Positions 1-64,000 of a stretch of 64,000 bases of DNA are shown here, in pieces. Location: NCBI GenBank assembly GCA_965248445.1, contig CBDFJG010000001.1, positions 1 to 64,000 on the forward strand, read 5' to 3'. A program made the position numbers and the translations under genes. The number at the start of each line of letters is the position of its first letter. Positions within the stretch are counted from its first letter, which is position 1. The stretch is from Planctomycetota bacterium (GTDB lineage Bacteria; Planctomycetota; JAJSAM01; JAJVHW01). The notes under the pieces were generated by a model that was not told where the DNA came from, ran no database searches, and was given only the letters and a program-made list of their open reading frames with translations.

Positions 1-2
1 TC

Positions 3-407
3 GAGATGGAGGCAGAGCTCCACGAGGACGGCGAGGCGATGTGGATCGTCTCCCCGCGCGTCATCCCGAAGCTGCGCCAGATGAAGGACGGAGCAGGGCA
101 CTACATCTGGCAGGAGGACGCGCGCACCGGCGCGCCCGCCTCGCTGCTGGGCCGCGCGGTCGTGAAGAACTACCGCAGTCCGGCCGTCGGCTCCCTCGGC
201 GACGTGCTCCTGATCGTGCCGAGCTACTACCTGATCAAGGACGGCGTCGCGACCACGGTCGCCGCTTCCGAGCACGTGCTCTTCAAGCAGAACAAGACCG
301 TCGTCAAGGCCTTCAAGACCGTCGATGGCGGCCCGTGGCTCAACGGTCCCATCCAGCAGGAAGACGGGCAGACCTACAGCCCGTTCGTCGCGCTCGACGT
401 CCCGTAG
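3..407 (+). CDS. Phage major capsid protein, HK97 family (C-terminal part; gene starts upstream of the window)
   Basis: Motifs KLRQMKDGAGHYIWQ, ASLLGRAV and SEHVLFKQNKTVVKAFKTVDGGPW are typical of HK97-fold capsid C-termini; first gene of a head-tail cluster. Confidence 0.9.
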   Translation, partial: EMEAELHEDGEAMWIVSPRVIPKLRQMKDGAGHYIWQEDARTGAPASLLGRAVVKNYRSPAVGSLGDVLLIVPSYYLIKDGVATTVAASEHVLFKQNKTVVKAFKTVDGGPWLNGPIQQEDGQTYSPFVALDVP

Positions 408-452
408 GCCGAGATCCGCTGATCCGCCGCTGACTCGACGAGGAGACCGAAC

Positions 453-851
453 ATGACCAAGAAGCTGACCGAGGCGCTGGGCTTCGACTGCATCGTGGAG
501 CCGCAGGACGTGGGCACCGCCGACGTCACGGGCACCTGGGTGGACGCTCGCCACGCCGGGCGACTCGTCGTCCTCGCGAAGGCCGGCGCCGTCACGGCGG
601 CCAAGGTCCTCACGGTGCAGCTCCGCCAGGCGCAGGACGCCGCGGGCACGGGCGCCAAGGACCTCGGTGCTGCCGTCACGTCGGTGGGCGTCGGCGGCGC
701 CGCACCGCCCGATGTCGAGATCGAGAAGGTCCCTTCCGATCTCGATGGCACGAACGGCTTCACGCACGTCACTGCCGTGCTGGGGATCGATGAGGCCGCC
801 AAGCTCGGCGCTGCCTACGTCGTCCGCGGCGACCGGCGCTACGTCCCGTAG
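453..851 (+). CDS. Putative capsid decoration/cement protein
   Basis: GAGGAG RBS; small beta-rich Ala/Gly/Thr protein directly after the capsid gene. Function inferred from position. Confidence 0.55.
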   Translation: MTKKLTEALGFDCIVEPQDVGTADVTGTWVDARHAGRLVVLAKAGAVTAAKVLTVQLRQAQDAAGTGAKDLGAAVTSVGVGGAAPPDVEIEKVPSDLDGTNGFTHVTAVLGIDEAAKLGAAYVVRGDRRYVP

Positions 852-878
852 GCGAGCACGCGCACCAGGAGGTGAGGC

Positions 879-1103
879 ATGGGCTACGAGGTCATCTCGC
901 GTTTCTACGATCGCGAGCGCAGCGTCTACGTCGATCCGGGGGCGCCGTGTCCGCCGCTCGACGCCGCGACCGCCACGCGTCTGGTCCGGGCCGGGTGCCT
1001 CGCCGAGGTCACGGAGACCGTGCCCGCCGCCAAGCCGAAGCGCACCAAGAGCACGCGGACGAAGGCCCAGCCCACCGCGGTCGCCGACGACGCAGGGGAG
1101 TAG
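879..1103 (+). CDS. Small phage hypothetical protein
   Basis: AGGAGGTGAGG RBS; fills the gap between flanking genes. Confidence 0.7.
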   Translation: MGYEVISRFYDRERSVYVDPGAPCPPLDAATATRLVRAGCLAEVTETVPAAKPKRTKSTRTKAQPTAVADDAGE

Positions 1104-1106
1104 CCC

Positions 1107-1682
1107 GTGGGCCTCGCGCTCATCCAGGCGCCGGCCGAAGCCCTCGTGACGCTGGACGAAGCGCGGCTCCACCTGCGCGTGGACCTGCTCGAGGAGACCG
1201 ACCTCATCGGTGCACTCATCGAGGCGGCAACCGCGCAGGCCGAGGCGATCTGTCGGCGTCGCTTCGTCACGCAGCGCTGGCGCCACACGCTCGGGGAGTT
1301 CCCCGCCGGCGCGATCACACTGCCCCATCCACCGGTCGTCTCGGTCGAGAGCGTGCAGTACGTGGATGCGGACGGCGTGCTCAAGACAGTCGCGATCGCC
1401 GACTACGACGTCCGTACCAACGTGGTGCCGGGTGAAGCGGTGCCGGCGTACGGGAAGTCGTGGCCGTCGGCTCGCGCCGTGCCCGACGCCGTGCGTGTCG
1501 ACTTCACGTGTGGGTTCGGCGGTGCGGCGGCGGTTCCCGACGCGATCAAGCGCGCGGTGCTGCTGATCGTCGGCACACTCCACGCGAACCGCGAGACTGT
1601 TGCGCCCGTCGCGATGCAGCCGATCCCTCATGCGGCCGATTGGCTTCTCTCCCCCTACCGAGTCCATAGGTTTGCGGGGTAG
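1107..1682 (+). CDS. Head-tail connector (gp6-like)
   Basis: VTLDEARLHLRVD ... VPDAIKRAVLLIVGTLHANRE ... LLSPYR motifs. Confidence 0.9.
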   Translation: MGLALIQAPAEALVTLDEARLHLRVDLLEETDLIGALIEAATAQAEAICRRRFVTQRWRHTLGEFPAGAITLPHPPVVSVESVQYVDADGVLKTVAIADYDVRTNVVPGEAVPAYGKSWPSARAVPDAVRVDFTCGFGGAAAVPDAIKRAVLLIVGTLHANRETVAPVAMQPIPHAADWLLSPYRVHRFAG

Positions 1683-1685
1683 ACG

Positions 1686-2021
1686 ATGGCAGTCCGCGCC
1701 GGCCGGCTCGACCGCAGGATCCGCTTGGAGCGGCGCCATGAGGAGATCGACGACTCGGGCCAGGCCGTCACGATCTGGCTCCCGCTTGCGGAGGTGTGGG
1801 CGCGCGTCGAACCGCTCGGTGGGCGCGAGGGCTTCGGCAAGCAGCAGTTCGTCGCGACAGGTGACTTGCGGTTCACGATCCGGTGGCGAGGCGACGTGAC
1901 GCCGCTCCACCGCGTTGTCCACGAAGAGCGCGCCTACGACGTCGTCACCGTCGTCGAGGCAGGCCGTCGCGAGGCGCTCCTGATCGTCGCCCGTGGTCGC
2001 ACAGACGGGAGCGAGTCGTGA
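1686..2021 (+). CDS. Phage head closure / head-tail adaptor (SPP1 gp16-like)
   Basis: RAGRLDRRIRLE ... VWARVEPLGGRE ... RFTIRW motifs. Confidence 0.9.
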   Translation: MAVRAGRLDRRIRLERRHEEIDDSGQAVTIWLPLAEVWARVEPLGGREGFGKQQFVATGDLRFTIRWRGDVTPLHRVVHEERAYDVVTVVEAGRREALLIVARGRTDGSES

Positions 2022-2524
2022 TCGACGTCGATGTCGCGGGGTTGAAGGAACTCGACGCAGCGCTCGGGGAGATCCCGGCCGCGCTGCGCCGCAACGTGGT
2101 GCTTGCCGCTCTCAGGAAGGCAGCGAAGCCGATCGTCAAGGACGCGCGTGCGCGTGCGCGGCGTGGCACCGACCCCAAGCGGCGCGGATCGCCGAAGCAG
2201 CGCAAGAAGGGCGAGTCCGAGTCCATCGGCCACGGCGCCGACTCGATCAGGGTCAGCGCCATCAAGTCGTCGGTCCGCAGCGAGACGGCCGTCGCGATCG
2301 GACCGGACGCGAAGCACTGGTACATGAGCTTCGTCGAGTTCGGGACCTCGCGGCAGGCACCCGACCGCTTCCTCACACCCGCGTTCGAGATCAACAAGGA
2401 CGCGGCGATCAAGGTCGTCGGCGACGAGCTGTGGAAGTCCCTCGCGCGGACCGCGAAGCGCCTCGCAAGGCAGGCCGAGACGGGCAAGCTCTCGAAGAAG
2501 TCGCTGCGGGCGCTGCAGTCATGA
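2018..2524 (+). CDS. HK97 gp10-family tail completion protein
   Basis: GTG start overlapping the previous stop; VAGLKELDAAL and FVEFGTSRQAPDRFLTPAF motifs. Confidence 0.9.
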   Translation: MIDVDVAGLKELDAALGEIPAALRRNVVLAALRKAAKPIVKDARARARRGTDPKRRGSPKQRKKGESESIGHGADSIRVSAIKSSVRSETAVAIGPDAKHWYMSFVEFGTSRQAPDRFLTPAFEINKDAAIKVVGDELWKSLARTAKRLARQAETGKLSKKSLRALQS

Positions 2525-2919
2525 CGCTCGGCAAGTACCTGCGACTCCTCCTCACGTCGGACGCCGGCGTCGCGGCGCTCGCGGGGAGTCGCGTCTACAC
2601 GGAGGTGCTGCCGCAGTCTCCGACCGTCCCGGCCGCGGTCTTCACCGAGGTTGCCGGCGGCGACGACTACGCGCTCGATGGGCCGACCGGCGCGGGCTCG
2701 CGACGCGTTCAGGTCGATGCGTGGGCGAAGACGCGCGCCGAGGCGACCGAACTGGCGCTGGCGCTCCAGGCGGTGCTCTCCGGCCACACCGGAGCTGCGG
2801 GCGGGCTCGAGGTCGAGGGCGTGTTCCTGCTCAACGAGCGATGGGACTTCGACCCGACGACCGGGCTCTACCGGACGGGCCAGGACTACGAGGTCTGGAT
2901 CGGCGGGACGGCGTCGTGA
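2521..2919 (+). CDS. Tail terminator, DUF3168-like
   Basis: ATGA overlap; VAALAGSRVY and RVQVDAWA motifs. Confidence 0.85.
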   Translation: MTLGKYLRLLLTSDAGVAALAGSRVYTEVLPQSPTVPAAVFTEVAGGDDYALDGPTGAGSRRVQVDAWAKTRAEATELALALQAVLSGHTGAAGGLEVEGVFLLNERWDFDPTTGLYRTGQDYEVWIGGTAS

Positions 2920-3050
2920 GGCGCTACTCGACCGCATGTCAAGCCAACTCGCCATCTCCCTGGAACCCTGGAGATTCCAGCGTTTCAGGGCCACGACGAC
3001 TCGCTAGGTCCGCTCAGAAGAGCGAATGTCCGCGACAAAGGAGGTGCTAC

Positions 3051-3458
3051 ATGACCAAGCACAAGCAGACGAACGCGACGAAGAGAGCTCGCGCGCCCCA
3101 CAAGGCCGCGAGCAAGGCCACCAAGACGACCGCGGCGAAGCGGTCCAAGAAGGCCACGAAGCCCAAGCCGAAGCGAGCGCGCGACCCACGGCTCCCCGTA
3201 CCGGGCTCGACGCTCGTGCGCGAGTACAAGGGACGCGCGATCCGCGTGAGCGTGCTGGAGGAGGGGTTCCGGTGGGAGCGGAAGGAGTACCGCTCGCTCT
3301 CCGCGCTCGCAGCCGCGATCACGGGGGCCAAGTCGATCAACGGTTTCCTCTGGTTCAAGCTGACAGACGCGAAGCGCGCGACGCCGAAGCGCGGCAAGAG
3401 TGCGTCGGCCTCGACCGAAGCCGCCGCCGTCAGCGACGAAGCGTCCCGTGCGGAGTAG
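3051..3458 (+). CDS. DUF2924-domain basic protein (putative DNA-binding)
   Basis: AAAGGAGG RBS; Lys/Ala-rich N-terminus, then PGSTLVREYKG...GFRWERKEYRSLSALAAAITGAKSINGFLWF. Confidence 0.8.
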   Translation: MTKHKQTNATKRARAPHKAASKATKTTAAKRSKKATKPKPKRARDPRLPVPGSTLVREYKGRAIRVSVLEEGFRWERKEYRSLSALAAAITGAKSINGFLWFKLTDAKRATPKRGKSASASTEAAAVSDEASRAE

Positions 3459-3723
3459 CGGCGACGCCGGGACCGCGCGCAGCACTCTGCGGGTCGGGCG
3501 ACAGGTCCACGCAGTCTCCTCGCTCGCCGAGGCATCGGCTCTGTACGCGGAGGAGCGGGATCGTTCGGGTCTCGGCGCGTCGCGTTTCCGCGAGGGGCGC
3601 ATCGTGACCGTCGACGGCGAAGAACTCCGCGTCTCCTACAACGCGCGCATCTGGCGCGGAGAGTGGCCGAACGCCGAGTTGGTCTACGACCCGGCAGCTG
3701 CAACGGAGTCTCTGCCGCTCTGA
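3448..3723 (+). CDS. Small hypothetical protein
   Basis: GTG start overlapping the previous gene; protein-like sequence RDRSGLGASRF...RVSYNARIW. Start uncertain. Confidence 0.6.
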   Translation: MRSSGDAGTARSTLRVGRQVHAVSSLAEASALYAEERDRSGLGASRFREGRIVTVDGEELRVSYNARIWRGEWPNAELVYDPAAATESLPL

Positions 3724-3741
3724 AGGACGGGGCCGAGGAAC

Positions 3742-3773
3742 GGAACCGGCGGTGTTCACGCGCCGCCGGTTCC
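3742..3773. terminator. Strong hairpin after the DUF2924 insert
   Basis: Perfect 11-bp inverted repeat GGAACCGGCGG/CCGCCGGTTCC; no U-tract. Confidence 0.45.
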
Positions 3774-3845
3774 ACGCGCCCCGCTTGATCGACCCTCCGT
3801 AGCCCTCGACGCTCAGGATCAGAGCGCAACCCACGGAGGCGGCTC

Positions 3846-4187
3846 ATGGCGGTCCTGACGGTCCAGCAGATCTCGCGCGCGGGGATTGACCCGACCCTCG
3901 ACGCCGCAGCGGCGGGCGGTGACTCGTTCGCCAACAGCGGGCGCGTGTTCCTGCGCGTGGTCAATGCCAACCTCTCCACGTCCCGGACGGTGACGGTCGT
4001 CTCGCAGCTCCCCGCCGGCGCGCTGCCGCAGGGAGCCGCCAAGACCGATCTCGTCGTCCAGGTCCCGGCGGACGAGGAGCGCTGGATCGGGCCCCTCGAC
4101 CCGCCGGCCTTCAACGACACGAACGCCCGCGTGGTCGTGACCTACTCGACCGAGGCGGACCTCTCCGTGGGGGCGTTCGCCCTGTAG
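3846..4187 (+). CDS. Phage structural hypothetical protein (before tail tube)
   Basis: GGAGG RBS; AAAAGGDSFANSGRVFLRVVN beta-rich sequence. Confidence 0.7.
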   Translation: MAVLTVQQISRAGIDPTLDAAAAGGDSFANSGRVFLRVVNANLSTSRTVTVVSQLPAGALPQGAAKTDLVVQVPADEERWIGPLDPPAFNDTNARVVVTYSTEADLSVGAFAL

Positions 4188-4205
4188 CGGGCGGAGGAGG
4201 ACCAG

Positions 4206-4655
4206 ATGGCGGCCACCGGCGCGAAGCTCGGCACGAAGACCAGGTTCCTGAAGGAGGACCCCGTCGATGGCGGGACGTTCGTCTCGGTCGCTGAGGTCAA
4301 GTCGATCGGCGGCCCGTCGCTCTCGCGCGACGCCGTCGAGGCGACCCACACCGAGTCCCCCGACGATCACGCGGAGTTCGTGCCGGGCATCGCCGACGGC
4401 GGCGAGATCTCGCTCGTCTTGAACTTCCGCCCCGAGCACGTCTCCCACGGCGCGAACTCCGGCCTGCTCGCGGACTTCCTCGCGGGCACGACGCGCAAGT
4501 GGCGCGTCGAGTGGCCGCAGTTCCCGAACACCCCGACGCTGACGGTGCCCGGCTTCATCACCGGCTGGGAGCCGTCCTCGGCCGCCAAGGACCTGCTCAC
4601 CGTGGCCTGCAAAATCAAGGTCACGGGACGCGCAGTCCCGACCGACTTCGCATAG
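4206..4655 (+). CDS. Major tail tube protein (lambda gpV-like)
   Basis: VAEVKSIGGPSLSRDAVEATH...PGIADGGEISLVLNF...IKVTG. Confidence 0.9.
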   Translation: MAATGAKLGTKTRFLKEDPVDGGTFVSVAEVKSIGGPSLSRDAVEATHTESPDDHAEFVPGIADGGEISLVLNFRPEHVSHGANSGLLADFLAGTTRKWRVEWPQFPNTPTLTVPGFITGWEPSSAAKDLLTVACKIKVTGRAVPTDFA

Positions 4656-4669
4656 AGGAGAGACCGGCG

Positions 4670-5035
4670 ATGGGCAACCCACATCGTGGCGAGGCGTCGT
4701 TCGACATCGGCGATCGCGCATACCGAGTGAGGTACTCCTGGAATGCGGCTGCGACCTACGAGGACGCCGCAGGGATGCCGCTGTCGGACGCGTTGCTCGA
4801 CATCGCCCGCGAGAAGCTCTCGGCGCGCTCGCTTCGCGCCATGCTGTGGGCGGGCCTGCAGGAGCACCACGCCGACGTGACGCTGAAGGACGCGGGACGC
4901 CTCATCGACGGCATGGGCCGCAAGGAGGCGCAGCGCGTGATGGGCGTGGCGCTGCGCTACTTCTTCCCCGAGCTCGACCCCGATGAGGCCGAGACCGCCG
5001 AGGCGGACCCTCCGACGCCCGCCCCTTCGGACTAG
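4670..5035 (+). CDS. Tail assembly chaperone (G-like)
   Basis: GAGGAG RBS; MGNPHRGEASF N-terminus; lies between tube and tape measure genes. Confidence 0.85.
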   Translation: MGNPHRGEASFDIGDRAYRVRYSWNAAATYEDAAGMPLSDALLDIAREKLSARSLRAMLWAGLQEHHADVTLKDAGRLIDGMGRKEAQRVMGVALRYFFPELDPDEAETAEADPPTPAPSD

Positions 5036-5343
5036 AGGAGTGGCGGGACCGGGCCGCTGAAGCGGGTATCCCGCCCGCAGTCTTCTGGCGACAGACGCCG
5101 CGCGAGACGGCGTGTCACCTGCGCGCGCTCTCCGCTGAGCGTCAGCGGACGTACGAACTCGCGATCTTCACGGCCTGGCATGCCGCTGCGCTCTCTCGCG
5201 TCGAGCGCATGCCAGAGCTCGGCCCGCTGATGGACCGAGTCTCCGGGCGGGGCGACGCTGAACAGGACCCGGAGGAGCAGATGGACGCCGCGCGGAGGCT
5301 TGCCGCGTCCTTCTCCGTCGCCCCCTCCAGGCGGGAAGCCTGA
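4987..5343 (+). CDS. Tail chaperone extension (T-like), -1 frame
   Basis: Open -1 frame between TGA 4984-4986 and TGA 5341-5343 encoding GIPPAVFWRQTPRE...TAWHAAALSR; no good own start. Confidence 0.75.
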   Translation, partial: GRDRRGGPSDARPFGLEEWRDRAAEAGIPPAVFWRQTPRETACHLRALSAERQRTYELAIFTAWHAAALSRVERMPELGPLMDRVSGRGDAEQDPEEQMDAARRLAASFSVAPSRREA

Positions 5344-5346
5344 CCC

Positions 5347-7800
5347 ATGGCCGTCGTCGGAAAACTGCGAGTGCTGCTCAGCGCGGACTCCGCGCAGATC
5401 ACGTCCGACCTCGGCAAGGCGCGCGCCGCCGTCAAGAAGACCGGCACCGAGATCCGCCAGATGGGCGGCGCGGGCAAGGCAATGCGTTCGGTCACCAACG
5501 AGATCCAGGGCGTCGGTCCGGCTCTGCGCGGCGTGGAGCAGGCGACGCAGCTTGCCACGCAGTCCCTGACGCTCATGGGCGCAGAGGTCTCCCCGGCGAT
5601 GTCCGGCATCACCACGTCGCTGGCAGGACTCGTGACGGGCGGGTTCACGCCTGTCGGCATCGCCATCGCCGCCGTCGGTGCCGGTTTCGCGCTGCTGGTC
5701 TCTCAGAAGGAGGACATCGTCTCGGTCTTCGCCGCAACCGAGGACCGGGCCAAGTCCACGCGCGAGAGCTTGGAGAAGCTGCGGATCGAGCTGGGCCTCC
5801 TGCGCCGCGGCGAGGACGCCGAGTCGGCCGACGTGGACATCGCCGGCGCCGAGAAGGAACTGCGCCGCCGCAAGAACCTCGCTGTCCGGGAGAGTCAGGC
5901 GGGTCTCATCGGCCACGAGGACGTGGGTTCGTTCTGGCGCAATCTCGGCGCCGCGATCTTCCCGCGCGAGGGCTTCCTGCCTTCGATCGACAACGCCGCC
6001 CAGGCAGCCGACGCGCTGGTCAGGGAGCAGGAGCGCTACATCGCTGGCCTGCGCGAGCAGCGGGAGATTCAGGGCGAGATCAAGGGCAGCCGGAAGAAGA
6101 CGGCCGACGCTGCGAAGGAGGAGGCCGACGCGCAGAAGCAGATCGCCGCCGAGGCCAAGGCTACCGAGTCCGCGCTGGCGCAGTTCGAGGCGGCGCAGAC
6201 GGCGCGGGAGCGGGCGCGTCGCGACAAGGGCGTGGCGATCCAGGGGCTGCTCCGTCCCGACCTGTTCGACCCCGCGCTCGAACGGCAGCGCTCGCGCATC
6301 AACGACGCGATGGACGACCTGCGTCGCGCTTCGGACGCGCCGCGCGAGAAGCGGATCGAGCTGAGAGCGCGCATCCAGCATGAGCGCGAGATGCTCGACC
6401 TCCTGAAGCGCGAGAGGACGGTTCGGGAGGGCATCGCCGCCGTTCGCACTGCTGCCACGCGCGCCGACGCGCTGCGACGCGAGAACGATCGCAGCGCCCT
6501 TCGCGTGGACCCCGGCGTCACAGACCGCGACAAGGCGCTCACCGAGCATCGCGCCGAGGTCGAGGAGACGCTGGCGTCCAAGGCGCTGGAGGGGCTCGAG
6601 CGCGACGCGCCGGAGTACCTGCGGCTCGTGGAGGAGTTCCGTCGGCGAGAGGCGGCCATCAACAGCGAGCACGACCAGCTCGCCGTCGATGCGCAGAGCA
6701 ACTTCCTCGACCGCGTGGACGCGATCCGCCGGCAAGCCCAGGCCGCAACGCTCGTGGACGACCGAAGCCTCACGCGGCTGAAGCTCGACGAGGCGGGTGC
6801 GCGCTACAGCGCCGAGGTCCGCATCGTCAGCGACGCCGAACGCCGCGGGCACCTGACCGAGGAGCAGGCCGGGCAGAAACGCCGTGCGCTCTTCGCCGCC
6901 CACATCGACCAGCGCCGCACGATCCTGCGCGAGGGGCGCGAGCAGGAACTCGCGTGGCTCGCCGACTACAACCAGCGTGTTCTGGCGCTCGCCGCCGATG
7001 GCGAGACCGACCAGTCGCGGCTCGCGCGCCTTGCCACAGCGGCGCACCTGGCCGCACTCCAGGAGGAGACGCGCAAGCAGGTCGAGGAACTGCGCCGTCG
7101 CGGCGAGCTCACGAAGGCGCTGGAGATCGAGGCGCTCTCTGCGCAGGCGCAGGCGCGCGTCCGCCGACAGGGGCAACTCTCCGCAGCGGTCACCGGCGAG
7201 GACCTCGGCTCCGGCTTTCAGGCGCGTATCAGCCAGCTTCGCGAGGAGACCGCGGGCTGGGGTCGGCTGGGCGCGCAGATGGCCGACGTCGCCGTGAACG
7301 ACCTCTCCGGCGGAATCAACGACGCCTTGGCAGAGGTCGCCAGCGGGAGCAAGTCGGCGTCGGAGGCGTTCCGGGAGTTCGCGGCGCAGTTCGCTCTCGA
7401 CGTGGCCCGCATGATCCAGCAGGCGCTGATCATGAAGGCGATCCTGTCGCTGTTTCCCGGGCTCTCGGGGGGCGGCGCGGGTGCGGCGGATGCGGGGGCC
7501 GGGGCGGCATCGGCTGCGCCGGCTGCCTCGGCCGCACACGGAGGCACGTTCCGGGTGGGCGGCTTCGGCGGTCTCGACAGCCAGCTCGTCACGATGAAGG
7601 TCTCGCCGGGCGAAGTGATCCGCGTGACCGACGGCGCCAACTCCCGCGGCGAGGGCGACATCAGTGTGGCGCTGACCGTCCGGCCTCCCGCCGTCATCGC
7701 AGACGATGTGATGGCGAAGTCGAGTCCCAAAGCGCGCGCTGCGATCGTCGGCTCAGCACTTCGCCGTCCTGGCCGCCGCGGCGCACGGGCGAGGGACTGA
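5347..7800 (+). CDS. Tape measure protein
   Basis: 817 aa helical Ala/Glu/Arg-rich; VGKLRVLLSADS start; AHGGTFRVGGFGGLDSQLV...SPGE C-terminal motif. Confidence 0.9.
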   Translation: MAVVGKLRVLLSADSAQITSDLGKARAAVKKTGTEIRQMGGAGKAMRSVTNEIQGVGPALRGVEQATQLATQSLTLMGAEVSPAMSGITTSLAGLVTGGFTPVGIAIAAVGAGFALLVSQKEDIVSVFAATEDRAKSTRESLEKLRIELGLLRRGEDAESADVDIAGAEKELRRRKNLAVRESQAGLIGHEDVGSFWRNLGAAIFPREGFLPSIDNAAQAADALVREQERYIAGLREQREIQGEIKGSRKKTADAAKEEADAQKQIAAEAKATESALAQFEAAQTARERARRDKGVAIQGLLRPDLFDPALERQRSRINDAMDDLRRASDAPREKRIELRARIQHEREMLDLLKRERTVREGIAAVRTAATRADALRRENDRSALRVDPGVTDRDKALTEHRAEVEETLASKALEGLERDAPEYLRLVEEFRRREAAINSEHDQLAVDAQSNFLDRVDAIRRQAQAATLVDDRSLTRLKLDEAGARYSAEVRIVSDAERRGHLTEEQAGQKRRALFAAHIDQRRTILREGREQELAWLADYNQRVLALAADGETDQSRLARLATAAHLAALQEETRKQVEELRRRGELTKALEIEALSAQAQARVRRQGQLSAAVTGEDLGSGFQARISQLREETAGWGRLGAQMADVAVNDLSGGINDALAEVASGSKSASEAFREFAAQFALDVARMIQQALIMKAILSLFPGLSGGGAGAADAGAGAASAAPAASAAHGGTFRVGGFGGLDSQLVTMKVSPGEVIRVTDGANSRGEGDISVALTVRPPAVIADDVMAKSSPKARAAIVGSALRRPGRRGARARD

Positions 7801-7802
7801 GG

Positions 7803-8459
7803 GTGGCGACGATCTTCCCCTTCGTCTTCCTGCGGCGCGGCTTCCGCGAGTACCAGGCGTTCCGCAACGTGGTGCACGAGCAGGGCGGCGGACGACGCAC
7901 GCTGCAGAAGGTCCACGCTGCGGGCGAGCTGGCCGTGCGCGGCTCGCTGCTCTTCCCGAACAAGGGCGGCACCTACAAGGACTTCGAAGCGTTCTGGAAC
8001 GCGCGCTTCGGTGGCTACGACGCGTTCCTCTACCAGCCACAGAACCCCGGCGCGAAAGCGATGATCGACGCGCCGGCTGTCGAGAGCGCGACGCAGAAGG
8101 ACTTCGACGCGACGCGGCGCTACGTGGATACCGCGACGCTCGTCGTGCGGAAGGACGGCATCCTGCAGACGCTTGGCGTCCACTACTCGGTGGCGAACGA
8201 GTCGGGCGGCGCGTACGTGCTCGGCACGTCCACGAAGCTCGTCGTCCGCTTCGTTACCGCACCCGGCACGGGCGCGACGGTCACGCTCGCCTACGACTTC
8301 TACGTCCCGGTGCGCTTCGAGGGGGACGACCTCCCCGACGATCAGGAGCTCGCGACGGGCGGTGCCGTGGGCGACGCACTCGTTGACCGCACCGTGTCCG
8401 TCCAACTGCGCGAGGCGGGGCCCGGCTGGAGCTACGCCGAGACCCCGAACGTCCTGTGA
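7803..8459 (+). CDS. Distal tail protein, DUF2460-like
   Basis: FEAFWNARFGGYDAF and RFVTAPGTGATVTLAYDFYVPVRFEGD motifs. Confidence 0.8.
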   Translation: MATIFPFVFLRRGFREYQAFRNVVHEQGGGRRTLQKVHAAGELAVRGSLLFPNKGGTYKDFEAFWNARFGGYDAFLYQPQNPGAKAMIDAPAVESATQKDFDATRRYVDTATLVVRKDGILQTLGVHYSVANESGGAYVLGTSTKLVVRFVTAPGTGATVTLAYDFYVPVRFEGDDLPDDQELATGGAVGDALVDRTVSVQLREAGPGWSYAETPNVL

Positions 8460-9088
8460 GACAGAAGAGCCCCGCACTGCTCGCGCTGCTGGAAGGCGAC
8501 CAGCTCGACCTCGTGGCGCTGGTCGAGATCGAGCGCAAGACGACGCCGCTTCGGTACGCGATCGACACCGAGTCACGCGTCTGGAACGACCTCACGTTCG
8601 AGGCGACGGGCGGGGCGTTCGGCGAGATCCAGGAGTCGGCTGAGCGCGAGATCCCCGCACTTCAGATGGTGCTGCAGAACGCGGACGGCGTACTCGGGCC
8701 GCTCTGCCACCCCGACGCGGGCGGCGAGGACCTCCGAGGCCGGCGCTGCACGATCCGGCAGGCGAGCCGCACGCTGCTCGCGGGCGCCACGCCCGACGAC
8801 CTGGTCATCGAGTGGGTCTTCTTCGTGAACGCCTACTCGTTCATCGGGCGCGAGGCGGTGGCGTTCGATTTGGGCGTCTTCCCGGCGGAGGAGATCCGCG
8901 TCCCCGACCGCACGCTGCAGGGCCTGCGCTGCCGCTGGATCTATCGAGGCGAGCACTGTGGCTACGTCGGCGATCTGCCGACCTGCGCGAGGACTCGCGA
9001 GGACTGCCGCAAGCACTACGAGGGCGAGCCGCTGCGGTTCGGGGGGTTCCCGACCTCCGCCGACGCGCGCGCGCTCCGGGTGGAGTGA
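8456..9088 (+). CDS. Tail tip hub protein (lambda gpL-like, four C-terminal Cys)
   Basis: CRWIYRGEHCGY...CARTREDC...RFGGFP. Confidence 0.85.
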   Translation: MRQKSPALLALLEGDQLDLVALVEIERKTTPLRYAIDTESRVWNDLTFEATGGAFGEIQESAEREIPALQMVLQNADGVLGPLCHPDAGGEDLRGRRCTIRQASRTLLAGATPDDLVIEWVFFVNAYSFIGREAVAFDLGVFPAEEIRVPDRTLQGLRCRWIYRGEHCGYVGDLPTCARTREDCRKHYEGEPLRFGGFPTSADARALRVE

Positions 9089-9091
9089 GTC

Positions 9092-11722
9092 GTGGCGAGC
9101 AAGACCCTCGGCTACGTCCTCGGCGCGATCCAGATCATCGCGGGCATCCTCCTCATCGCCACGCCCTTCGGCGTTCCGCTCATCGTGTCGGGCACCGCGA
9201 CGATCGCCGGCACCGCCCTGACGCCCACGCCGCCCCGCCAGAAACAGCTCCGCGACTCGCCCACCTACGGGATCGACCGCTTCGAGAACCCGCGTGGCCC
9301 CGAGGCCCACATCCCGATCCTCTACGGCGAGCACACGGTCAAGCCCGTCGTGATCAACGAGTCGGTGACCGAAGCGATCGAGGGCGTCTCGCCGGGCGAC
9401 ATCCGCAACACCCGCCGCCAGGAGTTCCGTTGGCTCGGCATCGTCGCCGAGGGCGAGATCGAGGACATCACCGACATCCGCATCAACGGCCGCGAGATCC
9501 TCTCGAAGCTCTACGAGGAGGAACTCGGGCGCGGCAACGGCAACCGGCGGACGTTCACGTTCCCGCACCGCAAGGTGGTGCTCGGCGACGACGAGATGCC
9601 CGGCGTCGAGCTCTTCGTGGACGGGGTCAAGAAGGCGTGGATGACGCGGACGGCGAGTGCTGCGTTCACGGTTCCGGTGCCGCCGCCGGTCACGTACAAC
9701 CCGCTCACCGGGCTGCCGCTCCCGCGCCCCAAGCTCACGTTCAACCTGCGCCGCGATGACCGGACGGACCGCATCCTCGGCCGCTCACTGCGGCTCTTCA
9801 TCCGCGGCCCGGGGGCGCCCGAGTTCGAGCAGCTCCGCGGCGTGAGCGTTTACCGCTGGAGCGCGCAGAAGCTCGCTGGGCATCGAGTGAAGATCCGCTT
9901 CAAGCGCCGCCCGCCACGGGGGTTCACGGTGCGCGTCGCGTACGAGTACCTGGGTGCCGAGGGCGTGGCGTTCACCCAGAACGTCAAGGGCGTCACCAAG
10001 GTGATCTTCGGCAGGGCGCCCGCGAGCGGGAAGAAGGTCACCGCGACCTACCGGACGGCGGCCTTCCGCCGGCTCCGGATCGTGTGGCGGCCGGGAACGC
10101 TCGACCAGCAGCCGATCGACGGCTTCACCGACCTCGAGCAGTCGCGCAACCCGAGCGACAGCCTGCTGAAGCGCTACAACGCGATCAGCTACTCGACCGC
10201 GGGCCGCGAGGCGGACAACCTGCGGATCGGCATCACCGCCCCGCAGGGAATGATCCACTACAAGGACGATGGCGGCACTCGCGCAGTCCAGGTGGCGCTG
10301 CGCGTCGAGTACCGCAAGCTCGGGGCATCGTCGTGGAAGCGGCTGCGGTCCGCGGGCGGGAACAGCTTCGTGCTGATCGGCGAGCGGCCCGGGACCATGC
10401 GCTGGGAGATCGACGTCAAGGACGAGCTGACCCAGCGAGCGATCGAGGGCGAGAGCGGGGCGACGACGGAGTTGGAGGAGTTCGACCGTGATGCGTACGA
10501 GGTCCGCGTCACTCGGCTCACGGCGCACCCGACAGATCCCCTCGTCGTGGACGAACTGAACTTCACGTACGTGACCGAAGTGCTCCACGAGGGCTTCTGT
10601 TACCCGGGGACGGCGCTCCTGGGCCTGCGCGGAAGTCCCGGCGCATTCCTCTCGGGCGGGAGCCTGCGCGTCACCTGCATCGCGCGGCGGGCCAAGCTCC
10701 ACGACCCGCGCACGGACGCCCAAGGCGGCGCGCGGGACCTCGGCTCCAGCCAGAACGCGGCACTCGCGATCCGCGATCTCGTGACCTCGGCGGAGGGCGC
10801 GGCCACCGAGCGATACGGCGCGGGCTTCTTCTTCACCGGACAGGACCTCTTCCTCGGCGCGGACGGCTCACCAGCGGAACGCAACGGTCTGATCGCCTTC
10901 GCGGACTTCTGCGACGCCTGGGTCCACCGGCCGGGAGACGACGCCACGCGGCCCGCGTCGGCCACAAACGGCGAGCGACGCTGCCGGCTGAACGTCGTCT
11001 TCGACACGCCGCAGAGCCTCATGGAGACCGTCGGCGACATCGCCTTCCTCGGCTACTGCTTCGCCACACTCCAGGGCGCGCGCTGGCGCTTCCCGCTCGA
11101 CCAGGACGGCGACTCGGTCTTCACGTTCGTCGACGACGTGGATCCCTCGAATCAGAACATGTCGAAGTTCGTGCTGAAGCTCGACGAGTGGGGCAAGTCG
11201 CCCTCCGGCATCCAGGGCTCCTTCTGGAACGAGACGATCCGGCACGAGCGCGACGAACTGCTCTACCCGGTGGACGGGCTCCCCGACGGCACGCCCACGA
11301 ACATCCGCGAGGTGAACCTGCGCGGCGCGACACGGGAGACCGAGGCCGCGCGGATGCTGCGCCACCTTGCCGTGCAGGCGCGCGAGCTGCCGTTCCCCTG
11401 CTCGTGGGAAGCGCACCCCGGCGTGCAGCACATCGAGGCCGCTGACATCGTCACTGTGAAGACCCGCGTCCCCTACTCGACCGGCCCCAAGGCGATGGAA
11501 CTCAAGGTCCGTGTCCTGGCCGGGATCGTGGGGCGTGACGAGGACGGCAAGATCGTCGTCCGCTACGCCGGGCGCGTGATGAAGTCCTCGGCGTATGCGC
11601 TTCAGCCGGTGACCGTGCCCGTCAGTGCTCAGGCCGTTGCGGTGCCGGCTCACGGACGCCGGACGACGCGCCGGGGACGCCGCCCACGCCGGGTCACCAA
11701 CCTGCGCGCGCGGGTCAGGTGA
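9092..11722 (+). CDS. Central tail tip / host-specificity protein (gpI/gpJ-like)
   Basis: Hydrophobic N-terminus, IPILYGE, AEGEIEDI, YEVRVTRLT, YPGTALLGL and QNAALAIRDL motifs. Confidence 0.85.
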   Translation: MASKTLGYVLGAIQIIAGILLIATPFGVPLIVSGTATIAGTALTPTPPRQKQLRDSPTYGIDRFENPRGPEAHIPILYGEHTVKPVVINESVTEAIEGVSPGDIRNTRRQEFRWLGIVAEGEIEDITDIRINGREILSKLYEEELGRGNGNRRTFTFPHRKVVLGDDEMPGVELFVDGVKKAWMTRTASAAFTVPVPPPVTYNPLTGLPLPRPKLTFNLRRDDRTDRILGRSLRLFIRGPGAPEFEQLRGVSVYRWSAQKLAGHRVKIRFKRRPPRGFTVRVAYEYLGAEGVAFTQNVKGVTKVIFGRAPASGKKVTATYRTAAFRRLRIVWRPGTLDQQPIDGFTDLEQSRNPSDSLLKRYNAISYSTAGREADNLRIGITAPQGMIHYKDDGGTRAVQVALRVEYRKLGASSWKRLRSAGGNSFVLIGERPGTMRWEIDVKDELTQRAIEGESGATTELEEFDRDAYEVRVTRLTAHPTDPLVVDELNFTYVTEVLHEGFCYPGTALLGLRGSPGAFLSGGSLRVTCIARRAKLHDPRTDAQGGARDLGSSQNAALAIRDLVTSAEGAATERYGAGFFFTGQDLFLGADGSPAERNGLIAFADFCDAWVHRPGDDATRPASATNGERRCRLNVVFDTPQSLMETVGDIAFLGYCFATLQGARWRFPLDQDGDSVFTFVDDVDPSNQNMSKFVLKLDEWGKSPSGIQGSFWNETIRHERDELLYPVDGLPDGTPTNIREVNLRGATRETEAARMLRHLAVQARELPFPCSWEAHPGVQHIEAADIVTVKTRVPYSTGPKAMELKVRVLAGIVGRDEDGKIVVRYAGRVMKSSAYALQPVTVPVSAQAVAVPAHGRRTTRRGRRPRRVTNLRARVR

Positions 11723-11765
11723 GGGTGCGTGGAGGGAGGCTCCGCGCGGGGGGATCCTCGGTCAC

Positions 11766-13130
11766 GTGGCCGCTGACACCCTCCGCTACGTCGACGTCGT
11801 TCTCTCCTGGGCGCGCGCAGAGTCGGGGACGACCGCCGTGCTCAAGCGCGAACAGGGTAGTGCCGGATGGACGGAGATCGGACGCACGCAGGGCACGGGG
11901 TTCAGGGCAGAGGGCCTGCACCCCGAGCGCGCGTACACCTTTGCCGCGGTCGCCGTCCTCGAGGACGGTGGCCTCGCCCCCGAGGACGAGTGGGAGACCG
12001 TTCGCGTGGCCCCGATGGCGGACGAGGGGACGCCCGAGCTGCCCGGCACGCCCTCCGGGTTTGCTGCGTCGCAGGACGGCGCCAACCTCATCTTTCGCTG
12101 GTCTACCCCCTCCGACGGTGTGACGGTGACACACGAGATCCGCGTCGGGTCCACCTGGGAGGACGGGACGCGCGTCGCCACGGACCTGAGCAACTCGCCC
12201 TACTCGTGGACCTGGTCCGCCTCCGGCTCGCAGACGTTTCACCTGAAGGCCGTGGACCGGCAGGAGCGTACGTCACGCGCCGCCGCGACGGTCACCATCA
12301 CGATCGAGCCTCTCGATGACCACGTCACCGAGGATACCTCCGACGAGGGTGCGCAGGGCTGGACCGGCCCGAAGACCCACGTCGAGCCGGACGGCGGTGC
12401 TCTGCGGCTGGAACGGCTGCCGGAGCACTTCGGGGCCGCGACGTCGCCGTTCGGCTCCTTTGTGGGCGTGCCGTGCTTCGCCAAGTACTGGCCCGAGGGG
12501 GTCTACGAGACGCTCCCGTTCGACGCTGGGCAAGTCGAGCACCAGCGCGTGGAAGTGGACCTCGGCGTCGAGCAGCCGGTGGACGCCACACTCCCGTTCG
12601 GCGCTGTGCGCCGTCCGGCTCTCGGCGCGCGTCGGAAACGGGACGGCACGACGATCCCCCTTGGCAGACGCGGCTTCGCGTCCAAGAACTCCTGGCGGCT
12701 CACGCCGCTTCTGCCGCCTGACGTCCACGTCGAGATCGACACCAGCCAGACCGCAGCAGGGCCGTGGGACGGCTACCGCCCGCATGTCCCCGGGACGTAC
12801 ACCTTCTGGCGCTGCCGTCTACGCGTCACCGTTCGAGGCGACGGCATCCGGTTCGTCTGCATCCGCCGTCTCGTGATCGTTCGGCGCAAGTTCAACCACA
12901 AGGACGAAGGCACCGTCGTGCTGCCCGGCAGGATGCCGGTCGAACTCACGTTCGCGGCTCCCTTCACCGTGGCGCCGGCGGTGGTCGCGACGCTCGTGGG
13001 CCCCAACCCGTCACTCGGCGTGAAGATCGAGGCCACGGCGATCTCGCCGACGAGCTGCCATCTCGAAGCCTTCGATGGCGCCGGTGTGTCCATCCCCGCG
13101 ACCGTCTGTTGGCACGCCCTGGGGACGTAG
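11766..13130 (+). CDS. Tail protein with FN3-like domains
   Basis: VVLSW, GLHPERAYTF, PGTPSGFAA...FRW, FHLKAVD; C-terminal FAAPFTVAPAVVAT...WHALG. Start uncertain. Confidence 0.7.
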   Translation: MAADTLRYVDVVLSWARAESGTTAVLKREQGSAGWTEIGRTQGTGFRAEGLHPERAYTFAAVAVLEDGGLAPEDEWETVRVAPMADEGTPELPGTPSGFAASQDGANLIFRWSTPSDGVTVTHEIRVGSTWEDGTRVATDLSNSPYSWTWSASGSQTFHLKAVDRQERTSRAAATVTITIEPLDDHVTEDTSDEGAQGWTGPKTHVEPDGGALRLERLPEHFGAATSPFGSFVGVPCFAKYWPEGVYETLPFDAGQVEHQRVEVDLGVEQPVDATLPFGAVRRPALGARRKRDGTTIPLGRRGFASKNSWRLTPLLPPDVHVEIDTSQTAAGPWDGYRPHVPGTYTFWRCRLRVTVRGDGIRFVCIRRLVIVRRKFNHKDEGTVVLPGRMPVELTFAAPFTVAPAVVATLVGPNPSLGVKIEATAISPTSCHLEAFDGAGVSIPATVCWHALGT

Positions 13131-13195
13131 CGCGGGCGCGAGCCGCACCGTAGGCCGAGTGGAACGAGTCTCCGTGGCGCTCGACTCTCGAGAAC

Positions 13196-14188
13196 ATGCC
13201 CACGTGGGACCCGCTCGACGACGACCCGGCGACCGGGGACTCGATCCCGGTGGCCTTCCTCGAACTGGAAGGACGCACGCTCAAGCTCCGCCAGGGGTTT
13301 GCCGGCGCCGTCCCGCCCTCCAACCCGCAGGAGGGGCAGATTTGGATCGACACGGCGCAGACCCCCTACCGAGTCATGCGTTACCTGCGCATCGACGGGG
13401 GCAACGCGTCCTGGCAGCCGATGGGCCCGCTCTCCCGGCTGCCGGCGAGCATCAACGCCGACCCCAGCCCGGTGGATGACCGCGCGGAGCCCTTCGAGCA
13501 CCTGGCGCTCCGCCTCGAGAACCGCAACGCCCTCCCGCCGGCCACCCCGACGAACGCAGGACTCCTCGTCTACCGCATCGGGGACGGTGAGGTCTGGCTC
13601 TCGGACAGGCTCATCTCGGGCGGCTGGAAGGGGCTCTTGAGCGTCACGCAGGACGCCTCCTTCGACACGGTCGAGCTGGCTCTGGAAGGCGACCTCGGCA
13701 ATGACGCCACGAACCCTCCGACCAAGCAGCGCAAGGGCGCGCTCGAGGGCTGGCTCTTTGACGACGTGGCCGAGCGCCGCACGCTTGCCTTCATCGTCCC
13801 GAAGAACTGGCAAGGGGCCTCGCCGCTTCGCCTGCGTCTCTTCCAACTCCTCGACCAAGCCGAGGTCGCTGGCAACGACATCGAGTGGACCGGTGAGGTG
13901 CGCACGCTCGTCCCCGGCCAGGAGAAGGTCGGAAAGGCCGCAACGCCGCTCGCCGACGCCATCACGAACATTGGTGCCGTCCCCGACGGGATCGACGACG
14001 GCGGTGGTCCGCATGTGAGCGAGTTCGTGATCGCCCACGCCGACCCCACGAACCCGGTCAGTCCGTCGTGCCTGGTCCTCGTGACCATCTGGCGGAAGAC
14101 GGTCGGAGGGGCGGGGAAGACGGGGGGGACGGTTCTCTTTCGCGCCGACCTCGCCTACGCGCAAGGCCCGAGGCACGAGCGAGCTTGA
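13196..14188 (+). CDS. Putative tail/receptor-binding protein
   Basis: FAGAVPPSNPQEGQIWIDT motif typical of tail-fibre N-termini. Confidence 0.65.
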   Translation: MPTWDPLDDDPATGDSIPVAFLELEGRTLKLRQGFAGAVPPSNPQEGQIWIDTAQTPYRVMRYLRIDGGNASWQPMGPLSRLPASINADPSPVDDRAEPFEHLALRLENRNALPPATPTNAGLLVYRIGDGEVWLSDRLISGGWKGLLSVTQDASFDTVELALEGDLGNDATNPPTKQRKGALEGWLFDDVAERRTLAFIVPKNWQGASPLRLRLFQLLDQAEVAGNDIEWTGEVRTLVPGQEKVGKAATPLADAITNIGAVPDGIDDGGGPHVSEFVIAHADPTNPVSPSCLVLVTIWRKTVGGAGKTGGTVLFRADLAYAQGPRHERA

Positions 14189-14190
14189 TC

Positions 14191-14766
14191 ATGGGCAGGC
14201 ACCCCGGCTCGTTCCGCCCCGGCTTTGACCCGCGCAGGTACCGCTCGCCGGTCACACCCGCAGCTGATCGCTTCTGGCCCCTGGTCGAGAGGACGCCCGG
14301 CTGCTGGCTCTGGACGGGTGCTCGCTACCCGCGGGGCTACGGCAACTTCAACGTTCATGGCCGCGGCCGCCCGGCACACCGCGTCGCTTGGGAACTCACA
14401 CACGGGCCGATCCCCGACGGGCGGTTGGTCTGCCACGCCTGCGACAACCCGGGCTGCGTCCGGCCGGATCACCTCTTCCTCGGCACGCAGTCCGACAACA
14501 TGTGCGACATGGCCGCGAAGGGGCGGCACGCGTATCCGCGCGGCGAGGACCATCCCCAGGCGCGCCTCTCCAACGCCGATCGCGCAGAGATCCGCAGGCT
14601 GTACGCCGCGGGCGCGATCTCACAGGCGGCCATCGCCGAGCGCTTCGGTGTCTGCCAGAGCCACGTCAGCCGGATCGTCCGGAGGTTCCGAAAGCCGCGC
14701 AAGACCGCCGCGCCGGTGCTCGGTCCTACGACCGCGACCCGTGCGCTCGCGAAGAGGAGGGCCTGA
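14191..14766 (+). CDS. HNH endonuclease with C-terminal HTH
   Basis: CWLWTG...GYG...AHRVAW...VCHACDNPGCVRPDHLFLGTQSDN; SQAAIAERFGVCQSHVSRI. Confidence 0.9.
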   Translation: MGRHPGSFRPGFDPRRYRSPVTPAADRFWPLVERTPGCWLWTGARYPRGYGNFNVHGRGRPAHRVAWELTHGPIPDGRLVCHACDNPGCVRPDHLFLGTQSDNMCDMAAKGRHAYPRGEDHPQARLSNADRAEIRRLYAAGAISQAAIAERFGVCQSHVSRIVRRFRKPRKTAAPVLGPTTATRALAKRRA

Positions 14767-14769
14767 TCC

Positions 14770-15051
14770 ATGGAGGCCGTCCTCACCGAAGCCGCCCGTC
14801 AGGTGCCCTCCCTCGTGGTGCTCGTCGTCCTGGTGGTGCTCTTCCTGCGCCGCATGCGCGAGAGCGACGCGACGCAGAAGGTGATCGCCGCCGCGTGCCA
14901 CGAGGCGCAGCGTCAGTCCGTCCGCGCCGTGGAGATCCTCGAAGAGAGGTCCGCGGCGCTCATCACCCAGTGCACCGAGGTCCTGGGGGCCGCGAAGGCC
15001 TCCATCGAACGGGTCGAGCACCGTCTCGACCGAGAGGAGTCACGCCGATGA
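14770..15051 (+). CDS. Single-TM holin-like protein
   Basis: One hydrophobic segment followed by RRMR and a coiled-coil tail; follows the tail genes. Confidence 0.55.
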   Translation: MEAVLTEAARQVPSLVVLVVLVVLFLRRMRESDATQKVIAAACHEAQRQSVRAVEILEERSAALITQCTEVLGAAKASIERVEHRLDREESRR

Positions 15052-15551
15052 AGAACCCCCTGCTCGCCGTTGTCGTCGCCCTGCTCATCGCCCTCCTGGC
15101 AACCGGCTGCGCCACGGGCCGCGCCGACGCCGGCGCCGCCAACCCGACGCTCAGTTGGTCGGCCGGTGTCCTCGCCGTCGAGCAGGCCGAGGTCGTGCGC
15201 ACCCAGGTGACCGTGTCGGACTGGCCCGTCGGCATGGACCGCTGGACCCCGGAGCAGCTCGCCGCGTTTGTTCAGGCGCGCGCGGCCGCGGGCAACCCCG
15301 GCAGCGTTGGCGACCTCTTCTATTCCCGCCAGGACGTCAAGGTCGGCACCGACCAGCGCGGCGGCACGGCGTCTCCCTCGAACGAGACGCCGATCCGCGT
15401 GGACGCCAGCCTGGACAGCCCCGCGAAGGGAGCCGCCGAGGCTGCTGCGCAGGCCCTTGGTCTGGCGGGCGGCTCGAACGACGTGGCGGCCGAGAAGCCC
15501 ACCGAGGCGCCGACCGCCGATCCGGAGAAGGAACCGGAGCCCGCCGAGTAG
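15048..15551 (+). CDS. Phage lipoprotein
   Basis: GAGGAG RBS; MKNPLLAVVVALLIALLATGC lipobox. Confidence 0.8.
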   Translation: MKNPLLAVVVALLIALLATGCATGRADAGAANPTLSWSAGVLAVEQAEVVRTQVTVSDWPVGMDRWTPEQLAAFVQARAAAGNPGSVGDLFYSRQDVKVGTDQRGGTASPSNETPIRVDASLDSPAKGAAEAAAQALGLAGGSNDVAAEKPTEAPTADPEKEPEPAE

Positions 15552-15554
15552 CCG

Positions 15555-15791
15555 ATGGCCGCTCGCTTCCCCGGGACACTCCTGCTTGCTCAGGATCTCG
15601 GCCTCAGCCCGACCGGCAAGCGCCGCTTCGCCGTCGCGGGGGAGATCGTGGACCTTCCCATCCAGGCTCTGTCGGACGCTGTCGTCGGTCCCTACCCCGA
15701 CCTCCTGCGGGAGCGCCAGCACCACGTCGAGTTGTGGGAGTGGTGCGTCCGGGAACAGCCGAACCCGCCCAACAGCCTGCGCCCGGCGTGA
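15555..15791 (+). CDS. Hypothetical protein
   Basis: Begins 3 nt after the previous stop; GC3-rich codons. Confidence 0.55.
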   Translation: MAARFPGTLLLAQDLGLSPTGKRRFAVAGEIVDLPIQALSDAVVGPYPDLLRERQHHVELWEWCVREQPNPPNSLRPA

Positions 15792-15905
15792 GGTCGCACC
15801 TCCTGTCCGTGGCTGGCCCATCCAGGTTGCTTCCTTAAAATCTGTCGTCATGGAGTGGCTGTCCTCGCCGTTGCGATCGCCGGCGACCAGTTGCTCACTC
15901 CCCCC

Positions 15906-15971
15906 ATGCCCAACGGTAAGATCCTGACGATCAAGCAGGTCGCCGAGTACCCTCGGCTCACCGATCGAACG
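15906..15971 (+). pseudogene. Truncated excisionase-like HTH protein
   Basis: MPNGKILTIKQVAEYPRLTDRT matches the start of HTH_17-type proteins and then breaks off. Confidence 0.6.
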
Positions 15972-16563
15972 CGCCGGTGTTCACGTTCCCGGCTTGGGCA
16001 CAGACGATCGCGGGTCCGCTCAGGGCGGGGAGTTCGGTGGCGGGCATGCGGCCCTGATCGTCGGCCGCAACCCGGACCACCCGGTCGCGTCCAAGCCCGA
16101 GCAGGCCGAGCGACTTGAAGAGAGTCACATGGGCCTGCTCGCCCACCACCACGGTGATCTCCGGCGCTGCCTGGAGCCCATTCCGATCGATGTCGTGGCC
16201 GTGCGCGAGCAGCACCGTGCGACGGGCCGCCGCGAGCGCGGTGAAGTTGGCCATCGTCGCTCCGGTCACGAACGCGACCCCCGCATCCGCCGGCAGGTCG
16301 AGAATCTGCAGGGCCCATCGCATGGCGACGCGTTCGAGCGCGGCGCCGATCGGTGAGCTCGCCTCGCTCAATGCGTTCTGATCCCACGCTGTGGCGAGCC
16401 AGCTCGCGGCCAGCGACGCGGGCAAGGCGCCCCTGGTGACGAATCTGGATCGGGAGGCAGCTGCGGCGCGCTCCCTCGGGGACGCCGTCCCCTCTCGGCC
16501 GAAGTCCCTCAGGGATTCGGTTGCGCTGGCGGGGGGAGCGTGTTCTCCTCCCGCGGTGGCCAC
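15958..16563 (-). pseudogene. PLP-dependent (group II) decarboxylase fragment
   Basis: WLATAWDQNA, FVTGATMANFTALAAAR, EQAHVTLFKSLGLLGLG and QAGNVNTGAFD, then truncated before the PLP-lysine region. Confidence 0.85.
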
Positions 16564-16586
16564 GCCAAGACACCTCTCGCACCAGA

Positions 16587-16623
16587 CCCCCCCCCCCCCC
16601 CCCTAAAAAAAAGAAAAGAAAAA
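16587..16623. repeat. C17 homopolymer followed by an A-rich tract
   Basis: Directly visible: C17-T-A8-G-A4-G-A5. Confidence 0.9.
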
Positions 16624-16670
16624 TCTTGGGAGCTATCTAGCTGGCCGATCCGGGTCCCCGGAAGCTACCG

Positions 16671-16909
16671 CTGCTCCGACTCGTCACGATGCTGATGGCC
16701 GAGCAGCACGACGAGTGGCAGGCCGCCGAGCGGGCCTACATGAGCAAGACCTCGATGGCCAAGGTGGTGGAGTCGCTCACGCCGCCGCCGAGCTTGATGA
16801 AGGAGGTGGCCACCGGGGGACCGCGACCGCGTGGGGAGTCGGCTCCCCACGCACGATCACGAACCAACGACTCGCAGATCGAATCTCCACACTTGACGGG
16901 ACACCAACC
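16671..16909 (+). mobile_element. IS256-family 3' remnant
   Basis: LLRLVTMLMAEQHDEW transposase C-terminus; terminal CACACTTGACGGGACACCAACC resembles an IS256 right IR. Confidence 0.75.
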
Positions 16910-16968
16910 TGCCGCTCCTGGGAGGCAGAGGCGTACCCATCCCCCCATTGACCGGTGCATCGGGTGCC

Positions 16969-16996
16969 TTGACTCGACCCGCGACCCTTGTAGGCT
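16969..16996 (+). promoter_or_regulatory. Putative sigma70 promoter of module copy 1
   Basis: TTGACT-16 nt-TAGGCT about 80 nt upstream of ATG 17076. Confidence 0.4.
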
Positions 16997-17075
16997 CGGG
17001 GGTTCAGGTTCCCGCAGATCGGGCGTGCCCCGAGGATCGCACGCCCCCGCGGCTATTCGCGAAAGAGAGTTGAAG

Positions 17076-18449
17076 ATGCAGTCACCGTTCTCACTGAGCT
17101 TGGCCGTACTAGCCGTGCTTCTGAGCGCCTCAGTCCTAATTCAGTCGTCCATGGCTGATACCAAGGAGGGCGATCACTCCGCGTCCGGCTCATCGAGCAT
17201 TTCCTCGTTCAAGATCGACATCAAGTGCAAGACCATTCACACGGGAGCGCATAGCGCACTCTGTACCGGAGCCTCAGAACTCAGCTTTGTCGTAACGGAC
17301 CAGAAGCCGGGTACGATGGAGCCTTCGCCGATGTTGCGATTTGCGTACGATCCCGACATCAACCATCCCAACGCGAAGATAATCTGGCAAAGCCTCGCGC
17401 GCGCGCATGCTTGGTACAGGCAGACGCTGGTGGGCGACATCCAGCTACTTGCGATGCCTCACCCGACTGCGAAGGCGTATCCATCCGGCACCAACCACAA
17501 GGACTGGTTCCAACTCTCAGCAGAGACGGTGGAAGGCTGGACCGCTATTGTGGAAGCGCATGATGGGACTCTTGAGGGGAAGTACCGGACGGCTGAGGCG
17601 TCGCCCAAGAAGGTGCGTACTCACAAGAAGGGCGAGCCGCCTGGTGACATCACCGGGGTGCTTCCGCCAGGGACTCCACCCAATGTGACAGCACTCATAA
17701 CAGATGTCCGCGATGGCGGTTCCTATCAATTCGCGTACGACTCCAACGGAGACGTTGTTCTTGATGCCAACGATGCGTTCACCTTCGCACTCGATGCAGC
17801 CGGCGAGTACATCATCGACGTGCCTGTTACGACGTGGCTTCGACTCACAAGCAGCGTGACGATGAACGCCGCAGACGACTTTGTGTACACGTACTCCCTC
17901 GAGAACCTCTCCGACCAGGACTTGGCGTTTCGTCTCGACGAAGTGACGACTCCAGCATTTCCGACCGGTTGGAGCGGCAGCGTGGAGGCGGAGTCGACGG
18001 AAACGCTGACAATGACGGTCGTATCACCCGAAGCAGTTTGGCGGCAGACGTGTCAAGTGGACTATCGCGAGGACCCCTGCATACATCAAGAGACGATAGA
18101 CAACGACTGGTGGGCCTCAAAGCCGGCCAGCGTCTATGTGCCCCAATCACGGCTCTCCTACGATGGTGAACCGACGCTCACGGGCGCTGCGTACGATCCG
18201 GGTCTAGCGGCAAACGTGGTTACGTTTACGATCACCGGGGACGCAGCAGATGTGGCCGTGCTCGACCGACTCGATCCAGGAGGAGATGGCGTATCGGTCG
18301 TCACGGAGGCGGAGGGACCATTCCTGCCGGGCATTCCCTACACGTTGAATGACGTCGATTTCGTTTCCGGGGCAACGAATACGTACCGCGTGCGAGTGGG
18401 CATCGGCCCGAATGGGCAGCCCAGCGACGATGCATCGGTTCAGAACTAG
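17076..18449 (+). CDS. Secreted acidic protein A1, unknown function (paralog of 26549-27820)
   Basis: Signal peptide MQSPFSLSLAVLAVLL; C-terminal half aligns by eye with A2. Confidence 0.85.
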   Translation: MQSPFSLSLAVLAVLLSASVLIQSSMADTKEGDHSASGSSSISSFKIDIKCKTIHTGAHSALCTGASELSFVVTDQKPGTMEPSPMLRFAYDPDINHPNAKIIWQSLARAHAWYRQTLVGDIQLLAMPHPTAKAYPSGTNHKDWFQLSAETVEGWTAIVEAHDGTLEGKYRTAEASPKKVRTHKKGEPPGDITGVLPPGTPPNVTALITDVRDGGSYQFAYDSNGDVVLDANDAFTFALDAAGEYIIDVPVTTWLRLTSSVTMNAADDFVYTYSLENLSDQDLAFRLDEVTTPAFPTGWSGSVEAESTETLTMTVVSPEAVWRQTCQVDYREDPCIHQETIDNDWWASKPASVYVPQSRLSYDGEPTLTGAAYDPGLAANVVTFTITGDAADVAVLDRLDPGGDGVSVVTEAEGPFLPGIPYTLNDVDFVSGATNTYRVRVGIGPNGQPSDDASVQN

Positions 18450-18457
18450 CTGTCGGG

Positions 18458-19714
18458 ATGTCTCCTGAGCTGCGGGCACCGGTGATTGCGGCTGCGTTGT
18501 GCCTGTTCTGCCTTCTGGTAGCGAGTGCCACGGCCCACGATAGGGAGGTTGTTGAGGGGCTGCCCGCGGAGGAACTGGCGGCGCTCAATCGCTTGGTGGA
18601 GTGGGCGCCAAGGCATCGGCGCTCGACACTTACTGAAGAGGTGTCTGCGGAACTGGCCTCGTTACTCCGTGAAGCGTCCACCTCAACGCTTACGGGCGCG
18701 CACCATGTGCCGGTAGTCCGAACGCTCAAGGACCCGGCGCAGACTCATGTTCTGCGGCTTACACAGGCAGAGTTGTTCTCAAGACGTTGGCCAGAGTTGG
18801 GTCCGGGCGCGACGAACGCCGGGTACTTGATCGCGTCAACAAGAACCCGGGATGTCATCCAAGGCATCGCCACGATCCGTACCTGCGAGGACCGAGCGTG
18901 CGCGGTGCGGGTACTGATGCATCTTGCCGGCGACTCGCGCCCATTGGTTCGTCTACTTGCTGGACGGGAGGCCGGAGTGATGGCCTCGGTTGGAGGCGTG
19001 CGCAGCGATGCCCTGACATCGGTTGCCAAGGATCTTGTCGCGGATCGAGATCCCGGAGTTGCCTTTGGGTTCGCACAGTGGGGTGCTGCGGGCTTCGAGT
19101 CCGCGCAGGTGATAGACCGGATGGTGCTGCGGCTGGCGGACAAGCGGGCAGTGGATGACAACATCGATCCGATCACCGCTAGGTCTTCACTTGATACGGT
19201 TGGTGCAGGAGTACTAGAGGCTCTACGAGCTGAGTTCGTAGTGCGCAGGGTGGCCTTCGCGGACGAACGCCCGGCGGCGCTCACCGATGGCGCGACTCAG
19301 CTTGCGGCTTGGTGGAAGGAGAGAAAGCACTCGTGGTCGGCGGGCCCCATGGATGACGGCTGGATCAAGGTGATTGACCGGCGAGTTCGCGTCACAGATG
19401 CGTCTCCAGTTCGAGTCGAAGGCGAGAGTGGCTCGGGCGGTGTCTGGATCAAGCTGGAGGGCTACGCGGAGGCGTGCACCGCCTCGTTCGTCGCCCAGAA
19501 CGGAGTGCTCGTTGTGAGCGAGGATAAAGAGTGTGATGCGGTTCTGACTCGCTTGCGGTTCCTCGGTGCGCCGACAGGAACCAGGGTGTTCGCCGGAGGA
19601 GCGAACGGTGTGCCGGAGTCCGGAGCGCGATGGGCAGTCGTTGGTAGCGCCGCCCAGATCGGTCCTCCCAAGGAAGGTGTGACCGTGCGCATTCGGCTCT
19701 GGCGGAGAGGCTAG
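18458..19714 (+). CDS. Secreted HEAT-like protein B1 (paralog of 25285-26544)
   Basis: Signal peptide ending ATA-HD; HLAGDSRPLVR and LVADRDPGVA HEAT-like motifs. Confidence 0.85.
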   Translation: MSPELRAPVIAAALCLFCLLVASATAHDREVVEGLPAEELAALNRLVEWAPRHRRSTLTEEVSAELASLLREASTSTLTGAHHVPVVRTLKDPAQTHVLRLTQAELFSRRWPELGPGATNAGYLIASTRTRDVIQGIATIRTCEDRACAVRVLMHLAGDSRPLVRLLAGREAGVMASVGGVRSDALTSVAKDLVADRDPGVAFGFAQWGAAGFESAQVIDRMVLRLADKRAVDDNIDPITARSSLDTVGAGVLEALRAEFVVRRVAFADERPAALTDGATQLAAWWKERKHSWSAGPMDDGWIKVIDRRVRVTDASPVRVEGESGSGGVWIKLEGYAEACTASFVAQNGVLVVSEDKECDAVLTRLRFLGAPTGTRVFAGGANGVPESGARWAVVGSAAQIGPPKEGVTVRIRLWRRG

Positions 19715-21208
19715 CCCGAATCGTTCACCAGCCGGGAATCTGAGCGGGCCGTCGTCTGTCTAAGTGCTCGTACTCGCTAGTACTTGCACCGACAGGAGCG
19801 CCGGCCCGATGACGACAGACTGTAGCCCGCAGGGGACCCTCTTCGCGGGCATCTGTGGACGCACCGCGGTGACGCGCTTCGACGCCGGTACCGTGACGAG
19901 CGACGGGGGCGTGCTGCTGCTCGAGCGGACCGATCGTCGCATCGATCTGCTCTCGCGGTTTGCGCGCTGCTTCGGGGACCACCGGGACCCGCGTCGGGTC
20001 GAGCACACGGTCGGCCAGATGCTGCGTCAGCGGGTCTTCGGGCTGTGCGCGGGCTACGAGGATCTGGTGGACCACGACCATGTCGGCAAGGACCCGCTGT
20101 TTGCCGCGGCGTGCGGCAAGCGCGAGGGTGCTCTGGCCACGCACCCGACGCTCTCGCGGCTCGAGACCACGCAGCTCGGCGCCACGGCACAGACGCGCTA
20201 CGCCAAGATCGAGATGGACCAGGAGCGCGTGGACAGCGTGCTCAGCGACGTCTTCTGCGAGGCCATGGGGCCGGAGGATCCGGGCCTGCTCGTGCTGGAC
20301 CTGGACCACTCCGACGTGCGGCTGCACGGCCGGCAGGAGGGCCGCTTCTTCCACGGCTACTACGGGCACTACTGCTACCTGCCGCTGTACGTCTTCTGCG
20401 GCGAGCACCTCTTGCTCGCTCGGCTCCAGACCGCTGACAGAGATCCCGCGCGCGGAGTCGTGGACGAGCTCCGTGCGCTGGTCTTACGTCTGCGGCGCCG
20501 CTGGCCCCGGGCCAAGGTGCTCGTGCGCGCAGACTCGGGCTTTTGCCGCGAGGAGCTGATGGCCTGGTGCGAGGCCGCCGGCCACTTCTACCTGCTGGGC
20601 ATGGCGCGCAATGAGCGCCTTGAGCGACACGTCGAAGACGCGCTCGATGAGGCCGCAGCCCGTGCCGTGCAGACCGGCCGAGCAGCCCGGGTCTTTCGCG
20701 ACTTTGCCTGGACCACGCTGGGGAGCTGGAGCCAGAGGCGTCGCGTGGTCGCCAAGGCCGAGCACCTGCCGGGCGGCAAGCGCAATCCCCGCTTCGTGGT
20801 GACCAATCTGCCGCCTCGTAGCTGGAGCAGCAAGCGTCTCTACGAGCAGCTCTACTGCGCCCGGGGCGAGGCGGAGAATCGCATCAAGGAGCAGCAGCTC
20901 GAGCTCTTCGGCACCCGTCTGTCGGTGCACACGATGCAGGGCAACGCCGTGCGGATGGCCATGTCGGCCATGGCCTACGTCCTGACCTGTGCGCTGCGAC
21001 GCATCGGTCTCGCCGGCACCGAGATGGCGCGTGCGCAAGCCGGCACGATCCGCCTGCGGCTGCTCAAGATCGGCGCGCTCGTGCGGATCACGACGCGCCG
21101 GATCTGGGTCTCGATGTCCTCGTCGTGGCCCTGGCAGCACGTCTTCGAGCGCTGCGCGCAACGACTGCTGGCATCCCCGAAGCCGACCTGACGTCCCGCC
21201 GCGCCGTC
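19715..21208 (+). mobile_element. IS1380-family element type 1, copy 1 (right end lost)
   Basis: Left IR CCCGAATCGTTCAC after CTAG; matches the other copies until 21208, where an IS66 starts. Confidence 0.95.
19809..21191 (+). CDS. IS1380-family DDE transposase
   Basis: AGGAG RBS; TSDGG, LDLD, HGRQEGRFFHGYY, VRADSGF and RGEAENRIKE motifs. Confidence 0.95.
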   Translation: MTTDCSPQGTLFAGICGRTAVTRFDAGTVTSDGGVLLLERTDRRIDLLSRFARCFGDHRDPRRVEHTVGQMLRQRVFGLCAGYEDLVDHDHVGKDPLFAAACGKREGALATHPTLSRLETTQLGATAQTRYAKIEMDQERVDSVLSDVFCEAMGPEDPGLLVLDLDHSDVRLHGRQEGRFFHGYYGHYCYLPLYVFCGEHLLLARLQTADRDPARGVVDELRALVLRLRRRWPRAKVLVRADSGFCREELMAWCEAAGHFYLLGMARNERLERHVEDALDEAAARAVQTGRAARVFRDFAWTTLGSWSQRRRVVAKAEHLPGGKRNPRFVVTNLPPRSWSSKRLYEQLYCARGEAENRIKEQQLELFGTRLSVHTMQGNAVRMAMSAMAYVLTCALRRIGLAGTEMARAQAGTIRLRLLKIGALVRITTRRIWVSMSSSWPWQHVFERCAQRLLASPKPT

Positions 21209-22740
21209 GTACCCGTTCAGCCCTTGGTTCTGAGCTCGGATCCAGATCGCTTTCCGTTCGGTCGATGAATCGGATGTGGGCACCGATGAGCTGCGTGATC
21301 TGGTCGAGCGCCTGACCCGTCGTCTGGACGCTCGGGACGAGACGATTGCCGAGCAGGCGGAGGTGATCGAGCGGCAGGCGGCACGGATCGACGATCTCGA
21401 GAGCCGTCTTCGCCGGGACTCCCGCACCTCCTCGCGCCCACCGTCCTCGGATCCGTCGTGGTCCAAGAAGCGGCGGCGGCGCAAGCCGCCGTCGGACAAG
21501 CGCCAGGGTGCGCAGCCCGGCCACAAAGGGGCGACGCGCAAGCTCGTGGACGAGTCCGAGGTCGATGGCGTAGAGGACCACCGCCCGCGCGAGTGCAGCG
21601 CGTGTGGGAGCGACGTGCTCGTCCCGATCGATCGCGCCCCGACACGCCAGCAGGTCTTCGAGGTCCCGCCACGGCTGATCCAGGTGACCGAGCACCGGTT
21701 GCACCGGGCACGGTGCACGGACTGTGGCGCCACGTCCACTGCCTCGCTGCCAAGCGGTGTGACGGCGAGTCCCTTCGGCCCGCGACTCTGTGCGCTCACC
21801 GCGGCTCTGGTCGGCGTCTTCCGCCTGTCGCGGCGCGAGACCAGTCGTCTGTTGCGTGACGTCATCGGCGTCTCGATGTCACCGGGCACGGTCAGTGCGA
21901 TCGAGGAGCGGGTGTCGGGAGCCATCTCCTCAGCGCACATCGAGGCCCTCGGGGCCGTACGCACGAGCAGCGTCGCCTATGTAGACGAGACACCGTGGTC
22001 GCGTCGTGGCACGCTGCATTGGCTGTGGAGCGCGGTCTGTGAGCACGCCACGGTCCATCGTATCGATCGGCGCAGGAGCGCCAAGGCCATGCGGCGACTC
22101 GTGGGCAAGCGCTTCAGGGGCGTCCTCGTGACCGACCGTATGGGCGCTTACGACCAGCATCCCACCGAGCGCCGCCAGATCTGCTGGGCGCATCTCGAGA
22201 GGGACTTTCGAGCGCTGGCCGAGGGCTCGCGCGGCGGCCGGCGCTTCGGCAAGCAGGCCGTGCGTCTCGCCCAGGCTGTCATGCGAGCTCAGCGTCACTT
22301 CGGCGAGCACGGGGACCGCGACCGCATGCGGCGTGAGCTGCGTCTCACATGGGACCGACTCCTGACGCTGCTCGTGCGCGGCGCAGACAGCAAGCACCGC
22401 CGAGTACGCGGAACGACTCGGCATCTGCTCGACCGAGCGGAGGCTCTGTGGACCTTCGCCGACGTCCCTGGCGTCTCCCCGACGAACAACGCCGCTGAGC
22501 GCGCGGTGCGCAAGCCGGTCCTGTGGAGACGCGCAACGCACGGAAGTCAGAGCGAGCGCGGACTCCGCTTCGTCGAGCGCATCCTGACCGTCACCGCCAC
22601 GCTCCGCCAGCGTGGCGAGAGCGTCTTCGATTACCTCGCAGACGTCAGCGCGGCACTCGCGCACAACCGCTCGCCGCCGGCTCTCGTCGCGCTCCCGATC
22701 ACGCGCTGAGGCCGCGGATCGTCATACCCTGAACGGGTAC
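21209..22740 (+). mobile_element. IS66-family element (single-ORF, ISBst12-like) copy a
   Basis: Terminal IR GTACCCGTTCAG/CTGAACGGGTAC; one transposase ORF. Confidence 0.9.
21276..22709 (+). CDS. IS66-family transposase
   Basis: DSRTSSRPPSSD, GAQPGHKG, CxxC zinc ribbon, VDET, QICWAHLER and PTNNAAER motifs. Confidence 0.95.
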   Translation: MGTDELRDLVERLTRRLDARDETIAEQAEVIERQAARIDDLESRLRRDSRTSSRPPSSDPSWSKKRRRRKPPSDKRQGAQPGHKGATRKLVDESEVDGVEDHRPRECSACGSDVLVPIDRAPTRQQVFEVPPRLIQVTEHRLHRARCTDCGATSTASLPSGVTASPFGPRLCALTAALVGVFRLSRRETSRLLRDVIGVSMSPGTVSAIEERVSGAISSAHIEALGAVRTSSVAYVDETPWSRRGTLHWLWSAVCEHATVHRIDRRRSAKAMRRLVGKRFRGVLVTDRMGAYDQHPTERRQICWAHLERDFRALAEGSRGGRRFGKQAVRLAQAVMRAQRHFGEHGDRDRMRRELRLTWDRLLTLLVRGADSKHRRVRGTTRHLLDRAEALWTFADVPGVSPTNNAAERAVRKPVLWRRATHGSQSERGLRFVERILTVTATLRQRGESVFDYLADVSAALAHNRSPPALVALPITR

Positions 22741-22997
22741 CGGTCGGAGACGCCTACGACAACGCCATGTGCGAGAGCTTCTTCGCCACGCTCGAGACCG
22801 AGTTGATCGACCGCACCAGCTTTTCGACCAAGTCCGCAGCGCGGTTGGCGGTGTTCGACTTCATCGAGGGCTTCTACAATCCGCAGCGGCGACACTCCTC
22901 CATCGAGGACCTGTCGCCCATCGAGTTCGAGAGGCGGCGACGGCCGGAGGCCGCCGTATCATAGTCCCCGGGTGTCCACCGAACCGGGGGAACTCCA
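22741..22997 (+). mobile_element. IS3-family 3' remnant
   Basis: GDAYDNAMCESFFATLETE...FYNPQRRHSSI; right IR GTCCACCGAACCGGGGGAACTCCA. Confidence 0.9.
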
Positions 22998-23086
22998 CAA
23001 CTCGATGCGGGTCACGCGGCCGTAGTAGTTCGTTCGCGGGAACGACTCGACCCGGAGGTCGCTTTGGTAGGCCTCCATGTCACTAG

Positions 23087-24755
23087 CCGCATCTGTTCAC
23101 GAGACGTCGCGATGACGGTGCTTTCGGAGTCCACAGGGTCAGATCTTGGCCAGGCGAGGGCGGATGCTGTCGTCGTTGCCACAAGGGCAACGCGAGTGAG
23201 CGGCCGAAACGGCGCGGATTCTGCGGTGTGGGCAGACCGTAGGCCGGGCGGTGGTGTGGCGGACGGCGCGGCGGGACGTCAGGTCGGCTTCGGGGATGCC
23301 AGCAGTCGTTGCGCGCAGCGCTCGAAGACGTGCTGCCAGGGCCACGACGAGGACATCGAGACCCAGATCCGGCGCGTCGTGATCCGCACGAGCGCGCCGA
23401 TCTTGAGCAGCCGCAGGCGGATCGTGCCGGCTTGCGCACGCGCCATCTCGGTGCCGGCGAGACCGATGCGTCGCAGCGCACAGGTCAGGACGTAGGCCAT
23501 GGCCGACATGGCCATCCGCACGGCGTTGCCCTGCATCGTGTGCACCGACAGACGGGTGCCGAAGAGCTCGAGCTGCTGCTCCTTGATGCGATTCTCCGCC
23601 TCGCCCCGGGCGCAGTAGAGCTGCTCGTAGAGACGCTTGCTGCTCCAGCTACGAGGCGGCAGATTGGTCACCACGAAGCGGGGATTGCGCTTGCCGCCCG
23701 GCAGGTGCTCGGCCTTGGCGACCACGCGACGCCTCTGGCTCCAGCTCCCCAGCGTGGTCCAGGCAAAGTCGCGAAAGACCCGGGCTGCTCGGCCGGTCTG
23801 CACGGCACGGGCTGCGGCCTCATCGAGCGCGTCTTCGACGTGTCGCTCAAGGCGCTCATTGCGCGCCATGCCCAGCAGGTAGAAGTGGCCGGCGGCCTCG
23901 CACCAGGCCATCAGCTCCTCGCGGCAAAAGCCCGAGTCTGCGCGCACGAGCACCTTGGCCCGGGGCCAGCGGCGCCGCAGACGTAAGACCAGCGCACGGA
24001 GCTCGTCCACGACTCCGCGCGCGGGATCTCTGTCAGCGGTCTGGAGCCGAGCGAGCAAGAGGTGCTCGCCGCAGAAGACGTACAGCGGCAGGTAGCAGTA
24101 GTGCCCGTAGTAGCCGTGGAAGAAGCGGCCCTCCTGCCGGCCGTGCAGCCGCACGTCGGAGTGGTCCAGGTCCAGCACGAGCAGGCCCGGATCCTCCGGC
24201 CCCATGGCCTCGCAGAAGACGTCGCTGAGCACGCTGTCCACGCGCTCCTGGTCCATCTCGATCTTGGCGTAGCGCGTCTGTGCCGTGGCGCCGAGCTGCG
24301 TGGTCTCGAGCCGCGAGAGCGTCGGGTGCGTGGCCAGAGCACCCTCGCGCTTGCCGCACGCCGCGGCAAACAGCGGGTCCTTGCCGACATGGTCGTGGTC
24401 CACCAGATCCTCGTAGCCCGCGCACAGCCCGAAGACCCGCTGACGCAGCATCTGGCCGACCGTGTGCTCGACCCGACGCGGGTCCCGGTGGTCCCCGAAG
24501 CAGCGCGCAAACCGCGAGAGCAGATCGATGCGACGATCGGTCCGCTCGAGCAGCAGCACGCCCCCGTCGCTCGTCACGGTACCGGCGTCGAAGCGCGTCA
24601 CCGCGGTGCGTCCACAGATGCCCGCGAAGAGGGTCCCCTGCGGGCTACAGTCTGTCGTCATCGGGCCGGCGCTCCTGTCGGTGCAAGTACTAGCGAGTAC
24701 GAGCACTTAGACAGACGACGGCCCGCTCAGATTCCCGGCTGGTGAACGATTCGGG
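23087..24755 (-). mobile_element. IS1380 type 1, copy 2 (complete, 1669 bp)
   Basis: Both IRs present; CTAG at 23083-23086 and 24756-24759. Confidence 0.95.
23279..24661 (-). CDS. IS1380-family transposase
   Basis: Protein identical to copy 1. Confidence 0.95.
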   Translation of the reverse strand: MTTDCSPQGTLFAGICGRTAVTRFDAGTVTSDGGVLLLERTDRRIDLLSRFARCFGDHRDPRRVEHTVGQMLRQRVFGLCAGYEDLVDHDHVGKDPLFAAACGKREGALATHPTLSRLETTQLGATAQTRYAKIEMDQERVDSVLSDVFCEAMGPEDPGLLVLDLDHSDVRLHGRQEGRFFHGYYGHYCYLPLYVFCGEHLLLARLQTADRDPARGVVDELRALVLRLRRRWPRAKVLVRADSGFCREELMAWCEAAGHFYLLGMARNERLERHVEDALDEAAARAVQTGRAARVFRDFAWTTLGSWSQRRRVVAKAEHLPGGKRNPRFVVTNLPPRSWSSKRLYEQLYCARGEAENRIKEQQLELFGTRLSVHTMQGNAVRMAMSAMAYVLTCALRRIGLAGTEMARAQAGTIRLRLLKIGALVRITTRRIWVSMSSSWPWQHVFERCAQRLLASPKPT

Positions 24756-25284
24756 CTAGCCGCTATGGCGTCCTCTGTGGTGGCCCAGTCGAACCAGGGG
24801 GTGGGCCGGACCGTACCAGCCGTCCCCTTGAGCCGCACTGGCCACGCGCCAGCCGTCGCCTTGATGTGCCACTCCGGCCACCCCACCATCGCCACCAGGA
24901 AGACGAGCACGCCTGCCTGCATGATGGTGCGCGCCGAACGCCATGTGAACCGCCGGGGACGACGTGGGTCCATGCTCGTGATGAACCTGTCGAGCGCACG
25001 CCGGGTTCGACCAGATCGCCTCTCAGTCCCCTGCCCAGCGATCACGTCGAGGGAGGAGTCGCGATACCAGACGTGGTGCGACCAGTGGGAGCCCTGGCGA
25101 CGTACGGCAGGCAACCCATCGGGGCTCCCCACGTTCGCCGACCGGGCGAGAACTCTGATCGTTCTCCTTGAAGACCGTCCAGGCCTTCTTTCCAGTCTGA
25201 GAGATGGCTGGATTCCCGGCCAGGAGTGGGCACCCGACGATCGGCTGCGCGAACGCTAGGGAAGGTCACATGAGCTCGAAGTCG

Positions 25285-26544
25285 CTAGTCGGCTCGTCGC
25301 TTCCAAACCAATGCGCGGACGGTGATCGATTCGCTGCCGCTAGGAATTGCCGCCCAAGCGACCTCCCAGAGCATACCTTGGGAGCCTCCGCCCCAACTCT
25401 GGCGTCCGAGTCGTCCGGGAATGTAATTCATCGCTCGAATTGACTGCGTCTCGATGATCACACCTGACCCCGGGTCGAGCACGCTCAGGTTCAGACTTAG
25501 CGACATCTCCACTTGGTCTTCGGAATGACGGAGTCCTCGAAGCTCAAGCCGTACGGGCAGATCCCGTTTTCGATCGCCACGAGACGTGAGCTTTACCACG
25601 TCATCCTCTGAAGAGAGTCGACACGCTCCGTCCGCGATGAGATCCCAAGAGACCTCGGATGGGTGAAGTGTCCATTCATCGCCGATCGATGATCTGTCCC
25701 ACCAATCTCTCACATCTGCGCGCGTCGCATCGACACCCAGGCTGCTGCCAACATCGTCAACGCGCGCACGTCGAGTCACCGCGTAGGCGACAGCGCGAAC
25801 GGCTCGGTCGCCGACTCGAGCACTCGATCCAGCGAACAGTCCGGATCTAATGAGCGGGCGCAACGCGCGTCGATCCACGCATTGAATCACAGCATGTGTA
25901 ACGCGCCTTCGCGTCATCCCGAGGGGGCCGTGCTGGAGCACAGCATCAGCGACCTCGGGCTGCGCATCATTAAGTACGCGGACAACAACAGAGTCCAATG
26001 ATGGTGAGGGTCGCGCGACGAGAGACACCGCTTGCGCGATCTGAGCGGCTCGCAGCCTCACCTCCGGGCTCGTGTCGCTCGCAAGGTGTACGAGCGCGGG
26101 CTCGATGTGTTCCTCGCCAACGGCGCGTCTCTCAAGGGCTCTCATTGCCATCAGCCGCTCAAGACGCTCGGGAGACGCGACGCCCCAGGCGATCGCGTCC
26201 CCTCCTTCGAAGTGAGTTGACCACTCCCCACCAGCGACGATTGCGCGTATCGTTCGACGTATCGGATCCCCTATGGCGGGCTTGATTCGAAGCGTCGACA
26301 GATGTGAGTCGATGTGAGCGAGCTCTTGACCGGAGAGGCCAGCCAGGAGTTCGCGAGCTCGCGGCAGGTGTTGGTGACCGTAGTCGTCAACTCCGACCTT
26401 TTGTATTTCCTCGGCGCATTGACGAACGCGGTTCCGGACCTCCGAGGCGACCTCACCATCGTGTGCGTGAGTGTCAGCCAGGCCGAGGCCAAGCGTTGCA
26501 ACAACGACGAGACAGGCAACCCCCGCTAACCTGGTGACGCGCAT
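25285..26544 (-). CDS. Secreted HEAT-like protein B2
   Basis: Signal peptide MRVTRLAGVACLVVVATLGLGL..HA-HD; HLASDTSPEVR and LNDAQPEVA; ends TVRALVWKRRAD. Confidence 0.85.
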   Translation of the reverse strand: MRVTRLAGVACLVVVATLGLGLADTHAHDGEVASEVRNRVRQCAEEIQKVGVDDYGHQHLPRARELLAGLSGQELAHIDSHLSTLRIKPAIGDPIRRTIRAIVAGGEWSTHFEGGDAIAWGVASPERLERLMAMRALERRAVGEEHIEPALVHLASDTSPEVRLRAAQIAQAVSLVARPSPSLDSVVVRVLNDAQPEVADAVLQHGPLGMTRRRVTHAVIQCVDRRALRPLIRSGLFAGSSARVGDRAVRAVAYAVTRRARVDDVGSSLGVDATRADVRDWWDRSSIGDEWTLHPSEVSWDLIADGACRLSSEDDVVKLTSRGDRKRDLPVRLELRGLRHSEDQVEMSLSLNLSVLDPGSGVIIETQSIRAMNYIPGRLGRQSWGGGSQGMLWEVAWAAIPSGSESITVRALVWKRRAD

Positions 26545-26548
26545 GTGA

Positions 26549-27820
26549 CTAGTTCTGGATGCTATCGTCGTCGCTAGCATGATAGTTGAATCCGACACCA
26601 ACGTACACCGTGTACGAGTTTGTGCCGGTTGGCGGTGTCTCGTCCACCAGCTCGTACTGCATACCCGCCAACAGCGTGGTCTCCAGTTCATCGACGATTT
26701 CGCCGTCCCCTGCTGAGTCTACTCGTAGCAGGATGGCCCATTCGGCGGGTGCGTCGGACACAGTGAAGTCGATTTCGTTGCCGATAGCCGGAGTATTGAC
26801 TGCGCTATCGAGCGTCACCGTCGCGGAACACTCGAGCTCCGATTCGGGCACCAAAGTCCATGCGAGGAACGTTGCCTCATCATCGACGTCCTCCCACACC
26901 GGATCCTCGCTCAACGTGGTACACAGCGATCGTTCACCGTAGATCGTCTCGGACAGAGGTACAACGACATCGAGCGTTGCGGTGTCGTCTGCATCGACGG
27001 TGCCGGCCCAGCCGTTCGGATGACTCGATGAAGTTATCGAGGAGAACGAGAACGTGCGGTCCAGATCTGTGAAGTTCTGGAGAGTGTATCGGACCGTCCG
27101 CGAGCTGGGCCCGTCAATGACTTCGCTCGTGACCCGAAGAATCGGTTGAGACGCGTCCTCGAACTGCAGTCGGCCGTTCGAGTCCAAGTCCAGGATCGGG
27201 TCGCCGTCGTTGTCGAGGACAAGGTCGTCGTTCGCGTCGCGCTCAAAGGCAACGACGAAGCGACCGGACAGCGTGTCCTCGAGTAGCGACGTTGTGTGCT
27301 CGATTTGCGGAGCCGACTTTGCCCTCAGGTGACCGACCTCCACGTCTTCTAGGAGGACGACGTCTCCTCCGACTGTCATGGCGACGACCGCATCGCAGGG
27401 TTTCGGCGGGCCCTTAAACATCCACGGCCGATCTAGCTCCACAGACGGGGAGAACCTCGGCGGATCGGCGATCATCCTCTTGGTCGTCAGGACGGCTGTA
27501 CCTTCGAGATTCTGCACCGCAACCAGGATGTTCAGCGCATAGGCTGCCTTCATCGGCTTCGTGAGCAGCGGCTCGTTGCGCCCATTAATCTCGTGCGTTT
27601 CGATTATCCCCTCTTTGTCTTCCGGGAAATGGATGGCGTCGAGATGGAAATCTCCCAGTTGTTCAATCCCGTGTTGATCGGGATGCGTAGACTCAACGTA
27701 GACTGTGGAATCGCCAGTCGCCGCCGCCTCGTTGGGATCGTGTGTGTACGCCCAGGTCGTCATGCCCAGGGTGATGGCGAGCGAGCCAAGGAAGATCATC
27801 GGTCGAGTGGTGACGCGCAT
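26549..27820 (-). CDS. Secreted acidic protein A2
   Basis: AAGGAG RBS; signal peptide; ends TNSYTVYVGVG...SDDDSIQN like A1. Confidence 0.85.
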   Translation of the reverse strand: MRVTTRPMIFLGSLAITLGMTTWAYTHDPNEAAATGDSTVYVESTHPDQHGIEQLGDFHLDAIHFPEDKEGIIETHEINGRNEPLLTKPMKAAYALNILVAVQNLEGTAVLTTKRMIADPPRFSPSVELDRPWMFKGPPKPCDAVVAMTVGGDVVLLEDVEVGHLRAKSAPQIEHTTSLLEDTLSGRFVVAFERDANDDLVLDNDGDPILDLDSNGRLQFEDASQPILRVTSEVIDGPSSRTVRYTLQNFTDLDRTFSFSSITSSSHPNGWAGTVDADDTATLDVVVPLSETIYGERSLCTTLSEDPVWEDVDDEATFLAWTLVPESELECSATVTLDSAVNTPAIGNEIDFTVSDAPAEWAILLRVDSAGDGEIVDELETTLLAGMQYELVDETPPTGTNSYTVYVGVGFNYHASDDDSIQN

Positions 27821-28043
27821 GTCTCTTCTCTCCTTCGGGGTGGGTCAGATTTCGTTTCGGCAGATTAGCTGCGGGAGCCGCAGACAGTCAAGTCGCTGCG
27901 TGCGGGCTCCAGCGGCGCGGGCCGCGGGGGGCGGGGGTCACTTCATGACGAACATGGAAGAATGCGCGGACTTGGGCGCGGGCCCCTTGTGGAGCGCCCA
28001 GACCGCCGAGAGCGTCGCGACGAACATCAGCACGAGAACGCTC

Positions 28044-29578
28044 GTACCTGTTCAGCCCTTGATCTGACCGAGGATCCAGATTGTTCCGACGCGGGTCGAT
28101 GAAGAGTGTGTGGGCACCGACGAGTTGCGCGAGCTGGTCGAGCGGATGTCGCGTCGGCTGAACGACGCGGAGGAGACGATCGCGTCGCAAGCGGAGGTGA
28201 TCGAGCGTCAGGCAGCCCGCATCGACGAGCTCGAGAGCCGATTGCGACGCGACTCCCGCACATCGTCGCGGCCGCCCTCGTCGGACCCGTCGTGGTCCAA
28301 GAGGCGGCGGCGGCGCAAGCCGCCGTCTGACAAGAAGCAGGGTGCGCAGTCGGGTCACGAGGGCACGACGCGCCAGCTCGTGGACGAGTCCGAGGTCGAT
28401 GATGTCCAGGACCACCGTCCGCAGGAGTGCAGCTCCTGCGGTAGCGGCGCACTCATTGCGGTCGATCGTGCCCCCACGCGGCAGCAGGTCTTCGCGCTAC
28501 CGCCGCGACTGGTCCACGTGACCGAGCACCGGCTGCACCGCGCTCGCTGCACAGGGTGTGGGATGACGTCCACGGGGCGTCTGCCCGATGGCGTCACCGC
28601 CAGTCCCTTCGGTCCACGGCTCACCGCACTGACTGCCTCGCTGGTCGGAGTCTTCCGGCTGTCGCGGCGGGAGACGAGCCGCCTGCTGCGCGACGTGATC
28701 GGCGTGTCGATGTCGCCCGGCACCGTGAGCGCCATCGAGGAGCGGGTGTCGGGTGCGCTGTCCTCCGCGCACCTCGAGGCACTGGGTGCCGTGCGCACGA
28801 GCCGGGTCGCTCACGTGGACGAAACACCGTGGCCTCGTCGCGGCGTCCTGCACTGGCTGTGGAGCGCGGTCAGCGAGCACGCAGTGGTCCACCGGATCGA
28901 TCGTCGTCGCAGCGCCAAGGCCATGCGACGACTCATCGGTCGCCGTTACCGCGGCGTCCTGGTCACCGACCGCATGGGCGCCTACGACCGGCACCCGACC
29001 GAGCGTCGCCAGATCTGCTGGGCGCACCTTGAGCGCGACTTTCGCTCGCTTGCGGAGGGACGATCTGGCGAGCGTCGCTTCGGCAAGAGCGCGGTCTCGC
29101 TCGCCCAGGCCGTCATGCGAGCGCATCGCCGCTTGGGTGAGCACGGGGACCGCGCAAGGATGCAGCGAGAGCTGCGCCCGACGTGGTCGCGACTGATCGA
29201 CTTGCTCGTACGCGGGGCGGACAGCAAGCAGCGTCGAGTCCGCGGGATCAGTCGTCATCTGCTCGCAAGAGCCGAGGCACTTTGGTCCTTCGCCGACGTG
29301 CCGGGTGTCTCCCCGACCAACAACATCGCCGAGCGCGCCGTGCGCAAACCAGTGCTGTGGCGCCGCGGCACCCACGGCAGCCAGAGCGAGCGAGGACTGC
29401 GCTTCGTCGAGCGCATCTTGACCGTCACCGCCACCTGCCGGCAGCGCGGCGACAACGTCTTCGACTACCTCGTCGCCGCCACCAGCGCCGCCGGGCTCGG
29501 GCAACCGCCGCCGACTCTCGTCGCGCTGCCGATCAGTCGCTGAGCACGGGGCTGCTCACTCATGACCTGAACAGGTAC
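28044..29578 (+). mobile_element. IS66-family element (single-ORF) copy b, diverged from copy a
   Basis: IR GTACCTGTTCAG/CTGAACAGGTAC. Confidence 0.9.
28110..29543 (+). CDS. IS66-family transposase
   Basis: 477 aa, colinear homolog of 21276-22709. Confidence 0.95.
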   Translation: MGTDELRELVERMSRRLNDAEETIASQAEVIERQAARIDELESRLRRDSRTSSRPPSSDPSWSKRRRRRKPPSDKKQGAQSGHEGTTRQLVDESEVDDVQDHRPQECSSCGSGALIAVDRAPTRQQVFALPPRLVHVTEHRLHRARCTGCGMTSTGRLPDGVTASPFGPRLTALTASLVGVFRLSRRETSRLLRDVIGVSMSPGTVSAIEERVSGALSSAHLEALGAVRTSRVAHVDETPWPRRGVLHWLWSAVSEHAVVHRIDRRRSAKAMRRLIGRRYRGVLVTDRMGAYDRHPTERRQICWAHLERDFRSLAEGRSGERRFGKSAVSLAQAVMRAHRRLGEHGDRARMQRELRPTWSRLIDLLVRGADSKQRRVRGISRHLLARAEALWSFADVPGVSPTNNIAERAVRKPVLWRRGTHGSQSERGLRFVERILTVTATCRQRGDNVFDYLVAATSAAGLGQPPPTLVALPISR

Positions 29579-29684
29579 CGCGAGTCCTCATGCAGGAGCC
29601 TGAATCTACCAGGGCCTGACACCCGGTCAACGCGACGAGGCGAGCCCACCCAGGCTCGAATCGCCCTTGGCGATCCTGCGCGGC

Positions 29685-30971
29685 CTACTTCGCGAGCTTG
29701 CCGCTGACCTTCCCGGCGAACGTGGTCGTACCCCGCGAGTAGTGCCAGGTGCCCTTGATCTTCTTCGGGACGAAGCGTCCGCTCCCGTCCTCCGTGCCCT
29801 TGATTTCGAGGACCACGGAGCCGCGGCCCTCGTCCGCGCGATCGCCCGGGATCATCGCGTGCACGTAGCGCCGCTTGGCGTCACCGGCTCGCTTCGAGAC
29901 GTGCCCGCGCAGCACAAACTCCGAACCAACGGCGTCGTGCAGGTCGTCGGGGCCGCTCAGATCCGGGACACCGAGCATCACGGTTCCCCCGGCCAGTTCG
30001 ACAGAGAGCCGCACGCCCCGGGCCTTCAGCTTCTTGAGCGTCAGCTCCTCGTCGGAGACGACGCCCCCGACGGTCGCCGTGAACACGTACGGCGCCACCA
30101 CCAGTTGTTGCGGGAACGTCAGTCCGGCGTAGGGAGTGTCGCGCACATGTGCGCCGGCTGCGGTGATCTCGCCCAGGGGTGCGCCGAACCCGCTCGTGAA
30201 CAACAGGTTGCCGCTCTCGAGCAGGACGAGGTCGGCCGCCTGCTGCAGGTTCGCGTGACTCACAGTGATCGGGTTCCGCCCGTCCGGGTGCGCGACGACG
30301 AAGATCCCGAAGACCCCGGCGGAGTTGCTGAGGAGACGGATCGTGTCGTCCGGCATCTCGATGACACCACCGCTACCCCGGCCGCCAAATGGATGGAGCT
30401 TGGTGTTCAGTTCCGCGGTCCCGACCCCGGCGTCACCGATCACGAAGTGACGGTCCAAGCCCGGATCCGACATGACGCGTCTGCCCGACGGCAGGATCGA
30501 GAGGTGTGTCGGAAGGAGGAACGTATCGGGTAGCGGAGCTCTCTCGACGGCACCGTCGATCTCGCGCGCAAGATCCGGCGGCGTGGCTGATGCGACGTAC
30601 AACTCCGCGCGGGGGCCGATCGTCATGTGACCAGCAGAGACCCCATCAGACTCGTCGAGATGCACCGACCAGCGGCCGTCCGGCCGGACCCGCGAGACGA
30701 GCGCCTTCCCCCCCATCCTGAAGTAGGACGAGACATAGAGTCCGTCGGGACCGAAGGCAATGCCAACGGACCCAGAGGCGTCTTCGCCTGCGGGCCGCAG
30801 ATCGCGGACGTGACTGCCGTCCGCGTCGAACTCCGATACCCGGGCGAACTGGCCTGTCTCGTCCCTTCCGGCCACGAACACGTGTCCTCCCGCAAACTCC
30901 TCCGCGGAGGCGGAGGACGCGAGCGCCAGGGCGAGAACGCCCGCGAGGCCAGCCCGTACGAAGTTCCTCAT
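29685..30971 (-). CDS. Secreted beta-propeller (NHL-like) protein
   Basis: Signal peptide MRNFVRAGLAGVLALALASSASA; GIAFGPDGLYVS and HMTIGPRAELYVA repeats. Confidence 0.8.
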   Translation of the reverse strand: MRNFVRAGLAGVLALALASSASAEEFAGGHVFVAGRDETGQFARVSEFDADGSHVRDLRPAGEDASGSVGIAFGPDGLYVSSYFRMGGKALVSRVRPDGRWSVHLDESDGVSAGHMTIGPRAELYVASATPPDLAREIDGAVERAPLPDTFLLPTHLSILPSGRRVMSDPGLDRHFVIGDAGVGTAELNTKLHPFGGRGSGGVIEMPDDTIRLLSNSAGVFGIFVVAHPDGRNPITVSHANLQQAADLVLLESGNLLFTSGFGAPLGEITAAGAHVRDTPYAGLTFPQQLVVAPYVFTATVGGVVSDEELTLKKLKARGVRLSVELAGGTVMLGVPDLSGPDDLHDAVGSEFVLRGHVSKRAGDAKRRYVHAMIPGDRADEGRGSVVLEIKGTEDGSGRFVPKKIKGTWHYSRGTTTFAGKVSGKLAK

Positions 30972-31064
30972 CACGATCCCCTTCCGTTCCAGGCGACTGC
31001 TCGTGCGAACGCCTGTCGATGCTAGCGCTTGCATCCGATCCGCGGACAGCCCACCTTCGGGCCC

Positions 31065-31942
31065 GTGAGTGGCACCTCTTCCGTCCGTGTGTGTCCGGTC
31101 GAGGACCTGGACGACCCGCGGGTCGCGGTCTACCGATCCATGCGCCGGGTGGCCGCGCTCCGGGACGACCTGCAGTTCGTCGCGGAGGGCGCGCGCGTCG
31201 TGCGGCAGTTGCTCGAGAGCACGCTGCGGGTCCGGTCGCTGCTGCTCGACCAGCGCTGGCTCGACGAGTTCGCCCCGCTGCTCGCCGCACGTCCGGAAGA
31301 CGAAATCATGGCGTACCTGACGACGAAGCCGGAGCTGGAGCAGATCGTCGGGTTCCACGTGCATCAGGGTGTGATGGCCGTCGCGGACGCGCCACAGGCA
31401 CCAGACCTCGACGCGTTCCTCGATGCGAATCCGCAGCACGTGCTCGTCGCGTTCGAGGGAGTCAGCAACGCCGAGAACGTCGGCGGGATGCTCCGGACGA
31501 TGGCGGGTTCGGTGCGCATGGCCTGCTGATCGACCCGGCGACCAACGACCCGTTCGTGCGCCGGGCGGCGCGCGTGTCGATGGGCGCGGTGTTCCGCCTG
31601 CCGGTGTGGCGATCGCAGGACCTTGCCGCAACGCTGCGACAGGTCAGAGAGCGCTCCGGCGCACGTGTACTGGCCCTGCATCTGCACGGCGAGACGATGC
31701 CGCTCGACGACGTCGATCTGAGCCCGCCGCTCGTACTCGCGTTCGGCAGCGAGGCAAACGGGCTGTCCGACGAGGTCGTCGCGGCGTGCGATGCGTCCGT
31801 CATGATCCCGATGTCCGGGGGCTGGAGTTGCCTGAACGTCGCGACGTCCGGCGCGGTGACGCTCTGGGAGGTGGACCGCCGCCGACGCGCTAGCCCGAAT
31901 CGTTCACCAGCCGGGAATCTGAGCGGGCCGTCGTCTGTCTAA
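31065..31942 (+). pseudogene. TrmH/SpoU-family RNA methyltransferase with one frameshift near 31505 (possible sequence error)
   Basis: FVAEG and NAENVGGMLRT in one frame; RRAARVSMGAVF, FGSEANGLS, IPMSGG and LNVA in another. Adding one G to GGG 31505-31507 restores AGFGAHG. Confidence 0.85.
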
Positions 31943-33562
31943 GTGCTCGTACTCGCTAGTACTTGCACCGACAGGAGCGCCGGCCCGATGACGACAGACT
32001 GTAGCCCGCAGGGGACCCTCTTCGCGGGCATCTGTGGACGCACCGCGGTGACGCGCTTCGACGCCGGTACCGTGACGAGCGACGGGGGCGTGCTGCTGCT
32101 CGAGCGGGTCGATCGTCGCATCGATCTGCTCTCGCGGTTTGCGCGCTGCTTCGGGGACCACCGGGACCCGCGTCGGGTCGAGCACACGGTCGGCCAGATG
32201 CTGCGTCAGCGGGTCTTCGGGCTGTGCGCGGGCTACGAGGATCTGGTGGACCACGACCATGTCGGCAAGGACCCGCTGTTTGCCGCGGCGTGCGGCAAGC
32301 GCGAGGGTGCTCTGGCCACGCACCCGACGCTCTCGCGGCTCGAGACCACGCAGCTCGGCGCCACGGCACAGACGCGCTACGCCAAGATCGAGATGGACCA
32401 GGAGCGCGTGGACAGCGTGCTCAGCGACGTCTTCTGCGAGGCCATGGGGCCGGAGGATCCGGGCCTGCTCGTGCTGGACCTGGACCACTCCGACGTGCGG
32501 CTGCACGGCCGGCAGGAGGGCCGCTTCTTCCACGGCTACTACGGGCACTACTGCTACCTGCCGCTGTACGTCTTCTGCGGCGAGCACCTCTTGCTCGCTC
32601 GGCTCCAGACCGCTGACAGAGATCCCGCGCGCGGAGTCGTGGACGAGCTCCGTGCGCTGGTCTTACGTCTGCGGCGCCGCTGGCCCCGGGCCAAGGTGCT
32701 CGTGCGCGCAGACTCGGGCTTTTGCCGCGAGGAGCTGATGGCCTGGTGCGAGGCCGCCGGCCACTTCTACCTGCTGGGCATGGCGCGCAATGAGCGCCTT
32801 GAGCGACACGTCGAAGACGCGCTCGATGAGGCCGCAGCCCGTGCCGTGCAGACCGGCCGAGCAGCCCGGGTCTTTCGCGACTTTGCCTGGACCACGCTGG
32901 GGAGCTGGAGCCAGAGGCGTCGCGTGGTCGCCAAGGCCGAGCACCTGCCGGGCGGCAAGCGCAATCCCCGCTTCGTGGTGACCAATCTGCCGCCTCGTAG
33001 CTGGAGCAGCAAGCGTCTCTACGAGCAGCTCTACTGCGCCCGGGGCGAGGCGGAGAATCGCATCAAGGAGCAGCAGCTCGAGCTCTTCGGCACCCGTCTG
33101 TCGGTGCACACGATGCAGGGCAACGCCGTGCGGATGGCCATGTCGGCCATGGCCTACGTCCTGACCTGTGCGCTGCGACGCATCGGTCTCGCCGGCACCG
33201 AGATGGCGCGTGCGCAAGCCGGCACGATCCGCCTGCGGCTGCTCAAGATCGGCGCGCTCGTGCGGATCACGACGCGCCGGATCTGGGTCTCGATGTCCTC
33301 GTCGTGGCCCTGGCAGCACGTCTTCGAGCGCTGCGCGCAACGACTGCTGGCATCCCCGAAGCCGACCTGACGTCCCGCCGCGCCGTCCGCCACACCACCG
33401 CCCGGCCTACGGTCTGCCCACACCGCAGAATCCGCGCCGTTTCGGCCGCTCACTCGCGTTGCCCTTGTGGCAACGACGACAGCATCCGCCCTCGCCTGGC
33501 CAAGATCTGACCCTGTGGACTCCGAAAGCACCGTCATCGCGACGTCTCGTGAACAGATGCGG
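31894..33562 (+). mobile_element. IS1380 type 1, copy 3 (complete)
   Basis: Both IRs; CTAG at 31890-31893 and 33563-33566; encodes ERVD instead of ERTD. Confidence 0.95.
31988..33370 (+). CDS. IS1380-family transposase
   Basis: One amino-acid difference from the other copies. Confidence 0.95.
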   Translation: MTTDCSPQGTLFAGICGRTAVTRFDAGTVTSDGGVLLLERVDRRIDLLSRFARCFGDHRDPRRVEHTVGQMLRQRVFGLCAGYEDLVDHDHVGKDPLFAAACGKREGALATHPTLSRLETTQLGATAQTRYAKIEMDQERVDSVLSDVFCEAMGPEDPGLLVLDLDHSDVRLHGRQEGRFFHGYYGHYCYLPLYVFCGEHLLLARLQTADRDPARGVVDELRALVLRLRRRWPRAKVLVRADSGFCREELMAWCEAAGHFYLLGMARNERLERHVEDALDEAAARAVQTGRAARVFRDFAWTTLGSWSQRRRVVAKAEHLPGGKRNPRFVVTNLPPRSWSSKRLYEQLYCARGEAENRIKEQQLELFGTRLSVHTMQGNAVRMAMSAMAYVLTCALRRIGLAGTEMARAQAGTIRLRLLKIGALVRITTRRIWVSMSSSWPWQHVFERCAQRLLASPKPT

Positions 33563-33566
33563 CTAG

Positions 33567-35262
33567 CCTGCATAATTCATCATGCCACGCCCGGAACGTA
33601 GATTCGGGCGCACCGCGCATTGCATAAACTGTTGTTAGAGCAATAGTTACACAGATGCGAGAGGTACGCCCGAGTGACGAATTCTACCCCACACACTGTC
33701 CGGTTTCCCGATCTCTTCGGGAAGGTCACCACGGCCGTGTTCGACGGCGAAGCGCACACGTCCGAGGGAGGCGCGGGACTGCTGCGCGCGGTGGACCGTC
33801 GAATGGGAGTGACCGCAGGTCTGGCTGCGCTGTTGGTGGATCGTCGTGACCCGACGCGGGTGCAGCACTCGTTGGAGGAGCTCTTTCGGCAGCGCGTCTT
33901 CTCGATCGGCCTGGGCTACAGCGACCAGAACGACGCGGCTCGCGTGGGCACCGACCCGATGCTCAAGGGGGTCACGGGCCGCGCGCCGATCAAGGGCGCC
34001 GACCTGGCGTCTCAGGCGACGCTGTCGCGCTTCGAGAACGCGGTCACGGCGCACGAGCTCGTGGCCTTGTCGCGCAAGCTCGAGGAGGACGTGATCGAGC
34101 GTCTTTGCGCTCGCCACCGGGGGGCCCGGCGCATCACGATCGACATGGACCCGAGCTGTGACCCGACCCACGGTGCACAGCAGGGAGCGCTCTTCAACGG
34201 CTTCTACGACACGTGGTGCTACCTGCCGGTTTTCGGCTTCCTCACGGTCGACGGCGATCCGGAGCAGTACCTTTTCTGTGCGCGGCTGCGGCCGGGCAAC
34301 GCGAAGGAGGGCCGCACGTCGCTGCGGACGATCCGCCGGATGGTGAAGCGACTTCGGCGTGCGTTTCCGCGCACGCAGATCCTCGTGCGCCTGGACAGCG
34401 GCTTCGCCGGCTCGCGGCTCTTCGACGCGCTGGACGAACTCGGCGTGAAGTACGTGGTCGGGATGCCCAAGAACAAGCGGCTCCTGGATCTGTGCGACGC
34501 CGAGATGACAGCGGCTGCGGTGCTGGCGGCGATGGAAGACAAGACGGCGCAGATCTACGGCGACTGCGAGTACCGGGCGAAGAGCTGGAGCAGGTCCCGC
34601 CGCGTGGTCTTCAAGGCGCAAGTGCTGGTCGCCACCGGGAAGGTGAACAAGGACAACGCGCGCTTCGTGGTCACCAACGTCTCGCGCAGCTACAAGCCCG
34701 AGACGACCTACTGCAAGACCTACTGCGGTCGCGGCGACGCCGAGAACCGCATCAAGGAACTCAAGGGTGGCCTGGCGGTGGATCGCACGAGCAACTCGAG
34801 CTTCCTGGCGAACCAGTTCCGCGTGCTGATGACCGCGGCGGCCTACGTACTCTTCCAGGAGTTACGCTACCAGTTGCGCGGCACCACGGCCGCAGTCTGG
34901 CAGGTGCACACGATCCGCGAACGGCTGCTCAAGATCGGCGCCCGCGTCGTGGAATCGGTGCGCCGCGTCGTCGTGCATCTCGCGGCGGCCTGCCCATGGC
35001 GCGAGCTGTGGTGCCGCGTCGCGCGAAGGCTCGGCGCTGCGCCGGTCTGAGCGCAGCCGATGGCCAGAAGAACGACACGCTTCCGGCTACCGGTCCGTCC
35101 AGACCTCGTCCGCGCGGCGGCAAATGGACTTGAACGCCCCCTCGGAACGAAGATCCCGCCGTCCGAGACCCCGCCGACCTCGGTGAACGCCGCAAGTCGA
35201 GCGCCCGGGCGCTCGGACCGGCCGAGGGACGCCATCGCGAGCGTCGTCATGAATAGTGCGGG
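33567..35262 (+). mobile_element. IS1380-family element type 2
   Basis: Imperfect IR CCTGCATAATTCAT/ATGAATAGTGCGGG, flanked by CTAG on both sides. Confidence 0.9.
33674..35050 (+). CDS. IS1380-family transposase (type 2)
   Basis: ASQATLSRFEN, IDMD, HGAQQGALFNGFY, VRLDSGF and RGDAENRIKE motifs. Confidence 0.95.
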   Translation: MTNSTPHTVRFPDLFGKVTTAVFDGEAHTSEGGAGLLRAVDRRMGVTAGLAALLVDRRDPTRVQHSLEELFRQRVFSIGLGYSDQNDAARVGTDPMLKGVTGRAPIKGADLASQATLSRFENAVTAHELVALSRKLEEDVIERLCARHRGARRITIDMDPSCDPTHGAQQGALFNGFYDTWCYLPVFGFLTVDGDPEQYLFCARLRPGNAKEGRTSLRTIRRMVKRLRRAFPRTQILVRLDSGFAGSRLFDALDELGVKYVVGMPKNKRLLDLCDAEMTAAAVLAAMEDKTAQIYGDCEYRAKSWSRSRRVVFKAQVLVATGKVNKDNARFVVTNVSRSYKPETTYCKTYCGRGDAENRIKELKGGLAVDRTSNSSFLANQFRVLMTAAAYVLFQELRYQLRGTTAAVWQVHTIRERLLKIGARVVESVRRVVVHLAAACPWRELWCRVARRLGAAPV

Positions 35263-35294
35263 CTAGCTAGATGCCGCTAGAACCACGAGCAACG

Positions 35295-35339
35295 TTCACA
35301 CGGTGGAAGTCACTGGTTCAAATCCAGTACGGCCCACCA
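35295..35339 (+). pseudogene. 3' half of tRNA-Val(CAC); att-like fragment
   Basis: TTCACAC anticodon loop, T arm ACTGG-TTCAAAT-CCAGT and acceptor 3' strand with CCA; no pairing 5' half upstream. Confidence 0.85.
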
Positions 35340-35401
35340 TTACGCGCCGAAGTCCCAGGGGGGGGCTTCGACCGCGCCGTGCCCCTCTGGTTGACCCAGT
35401 G

Positions 35402-35768
35402 ATGGACTTCGTCGAGGTTGCTTCGGACGCTCTGCGTCCTCGGCTCTGTCGCTCGCTTTGCTCGCTCCTGTCAAATCCAGTACGGCCCGCGCACCGCAGG
35501 TTGAACCGAGCAAGCGAAGCGAGCGAGGTAGCCGAGATGGAGCCACGGACGCGGCCAGCGCGGCTGGCGTCCCCAATCATCGGAGGCCCCAGCAACGCGA
35601 GGGCAAGCCCGCTTAGCGAGGCGCAGCAACCGAGTGAATGGACTTCGTCGAGGTTGCTGCGCCGACTTCGTCGGCTTGCCCTCGCTCCGCTCGGGCCTTC
35701 GGACGCTGCGCGTCCTCGGCTCTGTCGCTCGCCTTGCTCGCTCCCGTCGAATCCAGTGCGGCCCACCA
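35402..35768 (+). repeat. Two structured repeat units, each ending in a copy of the tRNA-Val 3' end
   Basis: ATGGACTTCGTCGAGGTTGCT at 35402 and 35638; tRNA-end copies at 35471-35488 and 35747-35768. Confidence 0.85.
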
Positions 35769-35847
35769 GAGAGCGGTGGATCCGAGGTGGCGGGAACTCG
35801 CTCGCATCCTGAGTCGAACCACTCCTGACTCGGTACGCTCTCGGACG

Positions 35848-37185
35848 ATGTCCGGTACGCGCGAACCAGCTGAGGGAGCGGAGAACGCCGAGCAGGCGGA
35901 GGTCGGTCAACTCTCCCGGCCGCGCAAGGTGCTCTACGCGGGCTGCGTCGTGTTCGGCTGCCTGGTCGCAATCGAGGGCGCTGCGCGGCTGCTCGTGCTG
36001 GCGGATGTGCTCGAACCCGCGCCCAGGATCGCGGTTCGCGAGGCCTGGGCACTCGAGGGCTGGGAGGTCGATTCCCTCCTCGGCTGGAGACTGCTGCCGG
36101 ACACGTCGAGCATTCGCGGCGGCGGACGCTGCGTGACGAACTCGTTCGGTCAGCGCGATCACGAGTTGCCGAGGGAGAAACCTCGCGGCGAGTTCCGGAT
36201 GCTGTCGATCGGAGACTCGACCGCGCTCGGCTACGGAGTGAGCGAACGCGAGGCGTATGCGGGCGCTCTCGAAGACCTGTTGCGCGAGAAGACAGGGCGA
36301 CCGGTCGAGGTCATCAACGCCGGCGTGCCCGGCTACACGAGCGCGCAGGCGCTGCTCTATCTCGAGCATCGCGGTCTGTCATTCGACCCGGATGCCGTGA
36401 TCGTCCAGGTCAACTTCAACGACCGGCGGGCGGTTCCGCCGGGCGATTCATCGGACTCGCCCGGTCGGTTCGTCTCGATCGAGAGAACACTGCGACTGCG
36501 GGAGTCGCTGGACTACTCGATGACGATGCGCCTGATGCGAGGCAGTCCAGACCCGGATGACGACAATGACGACGAGGGCCGCTGGTTCGAAGCCGTCAGC
36601 AACGACTTCCGGGAAGTCGAGGTGGACTCGCCCGCGCGCGTGTCGCTAGAGCAATACGAGGAGAACATTCGCGCGATCGTCCGGCTCTCGAAGCGGCACG
36701 GCGCCGATGTCTATTTGATCGGATTGCCGGACTACCCGGATCTCGCAGCCAACGTGCGCCGGGCCGGAGAAGCAGCCGCGGCTGGCGATTGGGACTTGGC
36801 GGAGAAGGAACTCGCGGACGAAGTCTGGTTCGGCGGGAGCGAGATCTACCGGCTGGTGCGTCAGAAGCTGGTCAACCGCATCCACGTAGAAGCTGGTCGG
36901 CCCGGCGCGGTGCAGGAGAAGATCCCCGTCAACCTCGATTGGACGTCAGCAGACGGTTATCTGCCCACCGAGTTGAGCGGCCGCTACATCGACTTGCTGC
37001 GACGTCTGGGCGAGGAGTTCGATGCAACGGTGATCGTGCCGCACCCGGTCGCGGACTCCGGCGAGATCTACCTGGATTACATCCATCTGAATGCGATCGG
37101 TCACCGCCAGGTGGCGCACGGCCTCGCGACGGCAATCGCGCGATCCGACGCGTTCAAGATGACACCCCGGGGTAGCGGTGACTGA
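35848..37185 (+). CDS. Membrane-anchored SGNH/GDSL hydrolase
   Basis: TM segment; IGDSTALG, INAGVPGYTS, NFND and DYIHLN motifs. Confidence 0.9.
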   Translation: MSGTREPAEGAENAEQAEVGQLSRPRKVLYAGCVVFGCLVAIEGAARLLVLADVLEPAPRIAVREAWALEGWEVDSLLGWRLLPDTSSIRGGGRCVTNSFGQRDHELPREKPRGEFRMLSIGDSTALGYGVSEREAYAGALEDLLREKTGRPVEVINAGVPGYTSAQALLYLEHRGLSFDPDAVIVQVNFNDRRAVPPGDSSDSPGRFVSIERTLRLRESLDYSMTMRLMRGSPDPDDDNDDEGRWFEAVSNDFREVEVDSPARVSLEQYEENIRAIVRLSKRHGADVYLIGLPDYPDLAANVRRAGEAAAAGDWDLAEKELADEVWFGGSEIYRLVRQKLVNRIHVEAGRPGAVQEKIPVNLDWTSADGYLPTELSGRYIDLLRRLGEEFDATVIVPHPVADSGEIYLDYIHLNAIGHRQVAHGLATAIARSDAFKMTPRGSGD

Positions 37186-39590
37186 CGCGGAGAGCGACCC
37201 TCGCGACCCCCGCGACCCGGCAGCCGGTTCGCCGGGACGCAGCAGGCGGTACGTCGTCCCGGCGGTCCTCGCGGGATCTGTGGTCGTGTTCCTGTGGGAT
37301 TGCCTGTTGGCCGGGCGGTCATTCGTGCTGCGCGACGCCGTGTTCGACTTCCTGCCGTGGCGCCGCTTCGCCGCGGGAGCCGCACGCGACGGGCATGTGC
37401 CGCTCTGGAATCCGTTGTCCCGGTTCGGTCAGCCGTTCGTCGCGGAGCCGCAATCGGGTTTCTTCTACCTGCCCCACCACCTCTTCGACTTCCTGCCTGC
37501 GGCCGCGGCATTTGACCTGACGATCGCGCTGCACCTCTTCGTCGCCGCCATCGGCACCTACGGACTGCTCCGCCGCTTCGACGCAGCAAAGGAGGCAGCG
37601 GTGCTCGCGGCCTTCGTGTTCGCGTTCGGCACGTACTTCACCGTCAACCTCGAGTTCATGAGCGTGATGGATACGCTCGCGTGGGCGCCGCTCACGATCC
37701 TCCTGGTCTGTCGCGTCGGCGACGGGGGCAACATGCGACGGGTCGCGGCTCGAACGCTCGTCCTGACGTTCGTCCTCGCACTCCAGATCTTCGCCGGACA
37801 GATCCAGGTGATGGCGTTCACGTGCGTCGCGGCACTGACCTACGCGATCGCTGCCGGCGTGGCCGAGAAGCGACGCGGCGCGGCCCTCGCGTCGTCCGTC
37901 GGGCTGGTCGCAGCGGCACTGCTTGCGGCCGGACTCGCGCTCGTCCAGGTGCTGCCGACGCTCGATCTCCTGCCCCACTCGATTCGCGCCGGCGGCGTGG
38001 ATCCGGGACTCGACATCGCGTCGATGTCGCCGCGCCATCTGGCAACTGTCGTGTTTCCGTTCGCATTCGGGGGTCCCGGCACGGGGAACTGGTGGGGTGT
38101 CACGCTGTCCGAGTTCTGGATGGGCTGTTTCCACGTCGGGCTGACGCCGCTCGTCGCCGCCGCGTTCGTTGCTCTAGGACGGCGACGCGGCACGGCGGCG
38201 ACGGGTGCAGCAGCGGCGAGCGCGGTCTTGCTGATCGCCGGCCTGCTCGTCGCGATGGGCAAGTACACGCCGGTGTACGGCTGGCTCCAGGCCCTGCCGA
38301 CGGCTGAGCTCGTGCGCTGGCCCGCGAAGGGACTTCAGTTGGTCGCGATTGCGATCGCCGTCCTCGCGGGTCTTGGTTTCGATGCGCTCCTCGCGCGGCG
38401 GGAGTCGACGTCGGGCCGCATCGACCGGGGCACACTCGCGGTCCTCTCCGTCGCAGGCGTGCTCGCGTTGGTGCTCATCGCCGCCGCGGCCAAGGACGGC
38501 GCGGCCACGGTCTCGGCGTTCACCGGGGGTGCGCCCGAGGGGACGGACACGGGGTTTCTAGCAGAGGACGCACGGCGCTCCGCCGCGTTCCTCGTCCTCG
38601 GCGTGCTCGCGCTGGCCGCAGCGGCGCTTCGCACAGTCCCCCGCGCGGTCGGCGTCGGCCTCGTGCTCACCGTGAGCTTCGCAAATCTCTACATCCTAAG
38701 CCGCGAGATCCAGTTCGTCGGCGACGACGCCCTGCTGGACCTCCCACCGCCCGTCCTCGCCGAACAGTCGGCCGACGGCGTCGAAGCGCGCGTGCACTCG
38801 GATCTACTTCCTCGCGGGGTTCGATCTCTACGGCTCGCGCGACGAAGAGGCGTACCGAACGGCGGCCGCCGTGCTCGCGGGCAATACGGGCCTCCCTCAT
38901 GGGATCGCATCAACGTGCCCGGGCGACGCGCTCCTGCTGCAGCGGCCCGACCAGGTAGTCGGCGTACTGGCCGGGCTGCCCGACGGGCCGCGCGGGCGGC
39001 TTGCCGACGTTCTCTCGATCGGCCGCGAGGTCCGCGGTCAGCCGTTCGCCGACTTGCTCCAGGAACTGCGCGCGAATCCGCGGACCGCCCTGCCGGCGTT
39101 CGTGGCGCGGCCGAGCGCACTGCCGCGGGCCTACCTCGTGGGACGCTGGGAGACGATCGAGGAGCCGTCCGCGGCACTCGCCCGTCTGCTCGAACCGTCG
39201 TTCGATCCGCGACACCAGGCGATCGAGGACCCCACAACCGGCCGGCCGCCACTCCCGCCCTCGGGGACCGACTCACGTTCTGCACCGGGTAGCGTCGGTG
39301 GGGTCAGCCACGACTGGAACCGCGTGGACATCGACGTCGACGTCGACGCTCACTGCCTCCTGGTTCTCACCGAGACGTGGCTGCCGGGATGGACGGTCAA
39401 AGTGGACGGCGAGGAGCGACCGCTCGCTCGCGTGAACGTGATTTTCCGCGGCGTAGCGCTTAGCCCGGGCGACCGGCTGGTGGCGATGGTCTACGCGCCG
39501 TCGTCGTTCCGAACTGGCGCCATCGTCAGCGTCCTGTTGCTCGTCGTGCTCGGAACGGCGTTCGTCTGGTGCCGACGAGCCGGCCCGTAG
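37178..39590 (+). pseudogene. YfhO-family polytopic membrane protein with one frameshift near 38800 (possible sequence error)
   Basis: PLWNPLSRFGQPF N-terminus; LVLTETWLPGWTVKVDG...RVNVIFRGVAL C-terminus in the +1 frame; removing one G at 38800-38801 joins VHS-IYFLAGF. Confidence 0.85.
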
Positions 39591-39737
39591 CCGCCGTCAC
39601 CAGCGAAGCCGCGGCTCGTCGACGATCCACTTCGCGATCGCGCCCGCGGCGATCTCGTGAGCGTGGCCGTTCGGGTGGTGGTCGAGCGTGTGGACGTGCA
39701 GAGAATTCGCGTTCATGCCGTCGAACGCGGGCGCTAG

Positions 39738-41406
39738 CCCGAATCGTTCACCAGCCGGGAATCTGAGCGGGCCGTCGTCTGTCTAAGTGCTCGTACTCGC
39801 TAGTACTTGCACCGACAGGAGCGCCGGCCCGATGACGACAGACTGTAGCCCGCAGGGGACCCTCTTCGCGGGCATCTGTGGACGCACCGCGGTGACGCGC
39901 TTCGACGCCGGTACCGTGACGAGCGACGGGGGCGTGCTGCTGCTCGAGCGGACCGATCGTCGCATCGATCTGCTCTCGCGGTTTGCGCGCTGCTTCGGGG
40001 ACCACCGGGACCCGCGTCGGGTCGAGCACACGGTCGGCCAGATGCTGCGTCAGCGGGTCTTCGGGCTGTGCGCGGGCTACGAGGATCTGGTGGACCACGA
40101 CCATGTCGGCAAGGACCCGCTGTTTGCCGCGGCGTGCGGCAAGCGCGAGGGTGCTCTGGCCACGCACCCGACGCTCTCGCGGCTCGAGACCACGCAGCTC
40201 GGCGCCACGGCACAGACGCGCTACGCCAAGATCGAGATGGACCAGGAGCGCGTGGACAGCGTGCTCAGCGACGTCTTCTGCGAGGCCATGGGGCCGGAGG
40301 ATCCGGGCCTGCTCGTGCTGGACCTGGACCACTCCGACGTGCGGCTGCACGGCCGGCAGGAGGGCCGCTTCTTCCACGGCTACTACGGGCACTACTGCTA
40401 CCTGCCGCTGTACGTCTTCTGCGGCGAGCACCTCTTGCTCGCTCGGCTCCAGACCGCTGACAGAGATCCCGCGCGCGGAGTCGTGGACGAGCTCCGTGCG
40501 CTGGTCTTACGTCTGCGGCGCCGCTGGCCCCGGGCCAAGGTGCTCGTGCGCGCAGACTCGGGCTTTTGCCGCGAGGAGCTGATGGCCTGGTGCGAGGCCG
40601 CCGGCCACTTCTACCTGCTGGGCATGGCGCGCAATGAGCGCCTTGAGCGACACGTCGAAGACGCGCTCGATGAGGCCGCAGCCCGTGCCGTGCAGACCGG
40701 CCGAGCAGCCCGGGTCTTTCGCGACTTTGCCTGGACCACGCTGGGGAGCTGGAGCCAGAGGCGTCGCGTGGTCGCCAAGGCCGAGCACCTGCCGGGCGGC
40801 AAGCGCAATCCCCGCTTCGTGGTGACCAATCTGCCGCCTCGTAGCTGGAGCAGCAAGCGTCTCTACGAGCAGCTCTACTGCGCCCGGGGCGAGGCGGAGA
40901 ATCGCATCAAGGAGCAGCAGCTCGAGCTCTTCGGCACCCGTCTGTCGGTGCACACGATGCAGGGCAACGCCGTGCGGATGGCCATGTCGGCCATGGCCTA
41001 CGTCCTGACCTGTGCGCTGCGACGCATCGGTCTCGCCGGCACCGAGATGGCGCGTGCGCAAGCCGGCACGATCCGCCTGCGGCTGCTCAAGATCGGCGCG
41101 CTCGTGCGGATCACGACGCGCCGGATCTGGGTCTCGATGTCCTCGTCGTGGCCCTGGCAGCACGTCTTCGAGCGCTGCGCGCAACGACTGCTGGCATCCC
41201 CGAAGCCGACCTGACGTCCCGCCGCGCCGTCCGCCACACCACCGCCCGGCCTACGGTCTGCCCACACCGCAGAATCCGCGCCGTTTCGGCCGCTCACTCG
41301 CGTTGCCCTTGTGGCAACGACGACAGCATCCGCCCTCGCCTGGCCAAGATCTGACCCTGTGGACTCCGAAAGCACCGTCATCGCGACGTCTCGTGAACAG
41401 ATGCGG
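39738..41406 (+). mobile_element. IS1380 type 1, copy 4 (complete)
   Basis: Both IRs; CTAG at 39734-39737 and 41407-41410. Confidence 0.95.
39832..41214 (+). CDS. IS1380-family transposase
   Basis: Protein identical to copies 1 and 2. Confidence 0.95.
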   Translation: MTTDCSPQGTLFAGICGRTAVTRFDAGTVTSDGGVLLLERTDRRIDLLSRFARCFGDHRDPRRVEHTVGQMLRQRVFGLCAGYEDLVDHDHVGKDPLFAAACGKREGALATHPTLSRLETTQLGATAQTRYAKIEMDQERVDSVLSDVFCEAMGPEDPGLLVLDLDHSDVRLHGRQEGRFFHGYYGHYCYLPLYVFCGEHLLLARLQTADRDPARGVVDELRALVLRLRRRWPRAKVLVRADSGFCREELMAWCEAAGHFYLLGMARNERLERHVEDALDEAAARAVQTGRAARVFRDFAWTTLGSWSQRRRVVAKAEHLPGGKRNPRFVVTNLPPRSWSSKRLYEQLYCARGEAENRIKEQQLELFGTRLSVHTMQGNAVRMAMSAMAYVLTCALRRIGLAGTEMARAQAGTIRLRLLKIGALVRITTRRIWVSMSSSWPWQHVFERCAQRLLASPKPT

Positions 41407-42436
41407 CTAGATCCAGCACCGGCAGCCCCGCCTCGCGCGCCAGCTTCACCACTTGGTCGTGGCACGGCTGGAGCGGGTAGTCGTCGAGCCGGAACATCAT
41501 CGGATAGACGACCAACCCGACACCGACGTCGCGGTAGCTCGCCATGCGCCGGAACTGCGCGGAGAGGGCCGACAGGTTGTCCGCGTTCATGGCCGGGTCG
41601 TACGCGTCGAGATACGAGCGGACGGTGGCGCTCGTGACGTCGCGCACGGCCGAGGTCTCCGCCAGATACGCCGTGACGCGGAACACCCGCTGGTACCAGG
41701 GTCGCGCCGCGCCGGACGGCCCCAATTGCGCAGCGCGCAGATTGACGAGGTCATACGCGCCGTCCAACGGCTCGCGCATCGCCGCAGTCAGCTCCACGTC
41801 GTTCAGGTTGTAGATGACGAGCGCCCGCGGACAGTCGTAGGTCGTCGCCATCCACTCGAGCCGTTCCACGTTGAGTGCTGCGTTCGCGCCGCTCTCGCCA
41901 CAGTTGAGGAACTCGACCCGTGACCCCAGCAAGCCCTGGAGGTGTGCGAAGAGCGTCTTCTCGACCGGAACGCCCTCGCCCAACGCGAACGAGTCCCCGA
42001 TCCCGGCGAAGCGCGTGACACCGGGCGACGGGTGCGCTCCCACCCCCGCTCCGCGCACGCCGAGACTCTCTTGCCTGTACTCCACGCACCATGGCGTGTC
42101 CGTGAGCGCCGAGAGCGGTGCCTCGACAGTCGGCGAGAGCAACTGGGTCAGCTTCCAGCGCCCGCTCGAGACGTCGGGCACGGGCTGGAACTCCCCCGAC
42201 GGGTTTGACGGGAAGCAGTGATACGTGACGCTCGGATCGTCGGCGCTCTCGAGCAGGCACTTCGGCACCGACGGCGCGCCGAGCCCGGCCAGCCGGAAGA
42301 CGATTTCCGTCAGCAGCAGCGCCAAGACGACGCCGAAACAGACGGCGCCGACGCGCCGCCCGACGCCGCCCGACCGCCCGACCTCGTTCACGCGCAAAGA
42401 CTACCGGAGACGGAGCCGCAACGGCGGCGTCCGCAC

Positions 42437-44818
42437 TCAGATCGTCGGGCCGGCGCCCGGCTGCAGGTTCGTCGTTCGCCAGTAGGCGTCCGCGCGCGCG
42501 ACCGCCAGGTGAAGCAGCGAGTTCTCGGGGTAATCGCCGTCCTCGGGACGGACGCCGGCCACCTTGCCGGTGAGCACTTCGAGGGCCTGGAGCACCGTGC
42601 CGACCGCGTACACGGCGAAGTCGCCCTCGCGGCAGGCCTCGACGATGTCGTGGCGCAGCATCAGGTCACCCGCATTGCTCTCCGGGATGAGCACACCCTG
42701 GTCCCCGGTCAGGCCGCCTTCCGAACTTGCGCAGACGTCGTAGAAGCCCTCGACCTTCTCGTTGACGCCGCCGATCGCCTGGACGTGTCCGTGCTGGTCG
42801 ATCGCACCCGTCATCGCGAACGACTGCTTGATCGGGACCTCTGTGAGCGCCGACAGCAAACAGCAGATCTCCGCTCCGGAGGCCGAGTCGCCGTCGATGC
42901 CTCCGTAGCTCTGCTCGAACGCAAGCGACGCGCTGAACATGAGGGGATGCTCGGGGTGCAGCAGCGTTCGCAGGCAGCCGCCGAGGATGTGAAATCCCTT
43001 CGTGTGGATCGAGCCGGACAGCGCCGCGCGGCCTTCGATGTCCACGATCCCGGCATTTCCAGGAGAGATCGACGCCGTGATGCGGGCCGGGAACCCGTAA
43101 GTGATCGGACCCGCTGTGAGGACGGCCAGCCCGTTGATCTGGCCGATGGCTACGCCCGACGTCTGCACGCGGATGGTACCGCGCCGGATCATCTCCTGGA
43201 ACCGGCGGGACGGCAGCGACGCGCGCTCCTTGGTGCGGCGCACCGTCTGCACGATGTGATCGCCCGTGACGACATCCGCACCGGCCTTGCCCGCGATGAA
43301 CGCCGCCTCCCGCGCGATGTCCACCACACGGCCCAGGCGCGCTGTGACCTTGTCCGGACTCGCGGCAATGCGCGCGCCGTGATCGACGAGCGCCGCCACC
43401 GCGACCTTGTCGAACGGCGGAAGCTTCTCCGCTCGCGCCACACGGGAGAGGACTCCGGCGTACGCGGTCGCCGCACCCTCCCTGGGCATGCTCGAGTCGA
43501 AGTCCGCCAACACCTTGAAGAGACTGGAGAAGTCCGGTTCGACACCATCGAGCATGTAGTACGTGCGGCCGTCGCCGACCAGGATCACGCGCAGCTTCAC
43601 GGGGATCGCGTCGGGCTTGATCATCGGCGCGCCGAACGGATTGATCGTATCGTGCGGGACGATCTCTAGACGGTCCGCGCGCAGCGTCCGCACGAGTGCC
43701 TGCCATGCGCCCGGCTCGAGGAGCACGTCCCGTGCGTCGAGGATCAGGTAGCCACCGTCGGCGCGCAGCACGGCGCCGGCGCGGATGCCCATGTGGTCCG
43801 CGGTGACGCCGCCCTGGCGCGTCCACGTGCGCTCGACCGCCCCCATCAGATTGACGACACTCGGGTTCGTCTCGATGACCACCGGGCAACCGTCGTCACG
43901 GCGAGTGCGCACGACGTTGACGGCGTAGCGCAGCGTGGGATCGTCGCTCGCGGTCTCCTCACCCAGACGGTCGACGACGTCGTCGATCACCTCTTCGAGG
44001 AAAGCGGCCACGTCGGTGCCGGCGAACGCCTCGCGGATGGGACTGGCCAGAGACGACAGCGCGGCGCGCACCTCCGACTCGTGCAGCTCCCGCAACGCCT
44101 GCATGTTCGTGCGCCGCAGCTTCTCCACGGATCGCGTCACCTCTCCGAGCCGGCGCTGCAGGTCCTCGCGCTTCGTCTCCCAGGCCTGCCACGACTCGTC
44201 GTCGACCTTGCCCTCTTCGTGCAGCTTCTCGAATTCGTCGGGCGGCACAGGCTTCCCGTCCGCCAGCGGGAACACGGTCGGGCGGGAGACCGGGCCGACC
44301 TGCAGTGAGACGAGTCCGAGTCCGGCTTCGTCGACCTCCGTCTGGAACGGTCCGGTCACGCCCTCGAGTTGGGTGGCCGCGCGCTTCTCGAGCGCCTCGC
44401 GGCGGGCGCGAAGGCCGTCGGACTCGAGCACCTGGCCGAGGCGCTCGGAGACGAACTCCGCGAGCTCGTGAACGAGGCGCCGCAGACGAGGCGCGCTCCC
44501 TGCCGGAACGGTCAGCAAGCGCGGGCGACCCGGGTCCTCGAAGTTCCGGACGAAGCAGCGATCGGGCGCGTCCGAGCATGACGGGCGGAGCTCATCGAGG
44601 ATCTGCGCGATGAGCGTCATGCGGCCGGTGCCGGTGATGCCGCGCACGTACACGTTCTGGCCGGGCGCATCGCACTCGATGCCGAAGCGCAGCGCTTCGA
44701 CGGCGCCGGGCTGCCCGACTACCCCCAGCTCATCCGCGACGTCGGCCGTCGTCTCGAACGGCAACGTGCTTGGATCGCAACGCCAGCGAAGAGCCTCGGT
44801 TGGGAGCGGGTCGTGCAT
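42437..44818 (-). CDS. Lon-like ATP-dependent protease (AAA_32/S16 type)
   Basis: LRWRCDP, GQINGLAV, FEQSYGGIDGDSAS (Ser) and IGGVNEKVEGF (Lys). Confidence 0.9.
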   Translation of the reverse strand: MHDPLPTEALRWRCDPSTLPFETTADVADELGVVGQPGAVEALRFGIECDAPGQNVYVRGITGTGRMTLIAQILDELRPSCSDAPDRCFVRNFEDPGRPRLLTVPAGSAPRLRRLVHELAEFVSERLGQVLESDGLRARREALEKRAATQLEGVTGPFQTEVDEAGLGLVSLQVGPVSRPTVFPLADGKPVPPDEFEKLHEEGKVDDESWQAWETKREDLQRRLGEVTRSVEKLRRTNMQALRELHESEVRAALSSLASPIREAFAGTDVAAFLEEVIDDVVDRLGEETASDDPTLRYAVNVVRTRRDDGCPVVIETNPSVVNLMGAVERTWTRQGGVTADHMGIRAGAVLRADGGYLILDARDVLLEPGAWQALVRTLRADRLEIVPHDTINPFGAPMIKPDAIPVKLRVILVGDGRTYYMLDGVEPDFSSLFKVLADFDSSMPREGAATAYAGVLSRVARAEKLPPFDKVAVAALVDHGARIAASPDKVTARLGRVVDIAREAAFIAGKAGADVVTGDHIVQTVRRTKERASLPSRRFQEMIRRGTIRVQTSGVAIGQINGLAVLTAGPITYGFPARITASISPGNAGIVDIEGRAALSGSIHTKGFHILGGCLRTLLHPEHPLMFSASLAFEQSYGGIDGDSASGAEICCLLSALTEVPIKQSFAMTGAIDQHGHVQAIGGVNEKVEGFYDVCASSEGGLTGDQGVLIPESNAGDLMLRHDIVEACREGDFAVYAVGTVLQALEVLTGKVAGVRPEDGDYPENSLLHLAVARADAYWRTTNLQPGAGPTI

Positions 44819-44873
44819 GTGGATCTCCGTCTCGCTCCAGCGCCGCGAGGTTGTCACGGCGTTCCCCCGTCCG

Positions 44874-47800
44874 TCAACGCAGGAGCAGCTCCAGATCTTC
44901 AACCGTGAGATTGCGCATCATCGCGTTGTCCTCGGTCAGGAGGGCGGCGACCAACTCACGTTTCTTCTCCTGCAACTCGAGGACGCGTTCCTCGACGGTG
45001 TCGCGGCAGACCAGACGATAGGCCATCACGCGACGGGTCTGCCCGATCCGGTACGTGCGGTCGATCGCCTGCGCCTCCGCTGCCGGGTTCCACCACGGGT
45101 CCAGGATGAACACGTAGTCCGCGGCGGTCAGGTTGAGGCCGAGTCCACCCGCCTTCAGGCTGATCACGAACACGGGGCACGCGTCGTCGTTCTGGAACCG
45201 ATCGACCGCGGCGCGGCGGTCCCGCGTCTTCCCGTCGAGGTACTCGTGCACGATCCCCGCCTTGTCGAGGCGGTCGCGAACCAGCGCCAGGAACGACGTG
45301 AACTGGCTGAACACCAGTGCCTTGTGTCCCTCCTCGACCACCTCCGTGAGCATGGGCAGAAGCGCATCGAGCTTGCCGCACTCCTCGTCCTTGCGCGTCA
45401 CGTCGAGGAGGCCCGGATGGCACGCGGTCTGCCGCAGGCGGAGCAGCGCTTCGAGCACGTGCATCCGGGACGTGGGAACCACCTCCCCGCCGCCGCGCGC
45501 CAGGAGCGACGTCCGGTAGTGGCGCGCCAGCTCGCGGTACGACCGCCGCTGCCGCGGGGTCATTTCGCAATGCAGAGTCTGCTCGGTCTTCGGCGGCAGG
45601 TCCTTCGCGACCTGCTCCTTCGTGCGTCGCAACAGGAAAGGCCGCAGTGCGCGAGCCAGCAGTGCGCGTCCCTCGCGGTCGGTGGACGCGGCGCCGCGTC
45701 GCGAGATCATCCGACGGAACGCGGACGACCGCCCGAGCATGCCCGGGTTCAAGAACTCGAACAGTGACCACAGTTCCTCGAGGTGGTTCTCGATCGGCGT
45801 TCCCGAGAGTGCCAGCTTGTGCCGTGCCCGCAGCAGGCGAGCCGCGCGGGCGACCTGCGTGGACGCGTTCTTCACGGCCTGGGATTCATCAAGCACGGCG
45901 TAATCGAACTCGAGCGCCGACATCAACTCGCCGTCGCGGCGCAGCACGCCGTAGGTCGTGACGATCAGGTCGTGCTTACCAGCGTCCGCGAGATGCTTGC
46001 GGCGCCCGGGTCCGCTGTAGTCGAGGACCTTCAACTCGGGGGTGAAACGGGCGGCTTCGTCGATCCAGTTGAAGACGACCGAACGCGGTGCGACGACGAG
46101 CGACGGCGGCCGCTTCGTGTCGTCGGCCCGCCGCGCCTCGAGCAGCGCGAGCACTTGCACCGTCTTGCCGAGACCCATGTCGTCGGCGAGGCACCCGCCG
46201 CAGCCGAACTGCCGGAGGAAGGCGAACCACGCCAACCCCTCGCGCTGATACTCGCGCAACTCGCCTTGGAACGTGGGCGGTTCGGTGCCCGGTGCGATGC
46301 CGTCGAACGAGGCGAGCGCAGCGCGGAACTGCTCGAACTCGTCGTCGGTGGTGACGTCCGCGTCGCCGGCCACCAGAGCGTCGAGCAGCCATCCCTGGTG
46401 ACGGCCGAAGCGCAGCGCGTCTCCGTCCTCCTCTCCTAGAATCCCGAGCAGTGCCAACCGTCTGGACAGATCCGCGGGGAGCATGCCCTGCGAGCCGTCC
46501 GGCAACGGGACGACGGTCGCGCCATCGCGGGCGGCTCGCAGCAGGTCCGGCAACTCGACGGATTGGTCGTCGAACTCGACCGCGCCGCGCAGCTCGAACC
46601 AGTCGATCCCCGACGTGACCCCCCCGGACAGCGTGCCCGCGGTGCGGCGGCGTCGGCCCGCGACGGAAACCGTCCAGCCCGCTGCCAGCAGGCGCTCGAG
46701 GAGCACGGATGCCGCAGGGGCCGCGAGCGATATCTCGCCCAGGTCCGCCCCGTCCTCGACGCGCGCGGAGACGTCGGAGAGGACCTCGCCCAGCAGGACC
46801 GCCTCGCCCTCCCGGTCCCGGATCGTCGGCGGACCGTCCTCGGCCGGCTGCTCGGCGTCCTTCTCGGAGACGCGGTTGTCATCGCCGTCCTCACCGTCCC
46901 CAGTGGCCGCAGTGGGTGCTCCCACGGGGAGCACGGCCCGGAGATCGCCGGCGGCGATCCGGTGATCGCCGTACTGGAAGTACACACGTCCGACGACCGC
47001 GCCGCCCGCCCCCGGCGACTGATCCACGTCGAGATGGCCTGTGGGTGCCGGGGCAATGGAGAGGGGCGCGCCGTCTATGTGCACTGCCGGCAGCGCGGGC
47101 AAAGCGAACAGCGCCGTCGTCAACTCCGGTGCGTCGGCCGCCGGCGCGCGCAACGGGCCCTCGTCGAGCAGGGAGCGCAACACCGAGCCGGCGCCGCCTG
47201 TGTCGAGCGGCGCGATCCGCCGGTCCACGATCGCGAGCCCCTCCGCGATCACGAGATCCGCATCCTCGATCGGCAGATCGCGCTCGCCGCGCACAAGGCG
47301 GCCGCACCCGCGCACCTCGCCCTCGGACGTGCGGACGTCGAGGACCAGGGTCCACGCGCCCTCCTCGTCCCACGAGAGCGCGTCGAGTTCCTCGCCCCGC
47401 GGTTCCTCGTACAGAAGGCGCCCGGTGCGACACAGCGCAGGAAGCGTCAGAACCGCGTGCGGCGGCGGGAGCAGGAACGCGTCAACGCGTGCCGACTCGT
47501 CGCGGTACGCGGATGCGCCGCGCAGAAGCGCCAACAGCGTCCGATCCGTGGGATCGAGCGGGACGGGGTTGTCCCGTTCGGCCCCGGAGAGAGCGCGCGT
47601 GGTGCCCCATCGCCCGCTCCGCAGACGCCGCCGCAGGAACGCGTTCACGGCGAGACCGCCACCGCGACGGGTGCGGCGCCGGTCCAGCACGTAGAGGATC
47701 TGCAGGTCTCCGCGCACCGCGCCGGCGCCGGGCAGTTCTCCCCGCCGAGCCGCAGCGGCCAGCTCGGACCTCACGCCGATGAGGCGGCCCTCCCAGTCGC

Positions 47801-48128
47801 TGCCGCGCGCCTGCGCCGCGTCGGGGGTGGACACGACCCGACGGTCTCGCAGAGACGGCAGCCCGGCACGGTCCGCCTCGACGATCGCTGCCCAGATGTG
47901 CGCGCAGGGCGTGCCGCGCGCCCAGGAGTCGCAGGTGCACGCGAGCGTCGGCGCGTCCTCGAAGGGCACGCGCGCAGTCACCGAGTGCGCGCCGTCGTCA
48001 GCCACGGAGGCCTCGAGTTCCTCGTCCGCAAGGCGCAGCAAGGTCACGGCACGCCCCGACAACAACGCACGTGCGCGACGGCGCACCGTGGGTGGAAACA
48101 TGGCGACGAGACGGGCTGGTAGCGGCAT
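44874..48128 (-). CDS. SWIM-domain SNF2 helicase
   Basis: CTC...CAH; LADDMGLGKT, DESQ, SGTPIEN, SLKAGGLGLNL and DPWWNPAAEAQA motifs. Confidence 0.95.
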   Translation of the reverse strand: MPLPARLVAMFPPTVRRRARALLSGRAVTLLRLADEELEASVADDGAHSVTARVPFEDAPTLACTCDSWARGTPCAHIWAAIVEADRAGLPSLRDRRVVSTPDAAQARGSDWEGRLIGVRSELAAAARRGELPGAGAVRGDLQILYVLDRRRTRRGGGLAVNAFLRRRLRSGRWGTTRALSGAERDNPVPLDPTDRTLLALLRGASAYRDESARVDAFLLPPPHAVLTLPALCRTGRLLYEEPRGEELDALSWDEEGAWTLVLDVRTSEGEVRGCGRLVRGERDLPIEDADLVIAEGLAIVDRRIAPLDTGGAGSVLRSLLDEGPLRAPAADAPELTTALFALPALPAVHIDGAPLSIAPAPTGHLDVDQSPGAGGAVVGRVYFQYGDHRIAAGDLRAVLPVGAPTAATGDGEDGDDNRVSEKDAEQPAEDGPPTIRDREGEAVLLGEVLSDVSARVEDGADLGEISLAAPAASVLLERLLAAGWTVSVAGRRRRTAGTLSGGVTSGIDWFELRGAVEFDDQSVELPDLLRAARDGATVVPLPDGSQGMLPADLSRRLALLGILGEEDGDALRFGRHQGWLLDALVAGDADVTTDDEFEQFRAALASFDGIAPGTEPPTFQGELREYQREGLAWFAFLRQFGCGGCLADDMGLGKTVQVLALLEARRADDTKRPPSLVVAPRSVVFNWIDEAARFTPELKVLDYSGPGRRKHLADAGKHDLIVTTYGVLRRDGELMSALEFDYAVLDESQAVKNASTQVARAARLLRARHKLALSGTPIENHLEELWSLFEFLNPGMLGRSSAFRRMISRRGAASTDREGRALLARALRPFLLRRTKEQVAKDLPPKTEQTLHCEMTPRQRRSYRELARHYRTSLLARGGGEVVPTSRMHVLEALLRLRQTACHPGLLDVTRKDEECGKLDALLPMLTEVVEEGHKALVFSQFTSFLALVRDRLDKAGIVHEYLDGKTRDRRAAVDRFQNDDACPVFVISLKAGGLGLNLTAADYVFILDPWWNPAAEAQAIDRTYRIGQTRRVMAYRLVCRDTVEERVLELQEKKRELVAALLTEDNAMMRNLTVEDLELLLR

Positions 48129-48168
48129 CAGACCAAGCCAGCGATGCTAGCTCGGACCGCTAGCTGTC

Positions 48169-49977
48169 CTAGCGAGCGATGAGCAACTCGTGGATAAAGC
48201 GGAGCGAACCGACGTCGAGGCTATGCACGTGCGGCTCCAGCAGCGACGCGAGAGGCAGCGTCTCTTCCGTCACGAGCAGGCGTCCGACTGCGGACACACA
48301 CGCCGCGCGCACCAGATCTGGGCGGCTCTCCCCGACCCGCGACGCCGCGAGCAGCATGTCCAGCGCGCCTTCGTCCTCCGCGGCACCGAGACCCATCGCC
48401 GCTGAAGCGCGGGCAAGGATCGAGTCCGACTCCAGGAGCGTCTTGCGCAGATGGACGCGACCTCGGGGATCACCGAGCCGCGCCAGCGAGACGGCGAGCG
48501 TCGTTCGCAGCCGCGGATCGGCGGCGTCGACCATGCGCGCGGCGAGCTCGTCGGCCGCGCCCATGTCGCCGATCATGACGAGCGCCTGCGCGGCGTAGCC
48601 CGGCGACCAGAAGCGGCGATTGCGACCGATCTCCTTCGTGAGCAACGGCACGGCCGGGCGGTCGGCGAGCAGACCCAGCGCCAGTGCGTACGACGCCTGC
48701 AAGCTCTCCTCGTGATCGTGCTCGACGAACGACTTTCGGATCAGTGGAGCGGATGCCGGATCGCCCTGGAGTCCGAGCGCGAGTGCGCGATATGGCCGGT
48801 CGAAGTCGTTCGTCTTCGCGAACAGCGAGACCAGTTCGTCGCGCACGGCGTCGCCCCGGATTCCGCCCAGCGACAGAACGGCCAGCGACTGGGTCCCGGC
48901 GTCGCGATCGCTGCGGGCGGCGTGGATCAGGACGTTCACGCCACGTACGTCGTCGATCGTGAGGAGGTTCCCGAGAGCGACCGCACCGGCTCGCCGCAGC
49001 GACGACTGCGGTGCCGCCAGCAGCACGGCGATCGCATCTTCGATCGCCTCACGATCCCCGAGCGCGCCGCGCCCTGTCAGCGCGAACGCGCGCACCGCAG
49101 GACGCACGTGTTCGTTCGCATACGCCTGCCGGAGCGGCAACACCGCTTCGTTGCGACCGGATGCGGCGAGGCCGATGAGCGCGGCGGCGGCGACACCCGG
49201 CTGCTCGCGATCGAGGGTCTTGCCCTCCGGATCGGCCAGCAGCGTCAGCGTCTCGACCGCGGGTGCCGTGCCGATTGCTCCGAGCGAGATCATTGCGAGG
49301 GCCCGGTCGCGCGGCGCCGCCTTGCGGTCCTTGGCGATGCCGTGCAGGAACAGAACCGCGTCCTCGTGTCCGCGCAGTCCCAGGGCGACGAGCGCCACCT
49401 GGCGCACATCGGGACTCGCGTCCTTCTCGACCAGATTGCGCAGCGCAGGGCCGGCTTCGGCGTCACGGGCTCGCCCGAGTGCCAGGGCGGCGGACGCGCG
49501 CACGTCTGCCGACGTGTCGTCGAGCGCGGCGCGCAGCACGGGCAACGCACGGTCGCGCAGTTCGTCCGTCGTCGGCCCTGCGGCGTCGCGCGCTGACGGC
49601 GTGATGTCGAGTGGAGACAGTTTCCGGGCCGGGCCCACGAAGCGCGGCCGGTGCACGGCCCACCAGTACTCCCACGCGTTGCCGGCCAGCGGTGCGTCCG
49701 CGATCGCGCTCGGCAGGCGGGCCGTGCGCGGCGTGATCGCGGGCGGTTCATCCCGCGAGCGCCCTGTGACCGCCGGACCGGACGACGGCATGCCGGGCGG
49801 CACGCCTCCCGTGAGCGCCGGAACGCCGACGCCGGGCGATCCCGTCGGCAGCGGAATCCCGTCCGACGTCTTGGGGCCCTGGTAGTAACCGCCGTGCGCG
49901 AGCGCCGGCGGCGCCAGCAGCGCAGCCAGCGCGATGGCCGTGAAAGCGCCGATCCGTCTTTCCGACAGATGCTGCAT
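48169..49977 (-). CDS. Exported HEAT-repeat protein
   Basis: Signal peptide ending ALA-HGGYYQGP; many VR..AALALG repeats. Confidence 0.9.
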   Translation of the reverse strand: MQHLSERRIGAFTAIALAALLAPPALAHGGYYQGPKTSDGIPLPTGSPGVGVPALTGGVPPGMPSSGPAVTGRSRDEPPAITPRTARLPSAIADAPLAGNAWEYWWAVHRPRFVGPARKLSPLDITPSARDAAGPTTDELRDRALPVLRAALDDTSADVRASAALALGRARDAEAGPALRNLVEKDASPDVRQVALVALGLRGHEDAVLFLHGIAKDRKAAPRDRALAMISLGAIGTAPAVETLTLLADPEGKTLDREQPGVAAAALIGLAASGRNEAVLPLRQAYANEHVRPAVRAFALTGRGALGDREAIEDAIAVLLAAPQSSLRRAGAVALGNLLTIDDVRGVNVLIHAARSDRDAGTQSLAVLSLGGIRGDAVRDELVSLFAKTNDFDRPYRALALGLQGDPASAPLIRKSFVEHDHEESLQASYALALGLLADRPAVPLLTKEIGRNRRFWSPGYAAQALVMIGDMGAADELAARMVDAADPRLRTTLAVSLARLGDPRGRVHLRKTLLESDSILARASAAMGLGAAEDEGALDMLLAASRVGESRPDLVRAACVSAVGRLLVTEETLPLASLLEPHVHSLDVGSLRFIHELLIAR

Positions 49978-50256
49978 TTCTGTCCCCGTCTCCCAGTCGA
50001 ACTGGCGACGCCCCGCTGACAGGGTAGCAGCGCCCGGCAGGACGTCTGCGTCGCCGGATGACTGCGGTGTAACGTCCGCCCGTGGCCCGTGCACGTCTCG
50101 TTCTGGCCTCACATTTGGACCATCCCGCTCACGGTGCTCGTGGGCGTGGCGATCGGGTGGCTCCTGCGGTCCCAGTTGCCGGATCGCTGACACTCTGCTG
50201 CCGCCGAGACTGGACCGCCGAGAACTGGGCCGCCGCTGCCTGGTGAACGATGCGAG

Positions 50257-51738
50257 CTACGCTCGGACGCCGACCGCCTGCTTGCGGAAACGCGCCGGCG
50301 CCGTGCCGTGCGACATCTCGGCGGTCTGCATCGGCTGCCCCTTGCCGCAGTTCGGCACTCCCCACAGCACCCAGTCCGACGGTCCGCAGACCGCGTCGCA
50401 CGCGTTCCAGAACTCCGGCGTGATGCCCTGATACGTGGGGTTCTTCAGAAGGCGCCCGGTCTTCCCGTTCTTGATCTCGCGGCCGTACTCGCAGGTGAAC
50501 TGGAAGTTCAGGCGGCGCTGGTCGATGGACCAGCACTTCACGCCGTCCATGAAGATGCCGTCCTCGGTGTCCGCGACGAGGTCGGGGAGCTTCCAGTCCC
50601 CGGGCATCAGCGAGAGGTTCGAGATCCGCACGATCGGCACGTTCCACGGGCCTTCGGCACGGCTGCAGCCGCGGCTCCGTTCATTTCCCTCGAAGTGCGC
50701 GACGTCGCGCGATGTCTGGTAGGCCTCGAAGCGTCCGTCGCGCACGACGTGCCACCGCTGGCTGCGCACGCCGTCATCGTCGTAACCCACCGTTGCGAGG
50801 CCGGCCGGCACCGTCGCGTCCGCGACGAGATTGACGACGTCGCTTCCGTAGCGGAAGCCGTCGAGCTTGCCGGTGTCCACGAACGAACCGCCGGCGAAGT
50901 CGCGCTCCCAGCCCTGCACCCGGTCGAGCTCCGTAGCGTGACCCACCGATTCGTGGATCTGCAGCGCCAGTTGGTTGCCCGCCAGGATGATGTCCTTCTC
51001 GTCCACCGGGCATGGATCGGCGGTCAAGAGCTCGATCGCCTCTTCGCGGCACCGTTCGGCGTTACCCGGCAGGTCGAGCGCGTTGACCAACTCGTACCCC
51101 ACCGCCATGAAGTTCCCGCCGAACGCGTTCGGGTAACTGCGTACCTGCGTCTCGCCGTGCGCGTGCGCCATGCACGAGATCCCGGCGCCGCTTCGCAGGA
51201 TCACCTGCTCGATGTCCGCTCCCTCCGAGGAGAGGAACACTTGGTGCTCCCGGCGGAAGCTCATCGACGACTTCGTCGCGGACACAGCGTCGTGGTCGCG
51301 CAGAATCGCGTCCGCGCCTGTGAGCGTCTCGAGTTTGCGCTCCAGCGGGATCTGGAACGGATCGATCAAGTAGGTCGACGTCCAGACGTCGCGGTGCGCC
51401 GCCTCGCCGGCCCAGCGGATGCGGCCGGGACCGGCCCGGCGGCCCGCCCGCGCCAGCCGCACGGCGAGCCGCGCGACGCGTTCCACCTCCTCCGGGGTCA
51501 CGTCGAAGCCCGAGGCGAACCCGTGTGCACCGTCTACGAGCACGCGTATGCCGAAACCGAGGGTCTCGACCTGCTCGAGCTGCGCGACGATGCCGTTGCG
51601 AACCGCCAGGTCCTCGGTCTCGACGCGCCCGACACGAGCGTCCGCCCACGTCGCGCCGAGGGACGCCGTCACGTCGAGCGCACGGCGGCCCAGTGCGCGC
51701 CAGGCGTTGCTCTCGGTCTTCGTCGTGCTTGCGATCAT
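50257..51738 (-). CDS. tldD: TldD-family metalloprotease
   Basis: HESVGHATELDR motif; C-terminal NCGKGQP. Confidence 0.92.
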   Translation of the reverse strand: MIASTTKTESNAWRALGRRALDVTASLGATWADARVGRVETEDLAVRNGIVAQLEQVETLGFGIRVLVDGAHGFASGFDVTPEEVERVARLAVRLARAGRRAGPGRIRWAGEAAHRDVWTSTYLIDPFQIPLERKLETLTGADAILRDHDAVSATKSSMSFRREHQVFLSSEGADIEQVILRSGAGISCMAHAHGETQVRSYPNAFGGNFMAVGYELVNALDLPGNAERCREEAIELLTADPCPVDEKDIILAGNQLALQIHESVGHATELDRVQGWERDFAGGSFVDTGKLDGFRYGSDVVNLVADATVPAGLATVGYDDDGVRSQRWHVVRDGRFEAYQTSRDVAHFEGNERSRGCSRAEGPWNVPIVRISNLSLMPGDWKLPDLVADTEDGIFMDGVKCWSIDQRRLNFQFTCEYGREIKNGKTGRLLKNPTYQGITPEFWNACDAVCGPSDWVLWGVPNCGKGQPMQTAEMSHGTAPARFRKQAVGVRA

Positions 51739-51771
51739 CGGAGTCTCCGAAGGGTCAGAAGTCCGCCCGAA

Positions 51772-53124
51772 TCAGAAGTCTGTCCGGCTCGTGAAGCGGA
51801 AGCCGTCGACGCGCATCGCGGGCACGACCGTGTATCCCCCGAAGAGGGCGGAGCAGAGGTGCGGGTCGGCGGCCAGTCCGGAGACACGGCCGAGCGCCTC
51901 CACGAGCGACTGCGTGAACCGCATGTTGCGGACGGCGCGCGTCACCTTGCCATTCTCGATGAGGAACGTGCCGTTGCGCGTCATCCCCGTCAGCGTCAGC
52001 CGAGTCGGCTCGATCATGTTCGTGTAGTGGAATTCGGTGACGAGCACACCGCGGTCGACGTCGCGCACCAGGTCCTCGATGGACGCCTGCCCAGGGGAGA
52101 GAACGAGGTTGTGTGGCAACGGCCCCATCGCACTCGGCTGCGGCGTCGCGTGCCCCGTCGAGCGGCAGCCGTTGCGCCGCGCTGTCGCCCTATCGTGGAC
52201 GAGTCCGACAGCGACTCCCTCTTGGATCAGCGGCACCGGTGCGCGGGGCACGCCTTCCCCGTCGAACACGTGTCCGACCGTCATGGGGTGATACGCGTCG
52301 TCGCTGATCGTGATTCCGCTCGCGGCAACCATCTCACCCAGCTGGCCGGCGAGGAAGCTCGAGCCCTCCTCCACCTGCTGCGCACCGAAGCCCTTGTACG
52401 CGGCGAACAGGAGCAGCGACGCGACGGCCGACGGCTCGAGCACGACTGTGTAGTCACCCGGCCCCAAGTCGTCGGGCGACTCGCTGGCCAGCGCCTTGCC
52501 CACAGCCACCTTCGCAACGCGATCGAGGTCGAGTCCGTCCGGATCCGGGCGCATCGCGTCTGCCCAGCCCGCACCCTCCCCGCGAAACACGCTGAGGGAG
52601 ACCCTCGCGCGCGTGTCGAGGTCCCAGACCGAGAGGCCGCGGGAGTTCGCGACCAAGCGCAGGTCGTTGACTCCGCCGTGCGTTCCCGCCGCAGTGCAGT
52701 TCGCGTCCCGTGCCGCCGCGGTCAGCCGCGCCACGGAGTCCGCCGTGCGCTCCGGATCCGGCGTGAGCGGCGATCGTCGTCGCAAGCTGTACTGCTGCTC
52801 CCCCGGAAACGGCATGAGGTCCGGCCGGGGCGGTGCGTGCCGCGCCGCGATGCGGGCGCGCTCGACTGCGCGCAGCACCGCATCGTCTGTCGGCGTTCCG
52901 GTCGTGGCCTTGCCCTCGCGACCGTTCTCACGTACCCGCACGGCGATCCGCGAGGTTCTGCGCACCAGGTTCTGCACCGGGTGCTCTTCGACGAAGCGGT
53001 TCAGCTCCTCCTCGACCTGGCAGACGGTCACCTCGGTCTCGTCCGCGGCGGAACCGTTCAGTGCCACGTCGGCGAGGCGCTGTGCCCGGTCCGGATCAAG
53101 TTGTGCCCGGTCCGGATCCAGCAT
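51772..53124 (-). CDS. tldE: TldE/PmbA-family protein
   Basis: PGDYTVVLEPSAV, FDGEG, STGHA and TGMTRNGTFLIENG; no HExxxH; adjacent to tldD. Confidence 0.88.
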   Translation of the reverse strand: MLDPDRAQLDPDRAQRLADVALNGSAADETEVTVCQVEEELNRFVEEHPVQNLVRRTSRIAVRVRENGREGKATTGTPTDDAVLRAVERARIAARHAPPRPDLMPFPGEQQYSLRRRSPLTPDPERTADSVARLTAAARDANCTAAGTHGGVNDLRLVANSRGLSVWDLDTRARVSLSVFRGEGAGWADAMRPDPDGLDLDRVAKVAVGKALASESPDDLGPGDYTVVLEPSAVASLLLFAAYKGFGAQQVEEGSSFLAGQLGEMVAASGITISDDAYHPMTVGHVFDGEGVPRAPVPLIQEGVAVGLVHDRATARRNGCRSTGHATPQPSAMGPLPHNLVLSPGQASIEDLVRDVDRGVLVTEFHYTNMIEPTRLTLTGMTRNGTFLIENGKVTRAVRNMRFTQSLVEALGRVSGLAADPHLCSALFGGYTVVPAMRVDGFRFTSRTDF

Positions 53125-53219
53125 GCCGCCTCCTCGCTGCCGCTCTCCCACCATTGCTCCCCCAACGCAGGTGGATCGTAGCGGCGGCGGGCCGGGCCGC
53201 GGCACCCCGAAGCTCAGCG

Positions 53220-55301
53220 CTACTCGGCGGCGTCGCGTTGCAGCTGATCGAGCACGGGATCGAGACGGCCGCCGGCTTCGCCAAACTGCCGGAACCGTTG
53301 TCGGACGGCCCTCTTGTCCTTCATCGCGAGCGCCGCACGGGCGAAGTGCTTGAGCGCCATGGCGTTGTCCGGGTGCTTGTCCAGGATGCTCTCGAGCCGC
53401 GTCACGCCGTTGGCACCCGACTCGCTACCCTGCGCCAGCGCCGCGGAGCGGACGATCGCCAGGCTGAGCGGACCGCCGTTCTTGTTCATGTGGGCGAGCG
53501 CCTGCTTGAGGATCAGTTCGACGGTCGCCTCGGCTCGCTCGGCCTCTTCCTCAGGCAGCGCGTGCACCGCATCCAACAGCATGTCGAGATACTCGCTCCG
53601 CCACGCGAGCCGCGACGGTTCGAGTGAGAGCGCGGCGCGATACCCCTGCTCGCACTCACGCAGACGGCCCAGCCCGCGGGCCGCGGCTCCGAGTAGCTGG
53701 AAGTACGGCGCGGCTTGACGGCGCGCGAGGAGAAGGCGCGCGTCCTCGTGCGCCTGTTCGTAACGGCGGGCAGCCAGCCGGGCCCGTGCTCGAAGCCAGA
53801 GAACGGCCTCCGGCACCTCGCCCGACTTCGCGAGCTGCGAGGCAGCGGTCTCCGCGCGGCCGACCGCTTCAACTGCGTCGTAGTCGGGCCCGGATCCGAG
53901 GAACCAGCGGGCTGCCACGACCGCCATCGCCGGATTCGACGGCGCTGCCTCGAGCCCGCGCCGGATCACGAGGCCACCCTCTTTGACGTGGCCACCGCTG
54001 CGCAGCGCGTGGAGATACGTCTCCGTCAATTCCACGTCCCCCGGCGCCGCTTCCCACTTGGTGCGAAGTCCGGCCAGCGGGTCGTCGGCGGTGCCGCCCG
54101 CCGCGTGCTCTACGAGCACCCTCCAGACGTCGGCGAGCGATGCGTCGATCTCGCCTCCCAACCGCACGTAGTCACGCAGCCAGCGGTAGCACTTCTCGCG
54201 GTACTCCCCCTCCTGACCGCCCTGCTTCCAGTCGTAGTAGATGACGGCGAGATTGCGCAGCACCTGCGGGTCGTTCGGGTCCTCGCCGAGCAGTTCCTGA
54301 TAGATGTCCGCCGCCTGATCGAGTCGGTCTGCGCGCACCAGCGCCCGCGCGCGAAGGACCCGGACGGAACGCAGGTTCCCCCACGACTTCATCAGCGGAT
54401 CCGTGGCCTCGACGATCTCCGGCCCACGCGCATTGGTGGCGATGAGCAACTGCACGTAGTTCTCACGCCACAGGCGGCTCTGCGGATGATTCTCCGGCAC
54501 GAGGTCCAGAGCCCCGCGGTACGCGGCCGTCGCCTCCTCGAGGCGTCCGCTCGCCTGCGCGGCATCGCCAAGCAGGATGTGGAACTTCGCGTCGCCGGGC
54601 CACCGCCGTACTGACTGTCGTGCCAGGTCCAGCGCCTGGAACCGCCGGCCCGAAGCGAGGCGGGCCTGGCCGAGCAGATACGACAGATAGTCATCCCGGA
54701 TCGCCGTCGGGTCCTCCGACGACGCGACGCGTTCACTGAGGGCGCGCGCTCGCTCGAGCAGTGTCTTGGCCTCGACGGCGTTCGGCTCCGGCAGCGAGAG
54801 GTGGTGTTGCGCCGCCAGAACGAGGAACCGCTCGTCGTAGCGCCGCGAGCCGTCGTCGCCGACGGTGGGGAGGATCAGCCGGCCGGCCTCGTCGACGCGA
54901 TCGAGCGCGCGGAGCGCCGCGTACTCGGCGGAGACCGGCCGCCATTCGTCCTGGTGCTCACGGCGCGCTTGCTGAGCCGACGCGAGAGCACCGGCGTAGG
55001 CCGCCTTGGCCTCCGCCGTGCGTCCGGCAGCTTGCACGGTCGCCGCCTCGCTGAACTGGATGACCGATTCGAGGTAGAGGCGCGCGGGAGCAGAGATCTC
55101 GGGACCCAGTCGCTCGAGCTCGGCGCGCGCGCCGTCCGGTCCGCCCCCCTTGTTCGGCGCCAGCCGCAGGGTGTGCTCGACGCGGAGAACCTCCTGCGCG
55201 TCGAACCCCGGCCCCTCGAACGAACGATCCCGCCCGAGCATCCAGAAGATGCCGACTGCGAGGACGATCAAGAGAAGCACGAGCGGCAGGACGCGGCGCA
55301 T
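53220..55301 (-). CDS. Membrane-anchored TPR protein
   Basis: N-terminal TM; repeated A...Y..AL...P motifs. Confidence 0.88.
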   Translation of the reverse strand: MRRVLPLVLLLIVLAVGIFWMLGRDRSFEGPGFDAQEVLRVEHTLRLAPNKGGGPDGARAELERLGPEISAPARLYLESVIQFSEAATVQAAGRTAEAKAAYAGALASAQQARREHQDEWRPVSAEYAALRALDRVDEAGRLILPTVGDDGSRRYDERFLVLAAQHHLSLPEPNAVEAKTLLERARALSERVASSEDPTAIRDDYLSYLLGQARLASGRRFQALDLARQSVRRWPGDAKFHILLGDAAQASGRLEEATAAYRGALDLVPENHPQSRLWRENYVQLLIATNARGPEIVEATDPLMKSWGNLRSVRVLRARALVRADRLDQAADIYQELLGEDPNDPQVLRNLAVIYYDWKQGGQEGEYREKCYRWLRDYVRLGGEIDASLADVWRVLVEHAAGGTADDPLAGLRTKWEAAPGDVELTETYLHALRSGGHVKEGGLVIRRGLEAAPSNPAMAVVAARWFLGSGPDYDAVEAVGRAETAASQLAKSGEVPEAVLWLRARARLAARRYEQAHEDARLLLARRQAAPYFQLLGAAARGLGRLRECEQGYRAALSLEPSRLAWRSEYLDMLLDAVHALPEEEAERAEATVELILKQALAHMNKNGGPLSLAIVRSAALAQGSESGANGVTRLESILDKHPDNAMALKHFARAALAMKDKRAVRQRFRQFGEAGGRLDPVLDQLQRDAAE

Positions 55302-55307
55302 AGGCGA

Positions 55308-55316
55308 ATCGTAGCA
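55308..55316 (-). promoter_or_regulatory. Extended -10 box, likely leaderless transcript
   Basis: TGC-TACGAT 6 nt upstream of ATG 55301; no SD sequence. Confidence 0.5.
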
Positions 55317-55537
55317 GCGCCCTCGGGGAGCCCCCTCTGCTACCGAGGGGCCGGGCAACTGCGGCAGTACGATGGATCTTCGCCGTCGCGGCGGGCCCGC
55401 CGTGTGCTGACCGGATCGGGGGTTTACCGGGTCGAAGGTGCGGCGGTCATCCGTCTTCCTGAGGGTCGGTCAGACTTGTTCCTGCGGTCAGACCGGGGAT
55501 TCTGGGACGGGAGGGATCGCTGCACCAACGGACCGGG

Positions 55538-56482
55538 ATGGACCTCGAGCCACGGGCGGGAGCCGGACTCACGCGCCGGGCGCTGCTGTCCGCGTCCATG
55601 GCGGCGATCGTCCTGAGCGCGTGTCGTCGCGCCCCGCTCGTGATCGGACGCCCGGGGGTCGAGCGGGGCGGCGCGTTCCGTCATCCGCGCGCGGTGGCTG
55701 CGTCGCACCACGGACTGGCAGTGCTGGATCGCACCGGGCGACTCCAGATCCTCGATCTCGACGGCAACTTCGTGCGGCAGTTCGCCGTGGCGCCGGACGG
55801 CAGCCGCCGCGGCCTACCGATCGGCGTGACCTGGCTCCCGGACGGAGCGCTGGCCGTCGCGGACACGCACCAAAGCCGCGTCCGCGTCTACGACACCTCT
55901 GGAGAGACACTCCGAACGGTCGGAGGATACGGACTCGAGCCCGGGCAGTTCCTCGCGCCCCAGCGCATCGTCCCCACCAGTGGCGGAGGCCTGCTCGTGA
56001 GCGATCACGGGCTGGGCAAGACCAATCGCGTACAGGTCCTCGACGCCAACGGCAACGCGCTCCTGGTCATGGGCGGCCCGGAGCCGGAGGACGGCGGCCT
56101 GGCCCGCCCGATGGGCGTGCTCGAGACCGACGCGGGTTATCTGGTCGCCGACCAGCGCGCGGGACTGGTGACGTTCGACTCGGCAGGAGAACTCTCGGGA
56201 CCTCCGAGCGGTTGGCCTGCGGAGTGGGACGGGATGACCTACGGACTGACGCGCGACGACGAGGGCTCGCTGTACGTGTCGGATCTCGCCGCAAACCGCA
56301 TCCTTCGTCTCGATTCGCAGGGGACCCCGACGGGTACCTTCGGCAGCCAGGGCCGCGACGCAGGACTGTTCGTGGACCCGTGGGACGTCCAATGGCACGC
56401 GGGACAGCTCTACGTGGCCGACTCGGGGAATCACAGGGTGCAGCGGATCGACGCGCAGCGCGCGGGGTGGAAGGACGTATGA
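55538..56482 (+). CDS. NHL-repeat lipoprotein (Tat-like signal)
   Basis: TRRALL...LSAC; GQFLAPQRI, LYVSD and LYVADSGNHRVQ repeats. Confidence 0.88.
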   Translation: MDLEPRAGAGLTRRALLSASMAAIVLSACRRAPLVIGRPGVERGGAFRHPRAVAASHHGLAVLDRTGRLQILDLDGNFVRQFAVAPDGSRRGLPIGVTWLPDGALAVADTHQSRVRVYDTSGETLRTVGGYGLEPGQFLAPQRIVPTSGGGLLVSDHGLGKTNRVQVLDANGNALLVMGGPEPEDGGLARPMGVLETDAGYLVADQRAGLVTFDSAGELSGPPSGWPAEWDGMTYGLTRDDEGSLYVSDLAANRILRLDSQGTPTGTFGSQGRDAGLFVDPWDVQWHAGQLYVADSGNHRVQRIDAQRAGWKDV

Positions 56483-58698
56483 GCAGCAGTTTCCCCCGAA
56501 TCGGCGGGATGACGTTCCGGGCGATGACGGCCGGCGCGCTCGTCCGATCGCTGCTCGCGGCGCTGGTGCTTGCAGCGATCCCGGCCGCTGCGTTCGCGGA
56601 TGTGGACGTCCGCACCGAGATGGGCCACGCCGGCTCGTGGACCGAGGACGTGAACGCGCCGGTCACGGTGCAGCTGCGCAACTCGGGGAGTTCGCCGGTG
56701 GTCGTGCGCATCGCACTGAGCGATTCGGACCGCTTCTCCGGTGGCTCATACCGGCACGAGAGAAGCGTCGCACTCGGCCCGGGCGCCGTCCGCCGCGAGG
56801 TGTTCCTGGTCCCCGGGCCGACCACGTTCTCCTCGTCTCTCACAGTCGCTCTGACGACGGAGCCACGTACGACGATTCAGGCCGGCGGAACCGCGTTCAC
56901 TCGCGGAGTCGCGTCGGTTGCGGTGACCAACGAGCTCGCGCGCGGCGGACGGGTGCCGCTCTCGGGCCGCATCATCGGCGTCTTGGCGGAGGGCGGCGTC
57001 AGCGCGTTCGCCGACCCGCTGCGCCGCGCTTCCGGCGTGTGGGTAGAAGGCGACGAGATCGACACCGTGGCGGTCATCAGCGTCGATCCCGCAATGCTGT
57101 CGATCGCGCCGTTGGCGCTCGCGGGCCTCGACGCCCTCGTCGTCGTCGCTCCTTCGGCCGGATTCGCCGTCGACGCCCGGGAGCGAGAGGGCCTGCTGGC
57201 GTGGGTCGCGCTGGGCGGCCGGCTCGTGTTCGGTTCGCCGGAGGATCTCGCAGGCGTGGCCCGCGGACCACTTGGGCCAGAGCTTCCGGCCGACGTCACC
57301 TCGATCGGGCGGCAGTCGTACTCCGCGTTCCTGACCGCGCACACCGATCTGCTGCCCGCGAAGCTGCGTCCCAAGCTCCCCCCGAAGTCCACCGCCGGTC
57401 CGTTCGCGGAGCTGCGTCCACGGCCCGGCGGCCGCGCCACCGGCATCGCGTTCGGCGGCGGCCGCTCGCGGGTCGAGCGCGCGTTCGGCCAGGGAACGAT
57501 CGTGATGCTGGCGTACGACCTGCGCCCGGCACTCAGCGCCGCGGACGTGCAGGGCGGGCGGTACGCCGAACGGCTGGCGACAGAGATCACCGGCCGCGAG
57601 GCGCCGATGTCGTACGCCACGCTGCGTGACCAGGCGCTCGACTTCGGGATGTCCCGGCGCGTCGATGTGGACACCGAGTTGCAGAGCGTGCTCTCGCACG
57701 GGGCGTTCGCGCCACCGCCGTTCCCCCTGGTTCTGGGCGCGCTGCTGCTCTACGTCATCGCCGTCGGCCCGCTCGACTACCTCGTCCTCAAGCGCCTCGG
57801 GAAGCAGCGTCTGACCACCTTCACGTTCGCTGCCTCGGTGATCGTGTTCACGGCGCTCGCATACGGCGCCTCGTTCCTCGTCTTCGCCCGCGGCGCGGTG
57901 GTCAACCGCGTCGTGTTCGTGGACCTGGCCAGTGCCGGGGCCGACGGGCAGGCACTCGCGCGCGTCACGGATCTCGCCGGGTTCTACTCGCCGGTCGGCT
58001 CGACGACCGAGCTCAGCTACTCGTTGCCCGCCGCGATCGGCGGCTCGGGTCTGCCCGGATCCGTGTCCACCGGTGATATCGGGCGGTCGCTCGCCATCGC
58101 GATCGAGGGAACGGCTCCCACGCAGCCCCGGGCGCGAGTCGAGGTCGCGTTCCGGTCGCAGCGCAACGTGTGCTCCGTGCTAGCCGGCCCGAGCGCGCGG
58201 TCGGTCGACGTGCTCATCAAGCGGTCCGGCGCAGCGACTTCTGCAGAGGTCACAAACGGACTGCCCGTGGCACTCCACGAGGTCGCGCTCATCGCACCGA
58301 ACGGGCGCGGCCAGTACGACGTGGGCGACATCGCGCCAGGCGAGACGGTCACGATCCCGCTCGGCGCACTGAATCGCGCACGCGGCTCTCGATTCGCCAG
58401 CGGCCAGCAGGACCTCGGCGGAGGTGAGGCCGAGCGGGAGGTGAGGACGTTCCTCACCTTCCTCTCGCGAGTTGGCACGATCGGCATCGACGGCGCCCCG
58501 CCGCGCAAGAACGAGATGCCGGCCGTCGATCCCAATCGCGCGGTCCAGCTGGCGAAGTCGGGGATCGGGCACGGGGACGCGCTCGCCCGCGGACGCGCGC
58601 TCCTGATCGGGTTCGCGGACGAGTCGCCCTTTCCGCTTCCCGCGGATGACGAGAACGGCCGCACCTACGTCGTGGTGCGCAAGGAGATCGATCTGTGA
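56479..58698 (+). CDS. Exported/membrane protein with GATase-like domain, ABC-associated
   Basis: Signal peptide; LAGLDALVV...WVALGGRLV; LLYVIAVGPLDYLVLKR TM pair. Confidence 0.8.
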   Translation: MSSSFPRIGGMTFRAMTAGALVRSLLAALVLAAIPAAAFADVDVRTEMGHAGSWTEDVNAPVTVQLRNSGSSPVVVRIALSDSDRFSGGSYRHERSVALGPGAVRREVFLVPGPTTFSSSLTVALTTEPRTTIQAGGTAFTRGVASVAVTNELARGGRVPLSGRIIGVLAEGGVSAFADPLRRASGVWVEGDEIDTVAVISVDPAMLSIAPLALAGLDALVVVAPSAGFAVDAREREGLLAWVALGGRLVFGSPEDLAGVARGPLGPELPADVTSIGRQSYSAFLTAHTDLLPAKLRPKLPPKSTAGPFAELRPRPGGRATGIAFGGGRSRVERAFGQGTIVMLAYDLRPALSAADVQGGRYAERLATEITGREAPMSYATLRDQALDFGMSRRVDVDTELQSVLSHGAFAPPPFPLVLGALLLYVIAVGPLDYLVLKRLGKQRLTTFTFAASVIVFTALAYGASFLVFARGAVVNRVVFVDLASAGADGQALARVTDLAGFYSPVGSTTELSYSLPAAIGGSGLPGSVSTGDIGRSLAIAIEGTAPTQPRARVEVAFRSQRNVCSVLAGPSARSVDVLIKRSGAATSAEVTNGLPVALHEVALIAPNGRGQYDVGDIAPGETVTIPLGALNRARGSRFASGQQDLGGGEAEREVRTFLTFLSRVGTIGIDGAPPRKNEMPAVDPNRAVQLAKSGIGHGDALARGRALLIGFADESPFPLPADDENGRTYVVVRKEIDL

Positions 58699-59651
58699 CG
58701 CCCGCCATCGAGACCCGTGGACTCACCAAGGTCTACCGCGGCGTCACCGCCGTGCGCGATCTGGACCTCGTCATCGAGGCGGGCGACGCATTCGGGTTCA
58801 TCGGACCGAACGGAGCCGGCAAGTCGACCACGATCAAGATCCTGGCGACGCTCGTCCGGCCGAGCGGGGGCAGCGCCAAGGTGAACGGGACGGACGTGCG
58901 CCTGTCGCCCGAGCGCGTGAAACCGCAGATCGGCTACATGCCCGACGTGCTGGGCGTTTACGACGACATGCTCGTCGGCGAGTACCTCGAGTTCTTCGCC
59001 GCGGCGTATCGGATCCGCGGGCAGGCACGGGCCAGCAAGATCGACGAGGTCCTCGAGCTGACCGACTTGACCGCGAAGCGCCACGCGCCCGTCATGGGGC
59101 TCTCCCGCGGAATGGGACAGCGGCTCGGACTCGCGCGCTGCCTGCTGCACGATCCGAACGTCTTGCTGCTCGACGAACCGGCCGCCGGTCTCGATCCGCG
59201 GGCGCGCATCGAGTTCAAGGAACTCGTGAGCCACTTGCGCGCGCTGAACAAGACGCTCCTGATCTCGAGTCACATCCTCGGTGAGATCGGAGAGATGTGC
59301 AACACGATCGGGATCATCGAGACGGGGCGTCTCCTATTCGCGGGACCGATCACCGAAGCACGCAAGCGGCTCGGCACCGAACGCGTGGTGCGGGTTCGCG
59401 TGCTCGAGGAGGCCGAGGACGATCGCGAGGTGAACGCGCTGACCGACATCCTGCGCGCACACCCGGAGGTCGAAGCGACCAAGCGCGGCGGTGAAGGAGA
59501 GCTGCTCGTCCGTGTGCGCACCGAGGTCGTCGACATCGCGTTCATCGCCAAGGAAGTCGTGCACGCCGGGCTCAAGCTGGTTCACCTCGAGGAGACGTCG
59601 CTCAGCGTGGAGGACATCTTCCTCCAGGTGACCAAGGGCGAGGTCGCGTAG
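58695..59651 (+). CDS. ABC transporter ATP-binding protein
   Basis: GPNGAGKST, LSRGMGQR, LLLDEP and SSH motifs. Confidence 0.97.
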   Translation: MTPAIETRGLTKVYRGVTAVRDLDLVIEAGDAFGFIGPNGAGKSTTIKILATLVRPSGGSAKVNGTDVRLSPERVKPQIGYMPDVLGVYDDMLVGEYLEFFAAAYRIRGQARASKIDEVLELTDLTAKRHAPVMGLSRGMGQRLGLARCLLHDPNVLLLDEPAAGLDPRARIEFKELVSHLRALNKTLLISSHILGEIGEMCNTIGIIETGRLLFAGPITEARKRLGTERVVRVRVLEEAEDDREVNALTDILRAHPEVEATKRGGEGELLVRVRTEVVDIAFIAKEVVHAGLKLVHLEETSLSVEDIFLQVTKGEVA

Positions 59652-59660
59652 CCCCGGTCG

Positions 59661-61331
59661 ATGAACCTGCCCCGGCCGGCCGCCTGGCGTATGCCGATCG
59701 ACGTGATCGCCGGCACCCGCGCCGTGTTCGAGCGAGACTTCATCGTCTACACGTCGCAACGGCGGTTCATCGTGATGCGCACGATCGCCATCGCGCTCGC
59801 CGCCGCGATCACCGCAGCCGTGCTCCTGGGCAACCTGCGCGCCGAGGCCGGCGCGATGGGCAAGTACATCATGACCAGCATGGCCATCACGGTCCCGGCG
59901 CTCGTGCTCCTGCTCGCCCCGGCGATGGCGGCGTCGTGCATCTCCGGAGAGCGCGCCGTGCGAACGCTCGACCTCGTCCTCGCAGCCCCGGTCACGCCGG
60001 CGTCGTTCGTTCTCGCCAAGTTCGCATCCAGACTCGCGACGGTGCTGGTGATCGTGTTCGCAACGCTGCCCGTGTCCGCACTCGCGCTGCTGTACGGAGG
60101 CGTCGCGCCCGCACTGTTCCTCGAGGTGTACCTCTTCTCGACCGCGTGCGCCGTGCTCGGCGTCGCAGCGGGCGTCGTCAGTTCCGCGTACTCGCGAGGC
60201 GTAGCCGCTTCCGTGCTACGCGCGTACTCGATCGCCATCCTGCTTCCGGGGCTCTACGTCGGGCTGCTCGTGGTCGCGGCCATCGTGCTGCGCAACACGG
60301 GTTGGATGAACAGCCCGGACTTCGAGGCCTTGGTGGCGCCGAGCCCGTACGGCGCGTGGACGTTCATGATCGTGCAGATTCAGGGCGTTGGACTCGCGAC
60401 AGGGGCCGTCGGCGCGGCGAGCGGGATCATGATCGGAGTGTCGGGGGTCTGTCTTCTCCTGGCGATGTGGCGCATGGGCCGCGAGTCCGAGGTGCGCACG
60501 GCGCCCGGGAGGGCAACGAAAGTGCGCAAGTCGCGCGTGCCGCTCGAGCGCCCGGCACTGGCGCGCGCCCTGCGTGGCAGCCTGCTCCTACGGCCGACCC
60601 GGGCCACCAAGCTGTTCACCATGGCGGTGCTGATCGCGTGGGGAATCGTGCTGTGGCTCGTCCTCGAAGAGGGGGGCAACGGCCAGGAGTGGGGACACCT
60701 CGGCATGCTCGTCTCGCTGACGGCGCTGCTGGTGCTACGCGTACTGGCGACGTCGCCGTCCCACCTCGCTGGGGCCCGGCGCGCCGGGAGCATGGCCCTC
60801 ATGCTCACGTCACCGGTCGGCCCAGCCGACGTGGTGCACGACGAGTTCGCGGCGGCGTACGGCAACATGTTGCCGCTCCTGATCCTGGGCGTGCTGCACG
60901 CCGCCGTCGCGACCTTCTTCGGACCGCTGCTGCATGAGGCCGCTCTGGCGTGGCTCGCGACAACGACGGTGTACATCGGCCTGGCCGCCGCGATCGGGCT
61001 GCGCATCGGCGCGACTGCAACGTCCGCCGGCCGCGCGGTCCTGCGCACGTTCGCCGTTTTCCTGGGAGGCAGCGTCCTGATCGGTGTCGCCGGCATCGTG
61101 GTCGGGATGGCGACGAACTCGATGAGTGAAGAGTCCATGTTCTGGTTCGGCGCTGCCCCCGTCGTCACCCTCGTCGGCATGCCGCTCTCCACGCTGGGCG
61201 TGACGCTGTCCACCGGCCGCGATGACCTGGCCGTTCCGATCGCGTGCGGCGGCTGGCTCATCCTGCATGGGCTGTGCATCCCGTTCCTGCTGCGTGCCGC
61301 CGTCTCGAAACTGGGCCAGAACGCGGAATGA
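59661..61331 (+). CDS. ABC-2 type permease (duplicated domain)
   Basis: Many TMs; ISGERAVRTLDLVLAAP...AKF motif. Confidence 0.88.
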   Translation: MNLPRPAAWRMPIDVIAGTRAVFERDFIVYTSQRRFIVMRTIAIALAAAITAAVLLGNLRAEAGAMGKYIMTSMAITVPALVLLLAPAMAASCISGERAVRTLDLVLAAPVTPASFVLAKFASRLATVLVIVFATLPVSALALLYGGVAPALFLEVYLFSTACAVLGVAAGVVSSAYSRGVAASVLRAYSIAILLPGLYVGLLVVAAIVLRNTGWMNSPDFEALVAPSPYGAWTFMIVQIQGVGLATGAVGAASGIMIGVSGVCLLLAMWRMGRESEVRTAPGRATKVRKSRVPLERPALARALRGSLLLRPTRATKLFTMAVLIAWGIVLWLVLEEGGNGQEWGHLGMLVSLTALLVLRVLATSPSHLAGARRAGSMALMLTSPVGPADVVHDEFAAAYGNMLPLLILGVLHAAVATFFGPLLHEAALAWLATTTVYIGLAAAIGLRIGATATSAGRAVLRTFAVFLGGSVLIGVAGIVVGMATNSMSEESMFWFGAAPVVTLVGMPLSTLGVTLSTGRDDLAVPIACGGWLILHGLCIPFLLRAAVSKLGQNAE

Positions 61332-61424
61332 GGGCACCGAACCCCCGGGCTGCGCGTCTGTTAATCTGAGAGGGGGCAGTTCCGCTGCCCCACCGACCTG
61401 CCGATATCAGCCTCAGGAGGGCGT

Positions 61425-63128
61425 ATGTCACGGACCGATCGGCTCCTCGCGCGCGTACGGGCGCGCCTCGTGCTCGTGGGAGCGGCTACCGACCTCCAGC
61501 TCGGCCTCGTGGCCGCTGCGGCCGTCGTACTGCTCGCCGTGCTCGGCCGCGCGTTCGCCGTCGTGGTCCTCGACTGGTCCGTGATCGCGGCGATCGCCGT
61601 GATCGCGCTGGTCATGCTGCCGCTCATCGGCCTGATCCGCCGCCGCCGGTCGCCCGCCGCACTGGCCGCTCACGCGGACCGCGGGCTCGCTCTCTCCGAG
61701 CGCGTCTCCACGGCACTCTGGGCCGAGCGCAACGCCGACGTCGCCGGACCGCTGGCCAGCGAGGTTCGCCGCGACGCCGACGAGACGGCTGCAGAGATCG
61801 ACGGTGCGCACATCCGGCGGGCGTTCCAGCCGCGCCTCGAGCGGCGGCCTCTGCTGGCGGCCGCGATGCTCGTCGCAGTGACCGGCGCGCTGTTGTTCGT
61901 CGGACCGGGCGAGGCATCCGTGATCGAGTCCGGCGAGGACCGCGCCGCGCGTCTCGCCGACGAAGAGCGGATCGCGGACGTGGCACGCCGCATGGCACAG
62001 GCCGCGAAGCGCGTCGAGGACCTTGCCGGGGAGCGCAAGCAGGACGATCTCGCGAAACTCGCCGCCGAGATTGCGAAGCAGACACAGCGGATGTCCGCTG
62101 CCCCCCCACAGCGCCCGAAGGCGCTGCAGAAGTTGAATGAACTGGCCGATCAGGCCCGTGCGACGGCGCGCAAGCGCTCCGGCATGAAGACGCCGACCAC
62201 CGAAGCGGAGGCGCGCGAGGGCAACAAGCAGCTCGCCGATCTGCTCCGGAAGATGAGCGCCTCGGGACTCGAGAACCTGCAGAAGGACCTGAAGCAGCTC
62301 ACCGACCGGCTCGACGCCGGCGAGAAGGGCGACTCGCAGGTCAGTGCCGACGACATGCGCGCGATGGCCAACCGCCTCGATGCGCTGGCTCGCGCCATGA
62401 AGAACGCGGACGCGCTCGGCATGAAGGACCTGCGCGAGCAGCTGCAGTCGATCGGCAACGAGGACCTGCTGCGGAAGATCGCGGAGCGCATGCGCGAAAT
62501 CGCCTCGAAGATGGAGGCCGGCGAGGACTACCAGAATCTCGAGAGTCCCGACGCCAACGACCTGGACATGTCCCAGATGACGCGGGAGGAGCTCGAGGAG
62601 CTTCTCAAGCAGCTCGACGAACTCGCCAACATGGAAGACCTCGCCGAGATGCTCCGCCAGGGCAGCCGCGAGATGTCCGGCGGCCGGCGCATGCGCATCC
62701 CGCAGCCCGGTGGGACCTGAAGCGGCGGTGACGGTTCAGGCGGGACCTGAACAGGCGGCGGATCATCGTCGTGCAGTTCGTGCGGCGCAAGTGGAGCGGG
62801 AGCGGGCCAGGGCAGCGGTCAGGGATCGGGAGCCGGCAGTGGCGGCGGCATGGGCGGACCGGGCACCGGAAACGGCGGCACGGCCCCATTCTCAAACGAC
62901 AAGAACGGCACCAGTCCCGACACCATCCGTGGGCAACTCGATCCGACCGGGCGCATCTCGGTGACCACGTTCCGCGGCCTGCCGCGACCCGGTGAGATCA
63001 CCCCGGAGTTCCGGGCGGAGGTCGAGCGTGCGCGCGCCGATGCACAGGCTCCCTTGGAGTCCGAAGTCATCCCGCGCCGCTATCGCGACGGTATCCGACG
63101 CTACTTCGACGACCTCGAAGACGAGTAA
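61425..63128 (+). CDS. Membrane coiled-coil protein with two in-frame TGA codons; candidate selenoprotein (567 aa if read through)
   Basis: ORFs 61425-62720 and 62850-63128 share a frame; only TGA 62718-62720 and TGA 62748-62750 interrupt a Gly-rich linker; SECIS-like hairpins follow. Confidence 0.7.
62734..62752 (+). promoter_or_regulatory. SECIS-like hairpin
   Basis: GTTCAGG-CGGGA-CCTGAAC; 20 nt lie between the first TGA and the loop. Confidence 0.6.
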
Positions 63129-63131
63129 CGA

Positions 63132-64000
63132 TTGAACGCCGTCTTCGAGCGGGACTACGTCGCGTTCAGTTCGTCCCTGCGATTCCTGCTCCTGCGCGGC
63201 GGATTCGCCGCAGCGATGGCGCTGCTGTTCTTCGTCCGCATAGCCGGCGCGTACTCGGGGAAGGACTGGAGTGACGTCGGCTCCACGTTGCTGACGACCG
63301 CCGTCGCGCTCGGCACCGTGCTGCTCGGCGTCGCGGCCCCCGCGTCGTTCGGCACCGTCTTCGTCCACGCACGCGCACGCAACAGCCTGCCGATCCTGCT
63401 TGCGTCCCCGCTGACGCCACTCGGCATCAGCGCCGGTGCGTTCCTCTCGCGCGCAGGACTCCTCGCGCTCCTCGTCCTGGCGGTTGCACCGCCGATGGCG
63501 CTGGCTCTCGTGTTCGGCGGAGTCCGCGGCGCTCAGCTCGTCGATGCGCTCTTCGCGGTCACGTCGACGATGCTGCTACTCGGGGCTCCGGCGTTCGTCA
63601 TCTCGGCGTACGCGCAACGCACTTCCTCGGCGGTCGTCACGGCGTATCTGATTGCGGTCTCCGTCCTCGCGGGCACATGGTTCATGGGAACCTGGATCAC
63701 GAAGGTGACGAGCGATGCCGCCCTCGCCGCCGCGGTCTCACCGCTGCACGCCTACGACGCGGCGATCTCGTTCGAGCGGCTGCCTCCGGCGGCTTTCGGA
63801 TTCTTGTCCGGTCCGTTCGTGCTGCTCGTGCTGTCCCTCTGCGTCGCTGCGGGCGCGATCTTCGTCGCCGCGTTGCGGCTGCGCCGCGAGGCAACCGGCG
63901 CCGTCTCGCGGACCGATCTCCTGACGCGCCGCCAGTGCCGTCCGCTCCGTCGCGAGAACCCGGTGCTCGACCACGAACTGCGACGGGGCAAGTTCCTGCG
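63132..64000 (+). CDS. Second ABC-type permease (partial, runs off the window)
   Basis: TTG start; NAVFERDYVAFSSSLRFLLLR resembles AVFERDFIVYTSQRRFIVMR of the 59661 permease; SLPILLASPLT motif. Confidence 0.8.
   Translation, partial: MNAVFERDYVAFSSSLRFLLLRGGFAAAMALLFFVRIAGAYSGKDWSDVGSTLLTTAVALGTVLLGVAAPASFGTVFVHARARNSLPILLASPLTPLGISAGAFLSRAGLLALLVLAVAPPMALALVFGGVRGAQLVDALFAVTSTMLLLGAPAFVISAYAQRTSSAVVTAYLIAVSVLAGTWFMGTWITKVTSDAALAAAVSPLHAYDAAISFERLPPAAFGFLSGPFVLLVLSLCVAAGAIFVAALRLRREATGAVSRTDLLTRRQCRPLRRENPVLDHELRRGKFL

Follow-up and report, generated by a model that had tools for sequence, protein, structure and literature searches.

A candidate selenoprotein family of Planctomycetota with closely spaced selenocysteine codons in a MoxR/vWA gene cluster

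The locus, its reading frame and the predicted protein

Near the right end of the window – the whole 64,000-nucleotide stretch of planctomycete DNA analysed here – lies a gene predicted to encode a membrane-anchored protein with two selenocysteine (Sec) residues (Table 1). Standard gene calling yields a 431-aa ORF (61425–62720), and exactly that product (P0003) is present in a public protein collection. A preliminary description of this DNA joined the 431-aa ORF and a 92-residue ORF starting at ATG 62850 into one gene with two TGA codons read as Sec, and its account of the sequence holds: the two ORFs form a single frame from ATG 61425 to the TAA at 63126–63128, the only two in-frame stops are both TGA, spaced 30 nt apart and each in the context GGGACC-TGA-A, the intervening peptide is exactly that claimed, and a CxxC motif (C450-x2-C453) follows. 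As had been stated, ATG 62850 lacks a Shine-Dalgarno (SD) sequence, with no AGGAGG-like motif upstream; its Met belongs to a GMGGPG motif that lies within the sequence of full-length TGA-less homologues, which argues against independent initiation there. The genetic code is unchanged genome-wide, again in agreement with the earlier account, because six of the ten genes in the cluster terminate at TGA; several homologues of the selenoprotein gene also do so.

The TGAs were checked in sequencing data, where four runs of a single sample, which may be the source sample, gave separately assembled contigs with 0 differences over 62300–63200, the X4 contig covering the region only from 62425. Sequencing or assembly error was rejected on the basis of these identical contigs together with conservation across genomes. 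TGA1 lies within a 10-codon repeat of the GGT-U unit, which accounts for the extra Sec of the window and is absent from the other seven genomes of the same family; the two copies have diverged to 20 identical bases out of 30, and both retain their TGA.

The gene had been placed in an ABC operon, and ABC genes do adjoin it; the context is broader, however, and consists of a conserved ABC-2 / vWA-GATase1-like / MoxR / DUF58 / BatA cluster. The order permease, selenoprotein gene, permease, vWA/GATase, MoxR, DUF58 recurs at loci L034 and L036–L038, and the selenoprotein and vWA/GATase genes are adjacent in families f2 and f3 and at L058. The Pfam domains of the neighbours are MoxR (AAA_3), DUF58 and BatA_N+VWA, along with a vWA/GATase1-like protein, and this conserved MoxR, DUF58 and vWA/BatA neighbourhood places the gene in a Bat / MoxR-vWA type of cluster.

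Three N-terminal helices would anchor the protein in the cytoplasmic membrane. The first two are flanked by an Arg-rich N-terminus and by RRRR, and their assignment as transmembrane is our reading of hydrophobicity and the positive-inside pattern. The stalk has AF2 pLDDT means, by 10-residue block, of mostly 82–97, with a drop to 66 at residues 371–390, and comparison with the PDB returned nothing at E <= 0.001. Beyond the stalk there would be a flexible Gly-rich segment carrying U432, U442, C450 and C453 (pLDDT < 50 for residues 431–506 and 509–519) and then a small C-terminal domain, in which P550 is invariant and Y560 and F561 are nearly invariant across a 46-sequence alignment that is not a random sample, because TGA-bearing homologues were fetched preferentially. 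The earlier statement that IPxxYRxxIxxYF forms the C-terminus of the same polypeptide is confirmed in full-length TGA-less homologues (P0002, P0004, P0005, L054 and others). The positive-inside rule would place everything from the stalk to the C-terminal domain, including the Sec site, on the periplasmic side.

Table 1. Features of the selenoprotein locus, with positions in the window
Feature	Position	Strand	Basis and remarks
ABC transporter ATPase	58695..59651	+	Pfam ABC_tran, E 2.4e-25
ABC-2-like permease, stop TGA	59661..61331	+	Weak ABC2_membrane and GldF-like matches; conserved upstream neighbour
Shine-Dalgarno-like AGGAGG	61415..61420	+	4 nt upstream of ATG 61425; sequence reading
Whole predicted selenoprotein gene	61425..63128	+	567 codons + TAA; TGA as predicted Sec at codons 432 and 442
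Predicted transmembrane hairpin, helices at about residues 24–43 and 51–72	61494..61640	+	AF2 helices 3–43 and 51–72, pLDDT > 90
Predicted third transmembrane helix, residues 140–159, RRAFQPRLERRP just before	61842..61901	+	AF2 helix 140–159
Long helical (coiled-coil-like) stalk, residues 170–417	61932..62675	+	AF2 helices
Gly-rich predicted disordered segment with Sec/Cys cluster, residues 431–519	62715..62981	+	AF2
TGA1, predicted Sec432 (GGT-U)	62718..62720	+	Frame translation
SECIS-like hairpin 1, GUUCAGG-CGGGA-CCUGAAC	62734..62752	+	-8.4 kcal/mol, 7 bp; in MFE fold
TGA2, predicted Sec442	62748..62750	+	Downstream flank matches single TGA of other same-family genomes
SECIS-like hairpin 2, CGUCGUGC-AGUUC-GUGCGGCG	62767..62787	+	-9.3 kcal/mol, 8 bp
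Cys450-x2-Cys453 (TGC...TGC)	62772..62783	+	Cys-x2-His in relatives
Conserved C-terminal two-helix domain ending in IPRRYRDGIRRYFDDL	63003..63122	+	AF2 helices 527–546 and 551–566
Second ABC-2-like permease, extends to 64778 past the window	63132..64000	+	Conserved downstream neighbour in same-family genomes

Homologues, Sec/Cys exchange and the selenocysteine machinery

Relatives of the protein were found in 181 of 401 Planctomycetota genomes. One to three in-frame TGAs are present in 36 of the 150 homologues listed, representing at least 36 genomes and 18 GTDB families. Related genomes are not independent, so that the counts and the Mann-Whitney P values of the hairpin tests overstate significance. 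When all 36 listed TGA-bearing homologues were translated the frame continued and the TGAs fell in the same Gly-rich core, and homologue matches span residues 1–567 in a single frame, running through the TGAs. At 30–55% identity, in-frame TGAs are kept in all seven same-family genomes and all five genomes of family f2. A search at the level of the order (17 genomes) added nothing beyond those already found, an alignment-based locus search returned five loci with long flanks, and a search of protein collections with residues 380–567 retrieved four proteins only, because such collections split the Sec forms. Used as the query in a protein cluster search, a Cys-form homologue matched only 'hypothetical protein' clusters of Planctomycetota.

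The preliminary description looked to homologues for TGA or Cys at these positions, and both occur: TGA in at least 36 genomes, and Cys at aligned sites in L054, L056, L057, L059, L063, P0004, L077, L075 and L067. TAA and TAG were looked for at the TGA sites and were present in none of the homologues translated. The claim of a two-Sec protein applies to the window, in whose frame both TGAs lie, whereas the majority of same-family relatives have a single Sec. Other families also contain two-Sec forms of similar spacing, and two Sec residues 6–11 residues apart, with the first hairpin around the second UGA, are common in families f2, f51, f73, f78, f80, f87 and f92.

Exchange of Sec and Cys takes several forms. 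The site pairs among homologues are CxxC/UxxC, CxxC/CxxU and GGT-U/GK-C, with the proviso that aligned-site assignments are uncertain in such low-complexity Gly-rich sequence. LDGKG-U-RGC of L055 aligns with LDGxx-C-xx-C in six Cys forms, CPS-U of L069 corresponds to CPSC of L067, GK-C...GGT-U of L077 to GT-U...GGT-U of L070 and L071, and GG-U...GG-C of L075 is again a Sec/Cys exchange. The site always comes with two to four or more Sec/Cys residues, frequently including CxxC, in place of which CxxH is found in families f1 and f80 as compared with the window. In the same-family genomes, the two arms of the hairpin supply the codons for the Cys and His of SCGLHG, and these residues may partly reflect constraints on RNA and not on protein. 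P0002 (55% identity) and homologues in families f3, f6 and f11 lack both Sec and Cys at the site, which is thus dispensable in part of the family and not essential to its core function.

The presence of Sec machinery was another point raised by the preliminary description, and tRNA-Sec (68 bits; anticodon tca by ARAGORN), SelA, SelB (as its wing domain) and SelD are all encoded in the same genome, the SelD gene carrying an in-frame TGA of its own. SelA is present in all 36 listed TGA-bearing genomes, compared with 291 of the 401 genomes overall. Families f6 and f4 are almost entirely without SelA, and there the TGA is found in none of the 18 listed members of the selenoprotein family. Each of the observations named in the preliminary description as able to refute its reading was looked for, and every outcome favoured that reading.

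Hairpins and proposed decoding of the two UGA codons

The perfect 7-bp hairpin GTTCAGG-CGGGA-CCTGAAC had been described accurately: the loop begins 20 nt downstream of TGA1, and the 3′ arm includes TGA2. A second hairpin does follow TGA2 at a similar distance, as claimed, although not in the weak 4-bp form first proposed; it has an 8-bp stem of five G-C and three G-U pairs, and its loop AGUUC starts 24 nt after TGA2. It occupies the position of a conserved GUCGUGC-GGUCU-GCACGGC hairpin of the same-family genomes, and the window's changes retain pairing as G-U. Hairpins nested like hairpin 1, enclosing the next UGA, are found in family f2 and others.

Taken alone, the RNA signals of the window are not exceptional, and significance comes from the comparison of homologues. 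Mononucleotide shuffles equal hairpin 1 in 9.5% and hairpin 2 in 8.5% of cases, folding of an 83-nt stretch of the window is no better than that of dinucleotide shuffles (z = 0.08), the MFE fold contains a long lower stem in competition with hairpin 2, and an Rfam scan of 62500–63000 at E <= 10 gave chance matches only and no SECIS family. bSECISearch-type criteria call for a downstream hairpin at the usual distance with a G early in the apical loop. Requiring a perfect stem, <= -7.5 kcal/mol, a loop start 13–32 nt downstream and a G among the first two loop bases, we found hairpins at 40 of 49 internal TGA sites (32 genes), at 4 of 34 other TGAs in the same loci and, in TGA-less homologues, at 0 of 30 Cys codons and 33 of 276 Gly codons. 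The loop starts with GGU at 21 of the 49 internal sites, and the window loops CGGGA and AGUUC lack this start; a GGUC-like loop, as in many hairpins of the family, is the loop type of E. coli fdhF. The first-position TGAs of the two-Sec forms L025, L073, L074 and L076 have no hairpin under the strict criteria; with loops of up to 14 nt allowed, L076 gains a strong one (-13.2 kcal/mol), L025 a weak one (-4.4 kcal/mol) and L073 and L074 none.

We favour a reading in which both UGAs (codons 432 and 442) would be decoded as Sec by the ordinary bacterial route, with SelB and Sec-tRNA(Sec) recruited by the mRNA hairpin just 3′ of each UGA (62734–62752 and 62767–62787). It is highly probable, judging from sequence comparison, that the window protein is a selenoprotein, and the whole reading – a 567-residue, two-Sec, membrane-anchored protein from one gene at 61425–63128 – is very likely; that both UGAs specify Sec is likely too. 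Decoding of TGA1 is less certain than that of TGA2 because TGA1 lies within a repeat unique to the window genome among its family.

The best-surviving alternative, in which only TGA2 is efficiently read as Sec and TGA1 mostly terminates to give mainly truncated and little full-length protein, is unlikely. It would suit a TGA1 contained in an insertion missing from the other seven same-family genomes, a TGA1 hairpin whose CGGGA loop is without GGU and whose stability is so often reached by shuffles, and the four first-site TGAs that lack strict hairpins, only one of which acquires a strong hairpin with longer loops. However, closely spaced two-Sec forms with a nested first hairpin are common in seven families, the window matches that architecture in its spacing (9 residues) and its nested hairpin, and both TGAs have been retained while the repeat copies diverged.

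That the TGAs are real stops, separating a 431-residue membrane protein from an independent 92-residue protein or marking a decaying pseudogene, is very improbable. The standard gene call with its deposited product, and window hairpins that are not significant alone, are what such stops would give, but all 36 listed TGA-bearing genomes, from 18 families, preserve the frame through the TGAs, the C-terminal domain is conserved, ATG 62850 has no SD and corresponds to a Met inside the full-length homologues, Cys stands in place of TGA in homologues, and the TGAs are accompanied by none of the TAA, TAG or frameshifts that decay would produce. Read-through with another amino acid, whether Trp, Cys or Arg inserted by near-cognate suppression or a residue set by code reassignment (e.g. 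TGA as Gly), is scarcely credible: Gly at x would fit GGT-x-SGG smoothly, and TGA is one mutation from GGA in this high-GC Gly-rich DNA, yet TGA terminates six of ten neighbouring genes as well as several orthologues, TGA-less homologues have Cys and not Gly in the aligned position, hairpins at SECIS distance accompany TGAs and not Cys or Gly codons, and the listed TGA-bearing forms are confined to SelA-containing genomes (36 of 36).

Relation to known systems and possible role

The protein resembles SelB/SECIS-dependent selenoproteins (e.g. FdhF) in having an in-frame UGA with a hairpin immediately downstream, a G-rich apical loop, Sec/Cys exchange among homologues and a genome with the required selA, selB, selC and selD. 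It differs from them in that each protein has one to three Sec and the next UGA is often contained within the first hairpin, and from thioredoxin-like and enzyme-fold selenoproteins in its predicted structure, which is helical and tethered to the membrane, with Sec in a disordered linker rich in Gly. Nor is the family related in sequence to any curated selenoprotein family: the window protein has no NCBIfam release 20 match at E <= 0.01 and only a sub-threshold MnmE_helical match in Pfam, and 19 family members searched against Pfam at E <= 1 share no common family.

The DUF4175 / TIGR02302 proteins of Alphaproteobacteria resemble the window protein in architecture and neighbourhood: their two to three transmembrane helices are N-terminal, a long stretch outside the cytoplasm is of low complexity and rich in Gly/Gln, and their genes lie near MoxR and DUF58. 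No match to their models was obtained at E <= 0.01 (window protein; Pfam and NCBIfam) or E <= 1 (19 members), so that the searches give no support for homology with those proteins.

The suggestion in the preliminary description that this type is absent from known selenoprotein families agrees with the lack of a Pfam or NCBIfam family and of anything comparable among the recognisable entries for 119 families in Table 1 of PMC13188914, a 2026 inventory; multi-Sec families, including metal-binding UxxU proteins, do appear in that table. A limited search of the literature on selenoproteins, Planctomycetota and MoxR/vWA/BatA aerotolerance clusters found no description of the selenoprotein family. 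The S9 Table of PMC4807772 contains an unnamed 'hypothetical' selenoprotein candidate from planctomycete P1, for which a Cys homologue is given in Rhodopirellula sallentina and which may or may not belong to the same family. The window protein very probably belongs to a selenoprotein family that is widespread in Planctomycetota and has so far escaped description.

Bat (Bacteroides aerotolerance) / MoxR-vWA clusters (compare PMC3557215 and PMC5700661) comprise MoxR AAA+, DUF58 and BatA/BatB vWA proteins, and the gene described here likewise sits with MoxR (AAA_3), DUF58, BatA_N+VWA and vWA/GATase1-like genes. Unlike the named Bat proteins, the window protein has no vWA, TPR or AAA domain, and unlike Bat clusters, the window cluster also includes an ABC ATPase, two ABC-2-like permeases and a DUF4350-like protein.

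The four chalcogen residues would most likely form a metal-binding or redox-active centre, two functions that are not separable here, and the chances of such a centre as against some other role seem about even. In its favour are the grouping of two to four or more Sec/Cys residues at the site, the frequent CxxC and the alternation of CxxC and CxxH among relatives. The centre would serve the conserved ABC-2 / vWA / MoxR / DUF58 / BatA cluster. We can suggest only tentatively that the family is a phylum-wide, membrane-tethered and probably periplasm-facing one, whose flexible four-ligand chalcogen centre may be a metal- or oxidant-sensing or -handling element of the MoxR/vWA/BatA machinery. The composition of the centre in that reading would be Sec2Cys2 in the window and, in relatives, Sec-Cys-His, CxxC with Sec2, up to three Sec, or all-Cys.

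The prokaryotic selenoproteome, so far mostly thioredoxin-fold, one-Sec enzymes, would gain a widespread family with at least 36 Sec-bearing genomes in 18 families among the 401 sampled, one that is routinely mis-annotated as two genes. The natural series of variants with zero, one, two and three Sec, together with their Cys counterparts, offers material for the recoding of closely spaced UGAs, and, if the reading is true, the placing of UGA2 inside the SECIS of UGA1 would be a solution that recurs where Sec codons lie close together. A Sec/Cys centre would also be placed within the enigmatic MoxR-vWA-BatA type of cluster, providing an experimental handle on it, and the function of this 'aerotolerance' cluster would, if the proposal is true, be selenium-dependent in many Planctomycetota.

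Gene, reading frame and neighbourhood

The preliminary description of this locus as one frame carrying two TGA codons and a perfect 7-bp hairpin matches the window. The predicted selenoprotein gene, preceded by a Shine-Dalgarno-like motif, is interrupted only by TGA1 and TGA2, which lie 30 nt apart, both in the context GGGACC-TGA-A. Its read-through product has 567 residues, contains ...RIPQPGGT-U-SGGDGSGGT-U-TGGGSSS-C-SS-C-GASG... and ends in IPRRYRDGIRRYFDDLEDE. No Shine-Dalgarno-like motif was found at the ATG at 62850, as already described. Region 62300-63200 has no differences in the separate contig assemblies of four sequencing runs (one run from 62425 only), all from one sample that is possibly the source of the assembly. 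TGA is not reassigned in this genome, because six of the ten genes in the local cluster use it as their stop codon.

Coordinates of the predicted selenoprotein gene, its signals and associated genes (contig 1 unless stated)
Feature	Position	Strand	Remark
1086-codon ORF	55438-58698	+	as listed
NHL-repeat protein	55538-56482	+	
DUF4350-like protein	56485-58698	+	start about 56485
ABC ATPase	58695-59651	+	
ABC-2-like permease	59661-61331	+	
Shine-Dalgarno-like AGGAGG	61415-61420	+	upstream of ATG 61425
Predicted selenoprotein gene	61425-63128	+	single frame; TAA 63126-63128
N-terminal membrane domain	61425-61904		
TGA1	62718-62720		predicted Sec432
Hairpin 1, GTTCAGG-CGGGA-CCTGAAC	62734-62752	+	7 bp; loop starts 20 nt after TGA1
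TGA2	62748-62750		predicted Sec442
Hairpin 2, CGUCGUGC-AGUUC-GUGCGGCG	62767-62787	+	8 bp, 3 G-U; loop starts 24 nt after TGA2
Second ABC-2-like permease	63132-64778	+	beyond window past 64000
Bat/MoxR-type cluster	64775-71450		locus L085, 9775-16450
vWA x2 + GATase1-like protein	to 67690		beyond window
MoxR AAA+	to 68709		beyond window
DUF58	68722-69597		beyond window
BatA_N + vWA	69594-71450		beyond window
SelD match	contig 3, 1080793-1081719	-	locus L011; one in-frame TGA

Same-family genomes share the order permease-selenoprotein-permease-vWA/GATase-MoxR-DUF58, and the vWA/GATase1-like gene adjoins the homologue in both family f2 and family f3, as well as in one distant member. The Bat/MoxR-type cluster is joined to the ABC-2 transporter and the DUF4350-like protein. 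The 1086-codon ORF probably merges two genes that lie in different frames, those of the NHL-repeat and DUF4350-like proteins; over its first third it seems to be high-GC DNA read out of frame.

In-frame TGA codons and their probable decoding as selenocysteine in Planctomycetota

The decisive evidence for the predicted selenoprotein gene is comparative. Homologues with a conserved TGA or with Cys had been proposed as a check, and both were seen, with a single frame running through the TGAs in every match. The read-through protein recovered a homologue in 20 of 40 relatives. All seven same-family genomes have one in-frame TGA (45-55% identity; core ...GG[AS]GGT-U-[SAT]GGG..S-C-G[LTS]-H-G), and all five f2 genomes have two (30-34% identity; core AF-C-QN-C-GL(T)GGT-U-x7-10-GT-U-G). 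A profile search of the phylum placed the family in 181 of 401 genomes, with one to three in-frame TGAs in at least 36 genomes from at least 18 GTDB families among the 150 matches listed (124 further ones exist). Translation of all 36 TGA-bearing genes puts the TGAs of each in one shared, short Gly-rich core that separates the helical stalk from a GMGGPG...IPxxYxxxIxxYF tail.

The Sec machinery sought in the source genome (5.4 Mb, 4 contigs, the window being bases 1-64000 of contig 1) is complete for the components checked: a tRNA-Sec (scoring 68 bits, cut-off 47; anticodon tca by ARAGORN), SelA, the SelB wing domain and SelD. The selenophosphate synthetase SelD is probably itself a selenoprotein here, since its gene has one in-frame TGA. 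SelA occurs in 291 of 401 phylum genomes and, among the matches listed, in 36/36 with a TGA-bearing homologue. It is found in one of 20 f6 genomes and none of five f4 genomes; no TGA occurs in the 18 rows of these families among the matches listed, and two translated f6 loci (L061, L062) have neither Cys nor Sec at the site.

The upstream flank of U432 (RRxRxxxxGGT-U) and the downstream flank of U442 (U-TGGG..S-C) both match the single Sec of other same-family genomes, so the extra 10 codons repeat the GGT-U unit in tandem, the two copies being identical at 20 of 30 bases by eye. Decoding of both TGAs as Sec is plausible, because elsewhere in the phylum a pair of Sec 6-11 residues apart is the most frequent arrangement; decoding of TGA1 is less certain than that of TGA2.

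SECIS-like hairpins downstream of the TGA codons

Sec would be inserted by the canonical bacterial route, a recoding mechanism of known kind, with one hairpin per UGA. Our scan covered 49 internal TGA sites from 32 genes (four genes with 6 sites, L080-L083, lay outside it) and asked for a perfect stem of at least 4 bp and a 3-9-nt loop that has G in its first two bases and starts 13-32 nt after the UGA, at -7.5 kcal/mol or better. Such hairpins follow 40 of the 49 sites, versus 4 of 34 other TGAs of the same loci (terminators and beyond) and, in TGA-less homologues, 0 of 30 Cys codons and 33 of 276 linker Gly codons. As the genomes compared are related and hence not independent, P values for the Cys and Gly comparisons overstate significance. 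The best energy averages -9.9 kcal/mol over the TGA sites, versus -3.5 in mononucleotide shuffles (200 per site). Loops begin with GGU (GGUC, GGUCU, GGUA, GGUU) at 21 of 49 sites, as in the E. coli fdhF SECIS. In eleven loci (L018, L019, L066, L070-L077) the true terminator of the same gene is a TGA a few codons past the YF motif, without a qualifying hairpin, providing a natural internal control for Sec-UGA versus stop-UGA within one gene.

Under these criteria no hairpin follows four first-site TGAs (L025, L073, L074, L076). With loops of up to 14 nt, L076 has a strong hairpin (-13.2 kcal/mol) and L025 a weak one (-4.4 kcal/mol); L073 and L074 still have none. The window hairpins are unremarkable alone, being reached by 9.5% and 8.5% of shuffles, and an 83-nt window fold is no better than dinucleotide shuffles (z = 0.08). 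The same-family hairpin GUCGUGC-GGUCU-GCACGGC encodes S-C-G-L-H-G, and its His and Cys may be partly by-products of the hairpin sequence; the window has this hairpin with two arm changes, pairing being kept as G-U and His becoming Cys. In two-Sec forms the second UGA typically lies in the 3' arm or loop of the first hairpin, and likewise TGA2 lies within the 3' arm of hairpin 1.

Selenocysteine/cysteine exchange, architecture and proposed role

All kinds of site show Sec/Cys exchange. Where the alignment is good and the sequence not repetitive, LDGKG-U-RG-C-EGMEDY of L055 stands opposite LDGxx-C-xx-C-xxxxDY in six homologues; CPS-U in L069 corresponds to CPSC in its relative L067, and GK-C...GGT-U in L077 to GT-U...GGT-U in L070 and L071. 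GG-U...GG-C occurs in L075 and a pair of U-x-S-C motifs in L080, and all-Cys forms are Cys-rich at the site (e.g. L054, CQKC...CEGGQCQGKGKCAGCGQC). L069 (genome G250, contig 17) has three predicted Sec, KCPS-U-GEKKDGPSG-U-KGKSGEG-U-PGG, the first replacing the second Cys of L067's CxxC. Neither residue is present at the site in the homologous protein P0002 or in members from f3, f6 and f11, and the predicted Sec/Cys centre is thus an add-on rather than the family core. P0002 (569 aa; 55% identity to the window protein) retains none of the motif (GLGRGENGSGDGPGGMG), and a close relative can therefore do without the site.

An AlphaFold2 model from a 46-sequence alignment (mean pLDDT 80) is very confident over residues 1-160 (10-residue block means of pLDDT 86-98), with predicted helices at 3-43, 51-72 and 140-159 and a small helical domain at 77-133. 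A helical stalk (170-417), a disordered Sec/Cys segment (431-519) and two helices (527-566) are predicted to follow. The N-terminal membrane domain includes a 70-residue inter-helix domain with an ADRxLGLxERVSTAL motif and is conserved even in Sec-less members. An Arg-rich N-terminus, RRRR after helix 2, RRAFQPRLERRP before helix 3 and an acidic stretch after it suggest that the N-terminus is inside and leads into a transmembrane hairpin, after which a 70-residue domain lies in the cytoplasm ahead of a third transmembrane helix. From this charge-based topology, we infer that the stalk, Sec site and C-terminal domain lie outside the cytoplasm.

No PDB entry matches the full-length model by Foldseek at E <= 0.001, Pfam and NCBIfam searches gave no family for the window protein, and the ESM Atlas neighbours of one Cys-form homologue are unnamed Planctomycetota clusters. 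Nothing similar appears in the accessible portion of an inventory from May 2026 that covers 119 families of prokaryotic selenoproteins (PMC13188914), and the NCBIfam and Pfam models given there do not match the window protein. The new selenoprotein families in the available part of the deep-Sep paper (PMC12013277) are others, and literature searches found no description of this one. One unnamed 'hypothetical' candidate, whose Cys homologue is in Rhodopirellula sallentina, is listed in the S9 Table of a 2016 planctomycete genome paper (PMC4807772) and could be a member. On comparative sequence grounds, the predicted selenoprotein family is real and, as far as found, undescribed.

The site always has 2-4 or more chalcogen ligands, often including CxxC, and CxxH and CxxC alternate: C-x2-H after Sec in same-family genomes, C-x2-H before two Sec in f80 and C-x2-C in the window. 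These features suggest that the site binds metal or, alternatively, that it is a selenylsulfide/diselenide redox centre. The centre would be carried by a flexible tether extending from the end of the membrane-anchored stalk, with the MoxR-vWA-ABC-2 machinery as its putative partner.
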